From: a virus
Lineage: Duplodnaviria; Caudoviricetes
DNA length: 40,935 nt
IMG/VR virus record: IMGVR_UViG_3300013020_000006
Span: 1-40,935 of that record
Reading direction: 5' to 3' (one strand)
Made by a program: the position numbers and the translations under genes. The notes beneath the pieces were generated by a model. It worked only from the letters and a program-made list of their open reading frames with translations, did not search any database and had not been told where the DNA came from. Of this stretch, positions 1-40,935 are shown piece by piece (position 1 is the first letter of the stretch; each line of letters starts with the position of its first letter).

Positions 1-134
1 AAGAAGAAATCTTAACAGTTAAAAAAATAGTTATTGATGATATAGAGCCTTGTTATCGCTTAAGACTTGAAGAATATGGAGTAGGAATATCGCCACAATA
101 TTACGATATAGAAAAAATAGAGGAGGAGAAATAA
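1..134 (+). CDS. 3' end of a hypothetical protein, paralog of 2823..3110 (truncated by window edge)
   Basis: Frame from nt 3 reads EEILTVKKIVIDDIEPCYRLRLEEYGVGISPQYYDIEKIEEEK*; shares LEEYGVGISPQYYDIEK with ORF 2823..3110. Confidence 0.8.
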   Translation, partial: EEILTVKKIVIDDIEPCYRLRLEEYGVGISPQYYDIEKIEEEK

Positions 135-150
135 ATGCCAAAAGATAAAG
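119..150 (+). repeat. 32-bp direct repeat copy 1 (RBS plus first five codons)
   Basis: agaggaggagaaataaatgccaaaagataaag, identical at 676..707. Confidence 0.9.
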
Positions 151-557
151 TATTTAATAGAGATGAGTTAGGAATTATAAATTTAGAGAATTTAAGTGAA
201 GACACTAGAAAAGAAATAAGGAAAGCAATAGAAGAAAAGTCAGAAGGACACAACGAAAGATTTGTATTAACAATGCCCACTAAGCCTAAAAGCAGACTCA
301 GAGGTTTTACAAAGGCATCAAAGGAAATGCTTAGAAAGATACATGATAGATTTGATAGTAAGAGAACACCAGTAGAACATGATTTTACAAATGGAATGAA
401 TAAGGTAGCACAGATGTTACAGTACTATATTAATAGTAAGTCAATGAGAGACAATAAACCTTTTAGACCAGATATGGTAGAGATGGCTAAAAGAGCAGAG
501 GTAATAGCAGGACAGTTAAGACACGCTGTAGAGTTACAAGAAAAAGAGGAGGAATAA
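135..557 (+). CDS. hypothetical phage protein
   Basis: 140 aa ORF with GAGGAGG RBS, abuts upstream stop. Confidence 0.8.
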   Translation: MPKDKVFNRDELGIINLENLSEDTRKEIRKAIEEKSEGHNERFVLTMPTKPKSRLRGFTKASKEMLRKIHDRFDSKRTPVEHDFTNGMNKVAQMLQYYINSKSMRDNKPFRPDMVEMAKRAEVIAGQLRHAVELQEKEEE

Positions 558-559
558 AA

Positions 560-712
560 ATGATTAATAGCAAACTTGACATTGAGATTAATAGGGCACA
601 AGAAGAACTTGAAGTCTTATGCAGATTAAAAAGAAAGGCTCAAGAAAGACTTAAGAAATTACACGATAAGAAGAAAGAGGAGGAGAAATAAATGCCAAAA
701 GATAAAGAGTTA
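560..712 (+). CDS. small basic hypothetical protein (50 aa, not in ORF track)
   Basis: gaggagg RBS then ATG at 560; MINSKLDIEINRAQEELEVLCRLKERLKKDLRNYTIRRKRRRNKCQKIKS*; fills the gap but overlaps the next gene by 21 nt. Confidence 0.55.
676..707 (+). repeat. 32-bp direct repeat copy 2
   Basis: identical to 119..150. Confidence 0.9.
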
Positions 713-883
713 GCACTTAGAGAATTCGAGGAAATCAGAAAAGAAGGAAAGTTCAATATGCTAAACAGACGAGGGGTAATGAACTACGCAAATGAAACAG
801 GAAGGTATAACTTAGTTGTATACTGTGGTAATAATAGAGACAAGTACGCAGAGTTACTCAAGTCATATTCTAGGAGTGAGTAA
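692..883 (+). CDS. DUF5049-like small protein
   Basis: Pattern IRxxGxxNM...YxLV...RxxY recalled from DUF5049; strong RBS. Confidence 0.55.
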   Translation: MPKDKELALREFEEIRKEGKFNMLNRRGVMNYANETGRYNLVVYCGNNRDKYAELLKSYSRSE

Positions 884-884
884 A

Positions 885-1073
885 GTGTTTAAGATTAAAT
901 TTGAGGAAGGGGAGTTGGGAACTAATAATATTGCTATAATGACTGGTGGTACTATTGAGATTTATTACAAAGGCTTAACTATCGTAACTGATGAACTTAG
1001 CTTTATACTTAGAAGAAATGATGGTATAGAGAAAACTAAAATAGATATAATCAAGACACTAGAGGAGGAATAA
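885..1073 (+). CDS. hypothetical protein (start reassigned to GTG 885)
   Basis: aggagtg RBS before in-frame GTG; avoids overlap with previous gene. Confidence 0.65.
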   Translation: MFKIKFEEGELGTNNIAIMTGGTIEIYYKGLTIVTDELSFILRRNDGIEKTKIDIIKTLEEE

Positions 1074-1076
1074 ATA

Positions 1077-1424
1077 ATGTATGCCATTAGAGACAAGTCA
1101 GCTAAAAGAAGTAGACAGGAAGTAGACGAAAAACTGAGAGAGGGATATAAATTCTACTTAGTACAGGGAACGAACTTAGAGAAGAGAAAGAAAGCACTCG
1201 ATAGTATACTTAAGAAAGAAGGTAAAGACATTGATTACGAGTTTTGGAGTATTACTTACAGAGTAGGTTACTACAGCTTACTTCTTATCAAACAGGAAAT
1301 GACAAGAGACTTAAGATTTACTTTTAGAAAAGTGAACATCAGAGTTAAAACGAATAGTGGACTAAATGACGAAGGAAAATATACTTACTTACAGGGACAT
1401 GAGATAAAACAGTTCTTATCATAG
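1077..1424 (+). CDS. hypothetical protein
   Basis: ORF with gaggagg RBS. Confidence 0.8.
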   Translation: MYAIRDKSAKRSRQEVDEKLREGYKFYLVQGTNLEKRKKALDSILKKEGKDIDYEFWSITYRVGYYSLLLIKQEMTRDLRFTFRKVNIRVKTNSGLNDEGKYTYLQGHEIKQFLS

Positions 1425-1439
1425 GAGATGATTTAGTAA

Positions 1440-1610
1440 ATGCAAAATGAACTAGACCACATAGATGGAAGAGTGATAGAAGTTAAAGGTTGGAATGAGA
1501 GAGAGAAAGTAGAAAATCAGATTAAAAAGAGTGATGATGAAGAAATATTCGATAGCATTTATTACAGCATAGAGGACTTTGGCATAGTAATTACAAGGAG
1601 GAAGAAGTAA
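1440..1610 (+). CDS. small hypothetical protein (56 aa, not in ORF track)
   Basis: aggagatga RBS, ATG 1440, MQNELDHIDGRVIEVKGWNERE...; TAA overlaps next ATG. Confidence 0.7.
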   Translation: MQNELDHIDGRVIEVKGWNEREKVENQIKKSDDEEIFDSIYYSIEDFGIVITRRKK

Positions 1611-2011
1611 TGGAACAGAAAAAGATATGGTTAAGTACTAAGACAAGAGGAAAAGTTAGATTACTCAACACAATTTATGATAGTGCAGAAAAGAAAATTA
1701 AAGTGCTAGTCAAAAGCAAAGGGGGTGCAATCTTCCTTCTTGATTATGAAGAAATTGAGGATAAAGTGAAAAAGCCAAAAGAAGAAGACACAGAACACTT
1801 TGTTATATGGGCTGAGGGGTATAGAGCAACAGGTCAATCCTCTGGTGCAACTTATCTTGGGTCAGAGAAAGCAGAAACTTTTAGACAAGCCTGTAAGAAA
1901 CACGCTAGAAAAGACTCCCAGTTCAATTACTACTTTAATGAAGAGTCAATGACATACTGGGGTTGTAAATTATTTGATAACGAAAGAGACGCTAGAAAAA
2001 GTTTTGGATAA
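1610..2011 (+). CDS. hypothetical phage protein
   Basis: RBS aggagg; C-terminal IWAEGYRATG...YWGCKLFDNExDARKSFG looks like a conserved phage domain. Confidence 0.75.
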   Translation: MEQKKIWLSTKTRGKVRLLNTIYDSAEKKIKVLVKSKGGAIFLLDYEEIEDKVKKPKEEDTEHFVIWAEGYRATGQSSGATYLGSEKAETFRQACKKHARKDSQFNYYFNEESMTYWGCKLFDNERDARKSFG

Positions 2012-2026
2012 GAGAGGAGATAAAAT

Positions 2027-2281
2027 ATGAGATATGTTCAAATGACTGACAAGTTCATGAGTGGTTGGGGTCTTGCTAAAAGGAAAAAGAATATACTTGT
2101 GTTCCATTGCAAGAGTGATGAAGAGGTTGAGGCAGTACTATCTAATGCAAAAGCGAGAGAGGAAATGACAGAAATAAAAGTAACAATGAAACCACTTACA
2201 GGAAGGCAAAAGTGTTTAGTCCAACAGAAGACAAAGAATGATTATCCAAACTGGTATAAAAAGAATTACTTCAATAATTAG
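2027..2281 (+). CDS. hypothetical phage protein
   Basis: RBS gaggag; YVQMTDKFMSGWG motif. Confidence 0.75.
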   Translation: MRYVQMTDKFMSGWGLAKRKKNILVFHCKSDEEVEAVLSNAKAREEMTEIKVTMKPLTGRQKCLVQQKTKNDYPNWYKKNYFNN

Positions 2282-2294
2282 AGGAGGAAATAGA

Positions 2295-2555
2295 ATGATG
2301 GTAAAAGATGTTACAGAGTGTCTAAAATCAAATGACATAATTTTAGATGAAGTTAGTAAACAGATAGGATTAATACTACAGATGGATAAAGAAAAAGTTA
2401 AAAGTTTACTATATAATAGCCCCAGTCAGACTGTTGCAAAAGAGAAATTAATAGGAATGAAATCGACTCCAAGTAAGGAACTGGAAGACTTAATAGAGTT
2501 ATTTGAGAAGACAGTATATCATTCACAGCACTTAAATAGAAAGAAGATAAGATAA
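2295..2555 (+). CDS. hypothetical protein (start reassigned to ATG 2295)
   Basis: gaggagg at 2281-2287 precedes in-frame ATG. Confidence 0.7.
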   Translation: MMVKDVTECLKSNDIILDEVSKQIGLILQMDKEKVKSLLYNSPSQTVAKEKLIGMKSTPSKELEDLIELFEKTVYHSQHLNRKKIR

Positions 2556-2556
2556 A

Positions 2557-2820
2557 ATGCAACCTTACTTGAGTCTAGGTGGAATACGACAGAACAAGAC
2601 AAAGTTAGAATTGTTCAAGCATTTAAGAGTAGTGTTAGAAGAGTTAGAGTGTATGCAGACTAATTTAGGTCTTACGATAGGGCAACTGAATAATGATAAA
2701 GACGATATTATAGACAAGTTTGAAGAAGAATACAATGTAAGTTTTGGAAAGGCTCATAATAAGTTAGACGAAGTACTTCAAGCAGTTTATAAGGAGATAA
2801 AAAAACTAGAGGAGGAATAA
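2557..2820 (+). CDS. hypothetical helical protein
   Basis: ORF packed 1 nt after previous stop. Confidence 0.65.
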   Translation: MQPYLSLGGIRQNKTKLELFKHLRVVLEELECMQTNLGLTIGQLNNDKDDIIDKFEEEYNVSFGKAHNKLDEVLQAVYKEIKKLEEE

Positions 2821-2822
2821 AA

Positions 2823-3110
2823 ATGAAAAAAACAGGCTTTGCAAAACAGTGGGAAAAGCACTCTAGAGAATATTTGAAAGAAAATGGTATAACAATTGAT
2901 TTTGAAGAAGGAGATAAAATAAGACTTGAGAAAGACTTAGAATTACGAACTGGGAAAACTATTACTAAAGAAGAAGTACTAACAGTTAGAGAAGTTGAAT
3001 GTGATGATATAGAGTTATATTATGTTCTTTGGTTGGAAGAATACGGAGTAGGAATATCACCACAATATTATGATATAGAAAAACTAGAGGAGGAAATAGA
3101 TAATGATTAG
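2823..3110 (+). CDS. hypothetical protein, paralog of the gene ending at 134
   Basis: RBS gaggagg; C-terminal similarity to 1..134. Confidence 0.8.
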   Translation: MKKTGFAKQWEKHSREYLKENGITIDFEEGDKIRLEKDLELRTGKTITKEEVLTVREVECDDIELYYVLWLEEYGVGISPQYYDIEKLEEEIDND

Positions 3111-3516
3111 AGTAAAAAATGAATTTAAAGGTAGGGGTTTCCACAATGAGACAGAGGCATTTGAAGTAGAGTTTGAAAACGAGGAATTCGAGGAAGTTGT
3201 GAAAGAGTGGTTAGAAGGTGGAGAATTACTTACCTTAGATAATGAACACATAGACCCAGCCAGTATGGAACACTTAGAAAACAGACTTTTAGTAATCAGA
3301 CCAGACCAAATGGCAGAAGACTACAAGAACAGTAAATACCAACTGCTAATAGGAACAGGTGGTTTTGGAGTTGACCCAAGTAAAATGGGGAGAGCAGTTT
3401 TCTCACTCAACTTAGGTGATGGAGAACAGGTCAGATGGAACAGAGAGCAGATAATGGGAATAGTTAAGAAAGCAGGGTTAGTAAGAGTGACAAAGATATT
3501 AGAGGAGGAGAGATAA
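3103..3516 (+). CDS. hypothetical protein with a GGFG-motif domain
   Basis: QLLIGTGGFGVDP..MGRAVF..NL.DGE..RWNR..IMG resembles a domain recalled from Firmicute mobile-element proteins; family name not certain. Confidence 0.7.
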   Translation: MIRVKNEFKGRGFHNETEAFEVEFENEEFEEVVKEWLEGGELLTLDNEHIDPASMEHLENRLLVIRPDQMAEDYKNSKYQLLIGTGGFGVDPSKMGRAVFSLNLGDGEQVRWNREQIMGIVKKAGLVRVTKILEEER

Positions 3517-4017
3517 ATGAGACTAAGAGATGTTAGAAAGGATATGAAGTTAAAAGACTTAGAGGGTAAGAGGTATAAGGTTAAGAGGGTAAGCAATAAA
3601 GGTATATTATTCTATAACTCAGTTGGTTGGCATAGTCCAAAAAACTTTGTAAGAGCAAGTAGATTAGAAGAAGGAGAGAAAGTAGTTTTAGAAGAAGATG
3701 AGAGAGTAGTAACAATAGAATATAAAACAGACCAGCCAGACTACAAGGGAAGAGAGTTCCTCATATCTGTTAGACTAGAGGCAACGAGTGAACTAGTTTA
3801 CAGATTAGTAAAAAGAGAAGATTTGAGAGTAAGAAAATACCCAGACGAGTTAGAAGAAGGAGATAGGTTTGTGAATATGTTTGGAGTAACAGAACGAGTT
3901 CTAGCAAGAGCATATGATGAAGAAGATGAGGATATGGTTTACCTCACAAAAAGTGAAGGTGGGAAAGTAAGTAAATGGAATAGTCGTAGTATTAGTAGAA
4001 AAGATATTCTTGAATAG
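3517..4017 (+). CDS. hypothetical protein, possibly tandem small beta-barrel repeats
   Basis: Repeated LEEGE/LEEGD..ERV motif; RBS gaggagg. Confidence 0.7.
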   Translation: MRLRDVRKDMKLKDLEGKRYKVKRVSNKGILFYNSVGWHSPKNFVRASRLEEGEKVVLEEDERVVTIEYKTDQPDYKGREFLISVRLEATSELVYRLVKREDLRVRKYPDELEEGDRFVNMFGVTERVLARAYDEEDEDMVYLTKSEGGKVSKWNSRSISRKDILE

Positions 4018-4029
4018 GAGAGGGTAATA

Positions 4030-4320
4030 GTGCAGAAAACAGAGAGATTAAAAGCTGAACTAGACGAGAGAAATAAGGGCAGAAAGAAAATGCAATCAGA
4101 GGTAGAGAGACTAAGAAATAAAGTAAGGAGTCAACAAAGACAGATAGACGCACTCTTGACTGACCTTATCATTTTAGTTGAAAGAGAAGAAGGAGAAGTG
4201 TTCATACCAGAAAGAGAGTACATGACAATAAGCAACCAAGCACAGATATTCGCTGAACAAGATAAGAAAAATAAAGGAGTCAGACTAAAAACTTTATATC
4301 TGTCAAACGAAATAAACTAG
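4030..4320 (+). CDS. hypothetical coiled-coil protein
   Basis: ORF with aggagag RBS, GTG start. Confidence 0.7.
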   Translation: MQKTERLKAELDERNKGRKKMQSEVERLRNKVRSQQRQIDALLTDLIILVEREEGEVFIPEREYMTISNQAQIFAEQDKKNKGVRLKTLYLSNEIN

Positions 4321-4333
4321 GGGGGTAAAAATA

Positions 4334-4708
4334 ATGTGGTTAGATAGGGTAAAAGACGCAATAGAAAAAACAGAGAAAGACTTAGAAGAGTTAAGTTATA
4401 GCTTTAGTCAACTTAGTGGAACAGAGTTAGATATAGCTGAGCAAGTGTACGAGCAGGTAGATTTAGAAAACCTAGAGGACTTGAAGTATAAAGTATTGAG
4501 AATGGGAGAGCTATTAGAAGACGCTGATAATATTGGTGGAGTGCAAGTGTGGATAGACGAGTACGATACGTTGAATATAGCACCCCATGAAAATCATCAT
4601 GTTACAGTTCCAGACTTGAGCATTAAGAATACTCAGAGATACTTAGAAAAAGAAGTGTCAGAGAAAAAAGCTAAACAGATAATCAAATGGTATGTCGATA
4701 AGCTATAG
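4334..4708 (+). CDS. hypothetical protein
   Basis: ORF with aggggg RBS. Confidence 0.75.
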   Translation: MWLDRVKDAIEKTEKDLEELSYSFSQLSGTELDIAEQVYEQVDLENLEDLKYKVLRMGELLEDADNIGGVQVWIDEYDTLNIAPHENHHVTVPDLSIKNTQRYLEKEVSEKKAKQIIKWYVDKL

Positions 4709-4723
4709 AGAGGAGGTGATTAA

Positions 4724-5188
4724 ATGTCATCGAGCTTTTTAGAAATGGAAGAGCCACAGAGAACTCACGCAGAAATAGACATGATGAATACCAAGACAGT
4801 AGCACAAAGAATAAAAGAAAGAGAAAGGGAAGAAAGAATAGCCGAGAGGTTAGGAATAGAAGTAAATGTCAAAGAGCCAAAGCAATTGACAGCATGGTTA
4901 AGTGACGCTAAAGAGCAACTAAGAAAAATGAGTGACCCAAAAAACAGAGAGGAGAATGATAAAATGTATTATAGTCTATATGAGGTGACAGTAGTTGATG
5001 TAGATAGTTTAGCAATTAAGACTGATACTAAGGTAATGGCAAAGTCAGAAGAACAGGCGAGAGGAAAAGCAGGATACTTCGACCTACTGGCTGAGAAAGA
5101 GTACGATACAGACAAATTGGAAGTGAGAGTAGAAAAGATAATGAGCAATATCAAGAAAGTAGAGGAAGTAGGAGTAATAGCCGATTAG
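4724..5188 (+). CDS. hypothetical protein
   Basis: ORF with aggaggtga RBS. Confidence 0.8.
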   Translation: MSSSFLEMEEPQRTHAEIDMMNTKTVAQRIKEREREERIAERLGIEVNVKEPKQLTAWLSDAKEQLRKMSDPKNREENDKMYYSLYEVTVVDVDSLAIKTDTKVMAKSEEQARGKAGYFDLLAEKEYDTDKLEVRVEKIMSNIKKVEEVGVIAD

Positions 5189-5253
5189 ACTTTTAGTTCA
5201 TAAAAGATAAATGAGCTAGAAAAAGAAGGCTGGAAATCGTAAAAAATAAGGGC

Positions 5254-5448
5254 GTGGGAAAAGAAGAAAGACTAAAATATCTCCCAAGCCCCAAGACAAC
5301 AGTAAGGACTAAGAGAAAGAGTAAAGGAAGATACTTAGTAAAAGTTTACTCAAGGGTAGACGGAAAGAAAAAGTGGGTGGAAAAAGTCTGGAAAAAGGCT
5401 ATATCCACCCATATAGCTATGTCTAAAAAGTACTGTATAGAGGGGTAG
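5254..5448 (+). CDS. possible small basic protein
   Basis: 64 aa Lys/Arg-rich ORF, GTG start, weak RBS. Confidence 0.35.
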   Translation: MGKEERLKYLPSPKTTVRTKRKSKGRYLVKVYSRVDGKKKWVEKVWKKAISTHIAMSKKYCIEG

Positions 5449-6471
5449 AATAGAGGGGTAAATAGCCAAGACTGAAACCTCAGAAATCCCAGAGCTGGCG
5501 GGGAAGGAGAAGGGGTTGGGTTGTATAGATAAGAAAGAGAAACAATAATAAGAAATACATAAGTAAATAGAGTATAGTAATAATAAGATAAGAGATAGAC
5601 TTTTAGTATATAGAGAAATAGAGAATTAGACAGACTGGTGTACGCACTAATTTTCCTAAAAATTGGAAATGATATTGGCATTTTGCAATAGACTAGCAAC
5701 CACCACCAGCCCTGTCATGACAAGGATAGCAAGGGGTAAGCAAGGACAAGAAATCAGTAATTACAGAAAGGAAATAAGCAACCCAAGCCTAGTTATAAAG
5801 CACCCAGTTTTAGATATAAAGCAATACTGATTGGACTTTAGCAACATTAGTATATAGGGGAGAATGGTAGGTATTGGTAACGATATACAAAGACTGGTAA
5901 CGACTGGTAGAGAATGGTAAGTTTGTTCGCTTTATGACACACAAGTAACGCATTGAGGGGTAAAATAAGATGCCTGTTATGTAGGGGAGGACAAGGGTTT
6001 TGGGAATTAATGGAAAATGAAAAGTGTCACTTCGTAAGCCTACAAGCATAGAAAAGTGTTCGCTTTATGTTATTTATGTAACACAAGGTAAGGTAATGAA
6101 AGGACTAAAACTCAGACAGAAAATAAAGGCTGGTGAGAAAAGACAGGAATAGTAAAAATAATTAGCCCAGTTTAAAGTAAGGAAAGGACTGGAGGATAAG
6201 CAACATAGATTAGAAGTTAAACAGTTTTAGATTAGATAATTAGACAGGGCAATAGAAAGGAAATAGAAAAAGAAACTGGCAGGGGAAAAGATAAGGAACT
6301 AGAGATAAAGAGTTTACGCCTAGAGTTCAGCACATTTGATACAGCACAGGCAGGGGAGTAGTATAGTAACAGATTGGAAATGTAAAAGTAATGAACAGCA
6401 CAGATTTTTGACCCCACCTTTAACGAGGGGAAAATGTTAAGGAGGCACCCTACCACCTTTTTTATGAAGCA

Positions 6472-6523
6472 CTAAAAACTAAAGTATAAGTCATATTTAT
6501 GTGTAGACCTAAAAACTAAAGTA
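6472..6523 (+). repeat. 15-bp direct repeat pair ctaaaaactaaagta
   Basis: copies at 6472..6486 and 6509..6523. Confidence 0.8.
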
Positions 6524-6719
6524 ATTGACTAAAAGGATACTCAACCAGATGCCGTCACACTCAAAAGAGATGGTAGAATAATTAGAGAATAATTTTAAGG
6601 TAGGGGAGAAGATATTAACACAGGGGAGATATAAATGGATACAGGGGAGGAATAAAACGAGGTTGGTAGATATTTTAGATATAGGGGTAATAAGGTCGGC
6701 GTGTTTTAGGTTGGAAATT

Positions 6720-6748
6720 TTGAAATAAAATGGTACAAGGTGTATAAT
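6720..6748 (+). promoter_or_regulatory. sigma-A-type promoter for terL
   Basis: TTGAAA (6720-6725), 17 nt spacer, TATAAT (6743-6748); AGGAGGTG RBS follows. Confidence 0.75.
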
Positions 6749-6771
6749 AGTAGTAGGAGGTGAGGAATTAA

Positions 6772-8394
6772 TTGGACTTAGTACAGATGAGGACAATCAA
6801 GGAGAAAGACATACAACCCTTGACAGGAGTAGAATTTGATGTAGAAGAAATGACTAAGAATATAGTAACCTTCTCTGAGAAAATGGCAGGGATAGAATTT
6901 TTTCCATACCAGAGGGAATATGCAGAAGGGATAGTTAAAAGCGTTATACAAAATGATGGTGAGGAACTGACAGCGTTATTTGCTAGACAGAGTGGTAAGA
7001 CAGAAACAAATGCTGTAATAGCAGATGGAATTATGGTAATACTACCACTTTTAGCTAAATTGTTTTCACATTATGAGCCAATACAGATTTATAGGAATGG
7101 TGTACGAGTAGGAGTATTCGCACCTAGTGGAAGACAGGCTCAGACAACCTACGGAAGAATGGATACTAGAATAAGAAGTAGAAATGCTAAAATGATATTA
7201 AATAGTAACGACATTGATGTAGGTTTAGAAGACTTAACCAGAGTAATAGCGTTGGATAATGGAAGTATTGCCATCAGTTTGAGTGCGAATAAGAACGCAC
7301 AGATTGAGAGTGAGACCCTACATTTTATTATAGTAGAGGAGGCTCAAGATGTTGACAGCATGGTGGTGAGAAAAAGTATTCACCCAATGGGAGCCAGTAC
7401 GAACGCTACAGTAATAAAGGTAGGAACAGCTAACAATGTTAAGAGTGACTTTTTAGACGCTATTAGAAGAAACAGAAGAAGGAATGAAGAGGAGAACAGA
7501 CAACTCCATTTTGAATATGACTATAAAGAGGTACAGAAATATAATGACAGATATAGAAAATACATAAAGCAGGAGATAAGGCGATTAGGTAAAAATAGTG
7601 ATGAATTTAGAATGGCTTATGGTTGTGAGTTTATCCTAGAAAGAGGAATGTTCCTAACAGAGAGCAAATTCAACGAACTATGCGAGATAGAAAGGAACTT
7701 ACCTTTAGTGCATGAGAGAAAAAGAGGAGTTCAAACAGCTGGAATTGATATAGCCAAGAAAAGTGATAGCACAGTAATAACAGTAACAGAAATAGACTAC
7801 GATAACCCAGTATATGACGATATAGAGGGAGTAGAAAGATACAGAAAAAGGATATTAGACTGGTTGGAGTTAAAAGGTGACGATTACAACAGCCAATTCT
7901 ATCAGATTGTAGAGTTTTTAGAGAAATTCAATATAAGTACGGTGTATATTGACTCAACTGGTGGTGGAGAAATAATGTCAGACAGAATTAAGGGCTACTT
8001 TGATGGAAGAATTGATGTAGTAAGCTATACTTTTAGTAGAAAGTCTAAGAGTAAGATGTATAAGCACCTAAATCAAGAGATACACGCTAACAGATTACTA
8101 ATACCGAGTGGTAGTAGAGTAACTAGGTACAAAAAATACAGAAAATTCAAGCAACAAATGCTAGATTTAGAGAAAGATTGGAAAGGACAGTACCTAATAG
8201 TAAGCCACCCAATGAAAAAAGACGCACATGATGACTATGCTGATAGTTTAGCACTAGCAATAATGGCTAGTAAGAACGAGGCTATGCCAGAATTAGAGGT
8301 ACAGGACTATAATCCGTTCTTTGAGGACAAAGGTTACAGGAGTTATGGTAAAAAGAAGAAGGCAGGTAGAACAAATAGCGAATTATTTGGCTAA
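6772..8394 (+). CDS. terL: terminase large subunit
   Basis: Walker A ARQSGKT, Walker B IIVEEAQD, VGTA coupling motif, RNase H-like nuclease motifs GIDIAK, YIDSTG, HDDYADSLALA. Confidence 0.93.
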   Translation: MDLVQMRTIKEKDIQPLTGVEFDVEEMTKNIVTFSEKMAGIEFFPYQREYAEGIVKSVIQNDGEELTALFARQSGKTETNAVIADGIMVILPLLAKLFSHYEPIQIYRNGVRVGVFAPSGRQAQTTYGRMDTRIRSRNAKMILNSNDIDVGLEDLTRVIALDNGSIAISLSANKNAQIESETLHFIIVEEAQDVDSMVVRKSIHPMGASTNATVIKVGTANNVKSDFLDAIRRNRRRNEEENRQLHFEYDYKEVQKYNDRYRKYIKQEIRRLGKNSDEFRMAYGCEFILERGMFLTESKFNELCEIERNLPLVHERKRGVQTAGIDIAKKSDSTVITVTEIDYDNPVYDDIEGVERYRKRILDWLELKGDDYNSQFYQIVEFLEKFNISTVYIDSTGGGEIMSDRIKGYFDGRIDVVSYTFSRKSKSKMYKHLNQEIHANRLLIPSGSRVTRYKKYRKFKQQMLDLEKDWKGQYLIVSHPMKKDAHDDYADSLALAIMASKNEAMPELEVQDYNPFFEDKGYRSYGKKKKAGRTNSELFG

Positions 8395-8408
8395 AAGGAG
8401 GAGAAATT

Positions 8409-8561
8409 TTGAAGTGTCCTAAGTGTAATAGAGAAATAACCCCAGTTTTAGTTAAAATTGAGTCAGAAATAATAAGTGCAAACTGTCCTATATGCAATTA
8501 TAACATGATAGACGAATTAAAGTGGCTTGAAGGAGAAATACAGTGGTCTAAAGAGAGGTAA
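8409..8561 (+). CDS. small zinc-ribbon protein (50 aa, not in ORF track)
   Basis: aaggaggag RBS, TTG start; MKCPKC...CPICNY, two CxxC motifs. Confidence 0.8.
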   Translation: MKCPKCNREITPVLVKIESEIISANCPICNYNMIDELKWLEGEIQWSKER

Positions 8562-8577
8562 AGAGGAGGCTATTTAA

Positions 8578-9699
8578 TTGAAAATTTATGATACTAACTG
8601 TTTAATTGACAATCCGAGCCTAATTCAGAAAAATAAAGACGAGATTATAGTTCCATTCATTATTTTAGATGAGTTAGATGGTCTAAAGAACAGTAAGAAT
8701 GTTGGATACAATGCTAGAACAGTTTTAAGAGCAATAAAGAAGTATAATATCAAATGCCAAAACTTCAAATTGTCAGAACAAGTTGTAGATAAAGCCCTAT
8801 TGGATATATGTAGGATACACGAATTAGAGTTGATTACTGGAGATTACAGAGTATACCTTGAAGGCAAAGAAAACAATATTAAGTGTGAGCATTACCAACC
8901 AGACATTAACACTTATACTGGAGTAGTTAAAAGAAAACTAACTCCAGATGAATATAATCAGCTACAGGAACATAACTCAGTAGGCTGGAGTAAAGAGAAA
9001 CTACACGAAAACCAATATGTAGACTGCGACTCTATACTAGCAAGATATAGGAGTGGAACACTTCATAAAGTTAGCTGGTCTAACAAGCATAAAATACAAG
9101 GGATTGATGAACTTAACAGAAGACAGGTCATGGCTTATGACGCAATCTTCAATCCAGACATTACTACAGTAATATTATGGGGAGTTGCAGGTACAGGAAA
9201 GACAGCTTTGGCAATAAAATCTGCAATTCAGTTAGCACAACAGGAGAGGTACTCAAATGTTCTACTATCAAGACCTAATGTTCAAATTGGAGAAGAGTTA
9301 GGAATACTACCAGGTGGGATAAAAGAGAAACAAGACCCGTTTATTAAGCCATTCGAGGATAATATGAAAAGTTTCCAAATGAAAACAGTACCAGAAATAC
9401 AGCCACTACAGACTGCTAAAGGTAGAGATATAAAAGATACCTTCTTTATAATAGACGAGGCACAGGACATTGAGCCAGATAAAATGAAAATGCTGGTAGA
9501 AAGAATGGGTAAAGGAAGTAAGCTAGTTTTAACTGGTGATGTAAGACAGGTAGATAAAAGAGGACTATCACCTGCTTATAATGGACTGAGTTTTGTAGCC
9601 AACAGACTAAAAGGAAGTAGATTAACAGCCTGTGTTGAACTAGATAAGGTAGAAAGAAGTGAGTCAGCTAAGGAATTAGGAGAGTTATTAAGGAGGTAA
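8578..9699 (+). CDS. phoH: PIN domain + PhoH ATPase fusion (PhoH2/YlaK-like)
   Basis: PIN motifs YDTNCLI, ELDGLK, ITGD; PhoH motifs GVAGTGKT, LGILPG, KGRDI, IIDEAQD, GDVRQVD, ERS. Confidence 0.92.
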   Translation: MKIYDTNCLIDNPSLIQKNKDEIIVPFIILDELDGLKNSKNVGYNARTVLRAIKKYNIKCQNFKLSEQVVDKALLDICRIHELELITGDYRVYLEGKENNIKCEHYQPDINTYTGVVKRKLTPDEYNQLQEHNSVGWSKEKLHENQYVDCDSILARYRSGTLHKVSWSNKHKIQGIDELNRRQVMAYDAIFNPDITTVILWGVAGTGKTALAIKSAIQLAQQERYSNVLLSRPNVQIGEELGILPGGIKEKQDPFIKPFEDNMKSFQMKTVPEIQPLQTAKGRDIKDTFFIIDEAQDIEPDKMKMLVERMGKGSKLVLTGDVRQVDKRGLSPAYNGLSFVANRLKGSRLTACVELDKVERSESAKELGELLRR

Positions 9700-9704
9700 G
9701 AACA

Positions 9705-9851
9705 ATTAAAGACCTAAGTAGGGAGTGTAGAAACTGTGAATATGGTGAGTTTTATACTATGACAGACTGCTTTAAGGTTTGCCAAATAGGAAAATTTAGA
9801 GAAAAGAAAGCAGGAGAAAACTGCAAATACAGAAAAGACAATAAGATATAG
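9705..9851 (+). CDS. small Cys-rich protein with probable ATT start (48 aa)
   Basis: AGGAGGT 7 nt before ATT; IKDLSRECRNCEYGEFYTMTDCFKVCQIGKFREKKAGENCKYRKDNKI*. Confidence 0.55.
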   Translation: MKDLSRECRNCEYGEFYTMTDCFKVCQIGKFREKKAGENCKYRKDNKI

Positions 9852-9893
9852 AGATAGGTTAAGAGGATAACAGAATAAGACCATTATTTAAGT

Positions 9894-9938
9894 GGGCGGG
9901 GGAAGAGAGAAAAGACTAACTCTTACTCTGCCCCTTTT
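9894..9938 (+). terminator. probable intrinsic terminator of the terL-phoH unit
   Basis: gggcgggggaagag / ctcttactctgccc stem (G-U pairs, one mismatch) then ctttt. Confidence 0.5.
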
Positions 9939-10207
9939 CAGCCCCAGTTCCTTTTAGTCATTTTAGTTAACAATTAAAACTACCTTCAATTTATATGAAC
10001 TAAAGTATGCACCCAGTACTAAAGCCACAGTACAATTTATACAATGAGCATTATCCTTTTAGCCCAATTCTATATAAAAAATATCGAAATCGTTAAAAAT
10101 CAGACCACTTTTAGCCATTTTTCTAAAACAAGGTTTCGCCGACTTGCCTCCAGAGGAGACATATAAGACCCTAAAACCAGAGTTCAAGTACAAGACTGAC
10201 CCTGAGT

Positions 10208-10524
10208 CAACCTCTATATATAAGGCAAAATAGAATTAAGATTTTTCCGATTAAATTAGATATGCTCTATAATGCTCTATTTTACTCCAATATGCTCAGA
10301 CCCGAAAAACCCAGCTAGTTAAGATACTTAACCAGCTTTTTGCAACCTCTATATATAAGGCAAAATAGAATTAAGATTTTTCCGATTAAATAAGATTAAC
10401 TCTGTAATACTCTATAATGCTACCCAGTCTGACCTTGAGTCGAAAAATCAAGCTAGTTAAGATACTTAACCACCTCAACCTCTATATATAAGGCAAAATA
10501 GAATTAAGATTTTTCCGATTAAAT
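10208..10524. repeat. three identical 49-bp repeats at 135/133-bp period
   Basis: caacctctatatataaggcaaaatagaattaagatttttccgattaaat at 10208..10256, 10343..10391, 10476..10524; both inter-repeat segments carry agctagttaagatacttaacca. Confidence 0.95.
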
Positions 10525-10764
10525 CAAGTTAGCTCTCTTATGCTATATAATTTAATTAATTAACAAACGAGTGTTCTACTTTTACCTACTTAAGATGTTT
10601 AACACACAAAAGAAAGAAAAAAATAAAAAAGAAAGACTAGGCAAAGCCCTCGATTTTCAAAAGCTAAAAGAGAGAACTAAAAGCAGACCATTTTAGGTTA
10701 AAATTATGGAGTTTTAGAAAAAGTAAGGAAGGAGTTGAAAAATTGGGGAAATTCGGAAAAACAT

Positions 10765-10793
10765 TTGACTATGGAAAAACATTATTATATAAT
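10765..10793 (+). promoter_or_regulatory. sigma-A-type promoter for the structural operon
   Basis: TTGACT (10765-10770), 17 nt spacer, TATAAT (10788-10793). Confidence 0.8.
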
Positions 10794-10843
10794 ATAAGTG
10801 GAGAGTGGAAAGGGTCAAATATCCCCAGTAGATTTTTTTTAAT

Positions 10844-10938
10844 TAGGCAAGTGATATAGAACTGTAATAAGGTAAATAAGAGTTTTTGCCCGAGAGGGAT
10901 TTTCTCTTACGCATTTTAAGTTCTGTATCACTTGCCTA
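10844..10938 (+). promoter_or_regulatory. long RNA hairpin in the 5' leader
   Basis: 20-bp stem taggcaagtgatatagaact / agttctgtatcacttgccta (one U-G), inner taagag/ctctta, apical ccc-GAGA-ggg. Confidence 0.7.
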
Positions 10939-10975
10939 TTTCTATGTTTAGAAGTAGAAAGGAAGGAGGGAGAAT

Positions 10976-11152
10976 ATGCCTGTATTTAATAAGAAGAAAA
11001 ATAGGAGTAACATTCATCAGACTAGACTAACTAGTTCAAGACAGGGTGATGAGCAAGGCTTAACTGTACCTAGAGATAATAAAGGTAGAGACAAAGCTAA
11101 GAACATACCTGCTGGAACTAAGGAGGCTTTTAATGCTGGTAAGAACGCATAA
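10976..11152 (+). CDS. small basic protein (58 aa, not in ORF track)
   Basis: aaggaggg RBS, ATG 10976; MPVFNKKKNRSNIHQTRLTSSRQG...AGKNA*. Confidence 0.7.
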   Translation: MPVFNKKKNRSNIHQTRLTSSRQGDEQGLTVPRDNKGRDKAKNIPAGTKEAFNAGKNA

Positions 11153-11172
11153 ATTAATTACAGGTGACGATT

Positions 11173-11460
11173 ATGGAAAATGAAAATAAAGATATGATTT
11201 CAGAGGAAAGAGAAGATATGGAAAGATATAATCGTGAACCCACAAGAGAAGAAATGAAGTCAATGAGCCGAGAGGAGATTAAAAGGACTACTAATGCTAA
11301 CCAATATCTCAAACAATCAGAAATGGAAACAAAAGAGGAAAGAGAAAGAAGACAAACTAAAGTAAAAGATATGCTAAAAAAGGTTAGAGATAGTCAAGTA
11401 GGAGTTACAGATAGTACTCTTAATGGCTCTTTTAAGGAAGGTGCTGGTATAGATGAATAG
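11173..11460 (+). CDS. hypothetical charged protein preceding portal
   Basis: aggtga RBS before ATG 11173; stop overlaps portal start. Confidence 0.7.
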   Translation: MENENKDMISEEREDMERYNREPTREEMKSMSREEIKRTTNANQYLKQSEMETKEERERRQTKVKDMLKKVRDSQVGVTDSTLNGSFKEGAGIDE

Positions 11461-12934
11461 TGTTACCAATCCTCTAGTCACCAGACCAGACGAACTAAGC
11501 GATAAACACTCAAAGAGAATACAAGAATACTCTAAGATGTGGAAATTTTATGATGGAGACCATTGGGATAGAGATAGAGCCGTAGAAAGACTTATAACTT
11601 TTAACTACAGTAAGGCTATTGTAGATAAGTCAGTAAGTTTTCTATTTGGCAAAGGTTTTAGAATAAAGCCACACAAAGATTATACTGAGATTAAAGAAAT
11701 GGTAGAAGAAGTGTGGCAGTATAACAATAAGGATATTACTGGAATAGAGATAGGACAAATGGGTGCAGTAACAGGCGACTCATTTATTCGTGTTTCTTGG
11801 GAGAACGGTAAGAAAAATTCTCAAGGGATACCACACGATTTAGAATACCCAGATGGGAAAGTTAGAATTGATGTGCTATCAAGTAGTATGGTATTCCCAG
11901 AATATGCTACCCATAATAAGAACGAAATGGTTTCCTGTAAGATAATTTATGTAATTCTACAGAAAGACGAGAAAAGTGGGAAGATACAACCCAAGTTATA
12001 TAAGGAAGAGATAACTAGGGATAAAATCAAATACTATGTAGACGATAAACTACAGAAAGAAATAGATAATGTTGTAGGAAAGATAAATGTAGTCCATATT
12101 AGAAATTTACCTAAGGCAGGTAAGAGTTATGGGCAGAGTGATTTAAAAGCAGTTACAGATTTACAGAAGGAACTCAACGAAAAAGTTACAGATGTTAGTG
12201 ATATTATAAATTATCATGCCGCACCTATTACGATTATAAAAGGTGCAAAGTCTAAAAATCTTGAGAAAGGTGCTAGAAAGGTTTGGGGTGGATTACCTGC
12301 TGACGCAGATGTATATAATTTGAAACTAGAGTCAGATTTAGGTGCCTCAAATAAATATATTGGGAAAATCAAAACAGCAATATCTGAGTTATCCAACACA
12401 CCAGAGGATAGTTTGGGAGGAGAGTCAAATATCTCAAACACAACTGGAGTAGCCTTAAGAGTAAAATATGCACCTCTTTTAGAAAAGACATGGATTAAAC
12501 GCAGAACTTATGGAAGAGGGATAAAGGAAGTTTGCAAATTGATATTACTCTATTTAAAGGTTAAGGGTGATGAAGAACAGCAAGATATTTTAGACGAGGT
12601 TATAGATGGTGATGACCCAAAAGAGATAAGAAAACTATTTGATTTTACAATTAAGTTTCCAGACCCACTACCAAAAGATGAATTAGTAGAATTACAGAAA
12701 ATCGCACAAAAGTTAAATATGGGAATTGAAACTCCCAAAGGTGCTTTAGAGGAATTAGGTTATGAAGGAAATATCCAAGAGAAACTAGACGAAATTAGAG
12801 AGTATCAGAAACAGGCTCAAAGAGACATGTTCGATATAGGCTCAGAAAATAGTGCTGAGAATATTGATATTGGTGGTATAAAATCTGACCTAGATGGAAA
12901 AGTAGAAAATGAACAGCAAGGCTTAGAAGAGTAG
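11453..12934 (+). CDS. portal protein (SPP1 gp6-like)
   Basis: FYDGDHW, NYSKAIVDKSVSFLFG, VTGDSF, YGQSDL, TGVALR motifs; 493 aa; position. Confidence 0.9.
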   Translation: MNSVTNPLVTRPDELSDKHSKRIQEYSKMWKFYDGDHWDRDRAVERLITFNYSKAIVDKSVSFLFGKGFRIKPHKDYTEIKEMVEEVWQYNNKDITGIEIGQMGAVTGDSFIRVSWENGKKNSQGIPHDLEYPDGKVRIDVLSSSMVFPEYATHNKNEMVSCKIIYVILQKDEKSGKIQPKLYKEEITRDKIKYYVDDKLQKEIDNVVGKINVVHIRNLPKAGKSYGQSDLKAVTDLQKELNEKVTDVSDIINYHAAPITIIKGAKSKNLEKGARKVWGGLPADADVYNLKLESDLGASNKYIGKIKTAISELSNTPEDSLGGESNISNTTGVALRVKYAPLLEKTWIKRRTYGRGIKEVCKLILLYLKVKGDEEQQDILDEVIDGDDPKEIRKLFDFTIKFPDPLPKDELVELQKIAQKLNMGIETPKGALEELGYEGNIQEKLDEIREYQKQAQRDMFDIGSENSAENIDIGGIKSDLDGKVENEQQGLEE

Positions 12935-12944
12935 GTGATTAAAG

Positions 12945-15900
12945 TTGCCTTATGATAAGAAACAGTTAATAGACAGAAAAAAGTTACACGACATTCATAC
13001 AGAGTACGCAGAGAATATCAATAAAGCAACCTTTGATAAAGTCCTAGACGACTCTGATGTAAAATCAAGGTATAACAGGCACTACTATCGTTCACTAAAT
13101 ATGGAAGACGAAGTAAAGCAGGTAGTCAATAAAACAAAGGAACAGCGACTACAACAAGAGTTATATCGACAAAATCAGAGAATGAAAGAACATGGACTAC
13201 AACCTTTTAGTAGAACTGAAATGGAGAAAGTAAAAAATGGTGCTATGAAAGAACTACAAGGTGAGTTCAAAGGTGCAACAATGGATAAGAGATTAGAGGT
13301 TTCTCGTAAGAAGATAAACCAAAGGTATAGGAAAGAGATACCCAGAGCAACTACTGAAAAAGGTCTGAAAAACGCTAAAAAAGACACATATAAATACATG
13401 ACTGACAGTAGAGAAACTGGGAGAAGTCTTAGGGGAGGGAGTTCTTTCAAGTATAATGAAAGACTTCTGATTTCAGAACAGGAAAGAGCAAACCAAGAGG
13501 CAACAAAGAAACTGGCAGAAATGAAAGACTTGTTGATGTCATGGAATTTAAACCCTAGTCATAAGATTTATGACATTTGTGATGAACACGCAACTACAGT
13601 AGGAGTCGAGGCACAAAGATATATAAGTAAATATGAAATACAAGATGTGGAAATGGAAGGGTTATATACATCAGCAGAAGTTCCAGAATATCCTCACCCA
13701 TATTGTCAATGTATGTTAGATATTGTATTGACCGATAACTATGGTATGAATACAGTAGCCATAGAGAATATTGAAAGTGGTCTAGGTCAGAACATGGCAG
13801 ACTACAATGACTATAACATGGTAAGTCCAGAAAGCCAGAAGTACATTCGTGAGTGGAGAGAAAGGAATTACCGATACAACAAGCCATGGGATTATACTAG
13901 ACGGTCAAAACAGGAGAAACTGAAAGCCTTAGAGAAAATAAGAGATGAAACTGATGTAGGAATGGAAGGAGTTCTAAACTTACATCAAGGAACTAAGAAG
14001 AGGGCTTTAGAGAAATACATTGAAGAAGGTGGAATAAGAGGATACCAAGAAGTATCGAAGAATATTTTAGGTTATTCATTAGACGCTGACATTATCGAAG
14101 ATATAGGAGTAGACCAAGCAATTAAAATAATGGCTTTAGATGTAAAGAAAAACCCGAACTTAGATATGGAAGATGTTGTTAGTGGTCTAAGTAAATATAT
14201 AGACGATAGAATGAGTATTGAAATGAAGAAGTCATTAGCAGAGGCTAAGAAACACATGGAAAGTGCTTATGAGAAAGTGAAAGCTGTAAAAGATGGCTCG
14301 GCTACAAGAAGAGCAGTAATGGGAATGAGAAGAAAAGCAGTACAACAGGCAAGAACTGAACTAGGTGACGCAGTTGGATATGCAGAGGCACACGAAAGAT
14401 TACTCAGAGAATTACGAGGTGCTATGGAAGACCCAGACAGCTTAAAATATGTAAACATACCACAGGCAAGAAGGGCAACAAATACTGTGGTAGATAAACT
14501 GGGCGTATCAGCAAAAAACTATACTGTAGATACCTTAGATGGAAGAAAGAACATTATAGTAGGGTATGATGGAATAGAAGAGATAACAGATAAGTGGTCT
14601 TCTAATAAAGGTCAGTTATCTATAACAGAGAAACTCAATAGAATAAGACAGGGAAAAGAAAATAAAGATGGTTGGCTACCTAACCACATGAAAAGTACCT
14701 ATACTAAGAATGGTAAGGAATATGACTTTAAATTAAGGGCAGACCAGCAGACAGGTATAAGATTTATAAGAGAAAACAAGACAGGGTTAATACATTACAA
14801 GCCCGGTGCTGGAAAAACGCATACTGCAATAGGCTCAATATCAGAGGCTTATGACGCAGGTGCTAACAAAGTTTTAGTTGTAGTTCCAGAGGACTTAGTA
14901 AGACAGTTCTCAAAAGAGATTGATGATTTTACTGATGACGCTATCACAGTTAGAGACTACAAGGCATACCTTAGCAAGAAAAAGAGGATAGAAATGTATG
15001 AGAATGACGACTCCTTCGTTCATGTAATAAGTCATAAAATGCTTAAGAATGATGGAGATTTAAAAGATATAGCTTACACAAAGGCAAACTCTTTAGCAGA
15101 CTTTGGTTGGGATATGACAGTAGTTGATGAGATACATCAAATCACAGGAAAGACAGCAAGGAACTTGAAAAAGCTGGATACTGAATATAAAGTAGGACTA
15201 ACAGGTACAGCAGTAAGAGATAGCGTAATGGATATGTACGATACACTCGATTGGTTACACCCAGATGGACTGCCCCCGAAATATAAGCTGGAGGGCAAAT
15301 TTAAAGATATAACTAAGGCATCAAGTTTATATGAAGAGTCAGTATTAAGAGACTTAAGAGATTTATTGAAACCTTTATCAATTACAAGAGATAGTCCAGT
15401 AGAGGCAAGAAAAATTCAAAGGACTATTCGTGCAGGTTTATCTGAGTGGCAGGAACAACAGCTAAAAATCATTGAGAAAGAGGCACAGGATAGAATAGAT
15501 AGAGGTAGAATGGCAGTAAGTAAAGTAAGAGCCATAGAGAAAGATAAACTCAATAAGGTCATAAATGCTGGTGGAGAAAAGAATGGTAAACTCAAGGTCT
15601 TAGATGATTTAATAGATAATAAGTATAAAGATGAAAAGAAACTGATTTTTAGTTCAGACCTAGATGGTGTAGAAACATTGAAAAACCATTTAGACGAAGA
15701 CAGGGCTTTAATCTATACAGCTAAAGATTTAACTGACTCAGAAAGAATGAAAGTTATACAGGAGTTTAAGACAAACCCCGATAAAGATGTGTTGGTCTTA
15801 TCAGACGCAGGGGCAACAGGATTGAACTTACAGGAGTCAGATGTAACGATACATTGGGATTTACCCGATAAATATTATAAGCTGGAACAGAGAGAGGCAA

Positions 15901-16091
15901 GAAACTGGCGTGGACTCAAAACAGGTGAGGTAAATGCAATTAAGTTAAAGACTCGTTCTTCTTATGATGATAGAATACTAAATGAGTTAAACAGGACTCA
16001 GAAAATAAGTGACGCACCCAAGAAGGCAGAGCAGATTGACGAACTAGGTGTTGCTCAGTATTTAAGAGATGTAACACAAGGGAGTGAATAA
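12945..16091 (+). CDS. MuF/SPP1-gp7-like minor head protein fused to a SNF2-family helicase/ATPase
   Basis: N-part: WNLNPSH..YDICD...PEYPHPYCQC; C-part: LRADQ, YKPGAGKT, VLVVVP, VVDEIH, GLTGT, SDAGATGLNLQ, LEQREARNWR; directly after portal. Confidence 0.85.
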   Translation: MPYDKKQLIDRKKLHDIHTEYAENINKATFDKVLDDSDVKSRYNRHYYRSLNMEDEVKQVVNKTKEQRLQQELYRQNQRMKEHGLQPFSRTEMEKVKNGAMKELQGEFKGATMDKRLEVSRKKINQRYRKEIPRATTEKGLKNAKKDTYKYMTDSRETGRSLRGGSSFKYNERLLISEQERANQEATKKLAEMKDLLMSWNLNPSHKIYDICDEHATTVGVEAQRYISKYEIQDVEMEGLYTSAEVPEYPHPYCQCMLDIVLTDNYGMNTVAIENIESGLGQNMADYNDYNMVSPESQKYIREWRERNYRYNKPWDYTRRSKQEKLKALEKIRDETDVGMEGVLNLHQGTKKRALEKYIEEGGIRGYQEVSKNILGYSLDADIIEDIGVDQAIKIMALDVKKNPNLDMEDVVSGLSKYIDDRMSIEMKKSLAEAKKHMESAYEKVKAVKDGSATRRAVMGMRRKAVQQARTELGDAVGYAEAHERLLRELRGAMEDPDSLKYVNIPQARRATNTVVDKLGVSAKNYTVDTLDGRKNIIVGYDGIEEITDKWSSNKGQLSITEKLNRIRQGKENKDGWLPNHMKSTYTKNGKEYDFKLRADQQTGIRFIRENKTGLIHYKPGAGKTHTAIGSISEAYDAGANKVLVVVPEDLVRQFSKEIDDFTDDAITVRDYKAYLSKKKRIEMYENDDSFVHVISHKMLKNDGDLKDIAYTKANSLADFGWDMTVVDEIHQITGKTARNLKKLDTEYKVGLTGTAVRDSVMDMYDTLDWLHPDGLPPKYKLEGKFKDITKASSLYEESVLRDLRDLLKPLSITRDSPVEARKIQRTIRAGLSEWQEQQLKIIEKEAQDRIDRGRMAVSKVRAIEKDKLNKVINAGGEKNGKLKVLDDLIDNKYKDEKKLIFSSDLDGVETLKNHLDEDRALIYTAKDLTDSERMKVIQEFKTNPDKDVLVLSDAGATGLNLQESDVTIHWDLPDKYYKLEQREARNWRGLKTGEVNAIKLKTRSSYDDRILNELNRTQKISDAPKKAEQIDELGVAQYLRDVTQGSE

Positions 16092-16406
16092 ATGATAATA
16101 ATAACTTTTTATAATGATGGGTATATTACGAGAGGACACTCAGATGATGTAACTTGTACTCAAATATCAGCTATGCAATATATTATAGAAGGCTCTATTT
16201 TAGAAGTAGACGAAAAGGCAAAATGTAAAGATGGAGAAAAAGGAACAGGTCTTACAGCTTTACTTGTAGAGAGTGAGTTAGCTTTAAAGCTGTTAGATAG
16301 GTATAAAGAAGATATAAAAGTTTGGCTTAATAATGTAGCTGAAAAAGGTAAGTACAAGATTGAATATAAAAACGAGAATTTAGATTGGAATATGGTAAAT
16401 CAATAG
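16092..16406 (+). CDS. prp: Prp-like (YsxB family) cysteine protease
   Basis: 104 aa; MIIITF...RGHS-DDVTCTQISA matches the Prp GH..VCA.VS His-Cys motif; in head module. Confidence 0.7.
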   Translation: MIIITFYNDGYITRGHSDDVTCTQISAMQYIIEGSILEVDEKAKCKDGEKGTGLTALLVESELALKLLDRYKEDIKVWLNNVAEKGKYKIEYKNENLDWNMVNQ

Positions 16407-16418
16407 AGGTGAGTTACT

Positions 16419-16736
16419 TTGGGTCAACTAAGAAGTTATATTGATGATATGCAGGACTTGTTAGCAGACACAGAAATGGACTTACAGGAACTAATGGAAA
16501 GAGAAGAAGAAATACTAGAGGAGAATGAGGATAAGCTAATAGATTTAAGAGAGAAAAGTGAGAAAGTAAGAAAGAAAGTTATGAGAGAGATGGAGAAAGA
16601 CAGACCAAATTTAAGAAAGGTTGAGAATTACAGGCTGGAATATGAGAGACTACTTTTAGAACAAGGTGATGTAATAAGAGCAATTGTTTTAGGTAGAGAA
16701 AATATTGCAGGTTGTGAGTTACAACTAGAATACTAA
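16419..16736 (+). CDS. hypothetical coiled-coil protein
   Basis: gaggtga RBS, TTG start. Confidence 0.7.
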   Translation: MGQLRSYIDDMQDLLADTEMDLQELMEREEEILEENEDKLIDLREKSEKVRKKVMREMEKDRPNLRKVENYRLEYERLLLEQGDVIRAIVLGRENIAGCELQLEY

Positions 16737-16755
16737 AAATAGGAGGAAGATAAAC

Positions 16756-17532
16756 ATGGCTAAGCCAGAAGAAAAGACTAATGAAACAGAAGTAGACCAA
16801 GAAACTAACGAGGAAGAGACAGTTGTAGTAAAACAAAGTGAGAGTACTAAGGAAGAGGAGACTAAGGTTAATCTTGAAGACCTGTCTTTACAGGACTTAT
16901 TGCAGAAACCTGAAGTTAAACAGTTTGTAGAGAAAGCAAGAAAGCAAGAGAAAGACAAACTCTATGACGAGATTAAAAGGAAAGAGGATAAGGTTAAGGC
17001 AAAGGAAAAAGAGATTAAGGACATGGAGACTAAGATTAAGAAACTGGAAACTTCGTTGGAAAAAGAAGAGGAGGAGAAATCAGCAATCAAAGATAAGTAC
17101 AAGACTATACTAGATGACTTAAAAGAAGATGTGAACAGTATGAAGGAAGAAAACAAGACATTAGGACTTGAGGCATACAAGGAAAGAAAGATTAGAGAAC
17201 TTAAAGAAGAAGGCAAAGGACTTATCGAGTCAATTGTTGGAGGTGATAGTAAGGAAGAGATAGATAAATCTATTACTAAAGCTGTAGAAGAATATGACAA
17301 GATTGTTGAGGAAGTTAGTACTAAAGAACAGAAGGAAAAAGAGTTAAAAGAAAAAGAAGAGAAGGAAAGAAAGAAGAAAGAGAAAGAAGAGGCAGAATTG
17401 CCTAATCCGACAAACCCAGAAATGGATACTGGAGGAGAGTCAGAGTTAAACATTAGTGATATTGATAATATGTCAGTTGAGGAATGGAAGGAAAGACGAG
17501 ACGAAATTAAAAGAAGAATGGGAATTAAGTAA
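16756..17532 (+). CDS. capsid scaffolding protein
   Basis: E/K-rich coiled coil, ARKQEKDKLY motif, directly upstream of capsid gene. Confidence 0.8.
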   Translation: MAKPEEKTNETEVDQETNEEETVVVKQSESTKEEETKVNLEDLSLQDLLQKPEVKQFVEKARKQEKDKLYDEIKRKEDKVKAKEKEIKDMETKIKKLETSLEKEEEEKSAIKDKYKTILDDLKEDVNSMKEENKTLGLEAYKERKIRELKEEGKGLIESIVGGDSKEEIDKSITKAVEEYDKIVEEVSTKEQKEKELKEKEEKERKKKEKEEAELPNPTNPEMDTGGESELNISDIDNMSVEEWKERRDEIKRRMGIK

Positions 17533-17560
17533 GACCAAAAATTTAAGGGAGGAATAATAA

Positions 17561-18463
17561 ATGCCAGATACAAACACTACAAGTTTAAGCGAGGCAGTAT
17601 TGGAAGTCTATTCGAAAGATATTCAGTTTTATGCACAGCCAATTTTACGCTATGCACAGTTTGCAACTAAGAAAACAGAGTTAGGAACAGAGCCAGGTCT
17701 AACTGTAAACTTCACTAAGTACAATTCATTGAATAAGGGAGGTCAGTTAGACGAAGGAAACCCAATGACAACTCAAGGGTTGACAGCAAATCAGACACAA
17801 TTAACTGTTACCGAGTATGGTAATGCAATTAGTGTTTCTGAAAAACTGTTACAGAGTTCTTTTGACGATATTCTATCAAGTGGTGCAAGACTTTTAGGTA
17901 TGGACTATGCAGAAGTTCTTGACGAAATGTTGAGAGACTCAATCATTAATAATCAGACTAGCGTAACATACGCAGGTGGACAGACAGCTAGAGAAAACTT
18001 AGCAGAAGGAGATGTTTTTGACTCTGCACTTCTGAAAGACGCTGTAGAAGTTCTGAAAACTAAGAATGTAAGAAAATATAATGGAGACGCTTATATTTGC
18101 TTTATCCACCCACACCAAGAAAGAGGCTTGAAAGATGACGCTGACTTCAAAAATGCAAATGACTATGGTGGAATTTATGCAGGTGAGTTTGGTAGAATTG
18201 ATGATGTAAGATTTATCACTACTACACAACAGCCTACAGTTGAAGTTGACCCAGATGGTACAGCAAGTAGTGGAGACGAGTTTACAGCTTACCAAGCAGT
18301 TATCTTTGGTGATAATGCTTATGGTTGGGCAGAAGGTCTTCCAGTAGAAATGCGTGATGGTGGAGTAGTCGACTTTGGTAGAGAGCATAAGTTAGCTTGG
18401 TACTCAATTATGGGTTCTGGTCTAATTGAAGAAGAAAACTCTTTAATCTTAGAAACTAGATAA
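17561..18463 (+). CDS. major capsid protein (N4-gp56 family)
   Basis: LDEG..M, TEYGNAI, YICFIHP, GEFGRIDDVRFI, IFGDNAYG, DFGRE..LAWY; 300 aa. Confidence 0.9.
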   Translation: MPDTNTTSLSEAVLEVYSKDIQFYAQPILRYAQFATKKTELGTEPGLTVNFTKYNSLNKGGQLDEGNPMTTQGLTANQTQLTVTEYGNAISVSEKLLQSSFDDILSSGARLLGMDYAEVLDEMLRDSIINNQTSVTYAGGQTARENLAEGDVFDSALLKDAVEVLKTKNVRKYNGDAYICFIHPHQERGLKDDADFKNANDYGGIYAGEFGRIDDVRFITTTQQPTVEVDPDGTASSGDEFTAYQAVIFGDNAYGWAEGLPVEMRDGGVVDFGREHKLAWYSIMGSGLIEEENSLILETR

Positions 18464-18489
18464 TAACACTTAACAGGAGGTAGAATAAA

Positions 18490-18933
18490 ATGGCAGAAAA
18501 TAATAACGAAGTAGTTAAGATTAATTCTGTAGAAGAAGAAAACGAAAAAGATGGGGAAAAGTCCTTTGAAGATATGAATGTCCAAGAGGCAACTAAAGCA
18601 ATAAGAAGAACTGACAGCCGAAGTCAGATTGAAGAATGGCTGGATTTAGAAACTGAGGGTAAACAGCGAGTGACTGTTTTAGAGCCACTACAAGAGAAGT
18701 TGCAGAAACTCGCTAACCCTCAGAATAAAGAGGAAGAAGTAGAAGAAGTGAATATTGCAAAGGTAGAAGAAGTAGAAGTTAAGAGTAAGAATGTGTATAT
18801 CACACCACTTAGAAATATGGACAATGTTTACATTGGGGGTAGTTGGTATAACTTCAAGAAGGGAGTTAAACAGAAAGTACCTCGTAATGTAAAAGAGTGG
18901 CTAGAAGAGAAAGAGCCAATGCTAATTAAGTAG
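18490..18933 (+). CDS. capsid-adjacent hypothetical protein
   Basis: ORF with RBS; position after capsid. Confidence 0.65.
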   Translation: MAENNNEVVKINSVEEENEKDGEKSFEDMNVQEATKAIRRTDSRSQIEEWLDLETEGKQRVTVLEPLQEKLQKLANPQNKEEEVEEVNIAKVEEVEVKSKNVYITPLRNMDNVYIGGSWYNFKKGVKQKVPRNVKEWLEEKEPMLIK

Positions 18934-18944
18934 GTGAAAACTAA

Positions 18945-19367
18945 ATGGATATAAGTGTAGCAGTAATAACTTTAAGGGCAAAACTAAATGACCTAGATAA
19001 AGTAAAGTTCCCAGAAGACTCTACACTAGAAACTGAAATAAAAGAGGTAGTAAAAGAACTAGACTCTGAATATACTGTTGAAACTGTTCCAGAGGAAAAA
19101 GAATATCTAGTTATAAAGAAGGCATTGATTAATAGTCTAAGATTACTTGCAATAAAGTATTCAGAAGGACTAGATATATCCTCCTCTGAAATAGATGTAG
19201 ATAGGACGACTAGAGTTAAAAGAGTTCTTGACCTAGCCTCTAATATTGAAGAAGACTATAATAAGATAGTAAATGACCCTTCTTTTAGGGAGATAAAGGT
19301 TAATGACTTAGATAGATATGTAGCAAGATATGATGAAGAATTAAAAACAGTTTTAGGTGATGGGTAA
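18945..19367 (+). CDS. putative head-tail connector/adaptor
   Basis: LRAKLND..D..L pattern, size and synteny. Confidence 0.6.
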   Translation: MDISVAVITLRAKLNDLDKVKFPEDSTLETEIKEVVKELDSEYTVETVPEEKEYLVIKKALINSLRLLAIKYSEGLDISSSEIDVDRTTRVKRVLDLASNIEEDYNKIVNDPSFREIKVNDLDRYVARYDEELKTVLGDG

Positions 19368-19786
19368 TGACAGATTTAGAGTTAGCTCAAATTGAAAAAG
19401 ATTTAGAGCAGGGTTTTAAGGAACTAGGTACTAAGAGTATAGTTTTAAATGAATACATTGAGTCAGAGAACTCTAGTGATTTATATGGGGAAGAGCAAGG
19501 AAAAAGTTACTCAAATAGTTACACTTTAATAGGTAGAGTAAATTATGAGCCTAAAAATGAAGTACTAACTGATGTTGGAATAGAACAAGATGTAGATACT
19601 ACATTTATAATACCTTCTAAGCAGTTGAGAGATAACGATTTGCTTGATGAGTATAATCACCCAGATATAGACTTAGAAAGTGAAATAAGCTATGCAGGAG
19701 AACAATATAAGATAATTAATATTAATCCTAAGTCACAGGTAGAAGACATTTTCCTTGAATATCTATTTGAATGTAAAAGAAAGTAG
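19367..19786 (+). CDS. putative head closure/stopper protein
   Basis: DLYGE N-terminal motif, I.YAGEQYKI beta pattern, synteny. Confidence 0.6.
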   Translation: MTDLELAQIEKDLEQGFKELGTKSIVLNEYIESENSSDLYGEEQGKSYSNSYTLIGRVNYEPKNEVLTDVGIEQDVDTTFIIPSKQLRDNDLLDEYNHPDIDLESEISYAGEQYKIININPKSQVEDIFLEYLFECKRK

Positions 19787-19795
19787 GTGAGGCAA

Positions 19796-20287
19796 ATGGG
19801 TAAAGGTGGTGCAAGATTAACAGGAGATTGGAAAAATGCAGGAATAGCGTTGGACTGGTTACCTGCTAGTATGAGTGCTATGGCACACGCTAAACTAATG
19901 GAAACAGGAGAACTACTTTTAGACAGAATGGTAGAACACATAGATAAACAGGATTTAAACTGGGAGAGTCTTGCAAGATATACTATTGAGAAAAAAGGTA
20001 ATGATAAAGTCTATGTTGAAACAGGTTGGCTAAGAGATAATCTAGGAGTTAGACGGGTTGCAACAAAGCCAAACAAGAAAAGAATATTTGTAGGGGCATC
20101 ACCATGGAAAACTCATAAGCCTAGTGGAAAGAAGTTCTCTGAGTTAATGATTATGCTTGAATACGGTACAGAAGATACACCTGCTAGACCACTAATGAGA
20201 CCGACATGGGAAGAAATGCAAGACGAGGTAGAAGAAATTTGGTCTGACGCTTTAGACGAATTAATAAGAAAGGGCGTGATTAAATAG
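19796..20287 (+). CDS. neck/tail completion protein (HK97 gp10-like)
   Basis: VETGWLR and LEYGT..TPARPLMRP motifs. Confidence 0.75.
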   Translation: MGKGGARLTGDWKNAGIALDWLPASMSAMAHAKLMETGELLLDRMVEHIDKQDLNWESLARYTIEKKGNDKVYVETGWLRDNLGVRRVATKPNKKRIFVGASPWKTHKPSGKKFSELMIMLEYGTEDTPARPLMRPTWEEMQDEVEEIWSDALDELIRKGVIK

Positions 20288-20820
20288 TGGCTAGTGTATG
20301 GATTGAGCAAGTAGATAGAGGACTAATAGACTTTATAGAGGGAATAGTAGATATAGTAGACTTGACAGTAAGACCAAGACAGACTAATGAAGGTAATTCA
20401 GCAGAATTTCCAGCAGTTACATTTTTCAGCTATGACGAGAAACTTGCTGAATATAGGCAAAAGAGATTTGATGAATTGGGAAGTAAGAATGAGGTAGAAG
20501 GAACAGCACAAATGCTAAGACCTCTAGTACCATACGACCTGTTTTATCAAGTAGACTTTTGGGCAGAGAGTCAATATGAGATTAACGAAATGCTAAGAAA
20601 ATGGGAGGGCAGAGTTGAGAAACATAATCTGTTACCCGTTTTAGATATAGATGGAAATAGTAAAGATATAAAGATGGAGAGAGTAGACTTTGCTAATGCT
20701 GACTACACAAAGAATGGAGAGAAAAGATTTCATAGGACTTTTACTTACAAGATAAAGGTAGAACTTGATGAGAGAGACTCTTATGTAGTTCCATTAGTTA
20801 CAGATGTAGACTTTATCTAA
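20287..20820 (+). CDS. putative tail terminator protein
   Basis: FPAVTFFSYD, PYDLFYQVDFW; directly before sheath. Confidence 0.6.
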   Translation: MASVWIEQVDRGLIDFIEGIVDIVDLTVRPRQTNEGNSAEFPAVTFFSYDEKLAEYRQKRFDELGSKNEVEGTAQMLRPLVPYDLFYQVDFWAESQYEINEMLRKWEGRVEKHNLLPVLDIDGNSKDIKMERVDFANADYTKNGEKRFHRTFTYKIKVELDERDSYVVPLVTDVDFI

Positions 20821-20832
20821 GGAGGACTAAAG

Positions 20833-21057
20833 ATGTTTGAGATTAGAAACCTAGAAAATAGACCATTAATTTATGACCTAGAGGGAGAAGGAAAAGACTC
20901 TTTTAGGTTATTGGTTAATCAGTCTAAGAAGATTAAGGAAAATGAAATCACAGAGAAAATGAGAAAAGACGAGAAAGATGGTTTAATAATGATTAGACAG
21001 AAAGACCTGCCTAAAGCAACAATATTAGATGAAGGGCAGGAAGAAGAGAAAGACTAA
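20833..21057 (+). CDS. small hypothetical protein
   Basis: aaggagg RBS, 74 aa. Confidence 0.7.
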   Translation: MFEIRNLENRPLIYDLEGEGKDSFRLLVNQSKKIKENEITEKMRKDEKDGLIMIRQKDLPKATILDEGQEEEKD

Positions 21058-21078
21058 ACTTTAAAGGAGGTTTATTAA

Positions 21079-22530
21079 ATGCCAGAATATCTGAAACCAG
21101 ATGTATATGTGCAAAGAATGGCTAATTCTGCACCTCCAATTGAGGCTGTTGGTACAGCTACAGCAGGAATGATTGGTGTGTTCAGAAGGGGAACTCCCAA
21201 TGACCCTATGTTCATTACAGGTTGGGAAGATTTCAAAAGACAAACTGCATTAGGATTAGATACACCCTATATTGCAGATAGTGATACTGTGTATGCAGTA
21301 AGACAGTTCTTCAAGAATGGTGGGAATAGACTATTTATAGATAGAATTGTTGGTGATGGTGCAGTTAAAGCGTCAGTAGATATTGGTGATGTTAGTGCTG
21401 TAATGTTTGAGGCATTGTCAGTTGGAGAATGGGGTAATGAAGTAAGTGTAGAAGTTATCTCAAACGAAGACGAGATAACATTATTCGACATTATCATTAG
21501 AGTAGAAGGTGAGCAACAAGAAACCTTTAGAAAGCTGAGTGATACAGCAGAAGACGATAACTATTACATGACTGTTATTAATAGTGAAACTATTGGTAGC
21601 GACTTTGTAAGAGTTACTGATGATACAGGAACACTTACAGTAACGGCAGAGACTACTCTAACTAGTGGAGACTCAGACTTAACTACTCTTACAGATGTAG
21701 ACTATACAGAGGCACTACAAGACTTCAATAAAATTGATGATGTAAACATTTTAGCAGTACCAGGTCAGACAGCAAAGGCAGTACAGCAAGGTCTTTTAGA
21801 TTACTGTGAAAATCGTGGAGATGTGTTTGCAATTGTAGATAGTTCTAGTAACTTAGACCCTACAGGTGCTAAAGAGGAGAAAAATCAGTTGGCAAGTCCT
21901 TATGGTGCGTATTACTATCCATGGCTTAAGGTATTAGACCCACTATCAGCTAGTGGAGGAAAAAGATTAGTACCACCTAGTGGGTTCATAGCAGGAATTT
22001 ATGCTAGAACAGATGTAGATAGAGGAGTTCATAAAACACCTGCTGGACTAGAGGCTAGAGTTATGGGTGCAGTTGAAGTTGAAACTAAACTTGCCTCTGG
22101 GGATATTGAGTTACTCAACCCAGATAATGTAAACTGTATCGTACCGAAGAAAGGTCAAGGAATTGTCGTTTGGGGTGGTAGACTAATCTCAGAACACTTA
22201 GATAGAAAGTATGTGTCTGATATGAGATTTGACATCATGGTAGAAGAGTCTTGCTATGAGCAGACCCAATGGACAATCTTTGAGCCTAATACACCAGAGT
22301 TATGGGGTAGAATTAAATCAGCGTTACATGGTTTCCTATACGGATTATGGGAAGAAGGGGCTTTATTTGGTGAAACACCCGAAGAGGCTTATTATATTAA
22401 GTGTAATGAAGACTTAAACCCACAGGAAATTAGAGATGCTGGTAAGGTTATCGTTGAAGTAGGATACGCTAAAGTCAAACCTGCTGAGTTTACAATTCTA
22501 AGGTTTGCCCAAAAAACTAATGAACAATAA
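21079..22530 (+). CDS. contractile tail sheath protein
   Basis: MPEYLKPDVYV, AYYYPWL, VPPSGFIAGIYARTD..RGVHKTPAG, VWGGR, FEPN, VKPAEF. Confidence 0.95.
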   Translation: MPEYLKPDVYVQRMANSAPPIEAVGTATAGMIGVFRRGTPNDPMFITGWEDFKRQTALGLDTPYIADSDTVYAVRQFFKNGGNRLFIDRIVGDGAVKASVDIGDVSAVMFEALSVGEWGNEVSVEVISNEDEITLFDIIIRVEGEQQETFRKLSDTAEDDNYYMTVINSETIGSDFVRVTDDTGTLTVTAETTLTSGDSDLTTLTDVDYTEALQDFNKIDDVNILAVPGQTAKAVQQGLLDYCENRGDVFAIVDSSSNLDPTGAKEEKNQLASPYGAYYYPWLKVLDPLSASGGKRLVPPSGFIAGIYARTDVDRGVHKTPAGLEARVMGAVEVETKLASGDIELLNPDNVNCIVPKKGQGIVVWGGRLISEHLDRKYVSDMRFDIMVEESCYEQTQWTIFEPNTPELWGRIKSALHGFLYGLWEEGALFGETPEEAYYIKCNEDLNPQEIRDAGKVIVEVGYAKVKPAEFTILRFAQKTNEQ

Positions 22531-22546
22531 GGGAGGGTGAAAATAA

Positions 22547-22975
22547 ATGGCAAGAAGTGCAGAGAATGACCCTCTACAGAAATTTAAGTATAAAGTGAGT
22601 ATCCCGGGCTATCCAGCTGGAATGGGATTTCAAACAGTTGAGGGTTTAAGAAGAGAGTTGGAAACAGTTGAATACAGAGAAGGTGGATATGGACACACTC
22701 ATAAGCTGACAGGTCAAGAGTCAGTAGATACTGTTACTATGGCAAAAGGTGCGTTTGCTAATGAGAACTTAGAAGATTTATATAAGAAGTCATTACAAGA
22801 CCCAGAGCATAGAAAGACTATCACTATTGAGTTGATGGACAAGTATGGTAGTGTTAAGAGAACTTGGAGACTTGCAGAGGCTTGGGTAAAAAGTTGGGAA
22901 GTAGATGGACTAGACGCAGAGTCCTCTGACCCACTTCAAGAGTCAATTGAAATAGAATTTGAGCATTATCTCTAA
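22547..22975 (+). CDS. tail tube protein (T4 gp19-like)
   Basis: DPLQKFKY, GFQTVEGL, EYREGG, W.L..AWV..W. Confidence 0.92.
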   Translation: MARSAENDPLQKFKYKVSIPGYPAGMGFQTVEGLRRELETVEYREGGYGHTHKLTGQESVDTVTMAKGAFANENLEDLYKKSLQDPEHRKTITIELMDKYGSVKRTWRLAEAWVKSWEVDGLDAESSDPLQESIEIEFEHYL

Positions 22976-22985
22976 GAAATAGTTG

Positions 22986-23029
22986 GTCGCTTTAGTAGAA
23001 TAAGTAAAACATAACTAAAGCGACTTTTT
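22986..23029 (+). terminator. intrinsic terminator after tube gene
   Basis: gtcgctttagt / actaaagcgac perfect 11-bp stem then ttttt. Confidence 0.8.
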
Positions 23030-23079
23030 ACTTATAATTAGAAAACAGAATTTAACCTAATAAAACGGAGGGTATAATA

Positions 23080-23868
23080 ATGAAAAATGAAAAAGAATTT
23101 GTAGTTGAGGATAGTAACCATTGTAACTTACTAGCAGGATACAAAGATAAAGATGGACAGGTACACACAAATGTAGAATATGAAGGAATTACTGGTGAGG
23201 TAGAAGAGGAAATCAGTAAGGCAGATGTAAAAAGAAATGGTGGAAGGATAATCAACACACTTTTAGAAAAATGTGTTTATAAAATAGGAGATTACGAAAA
23301 GAGTAAAATGTCTAGTGATGATTGGGCAGAAATAATTAAGGGTTTATATGTAGCAGACCAAGATTGGTTAGTACTGAACATTAGAAAGTACTCAGACCCA
23401 GATAGTGAAATAGAAGTTACTCATCAATGTCCTAATCCTAGATGTCAAGAAGAAAATAGAGTATTCGTTGATATTGACGAATTAGAAATTACAGAATTTA
23501 ATGGGAAACATGAACTTAGTTTTGAATTACCAGTAGGCTTTAAAAAGGAAAAGAAAAATGGAGATGTAGAAATACGAAAAAAAGGAAAACTAAGACTACC
23601 TAAAGGGGAAGATAGAGAAGTACTTGTACCAGTAGCACAGAGAAACTTAGCAAAAGGTAACACTATGATGATGACAAGATGTGTTACTCAACTAGGTGGA
23701 AAACAGGTACATGATGGAATATTTAGAAAGATGATGTCAAGAGATAGAGGACACCTTTTAGATATATTAGAAGAAAATAGTTTTGGAGTAGACTTATCAG
23801 TAGAGACTAGTTGTTCATATTGTGGTAGAAAGTTTGATGTGAACTTGAATGTAGTAAATTTTATATAA
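23080..23868 (+). CDS. tail assembly chaperone / T4 gp26-like hub assembly protein
   Basis: ITGEVEE, LYVADQD, CPNPRC, LRLPKGED, CSYC; between tube and tape measure. Confidence 0.75.
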   Translation: MKNEKEFVVEDSNHCNLLAGYKDKDGQVHTNVEYEGITGEVEEEISKADVKRNGGRIINTLLEKCVYKIGDYEKSKMSSDDWAEIIKGLYVADQDWLVLNIRKYSDPDSEIEVTHQCPNPRCQEENRVFVDIDELEITEFNGKHELSFELPVGFKKEKKNGDVEIRKKGKLRLPKGEDREVLVPVAQRNLAKGNTMMMTRCVTQLGGKQVHDGIFRKMMSRDRGHLLDILEENSFGVDLSVETSCSYCGRKFDVNLNVVNFI

Positions 23869-24059
23869 GCACCTTTTTTGACTACGATATTAAGAGGCTA
23901 TGTAATTATCAAGACTTAGTTACAGATACTCACACTATAGCTTATATTTACCATTGGGATAAGAATACGATATATCAGATGTCAAAGAAGGAAAGAGAAA
24001 TGTGGGTAAAATTAATTAAAGAACAGAAAGATTTTGAGGCAAGTCAAATGGGTAATTAA
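23856..24059 (+). CDS. -1 frameshift extension of the tail chaperone (DUF6760-like)
   Basis: A AAT TTT slippery site; -1 frame reads ...IAYIYHWDKNTIYQMSKKEREMWV...GN*; no start codon ahead of the conserved motif. Confidence 0.75.
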   Translation, partial: KFYISTFFDYDIKRLCNYQDLVTDTHTIAYIYHWDKNTIYQMSKKEREMWVKLIKEQKDFEASQMGN

Positions 24060-24073
24060 GTTTGGAGGGTATT

Positions 24074-27000
24074 ATGGAAAATAAACTTTTTGGAATGGGG
24101 CTAGTAGTAGACTATACAGATAATGCTAGTTCTAAACTGTTACGAACAAATAGAATATTTAACACAACCCATGAGTCTGCCCAACAGCTAACTCAGTCTA
24201 TAGACCAGAACATACAGAGATTTGAAAAACTAGGAATGGTAGGTGCTGGTCTTACTATGGCTGGGTTTGGAATGAAAGCACTAGGTAATCAGATGTTACA
24301 GCCACTTACTCAAGCTAGGGAAGAGGCTAAAAGTTTTGAAAAAGAAATGGCTCAACTTAAGTTTGTATCGGGTGCAGTAGGGGAAGAGTTTGATAAACTA
24401 AGACAGACTGCAATAGAGACAGGAATAGAAACAGCTTTTAGTCCACAAGAGGCAACTAAGGCTATGTACGAATTGAAGTCAGCAGGACTAGATACTAATT
24501 CAATGTTGGAGTCACTAAAAGATACACTAGATATAGTGGCAATTTCAGCAGGTAAGATTGACTTAGGCGAAGGTGCAACATTAATGGCTAGTACATTAAA
24601 GAGTTTTAATTTAGACGCAAGTGAAAGTGCAAGAGTAGCCAGTATGTTTGCAAAAGCAACCCAAGAGTCTAACTTCCACATGGAAGAGTTTTTATCATTT
24701 ATTCGTGGAGTGAAAACAGCACCCTCAATGTTGGGGTCTTCACTAGAAGAAATGTTAGCACTAGGGAGTATGTTTAGAAATGTAGGCTCAACTGCAAGAA
24801 TGTCTGGTGAAGTAATTAATTCTATGGCTAAGAGAATACCTAAAATGTTGAAGTGGATAGAGGAAGACTCAAAAAGAGTAAGTGCTATGGAACAGCTTGG
24901 ATTGACTAAAGAGGCATTAGTAGACGCAGAAGGGAATGTAAAAAGTTTAAGTGATATATTTGGAGTATTGATGGAAAACACAAGAGATATGTCACAGGCA
25001 GATAGGCAACAATATGGACTACAGGTTTTAGGTGCTAGAGGACAACAGATATTAGAAGTAATGAACTTAGCAACTGAGGCTAATATTAGATATGATGAGG
25101 CAACTCAAAAATATATAGCAACTACTAAAGAAGGAAAGAAGACTTATACAGACTTAGTTTCAGCTTACTCAGCTGTAAATGATGAGGCAGAAAGAGGGGC
25201 TGAGGCATTACTGAGTACAACTTGGGGAATTGAAAAACTCTGGGAAGGTACTCAGCAAACATTTAAGATATTATTAGGCTCAACAGTTATGCCTATAGTA
25301 AATAAAGTTACAGGTGCATTGACTAATATGTTGAACTCGGTAATAAGGTTTGGAGAGTCGCACAAATGGTTTATGAAAGCATTAGGTTGGGGAACAGGAC
25401 TAGCAGGACTTTCAGTAGTAGCAACAGGAACAGTACTAATGTTAGTAGGTGCAGTATTAGGACTAGTCGGTGCAGTAGGAGTAGGATATAATCAACTGGC
25501 AAAATTTGCATTGGCACAAGGTTGGGTAACAGCAAGTAGTATGAGTTTAACAGGAGTCTTAGGAGGACTTCAAACAGCAATAGCAGGAACTTTTAGTACA
25601 ATTACAGCAGGAGTTTCTACGATACTGACAACGTTACTGCCTTTCATAGCATTGGCAGGAGGAATGTACTTTGCTTGGAAATATAACTTTGGAAATATAA
25701 AGACGATACTGACAGAGTTTGCAGGAAAAGTAGACTACGCATTTGAGAGAAGTCAGAAGTTGCTAAATATGGACTTTGGACAATTTGCTAGACATTGGGC
25801 TGAACTAGAGAAAGACGATAGTTGGGTAGGCTCATTGACTAGAGGACTAACAAAGGTAAAACTGGCTTGGGAAGGTATAACAGAACTATGGTCTGATGAT
25901 ACAATGGATATGGACTTATACAAAAAACTAGGAATGGCAGATATGCTAACATTTGTTCAGACTATAAATGATTGGAAACATCAAGCACAGGCATTTATTG
26001 AAGGTATTGGTTGGTCATTCATGTTCTGGAGTAGAGTAATAGGAGATACATTAGAGATTTTAGGTAAGCTAATTACACCAGTAATAGATAGTATATGGAC
26101 TTTAGCAACAGGGGCTTTAAAAATGTTGGGCTTTAATACTATGAACTTTGCAGAGGCTAGTAGCAGAATACCACTTGGGATATTTAGAGGACTAGGTGTA
26201 GCAATAGGAACATTAGTAGCATTTAAGTTTGCAACTTGGGTATGGGGTGCAGTTTCAGCAATCGGTGCATTGGGAACTACACTCGTTACAGCAGTCATAC
26301 CTGCAATATGGGGTTTTACCACAGCGTTACTGGCAAACCCGATTACTTGGGTAGTAGCAGGAATAGTCGGATTGGTAGCAACTGTTTGGTGGTTAGCAAA
26401 CAACTGGGATACAGCAACACAGGCAGTAGCAGACGCTTTAAGTTGGTTAGCAGGTTGGATAGAGCCAGTAATGAATACTATGGCAGAATATGCTAGAGCA
26501 GGAATTGAAAATATGATTGGTGCTTTCAGTTGGTTAGGAACAGCAATAAGTGGAACTTGGAATTGGATAAAAGATAAGGCAATGTTTGTATTAGGACTAA
26601 TAGGAGACTTTGTAGAATGGTATGTTGGTGGGTATATTGAGTCTTGGAATTTAATCATAGATGGAATAGGTGCAGTTTGGAACTGGGTAAGAGATAAAGC
26701 AGTAACAGTATTTAGTTTAATAGGAACAGCAGTAGATTGGTATATAGACGCATACCTAGAGTCATTTGAAATAATGAAAAATGCTGTTGGAATAGTTTGG
26801 AACTGGATAAAAGATGTAGCAATACAGGCTTTTGAAGGAATAGGAAGAGTTATAGGAATATACGCAGATATGTACTCACTAGTATTTGAAGTAGTAGGAG
26901 GAGTAATAAAGGGAGTATGGACTGGAGTAGCAGACTTTGTTGGTGGAATATTTGACTGGGTAGGAGAAAAAGTAAATAGCTTAATGGGATTACTACAACC

Positions 27001-27439
27001 TATAGTAGATATGGGAAGTTTTGTAGGAGATAAAGTCTCTGGTGGTTTTAGCGTTGTTAAAAACTGGGTAACTGGTGGAGACGAAGACGAGAAAGCTAAT
27101 GAGCCAGAAAATAACAAAGCTGGTGGCAGAAGTGGAATAATTAATATGGCAGAATGGAGAGAAAAGAACGGCTCTAATGTAGATACAGGAGATAACAGAA
27201 GAGGAAGTAATAATGAAAGTGTAACAAAGAAAGAAAGTACAATGACAAGTATTTCAAATACGAGACAGAACAGAGTACAGAAAGATAACTCAGTTAAAAT
27301 TGAAAGTGGTGCAATTCAGATAACAGCACCAGAGAACGCTAGTCAAGGAGATATAGAACAGATGGCAGAAGAAATACTAAGACAGATTGAGAAGAAAAGA
27401 CAAATGGAAGACCTAAGTAACTATGAAGATGCAATGTAA
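24074..27439 (+). CDS. tape measure protein (TP901-type core)
   Basis: FEKEMA, TAFSPQEA, LLANPITWVVAGI, periodic W/F repeats; ggaggg RBS before ATG 24074. Confidence 0.92.
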   Translation: MENKLFGMGLVVDYTDNASSKLLRTNRIFNTTHESAQQLTQSIDQNIQRFEKLGMVGAGLTMAGFGMKALGNQMLQPLTQAREEAKSFEKEMAQLKFVSGAVGEEFDKLRQTAIETGIETAFSPQEATKAMYELKSAGLDTNSMLESLKDTLDIVAISAGKIDLGEGATLMASTLKSFNLDASESARVASMFAKATQESNFHMEEFLSFIRGVKTAPSMLGSSLEEMLALGSMFRNVGSTARMSGEVINSMAKRIPKMLKWIEEDSKRVSAMEQLGLTKEALVDAEGNVKSLSDIFGVLMENTRDMSQADRQQYGLQVLGARGQQILEVMNLATEANIRYDEATQKYIATTKEGKKTYTDLVSAYSAVNDEAERGAEALLSTTWGIEKLWEGTQQTFKILLGSTVMPIVNKVTGALTNMLNSVIRFGESHKWFMKALGWGTGLAGLSVVATGTVLMLVGAVLGLVGAVGVGYNQLAKFALAQGWVTASSMSLTGVLGGLQTAIAGTFSTITAGVSTILTTLLPFIALAGGMYFAWKYNFGNIKTILTEFAGKVDYAFERSQKLLNMDFGQFARHWAELEKDDSWVGSLTRGLTKVKLAWEGITELWSDDTMDMDLYKKLGMADMLTFVQTINDWKHQAQAFIEGIGWSFMFWSRVIGDTLEILGKLITPVIDSIWTLATGALKMLGFNTMNFAEASSRIPLGIFRGLGVAIGTLVAFKFATWVWGAVSAIGALGTTLVTAVIPAIWGFTTALLANPITWVVAGIVGLVATVWWLANNWDTATQAVADALSWLAGWIEPVMNTMAEYARAGIENMIGAFSWLGTAISGTWNWIKDKAMFVLGLIGDFVEWYVGGYIESWNLIIDGIGAVWNWVRDKAVTVFSLIGTAVDWYIDAYLESFEIMKNAVGIVWNWIKDVAIQAFEGIGRVIGIYADMYSLVFEVVGGVIKGVWTGVADFVGGIFDWVGEKVNSLMGLLQPIVDMGSFVGDKVSGGFSVVKNWVTGGDEDEKANEPENNKAGGRSGIINMAEWREKNGSNVDTGDNRRGSNNESVTKKESTMTSISNTRQNRVQKDNSVKIESGAIQITAPENASQGDIEQMAEEILRQIEKKRQMEDLSNYEDAM

Positions 27440-27453
27440 AGGAGGAGTTGAAA

Positions 27454-27873
27454 ATGGCAAGAGGGGCTAGAAATAAAGGACTAATTAAAAATGTAGATAC
27501 AGGAGAAATAAAGTATTTTGATTATAACCCTTCTGAGTATAATGAGAGTAAAGAAGTAAAATTCAATGAAATAGAAAGTCCAGGTACTTCAACTCCTAAG
27601 TTTGAATATGTAGGAGGAAAGGCTAGGGAGATTAGCTTCCAGCTTTTCTTCCATAGACATGACCCAAAATACATTGAAGACTTTATGGAGTTTATGGAAC
27701 AATTTATACCAGAGAAACACAGCCAGTATGACCCACCACCAAAGGTATTTTTAGCTTATGGAAATGTGGTAGGTAAATACATTATGAAAGGTCTGAATAA
27801 AAGAGTAATAACAGTCAATAAAGACTTAAGACCTATAGAGGCTACGCTAGATGTAGTATTGAAGGAGGTATAA
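27454..27873 (+). CDS. tube initiator (CIS-tube-like) protein
   Basis: FDYNPSEY, PG...P..EY.GG..R.I.F.LFF, PP.V...YG. Confidence 0.75.
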   Translation: MARGARNKGLIKNVDTGEIKYFDYNPSEYNESKEVKFNEIESPGTSTPKFEYVGGKAREISFQLFFHRHDPKYIEDFMEFMEQFIPEKHSQYDPPPKVFLAYGNVVGKYIMKGLNKRVITVNKDLRPIEATLDVVLKEV

Positions 27874-27874
27874 A

Positions 27875-28168
27875 ATGCCTATATATAAGAACTCAAGATA
27901 TACTACAAGTGAAATTGGACATGATGGAGAAAAAGAGTATATAAAAATGAGAGAAAGATTAAGGTTTAATGAAGACGATTTAATATATCATTTATATAGA
28001 GAGGGAGAGACATTAGGACTTTTAGCAAAAAGATATTATAGAGATAGTCAATTATGGTGGGTAATAATGGACTCAAACCCAGAGTATAAGTTTGAATTTG
28101 AAATACCTTATGGTACAGAAATAGCCATACCAACTTTAAAGGCAGTTAGGAGGAAGCTGAATGGCTAG
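27875..28168 (+). CDS. LysM/tail-X-like baseplate protein
   Basis: NSRY, GETL..LAKRYY.DSQLWWVI.D.NP. Confidence 0.8.
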   Translation: MPIYKNSRYTTSEIGHDGEKEYIKMRERLRFNEDDLIYHLYREGETLGLLAKRYYRDSQLWWVIMDSNPEYKFEFEIPYGTEIAIPTLKAVRRKLNG

Positions 28169-28985
28169 AGAAGAAGATTATACACTATCACAGAATTGTA
28201 GTATAGCAATAGGTGGAGAAGAATTGTCAGAGTATTACATGTCTTTAGTTGATGAGATAAAACATACTGATAAGGCTCATGGGTCAGACTTAGTGAGAAT
28301 TACAATAGTGGACTCAGATTATAAATTTATAAACGACCCAATGTTCATGGAAGAAAAGAAAGTGCATTTTGAAGGTGGTTGGGAAGGAGACGAAATTCAG
28401 TTTGATGGTTACATTAGTGTAATTGATGTAAACTTCCCACAGAATGGTAGTCCAACAGTAATAGTTCAATGTATGGATAATACTCACTTAATGAACAGGA
28501 AGAAGAAAAAGAGAACATGGACTGATATGAAATACTCAGAGGTAGTAGAAGATATAGTTAAGGAATATGGTTTTAAGACAGAGATAGAGGAAACCTCAGA
28601 AGTAAAAGATAATATTGCTCAGAGTGATAAGACCGATATAGCCTTTATACAGGAAATAGCAGACGATATGTTGGAAGACGATTACTTGGCTTATATGCTA
28701 GGAGATACCTTTTATTTTGAAAAGAAAAAATTGCTAGATACACCACAATTTGAAGTGTACTATAGAGAAGGAGATTTTAGTTTAATTAGCTTTAACCCTA
28801 GAATAAATAAGGAAATCAAAAAAGAACAGATAGAAAAGTCAGATATAAACCTCAAAGATAAAGAGGTAGATAAGGGAGAGGCTAGTAATGACTCTAATAT
28901 AGATAGTCAAGGAGATAAGATAAATACTAGTTCTAAAAAGATTAAGCATGAGGGTGGAGACGATTGGTCAGAGGTAGAGGAGTGA
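28161..28985 (+). CDS. baseplate hub (late control gpD-like), N-terminal part
   Basis: FDGYI, YSEVVEDIVKEYG, Q...TDIAFIQEIA. Confidence 0.8.
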   Translation: MAREEDYTLSQNCSIAIGGEELSEYYMSLVDEIKHTDKAHGSDLVRITIVDSDYKFINDPMFMEEKKVHFEGGWEGDEIQFDGYISVIDVNFPQNGSPTVIVQCMDNTHLMNRKKKKRTWTDMKYSEVVEDIVKEYGFKTEIEETSEVKDNIAQSDKTDIAFIQEIADDMLEDDYLAYMLGDTFYFEKKKLLDTPQFEVYYREGDFSLISFNPRINKEIKKEQIEKSDINLKDKEVDKGEASNDSNIDSQGDKINTSSKKIKHEGGDDWSEVEE

Positions 28986-28990
28986 TTTAA

Positions 28991-29581
28991 TTGGAAATAG
29001 AACACAGACGAGGTGATGATTGGAAAGTCATAACTACAGATGAAGATGATGGAAGAAGAGGAAGAGCAGATGAAGAAGATAATACAGAGGAAAACCCTGT
29101 AGAAGAAACAGATGATAAAGATACTACGAAAACGAAATCAGAGGCAGAAAAAGATTATAGAGAGATAGAGCAGAATGTGTGTAAAGGTAGTGCAGAATTG
29201 ATACCAGACCCAAATAGAATAGCAAAAAAGACAGCAGGGATTTATGGACTAGGAGAAGTACTATCGGGAAGATATTTTACAGAGAAAATAGAAAACAGAT
29301 TTACAAGAGCAGGATATAAACAGGTAGCAACTTTTAGTAAAACAGGTTTCAAAGATAACTTAGAAGGGGAAGAACAGGGAGACGATAATAGACCAGAGAA
29401 AGAAGAGCCAAAGGTAAATAACAAAGAACACAGAGTAAGTAAAGGAGATACCTTATGGGCTTTATCTAAAAAGTACTATGGAACAGGCTCTAAATGGGAG
29501 AAAATAGCAAATGCAAATGGCATAGCAAAATCAGAGGTAGATAAACTGGACATAGGAAGAACTCTAATTATACCAGAGTAG
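28991..29581 (+). CDS. hub C-terminal-like domain plus LysM domain
   Basis: GLGEVLSGRYF...GY (hub C-terminal pattern); HRVSKGDTLWALSKKYYG..W.KIANAN (LysM). Confidence 0.75.
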   Translation: MEIEHRRGDDWKVITTDEDDGRRGRADEEDNTEENPVEETDDKDTTKTKSEAEKDYREIEQNVCKGSAELIPDPNRIAKKTAGIYGLGEVLSGRYFTEKIENRFTRAGYKQVATFSKTGFKDNLEGEEQGDDNRPEKEEPKVNNKEHRVSKGDTLWALSKKYYGTGSKWEKIANANGIAKSEVDKLDIGRTLIIPE

Positions 29582-29593
29582 GAGGTAGACTTA

Positions 29594-30160
29594 ATGAAGA
29601 AAAAGTATTTTGGTAAATACAGAGCAAAAGTTATAGACAATCAAGACCCAGAGAAAATGGGAAGATTAAAATTACATTGTCCAAAGGTTTTAGGCGATTA
29701 TGAAAGTAACTGGGCAGTAATGCACATACCATATGCTTTTGATAAAGGTGGAAGTATAAGGATACCTAGAGTAAACGAAATAGTTTGGGTAGAGTTTGAA
29801 GGAGGAGACCCAGAGAAACCAATAGTAACAGGTCAATGGTGGACTCCAAATAATACGCCTATTAAGGAGAGTGAATACGAAGAAATAGATAGATATAGAA
29901 GAATGAAAACAGAGAGTGGACACGAGATTACTTATTATGATGGAGAAGGAAAAGAGTATGTAGAACTAATAACATCTTCTGGGCATAGAATGAAGTTTGA
30001 TGACGCTGATGGGCAGAATAAGATAGAAATAGAGGATAATAAGGGTAATAAAATAGAGTTTGATACAGAGAGCAATAGCTTAACAATAAGTGTGGGTAGT
30101 GCAGTAACAGTAACAGCAAGTACAGTAACAGTAAGTGCAGGTAGTATTAAGCTAAATTAG
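29594..30160 (+). CDS. baseplate spike (gpV/gp5 OB-fold)
   Basis: YFGKYRAKV.DNQDPE.MGRLK, P.V.E.VWVEFEGGDP..P. Confidence 0.9.
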   Translation: MKKKYFGKYRAKVIDNQDPEKMGRLKLHCPKVLGDYESNWAVMHIPYAFDKGGSIRIPRVNEIVWVEFEGGDPEKPIVTGQWWTPNNTPIKESEYEEIDRYRRMKTESGHEITYYDGEGKEYVELITSSGHRMKFDDADGQNKIEIEDNKGNKIEFDTESNSLTISVGSAVTVTASTVTVSAGSIKLN

Positions 30161-30172
30161 GAGTGAACTAAT

Positions 30173-30484
30173 ATGCCAGGTACAGCAAGACTAAGTGATA
30201 TTCATATAGGTATATGCGACCATGGGGCTAGTTGTTGTCCTCACAATGTAGTAGGAATTATAGTTGCAGGTGCAGGAAGTGTTCTAACAAATGGATTGCC
30301 TACAGCAAGAATAAGCGACCCAGTAACTCATAACTGCCCTCATTGTGGTACAGGCATATGTTCGACAGGGTCAGGTAATGTGTTTGCAGAGGGACTACCA
30401 CACCACAGATTAGGAGATATAGTAGTTTATCCAGCAGGAGTAGGAACAACTGTAACTGCGTCTGGAAATGTAATAACTAATTAG
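30173..30484 (+). CDS. PAAR-like spike tip protein
   Basis: TARLSD, PTARISD, PHHRLGD repeats; GSGNV. Confidence 0.85.
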   Translation: MPGTARLSDIHIGICDHGASCCPHNVVGIIVAGAGSVLTNGLPTARISDPVTHNCPHCGTGICSTGSGNVFAEGLPHHRLGDIVVYPAGVGTTVTASGNVITN

Positions 30485-30496
30485 GAGGAATAGAAA

Positions 30497-30997
30497 ATGA
30501 TAGAAGTAAATATATTGAATATTAATAAGGTAGTATTAGAAGGAGAGCCTTTAAGTGTAGATGTAGAAGTTACAAATACTGGAACAGAGAACTTGCAAGA
30601 TGTAGAGATAGAGTTACTTAACTTTAGTGGAACAGTAGTAGATAGTGTAATAATATCACCTTCAACTGATGAACTGGGCAGTCCTTTGACAGAAGAATTT
30701 GAGGCAGGAGAAACAGAACAGGTAAACCTTCAATGGAATATAAGTATAGCAGAGAGTGATATAGCAGAGATAACTATTCAATCAGTAGATGATAGCGTAA
30801 AACAATTAATTTTAGGAACACTGTCATTCACAGATGGGGTTAGTTATGTAGAACAGGGTAGTGAAAAGAGGCTGATAGGACAAGTAAATGTTCTAACAGG
30901 AAGTAGAGATGTAGCAGATAAAGTTAAGACAGAATTGAGTAGTGTAAATAGTGGGGTGAAGAATGAAGTTGTGAGTAACTTAGAAAGTACATTATAA
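30497..30997 (+). CDS. CARDB/Ig-like domain protein
   Basis: GEPLSVDVEVTNTG, AGETEQVNLQW; very acidic. Confidence 0.65.
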   Translation: MIEVNILNINKVVLEGEPLSVDVEVTNTGTENLQDVEIELLNFSGTVVDSVIISPSTDELGSPLTEEFEAGETEQVNLQWNISIAESDIAEITIQSVDDSVKQLILGTLSFTDGVSYVEQGSEKRLIGQVNVLTGSRDVADKVKTELSSVNSGVKNEVVSNLESTL

Positions 30998-31008
30998 GGT
31001 GGTGAATT

Positions 31009-31410
31009 ATGGCTAAAGCAAAAGGATATAAGGGAATAAGTTTTCCTTTTAGAATAGGAGGTAGAGGAGGAGTGGTTATGTCCTCTACTAGTAGGAATGA
31101 TGTGTCACACATTGAAGAAAGCATGGAACAAATTTTAAGAACAAGAGTTGGGGAAAGAGTGATGGAAGAGTACTTTGGCTCTGATTTAGATACACAAATA
31201 TTTGAGTCAAATAGTCCACCAACACACAATATGATTAGGTATCAGATTAAAGAGGCACTAGATAGGTTTGAAGATAGAATAAGGGTAGATAGAAGTGACA
31301 TTGAAGTTTATGGAGAAGGCAATAAAATCTACGCAAAGATAAACTACTTTGTAGAGAAGTACAATGTGTCTAAAACATCAGAGTTTTATATAGGAGGGAG
31401 GGAGAGATAA
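31009..31410 (+). CDS. baseplate wedge protein (gp25/gpW)
   Basis: GISFPF, IL.TRVGERVM...FGS, FEDRI. Confidence 0.9.
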   Translation: MAKAKGYKGISFPFRIGGRGGVVMSSTSRNDVSHIEESMEQILRTRVGERVMEEYFGSDLDTQIFESNSPPTHNMIRYQIKEALDRFEDRIRVDRSDIEVYGEGNKIYAKINYFVEKYNVSKTSEFYIGGRER

Positions 31411-32844
31411 TTGGCTAAAATAGATTACACAAATAGAGATTACGAAGGCTTTAGGAATATGATGATAGACCATTTAAAACAGAATATGCCAGAGTACACA
31501 GACCATTCAGAGTCAGACGCAGGAATAGTATTAATAGAGGCTTTAGCAAAAGCATTAGACGCACTAAGTTATTATAATGATAGGACAGCAAACGAGATAT
31601 TTTTAGAAACCCTGTACGAGAAACAAAATGCTTTAAAGCTAACAAGTTACTTAGGCTATGATAGTAGAAGTAGAGAGTCAACAGAGTTTATGCAGGTTTT
31701 TGAAATAGAGCCACAGAGTGAAGAAGTTATAGTAGAAAGGGGAACTAAGATAGCAACAGACCCAAGTTCTGGTGAAGAAAAAATAGTGTTCGAGTTAAAA
31801 GAAGATTTAACCATACCAGAGGGAGAAACAGGGCTAGAAACAGATGTAGATGGGAACTATATACATGAAGTGCCTATTATACAGGGAGAAAGCGTAAGTG
31901 AAGAAGAACTAGGAACAAGTGATGGAAGTCCATATCAGAAGTTTGAATTAGATAGAACACCTGTAGTATCAGATAGTGTGGAAGTATATGTTAATGAAGG
32001 TTATGGATATAAGAGATGGGAACAGGTAGACTCTTTTATTAATATGAACTCAGACTCAGAAGTTTACAGATTACAGGAAGAAGAAAATGGTAAGATAAGG
32101 ATTGAGTTTGGCTCTGGACTATCGGGCAAGATACCTGCTAAAAGTAGACACCCAATCTTAGCAAATTACAGAGTAGGTGGAGGACAACAGGGTAATGTAG
32201 GAGTAAACACTATAACTAAAATGCCTTCAAAACCTAGTTTTGTAAAAGAAACATTTAATCCACAAGAGCCATATAAATTAGGAATTGACGGAGAGACAGT
32301 AGAGGAACTAGGCATTAATGCACCTGCAAGTATGAGAACTCAAAACAGAGTAGTAAAATTAAGCGATTATGAAGACGAGGCAATTCAAATGAATGAGGTA
32401 AGACTAGCCTCTTGTGTAGAGGGAACAGAGTTTAGAGATATAGATTTACATGTACTACCTTATGGTGCAGAAACTCTGACAGAGGATAAAAGAGACTATA
32501 TCCATGAAGAGATAGACAGTAAGGCATTGATAGGATACTCACTCTATGTGAAAGACCCAGTATATGTGAGCATAGATATAAATGTGTATGTAAGAGTTTT
32601 AGATAATTATGAGCAAGAGCCAGTACAGAGTGTAGTAGAAGAGTTAATAGACGAATACTTTGAATTAGGTAATAAGGGTTTTGGTGAAGACTTTATAGAG
32701 TCAGATTTATCAAGTGAAATTATGAAACTAACAGGAGTAAGAGCAGTAGATGTGTCAACAGTTAATGCAAACCCAGATATAGACGATACAGAAATCGTAA
32801 GACTGGGTACAAGTAATCTGACTATGGAAGGTGGCTTAGTATAA
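31411..32844 (+). CDS. baseplate J-like protein
   Basis: IDYTNRDY, PEYTD.SESDAG, GTSDG.P.QKF, YRVGGG..GNV, R.V...DYE. Confidence 0.9.
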   Translation: MAKIDYTNRDYEGFRNMMIDHLKQNMPEYTDHSESDAGIVLIEALAKALDALSYYNDRTANEIFLETLYEKQNALKLTSYLGYDSRSRESTEFMQVFEIEPQSEEVIVERGTKIATDPSSGEEKIVFELKEDLTIPEGETGLETDVDGNYIHEVPIIQGESVSEEELGTSDGSPYQKFELDRTPVVSDSVEVYVNEGYGYKRWEQVDSFINMNSDSEVYRLQEEENGKIRIEFGSGLSGKIPAKSRHPILANYRVGGGQQGNVGVNTITKMPSKPSFVKETFNPQEPYKLGIDGETVEELGINAPASMRTQNRVVKLSDYEDEAIQMNEVRLASCVEGTEFRDIDLHVLPYGAETLTEDKRDYIHEEIDSKALIGYSLYVKDPVYVSIDINVYVRVLDNYEQEPVQSVVEELIDEYFELGNKGFGEDFIESDLSSEIMKLTGVRAVDVSTVNANPDIDDTEIVRLGTSNLTMEGGLV

Positions 32845-33797
32845 TGAGTAAGTTACTAGACTACCTTTATTATGATGTTCTGCCAGAAGTTTACAGAGAA
32901 GAAGATGATAAAAATGAGAAACAATTATATAGATATTTGCAGTCACTTGATGAGGGTGGACTACAGAAAATAAAAGAGGAGATAGACGGATTAGAAGATG
33001 TAATAGATATAGAAAGATGCCCTAGTGAGTTCCTTCCATTTTGGAGTAGAATGTTAGGCTTTGAATATGACCAGAGATACCCAGATAAATTCTTGAGAAG
33101 GTTGCTCAAAGATATAGGTAGGCTCTATAAGATGAAGGGAACAAATGCAGTAGTAAAATATATCAGTAGAGAGTTAGCAAGATATGAAGTAGAGATAGAG
33201 GAGACACCGAGTGCAACAGGAGATAGTGAAATACTGCTAAGACTGTTTATATTAAGCGAAAACTACTTGGAACAGGAGTTGAGTGTACCTAAACTAAACG
33301 AACTAATGTATCACTTAGTAAATCAGTTCTTACCTTATCAAGTAGTATTACAGGTATTACTTAACTTTAAAAATACAGAGGTAAGACGAGGAAGGTCAGA
33401 GGATATAGACAAAGAGATAATTTTAGTACAGTTGCATAATACAGAAAAAAGAGCAAGTGCAAGTGTAAGTGCTTATGATGGGTCATTAATTACAAATGAA
33501 AATGACAGACTATTGAATGAGGCAATACTTAAGGGAGAAAAGATATTTACTTCAACTGATAAACTAGCCTCAGATAAGTTCTTTGGCAGATATAGTGAGG
33601 TAAGAAATGATAACTCAAGTCTGAGACAGATTTACGCTTTAAATATAAGTAATGAAGAGATTAATAGTAGTGAGAATACCGATAATTCAGACTCAGTAGT
33701 AAGTAGGTGGTTTATGACGAATACAGAAAAATCGCTGACAAATGGAGAAAACGATTATAGCATGATTAATAGGACTACAGAGGCATTAAGCTATTAA
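32844..33797 (+). CDS. baseplate wedge / tail protein I (P2 gpI-like)
   Basis: LPEVYR..D, FLPFWSRMLG, LYKMKGT. Confidence 0.8.
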   Translation: MSKLLDYLYYDVLPEVYREEDDKNEKQLYRYLQSLDEGGLQKIKEEIDGLEDVIDIERCPSEFLPFWSRMLGFEYDQRYPDKFLRRLLKDIGRLYKMKGTNAVVKYISRELARYEVEIEETPSATGDSEILLRLFILSENYLEQELSVPKLNELMYHLVNQFLPYQVVLQVLLNFKNTEVRRGRSEDIDKEIILVQLHNTEKRASASVSAYDGSLITNENDRLLNEAILKGEKIFTSTDKLASDKFFGRYSEVRNDNSSLRQIYALNISNEEINSSENTDNSDSVVSRWFMTNTEKSLTNGENDYSMINRTTEALSY

Positions 33798-33811
33798 AAG
33801 GAGGGTAAAGA

Positions 33812-34348
33812 GTGAGTAAAAAACTAAAAGAAGAGAAAAAAGGAAAAACGATAGGTAAGATAAGAGATAGAATTTTTGTTGATGGAGAGTTAGTAGAGGA
33901 CACAGGTTTTAGACACAATGTAATAGTAAGTGATATTAATAATCTAATTGCAGTATTAATGTCGGGTAAAGATGGAACAATGGAAGGTATAACTTATTGG
34001 GCAGTAGGAGAAGGAGACCCAGTTTGGGATACATCAGCACCACCGAGTGGGAATGTAACAGACACACAGTTAGTAAATGAGATTGATAGAAAAGCAGTAA
34101 ACCCAGAGGATATAGAGTTCTTAGACGCAGACGATAATGTAGTAGCAGGTATAACTAATAAATTACAGATTGTAAAGCAATTTGAAGAAACATTTGGTAA
34201 TGGGAAATGGTTAGAGTTAGGGCTTTTTGGTGGAGACGCTACAAGTACAGCAAATAGTGGTTTTATGGTTAATCATTTAAACCACCCTGTAATTGAGAAA
34301 AGAGATAACATGACTATTGAAAGAACGCTAATTATAGAGTTTGCATAA
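33812..34348 (+). CDS. baseplate-fibre attachment protein
   Basis: HNVIV, YWAVGEG, LVNEIDRK, NG.W.ELGLFGG. Confidence 0.65.
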   Translation: MSKKLKEEKKGKTIGKIRDRIFVDGELVEDTGFRHNVIVSDINNLIAVLMSGKDGTMEGITYWAVGEGDPVWDTSAPPSGNVTDTQLVNEIDRKAVNPEDIEFLDADDNVVAGITNKLQIVKQFEETFGNGKWLELGLFGGDATSTANSGFMVNHLNHPVIEKRDNMTIERTLIIEFA

Positions 34349-34367
34349 AAGGAGGGGAAATAAGTAA

Positions 34368-36965
34368 ATGCCATTATTCAATCCAGATTTTACATTAGAG
34401 AGTGACTTTGACAAAGAGAATAGTTTTGAAAGAGTTCTATTTGGTAAGGGCGTACCAGTCCTAGAAGTAGAACTGAACGAAATGCAACAGATACAGAATG
34501 AAGAAAATAAGAAAATCATAAGAAATATAGCAGGAGAAGGCTTTTTAGAAAAAGGAACTGTAGACTATGCTAGTGGTACATTAAATATCAATAATAGTCT
34601 AATAACAGCAAATGGAAATATCATAAATATAACAGCATTACAGTTAAGTAACTTAACAGATGGGAATACAGTTTACTTAAACCTGTGGGAAGAAGTGGAA
34701 CTAACAGGAACAAGTGATATTTATAAGTATGGAAACAGGCAGGAAACAGTTCTGACTAATAATATCACAGACGAGAGAGTGGGCGAAGAAACCTCAAGAA
34801 GAAAACAGACACAGTTTGATTTGGGAACAACTCAAGAAGGAGACTACAGCCTAGAAATAGGAAACATTGTAAGTGGAAGTATAGAACTATCAATAGAAGA
34901 GAACTCAATCGAGCAAGTAAAGATAGAAATGAGAGACGAGGTACAGAATTTAAAAGACTATAATAGTGAGGGTTTTAGAAACTTTATAGCAGAGAACGCA
35001 CAGGAAGGAAATCTTAAACCAAAAGGTGGAGTAGAGTTCATACCCTATAACGATAAAAGAATTAATTATGATAATCATTTCTTTAATACTGATTATGTTA
35101 CTGTAACAAATAGTACAATAAGCTTTGATTTTGAAGGTACAGTAGTTAGTTTAATAACAGCAGTAAATAGTAGTTTAAAAAGTCTTGATGTAAGTATAGA
35201 TGGAGGAACAATAAGTGCAGTTACAATTTCTTCTGCTGACATTTATAGTGATTACTTCAAAGTAGAGTTAGCAAGTGGTTTAACTAATAGTAAGCACACT
35301 ATTGAAATAACTACTACTGATAATTACGAAATTTATGGTTTTGAAGTAGTACAAAGTACTGACAGAAGTTCAGCTAATAATGCAGGAGCAGGATATATTG
35401 ATAGTGAAAGAATAACTGTAAGTGCTGATACCCAAAGTTATAATACCCCTGCTACTGGTAGGTGTGATTTAACAGTTTTAGATAGTGAAGGAAATGTAAG
35501 TGTAGTAGAGGGTACAGACGGAAATAGCAAGAAAGCATTTAGGGTTGAAGAAGATGGACTGGTAAGTGCTGAATATATAAAGGATATACCAAATTGGATA
35601 AAAGATAAAGTTAATGTTTGGAATAGTGAAATTACAGGTGATTACATTACAGGATGGGAAAGACTAAAAGGTGTAGGTAAAGAAAGATATATTTATACAA
35701 GAAAAACTGATAGTGCTTTTTATATAGGATTTGTAGGAACAGGCGTAACATGGAAAACAGTATCAAACGGAGAATACATGGGTATAGCAGGGGTAAGTAT
35801 AGATGGTAGTAGTGAGCAGAATATTGATACTTACGCTGAACATTTAAACGGTAATTATAGGTTTGATTTTGACGGACTTGATTTTGGATATCACGAGCTA
35901 AAAATAAGGAATACTGGAAATACTACTGGAGCTGCTTCAGAAATTTTCATTGACGCTTTCGATATACACCTACCAGAAACCCCAGAGTTACCTGCTGACA
36001 CTCAACCATTAGCAAAAGCCTACCCTATGCCTAGTCCTGCTGAAATAGGTTCAGCTAACCTACCTAAAAGACCAACAAGTGCAGAGGAAAAAGGCTGGGT
36101 AAGATATGAAAGTGATGAAGGGTGTAGGTACGTTGGTAGTGGGTGGGGCACAAATGGAGAAACAGCAAACTCTAATAAAGGTGCTTATGAAACAAATACA
36201 CTTGATGATTATGTAGAATTTAATTTTATAGGTGGTGGTATAAGATTTATTACACGTCTAAATGATGTTAACGGTATAGTAGAAATAAGTATTGACGGGA
36301 ATGTAGTTTCGAATGTTGATACCTATGGGGCAAGGTCTTATCAAGTAGTCGCTTATGAAAATACTAATCTTTCCTTTGGTAAACACACAATAAAAATTAG
36401 AAGAACTGACAATAAAAATTCTTCGTCTGGTAGTTATGTGCTTTTTGTTGACGCTTTTGAAGTCCACAGACCACTCTACCTTGAAGATATTAGAAACTTA
36501 TCACCTATAAGAGAAATAGACACCTACAACATTGAACACAAGTCAAGACTAAAAGACCCTAACGCTTCGGGAAAAGTAGGGGAACAGCTTGATAAATTGT
36601 GGAAGATGGATAATGTGAGAGTGATAGAATTAGACGGCGAAGGTAGTCAAACAGGTGAACCTGGAATAAAGAAAGCGAAGGTTAGTTTTTTTCCAAATGG
36701 TGAGCTGGTACTTGATATGGTACTCTGGATAGCTGTAGATACTACCTCATACCAAGAGTACTTTTTACCCGCTATTTTTAGTGGAGATTATATCCATGTT
36801 ACATCAGCAGTTAGTAGTGATAGCAGTTCTAACTCAGTTAATTCAGCACTATCTACAATTTCAATACTAGAATATACTAATAGAATCAGACTTAGGCTGT
36901 CTGAAACATACTCTACTACTAATAACTATGAAATTAGCGTACAAGTTAAAGGAAGGTGGTACTAA
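34368..36965 (+). CDS. tail fibre / receptor-binding protein with three beta-sandwich modules
   Basis: N-terminal RVLF..G.PVLEVELNEMQ anchor; three F.G..V...V.IDG...H.I.I...F repeats. Confidence 0.8.
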   Translation: MPLFNPDFTLESDFDKENSFERVLFGKGVPVLEVELNEMQQIQNEENKKIIRNIAGEGFLEKGTVDYASGTLNINNSLITANGNIINITALQLSNLTDGNTVYLNLWEEVELTGTSDIYKYGNRQETVLTNNITDERVGEETSRRKQTQFDLGTTQEGDYSLEIGNIVSGSIELSIEENSIEQVKIEMRDEVQNLKDYNSEGFRNFIAENAQEGNLKPKGGVEFIPYNDKRINYDNHFFNTDYVTVTNSTISFDFEGTVVSLITAVNSSLKSLDVSIDGGTISAVTISSADIYSDYFKVELASGLTNSKHTIEITTTDNYEIYGFEVVQSTDRSSANNAGAGYIDSERITVSADTQSYNTPATGRCDLTVLDSEGNVSVVEGTDGNSKKAFRVEEDGLVSAEYIKDIPNWIKDKVNVWNSEITGDYITGWERLKGVGKERYIYTRKTDSAFYIGFVGTGVTWKTVSNGEYMGIAGVSIDGSSEQNIDTYAEHLNGNYRFDFDGLDFGYHELKIRNTGNTTGAASEIFIDAFDIHLPETPELPADTQPLAKAYPMPSPAEIGSANLPKRPTSAEEKGWVRYESDEGCRYVGSGWGTNGETANSNKGAYETNTLDDYVEFNFIGGGIRFITRLNDVNGIVEISIDGNVVSNVDTYGARSYQVVAYENTNLSFGKHTIKIRRTDNKNSSSGSYVLFVDAFEVHRPLYLEDIRNLSPIREIDTYNIEHKSRLKDPNASGKVGEQLDKLWKMDNVRVIELDGEGSQTGEPGIKKAKVSFFPNGELVLDMVLWIAVDTTSYQEYFLPAIFSGDYIHVTSAVSSDSSSNSVNSALSTISILEYTNRIRLRLSETYSTTNNYEISVQVKGRWY

Positions 36966-37277
36966 ATGAAAATTAAAAAACAACCTCAAATAGCACCAAT
37001 TAACCCTTTAGGTTCAGCAAGTCATAACCTTATATACACCTTTGAGCCTAATGGTAGAACTGATGTGGTAATAGTTAATCACAATGGAAAAGAAGAAGAA
37101 TTTGATTTCTCAGTAGAACAAGAAGATTGTGTATTTGATGTAGAAACAGAAGTAATTGAACTTAATCCATTTAGAAAAGCTGAAAGAACAGATGGAGAAT
37201 TAGAGTTAGAGATACTTTGGTTAGTCAATACTCAAGAACAGTACGAGAATGTCAATAGAGATTGGGAAGTGATATAA
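36966..37277 (+). CDS. putative tail fibre assembly protein
   Basis: NG.EEEFDFS, ER.DGELELEIL; follows fibre gene. Confidence 0.55.
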   Translation: MKIKKQPQIAPINPLGSASHNLIYTFEPNGRTDVVIVNHNGKEEEFDFSVEQEDCVFDVETEVIELNPFRKAERTDGELELEILWLVNTQEQYENVNRDWEVI

Positions 37278-37679
37278 ATGGGAGTAACAGCTAAGAAAAA
37301 ATCTCAAATTGAGCAAGAGAAGTTTGAAGAAAAACAGAGAAGTAAAATTAAAGAAGGCAAGAATAACACTAGAAAAGTAATACTATCACGCTTTAGAGAC
37401 GACCACCAGTTAAATTTGTATGATGGTACTAAAACTGACATACCCGATATGTGGAAAGAAGATGGAGTTAGGGTTAGTGATTATTCTATAGTGGTCGCTT
37501 TTAAAAAAGAAGTAATAAATGCTACTCACTTCTATGAACAGCAGTTAATTAATGCTACTACTTTAGAAGAAGTAGAGAGTATTTCTAATGACCCTCAGAC
37601 TATTATTGATAGAGCATACGAGAATACTGCTAACGAAGATTATAATATCAATTGGGAAGATGTAAAGGAGAATTTGTAA
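37278..37679 (+). CDS. putative tail fibre chaperone
   Basis: INATTLEEVESI motif typical of fibre-associated chaperones. Confidence 0.5.
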   Translation: MGVTAKKKSQIEQEKFEEKQRSKIKEGKNNTRKVILSRFRDDHQLNLYDGTKTDIPDMWKEDGVRVSDYSIVVAFKKEVINATHFYEQQLINATTLEEVESISNDPQTIIDRAYENTANEDYNINWEDVKENL

Positions 37680-37680
37680 T

Positions 37681-38694
37681 ATGAAGGCAGGAGATATAAT
37701 TCTCTTTAAGCCTAAAGGACTGCTAGGAAGATTAATTGCATGGGTGACTAAGTCTGAATATAGTCACTCAGCAGTAGTCTTTGGTAAAGAGTATGGGAAA
37801 GTACTACTGTTGGAAATTGACTGGACAAAAAGTAGAATAGTAACATTAGAGTCAATGACTAGAGAATATGATGTTTTCAGAGTCGATAAGTTAGAGGGAA
37901 GAGAAGAGGACTTCAAGAGAAATATAATAGAGTCTGGAAAGTATTTCAATGTAATGTATGACTACGAACAGTTATTTAGCTTTGTAAGGAGAATACTTTT
38001 TAGAGCAGAAGAAATAGCAAACAGTCCAGATAAGTATATCTGTTCAGAGTTAGTAGATAGAGCATATAAAGATATAGGAATAGACTTAGTGGGAGAGTAT
38101 GATACAGGAGAAGTTTCACCAGAAGACTTAGCAGACTCAAAACTGACAAAGAAGGTGGAGGTGACATGTATGAAGAGTGATTTTGAAAAAGCCTTCGATA
38201 AGGTAATAATGTTTGAAGGTGGGTATTCAGACAACCCTTATGATAGTGGTGGAAAAACGAAATACGGAATAACAGAGCAAACAGCAAGAAGTTTTGGTTA
38301 TAAAGGAGATATGAGAGACTTAACATTAGAGAAGGCAAAAGAGATTTATAAGGCAGGATACTGGGATAGAGTAAAGGCAAGTGAGTTTGATAACTTCTAT
38401 ATTAAGGAAGTATTATTCGATACAGCAGTAAATATGGGAACAGGAACAGCAGTAAAACTATTGCAGAAGGCACTAAACCTTTTAGAACAAAACGAAATAG
38501 TGGAAGATGGAATAGTAGGAAGTCAAACAATCAACAGAGTAAACGAGTATGCTTATCAGAAAGACCTAGTATTTTGGTTTTTAGTAAAAAGGCTAAAGAG
38601 GTATGATAAAATCGTAGAGAGAAATGAGTCTCAGAAAGTGTTTATTAGAGGTTGGGGAAGAAGAGTACAGAGGTTGTTGGAGGAGGTACTTTAA
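37681..38694 (+). CDS. permuted papain-like (YiiX/YaeF) amidase fused to GH108 endolysin with PG-binding tail
   Basis: GDIILF, YSHSAV, YDY, ICSELV; then FEGGYSDNPYDSGGKTKYGIT, FDTAVNMG, DGIVG..T, FIRGW.RR. Confidence 0.88.
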   Translation: MKAGDIILFKPKGLLGRLIAWVTKSEYSHSAVVFGKEYGKVLLLEIDWTKSRIVTLESMTREYDVFRVDKLEGREEDFKRNIIESGKYFNVMYDYEQLFSFVRRILFRAEEIANSPDKYICSELVDRAYKDIGIDLVGEYDTGEVSPEDLADSKLTKKVEVTCMKSDFEKAFDKVIMFEGGYSDNPYDSGGKTKYGITEQTARSFGYKGDMRDLTLEKAKEIYKAGYWDRVKASEFDNFYIKEVLFDTAVNMGTGTAVKLLQKALNLLEQNEIVEDGIVGSQTINRVNEYAYQKDLVFWFLVKRLKRYDKIVERNESQKVFIRGWGRRVQRLLEEVL

Positions 38695-38888
38695 TGAGAA
38701 ACCCCTATGAGAAAGATAAGATTAGAGACAGGTTAAAGAGAACAGCCCCAGAACATTTAGAGGGTTATGACAATGGTTGGCTAGATATAGAACATCATGA
38801 TTGGGGTGTTCAGATTTTCTCCAGCACAAGCGAGGGAAGAAGAATAGTCGATACGATTATTAAGACTCCCTCATTGGAGGGTTGGTAA
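38694..38888 (+). CDS. small hypothetical protein (start reassigned to ATG 38694)
   Basis: ggaggagg RBS; ATG overlaps upstream TAA. Confidence 0.6.
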   Translation: MRNPYEKDKIRDRLKRTAPEHLEGYDNGWLDIEHHDWGVQIFSSTSEGRRIVDTIIKTPSLEGW

Positions 38889-39140
38889 ATGATAGAGAAT
38901 AAGAGAAGTAGGTACAGATATTTCAGTATAGTAGAGAATACAATGTTAGGGTTTATAATCAATCTGATTTTGACAGGACTAGGAGTTTTTATGCTACCAA
39001 GACTGTTACTTTTATCGGGAATTGGTGGAGTAAAAGAAATAAGAGATTTAGAGAATGGATATAATTGCAATCCAACAGAAGTAGAATACATGGCTATAAT
39101 AATTGGAGGATTGGCTTTAGAGATACTAACTATAGTTTAG
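38889..39140 (+). CDS. small membrane protein
   Basis: hydrophobic segments; ggaggg RBS. Confidence 0.55.
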   Translation: MIENKRSRYRYFSIVENTMLGFIINLILTGLGVFMLPRLLLLSGIGGVKEIRDLENGYNCNPTEVEYMAIIIGGLALEILTIV

Positions 39141-39229
39141 AGATATAAATATACTATATGATATGACTTAGATAAAAAATTAAAGAGTGAATACGGAGGT
39201 GGTAGAATAATTAAATAGGAGTGGTTTAA

Positions 39230-39631
39230 TTGGAGAAGGTAGTGTTAGAGGCTATCAAGACAGGAACAACTGGTAGTATAGGACTAGTTATTTCCTATAT
39301 ATTATATAAGGTTATAACTAAAGTTTGGAAAGATAGCCTAAAACGAGAACAGCAGTTGAAGGAAGATGCTAGGAAAAGAGAAGAAGAAATAATCTGTAGA
39401 GCAGAAAAAAGGGAAGAGAAAATGTTTGAGAGAGACGAGAAATTGACAGGACATATAGAAAAACTGCAAGAGTCTTTTAGACAACAGATGGAATTTATCA
39501 AAGATATGAATATAACCTTTAGACACACTTTAGATGGAGTACAAGAAGATATAGACGATTTATCAGGGAGAGTTGACGAGACTAATCAGAGTGTTAGAGA
39601 GATTATGAGGAAGATTGATAAAGACAACTAA
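39230..39631 (+). CDS. holin-like protein (one TM plus coiled coil, BhlA/UviB-like)
   Basis: N-terminal hydrophobic helix, KREE repeats, lysis cassette position. Confidence 0.65.
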   Translation: MEKVVLEAIKTGTTGSIGLVISYILYKVITKVWKDSLKREQQLKEDARKREEEIICRAEKREEKMFERDEKLTGHIEKLQESFRQQMEFIKDMNITFRHTLDGVQEDIDDLSGRVDETNQSVREIMRKIDKDN

Positions 39632-39645
39632 GGAGGTTGTTAATT

Positions 39646-39930
39646 ATGTTAGGTACAATTAAGACAATTTTTGGTGTAGTGCAGAAGATTATTGCTGTAT
39701 TCACAGTTGCAGTTTCCATTACAGAGGCAGAGTTGGAAGATGGTAAAAGTTCTGACAAAGAGAAAAAGGCTCTAGGGATTGTTGAAAAAGGAATTAATGA
39801 ATTGGTGGACAAAGACAAAGTTCCAGAGTGGGTAGCAGACATCTTCTTAACAGAGTTCTTGAGTAAATATTTAGTTACAGTTTTAGTTAAGGTGGCTCAC
39901 AGTATAGATTTTTTTACCAAGAAGGAGTAA
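39646..39930 (+). CDS. second holin-like protein
   Basis: aggaggt RBS, amphipathic N-terminus, AE..DGK...KEKKAL motif. Confidence 0.55.
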   Translation: MLGTIKTIFGVVQKIIAVFTVAVSITEAELEDGKSSDKEKKALGIVEKGINELVDKDKVPEWVADIFLTEFLSKYLVTVLVKVAHSIDFFTKKE

Positions 39931-40217
39931 AGTTTAAACTAGGTGGGTACACAGTTGAATTAGATTATTTTAAGTACAAGGAAATACTTGAGTTAGTCAC
40001 AGTTTCAATTGGTGGAGAAAAACTCACAGAGGAAGAGATAAATAGACGAGTTGAAGAAGGAATGAAAAAGTTAGTTGAAAGTGTGGACAAACAGACAGAT
40101 GAAGATATAGATAAAATTACAGACGATTTACAGGGAGATATAAGAGAACAGCAGGGATTGGAAAGAGAAATAGATTTCGATAAGAAGATTAATGAGGCTC
40201 TATCAGATATTAAATGA
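39909..40217 (+). CDS. candidate -1 frameshift extension of the holin-like gene
   Basis: T TTT TTT at 39909-39915; -1 frame open 100 codons YQEGVKFKLGGYTVELDYFK...ALSDIK*. Confidence 0.6.
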   Translation, partial: FFYQEGVKFKLGGYTVELDYFKYKEILELVTVSIGGEKLTEEEINRRVEEGMKKLVESVDKQTDEDIDKITDDLQGDIREQQGLEREIDFDKKINEALSDIK

Positions 40218-40325
40218 TAGAGTCTTTTCTTTTTTCAGAAAAATAAAAATCAATAAAAATTAAAGCATACTTAAGTATTATCTAAGTACAAAGTGCTAAT
40301 CTGCCCCTACACCCTTACAGCCCCT

Positions 40326-40354
40326 TTTACAATTTTACCAGTGTATTATATAAT
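40326..40354 (+). promoter_or_regulatory. sigma-A-type promoter
   Basis: TTTACA (40326-40331), 17 nt spacer, TATAAT (40349-40354). Confidence 0.75.
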
Positions 40355-40360
40355 AAACTT

Positions 40361-40870
40361 AACATAAACAAATACCTAATAAAACTTTTTACAAAGGTAA
40401 CGACACGATTTTCTCAGACTCCTAAAAGGTGCAGATAAGTTGAAATGCAGGACTGCTCTTTAAATACTGTCAGATTTAAGAGTTGTTTGGTAGTAGGAAA
40501 GACATCTACTACTTAGCCGATTAAGGTTAGCAGGTCAATAAGAGATATACTTATTGATAAGAGAAAGAGGTAAAACGATATTAACGATAACAAGTTGATA
40601 GTGGGTAGGAGGTAGTGCTTTTATCCTTAGCGTCTCAACTGGTGGTTGTAAGTGTCAAAGCCAACATAGAAAGACCTAGTGAACGATAAGCTGTGTGGGC
40701 ATAGTCCTTCCCAGATGGTAAAGGTGTAGTTTGCTAGGTCTAACTAGGACTCATTATCTAGTGTCATGGAAGTTAGGTAAGAACTAGCTTTTTTGAGAGT
40801 AGATAAAATAAGGGTAAGTTACAGCTAAATTTAAGTTAAGTAACAGGGAGGTTATAAAGACCTCTCTTTT
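40361..40870 (+). ncRNA. candidate large structured non-coding RNA (~510 nt), family unknown
   Basis: No tracked ORF; bounded by promoter and terminator; about nine consecutive stems, many with G-U pairs. Confidence 0.6.
40845..40870 (+). terminator. intrinsic terminator
   Basis: agggaggt-tataaag-acctctct then ttt. Confidence 0.7.
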
Positions 40871-40900
40871 ACTGTCTAAAGAAATTAGGAGGGTTAAAAG

Positions 40901-40935
40901 TTGAAGAAAATTTATATGGCAAAGGTCAATGTGGA
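40901..40935 (+). CDS. 5' start of a gene truncated by the window edge
   Basis: aggaggg RBS, TTG start, MKKIYMAKVNV. Confidence 0.55.
   Translation, partial: MKKIYMAKVNV

Follow-up and report, generated by a model that had tools for sequence, protein, structure and literature searches.

A predicted ~510-nt structured non-coding RNA between the lysis and replication genes of a phage, apparently outside the catalogued families of large RNAs

Introduction

What is carried by half a kilobase of phage DNA that holds no gene, appears to be framed by a promoter and a terminator, and lies directly in front of a DNA polymerase gene? The question is raised by 40,935 bases of a virus record (the window, meaning here the whole stretch of DNA that was analysed; record completeness 43%), near the end of which a first-pass annotation had proposed a large, ornate non-coding RNA. 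Known classes of large bacterial or phage RNA are few, and ROOL and GOLLD are still poorly understood. According to the literature, ROOL RNAs have an average length of 581 nt (PMC5737381), ROOL and GOLLD assemble via kissing loops (PMC12286853), GOLLD has a conserved 3′ part and a variable 5′ part (PMC12286853, PMC12990946), and RNA-only multimeric scaffolds have been shown for both (PMC12286853, PMC12412911, PMC12990946). PMC10383478 describes highly expressed long non-coding RNAs of unknown function in the Kayvirus phages K and vB_SauM-515A1.

Results

The locus lies at the boundary of the lysis and replication modules

The window carries a myophage gene set (terminase, portal, N4-gp56-type capsid protein, tail sheath and endolysin), and its capsid protein is 43–45% identical to those of Bacillus phage BCD7 and Streptomyces phage BRock. 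On the plus strand, the region ahead of the locus holds an endolysin with peptidase C92, glycosyl hydrolase 108 and peptidoglycan-binding domains (37681–38694), two small membrane-type ORFs without firm family match that are likely holin-like by position and hydrophobic N-termini (39230–39930), and an intrinsic terminator that closes the late/lysis operon (40195–40236; 11-bp stem, −14.0 kcal/mol, U run). The gene starting at 40901, whose identity the first-pass annotation had left as a question, could be read from a sister contig, L002, which is 99.85% identical to the window over 11.3 kb and extends past its end: it encodes a 677-aa family A DNA polymerase (Pfam PF00476, PF01612), of which the window retains the ribosome-binding site and TTG start (40886–40935). 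Because L002 shows this polymerase and further replication genes next, the intervening stretch sits where the lysis module meets the replication module. The promoter type, ribosome sites, 35% GC and run labels together point to a low-GC Gram-positive (Bacillota), salt-tolerant anaerobe as host, the habitat labels of the examined runs being shale gas, oil field and groundwater for DNA and salt lake for RNA; a search by the PhoH protein for a genome of the host group gave 0 of 301.

Several other features of the window were recorded in passing. The last lysis-region gene is separated from the terminator by a 94-codon open frame (39933–40217) whose C-terminal half is acidic; the first common start codon of this frame comes only at 40062, and it has no family match. 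The portal and head genes are separated by a gene for a 1048-aa SNF2-type helicase (12945–16091). Three iteron-like 76-nt direct repeats (10208–10551; 89% alike, spacing 135 and 133) lie inside a 1.3-kb gene-free stretch of the phoH to portal region, and may serve as a replication origin or as a packaging site.

A one-strand structured stretch between a promoter and a terminator

The promoter claimed for the RNA, TTTACA-17-TATAAT, is present at 40326–40354 on the plus strand; it is of sigma-70/sigma-A type, matches 11 of 12 consensus positions and has a predicted start near 40361, while a promoter scan taken by itself was not above chance (4 sites against 8.1 in shuffles). The proposed terminator was likewise found (40845–40870, plus strand), with a nine-pair stem at 40845–40867 and a short U run that makes it likely to be leaky. 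Between them lies a predicted non-coding RNA of ~510 nt (40361–40870, plus strand), to which folding, RNA-run contigs and the lack of ORFs all point. The TATTATATAATA −10 region recurs at 10783 of the window and twice in a related phage, G001, once at the equivalent post-lysis position; in the window, it belongs to a second promoter that is followed by ~170 nt with short hairpins and then by the next ribosome site (10766–10960 in all).

The stretch is gene-free, as had been claimed: its longest ORFs are 23 and 24 aa on the plus strand and 26 aa on the minus strand, where there is also an open 49-aa frame, and no ORF longer than 26 aa lies wholly inside it. When 40360–40880 was folded against shuffled sequences, a comparison that the first-pass annotation had called for, the plus strand gave −144.6 kcal/mol and z −4.49, with 0/100 shuffles as good, compared with z −0.46 and 30/100 for the reverse complement. 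The asymmetry persisted after removal of the terminator (z −4.4 on the plus strand vs −0.6 on the minus strand; 40 shuffles). G-U pairs make up 30 of 156 pairs on the plus strand and 10 of 128 on the minus strand; the first-pass annotation had taken their frequency as a sign of plus-strand selection at the RNA level. Only the plus strand folds beyond chance.

Could this be the leader of the replication operon and nothing more? The polymerase start lies 30 nt downstream of the 40870 terminator, and the best candidate for a second promoter of that gene did not rise above 9/12, so the RNA must double as polymerase leader at least part-time; the layout forces some such role. On this account the stretch would be a long structured 5′ leader of an early replication operon, acting as an attenuator or processing element that sets DNA polymerase output, and the released piece would merely be stable. 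Two relatives, G001 and G004, likewise carry a promoter and a structured, gene-free stretch that follows the lysis genes and runs into early genes, which fits a leader. However, the terminator stem has a probability of 0.84–1.0 in the full transcript, and no antiterminator competing with it was found in the full-transcript fold; the pairing of 40406–25 with the polymerase start is at chance (108/200 shuffles as good; rank 49 of 59 gene starts); and the stretch contains neither a T-box motif, by pattern search, nor an Rfam leader or riboswitch. Conservation also peaks in an internal core, described below, and there is free variation in the part that adjoins the terminator and the ribosome site. 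We regard a leader, the strongest of the rival accounts, as rather unlikely. Of the earlier claim that the RNA has its own promoter and terminator, the bounding by both stands, but a stand-alone gene is not fully separable from a leader of the polymerase operon.

RNA contigs from salt lakes are confined to the stretch

A run search with 39600–40935 matched 20 runs, five of them recorded as RNA; with this query the search was not selective for the RNA part alone. Four of the five RNA runs (two studies) were compared with 38500–40935, which includes the polymerase gene for no more than its first 35 nt, and 4 of 15 DNA runs were examined for variants; the small-share runs X10, X11, X13, X16, X18 and X19 were left aside in these comparisons. 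All four examined salt-lake metatranscriptome runs contained contigs of 176–320 nt on 40373–40708, 98–99% alike with 2–5 differences and at depths of 3.1–88.7. Their starts (40373, 40385, 40402 and 40419) all lie a little downstream of the predicted start, 40361, and the upstream coding DNA (38500–40370, 1.85 kb) yielded only five partial matches of 18–38 nt, from otherwise unlike contigs. No contigs fell on 40724–40870, a gap that is uninformative, as short contigs may be filtered.

Two of the runs also contained a diverged RNA, 321 and 328 nt long and at depths of 7.2 and 64.9, which fits the window only at 40663/66–40711/23, its first 250 nt being unlike the window; in one run it was deeper than the window-like contig (64.9 vs 5.1). 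RNA data thus contain two or more diverged members of the family. Strand, ends and RNA level are not readable from such contigs, and DNA carry-over into RNA libraries is possible. The stretch would give rise to a long, gene-free, one-strand structured transcript, abundant as judged from contig presence against flanks, as large ornate phage RNAs are. The folding statistics and the confinement of RNA-run contigs to the stretch together support the earlier claim of a discrete, plus-strand, structured non-coding RNA.

The same data bear on two further accounts, namely that the stretch is a catalytic or mobile RNA (an intron remnant or ribozyme), or that it is no RNA gene at all, being a replication origin or DNA carried over into the RNA libraries. 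It does precede replication genes, and it contains TAGTC at 40702, which we take to resemble one strand of the group I intron P7 helix. Against carry-over, the flanking DNA is uncovered in the RNA runs; against an origin, the folding is one-sided, unlike that of DNA inverted repeats, and the iteron-like array lies elsewhere, at 10208–10551. By pattern search, no GACTA partner and no hammerhead, RNase P, group II or tRNA motif was found in the stretch; no model for tmRNA or introns matched, there is no interrupted gene, and Rfam has no match. We consider these accounts highly improbable.

No match to catalogued families of large RNAs

Rfam gave no match, either at the gathering cut-off or at E ≤ 10, the latter in a scan of 1 kb. 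The first-pass annotation had been unable to assign the RNA to a family, and that holds, with a control (L. salivarius ROOL) recovered as expected: the ROOL model (RF03087, cut-off 99.1 bits) scored this control at 130.4 bits and found 0 matches at E ≤ 1 in L002. Nor is there similarity to the L. salivarius ROOL sequence itself (129/200 shuffles as good), to which a model of the window's core gives at most 6 bits. The long end-to-end helix typical of ROOL has no counterpart in the predicted fold beyond 5 bp with a probability of 0.45. ROOL motifs (GGUGAAAGUUGG, AAGUAGCC, CAAUAGAC and others) occur with 1–3 mismatches and out of order in the window, but even a true ROOL shows 0–2 mismatches. 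The GOLLD 3′-domain model (RF02032) had no match at E ≤ 10 in the 1 kb, nor at E ≤ 1 in L002, its controls having scored only below the cut-off or not at all (0/150 genomes). We found 0 tRNA genes in the window and 0 in L002, which cover the genome only in part; ROOL and GOLLD commonly, though not always, lie beside tRNA genes.

The RNA might be a very diverged ROOL or GOLLD that escapes the Rfam models. ROOL resembles the predicted RNA in being ~0.5–0.6 kb long, phage-borne, abundant, found in Bacillota and built of multiway junctions and loop-loop pairings (PMC5737381, PMC12286853), and its 16 helices, five multiway junctions and three pseudoknots may be set beside the ~15 helices, two multiway junctions and two loop-loop candidates (not covariation-grade) of our prediction. 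The RNA differs from ROOL in having no model match, no end-to-end helix and no tRNA neighbours, and in lying between lysis and replication genes. GOLLD is likewise phage-borne, with a conserved 3′ and a variable 5′ domain (PMC12286853, PMC12990946), a division suggested here by the pattern of variants; unlike GOLLD, the window RNA has a predicted length of 510 nt, compared with 700–830 nt for solved examples, has a core of ~170 rather than 375–416 nt, and is not accompanied by a tRNA array. Given a ROOL control at 130 bits (no GOLLD control rose above the cut-off), the lack of a model match, of similarity and of an end-to-end helix makes a diverged member of either family improbable.

Two other systems invite comparison. 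OLE RNA is also large (~600 nt), structured and found in extremophilic Bacillota, but it is chromosomal and protein-partnered, and the window RNA has no Rfam match. The Kayvirus RNAs (PMC10383478) are long non-coding RNAs of Bacillota myophages as well; they adjoin tRNA genes, however, and the window RNA has no sequence match among 50,697 phage records. No description of this RNA was found in the literature, and six supplementary files of PMC10690425 gave no match. By model match, the RNA is apparently uncatalogued and separate from ROOL and GOLLD.

Natural variants point to a conserved 3′ core

All of the stems and motifs listed in the first-pass annotation were located in the sequence, each at its proposed position. 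A predicted multi-hairpin 5′ domain (40409–40567, plus strand) is closed by UUUUCUC/GAGAAAG, with helix probabilities of 0.5–0.99, and would comprise hairpins at 40430–49, 40450–88, 40489–513, 40514–29 and 40534–58; the salt-lake changes G40480A, T40487C and G40489A retain its pairing. The remaining evidence comes largely from a DNA run, X9, which contributes a 397-nt contig (93% identical, depth 7) with 28 differences, 21 of them listed. These variants favour a hairpin UAUUAAC/GUUGAUA (40579–40600) over the long arm agttga/tcaact that had been proposed there: X9 has three one-sided, pair-keeping changes in this hairpin, whose ensemble probability in the window's own sequence is 0.01. It is followed by a predicted hairpin GGGUAGGAG/CUUUUAUCC (40603–40626), in which G40608A (X9) retains a pair and from which the sister contig L002 lacks 7 nt. 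Both agttga/tcaact and a second proposed stem, gttac/gtaac, are indeed in the sequence, but X9 disrupts 3 of 6 and 1 of 5 of their pairs, respectively, and because this natural variant breaks both, they probably lie outside the conserved fold.

The 3′ core is near-invariant. X9 has one listed change in 40646–40818 (173 nt), compared with 20 in the surrounding 158 nt, a contrast with p 3e-6 for limits chosen from the data and p 0.045 for limits defined by structure (6/166 vs 15/165). Folded alone, 40633–40798 on the plus strand is predicted to form a five-way junction (−48.4 kcal/mol) closed by UCUCAA/UUGAGA, and X9 gains two pairs in this closing helix (40633–42/40789–98). The core would contain a hairpin (40642–40667) with the loop GUGUC (40652–56), the complement of GACAC at 40402–06; a 13-bp arm (40672–40741) topped by a hairpin with the loop CAUAGUCCUU, in a region where 40663–40723 is common to the diverged RNA; and AGGACU (40746–40751), the predicted loop-loop partner, as pseudoknot or kissing pair, of AGUCCU at 40703–08 and the only candidate to pass our filter. 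Both of these long-range pairings had been suggested beforehand. Among 15 single-stranded segments they are the two best loop-loop complements, AGUCCU/AGGACU being the best, and two pairs as good arose in ~1.6% of 2000 shuffles (p about 0.02–0.05), a figure that is optimistic because the loop limits were chosen by the analyst.

Read by hand, the 30-letter loose ends of the diverged RNA give a full 7-bp stem at 40642–48/40661–67, its last two partner letters being assumed; this stem shows one two-sided change, two gained pairs and different loop letters. The collection of homologues for covariation that had been called for thus produced this one two-sided change and no full-length diverged homologue, for which reason covariation is only glimpsed, mostly as one-sided changes in near-identical variants.

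A revised fold accommodates all four salt-lake changes (40480, 40487, 40489 and 40583), as well as the X9 changes at 40583, 40597, 40598, 40608, 40639, 40640, 40642 and 40859, each of which keeps or adds pairs; the last of these, G40859A, retains a pair in the terminator stem. The revision has its price: for the full RNA it gives −124.0 kcal/mol vs −137.2 for the minimum-energy fold, a cost of 13, and the helices favoured by X9 have an ensemble probability of 0.00–0.01 in the window's own sequence. In addition, the X9 changes at 40644–45 fit a second partner equally well (40643–49 with 40368–74). The revised fold, with its five-way 3′ core and loop-loop pairings, is therefore offered as a model that leans largely on one contig, X9.

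A conserved loop could also serve another purpose, and the RNA might be a trans-acting base-pairing molecule or protein decoy (an antisense to ribosome-binding sites, an antitoxin or a sponge) instead of a scaffold. In an uncontrolled comparison, the top-scoring duplexes for several phage start regions involved the conserved loop region with UCCUUCCC, and the abundance is compatible with a decoy. Nevertheless, no specific target stood out, the UCCUUCCC motif is partly buried in a stem, and 510 nt with a multi-helix core exceeds, from general knowledge, what such RNAs need. This makes a trans-acting role very improbable.

Related phages carry analogous stretches in the same place

Searches for homologues returned little beyond the locus itself. 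With blastn, 50,697 phage records gave four short matches at chance level and plasmids none. Pattern scans of viral contigs found one locus, the sister contig; 120 loci in 15 of 64 parts, of which nhmmer showed none to be homologous; and, in further scans, 23 loci (one the sister, 22 unrelated) and 10 loci (one the sister). Genome contigs had 0 loci and metagenome contigs three (the record itself, the sister and one unrelated). Neither nhmmer nor blastn found a match in 183 loci from phages related by polymerase or capsid, and one chance match came from 121 relatives of a genome with capsid fragments, which is probably a small-genome organism and thus off target. A covariance model of the core, R1, which is weak because it was built from two identical sequences, matched 0/49 related records and 0/150 Bacillota genomes.

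Among the related phages, G001 has a polymerase 50% identical, and G004 a capsid protein 52% identical, to that of the window. Downstream of its endolysin, G001 (L165:3097–3640) has a terminator, a promoter and ~410 nt of gene-free, structured non-coding DNA (L165:3223–3632; z −4.0). G004 (C1, about 48860–49190, minus strand; L394) has a promoter, a gene-free multi-hairpin stretch of ~330 nt (z −4.5) and a terminator after its endolysin and holin, without a phage match. The last hairpin of each has UUAUA in its loop, and in G001 it is not followed by a U run. A structured post-lysis stretch was seen in 2 of the 10 relatives inspected; it is absent from BCD7 and G003, and the post-lysis point is unconfirmed in several others. 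Neither stretch has an Rfam match or a match to the core model, and similarity to the window RNA is at chance (G001, 45/200 shuffles as good; G004, 128/200). We therefore treat them as analogues in the same place. A shared order AACGA-GAUAA-UACUG, noticed by eye in the window, G001 and G004, was reached by 17/300 shuffles in the first 130 nt, is at chance over 330 nt and was set aside. A hammerhead-like fold of the G001 stretch, also suggested by eye, was discarded, as the stems do not fit.

The relatives held other non-coding features. In G002 (C10), ~620 nt of a 1-kb gene-free stretch (L391:15231–15852) fold into long rod-like helices (z −6.7; reverse −3.0) with no Rfam match, and the DNA polymerase gene (L390), as judged by eye, is apparently interrupted by a 207-aa ORF together with sequence whose motifs resemble those of group I introns. 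G004:C1 has a gene-free stretch with very long hairpins (21125–21490; z −8.6) upstream of its replication genes. In G003 (C169; L381, about 14650–16050), a 353-aa reverse transcriptase-like ORF adjoins a tail gene and follows an AAT-rich non-coding stretch, a locus that by eye looks like a diversity-generating retroelement.

Discussion

Because the stretch is gene-free, folds strongly, appears in RNA data without its neighbours and belongs to no catalogued family, it likely specifies a new abundant phage RNA. The explanation that we favour, with about even confidence, is a stand-alone gene for a ~510-nt non-coding RNA that is stable, accumulates and acts via its fold, most likely as an RNA-only scaffold of the ROOL/GOLLD type. 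The housekeeping RNA polymerase of the host is predicted to transcribe it from the 40326 promoter to the 40870 terminator, with exact ends that we infer, and the ~510-nt product would accumulate as a stable molecule. By analogy with known scaffolds, its exposed complementary loops may pair within and between copies to give a compact, probably multimeric, assembly, which the conserved five-way 3′ core and the two loop-loop pairings of our model would shape. Occasional read-through of the weak, short-U terminator would presumably supply the DNA polymerase message.

A broader proposal, which we put forward tentatively and at somewhat less than even confidence, is that this is a new family of abundant, self-assembling RNAs in phages of the saline subsurface and salt lakes, with a five-way 3′ core locked by loop-loop pairs. 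The point at which lysis genes give way to replication genes, and not a tRNA cluster, would then be a slot that can take different large RNAs interchangeably, related phages having other structured RNAs there that do not align with this one.

Homologues of the window RNA are few, and it would make a compact target for cryo-EM. As it precedes a DNA polymerase gene and has no tRNA neighbours, its function can be approached from another side. As a smaller, unrelated family seen in environmental RNA, it may allow one to test independently whether large phage RNAs form cages or multimers in general, a question posed in PMC12286853.
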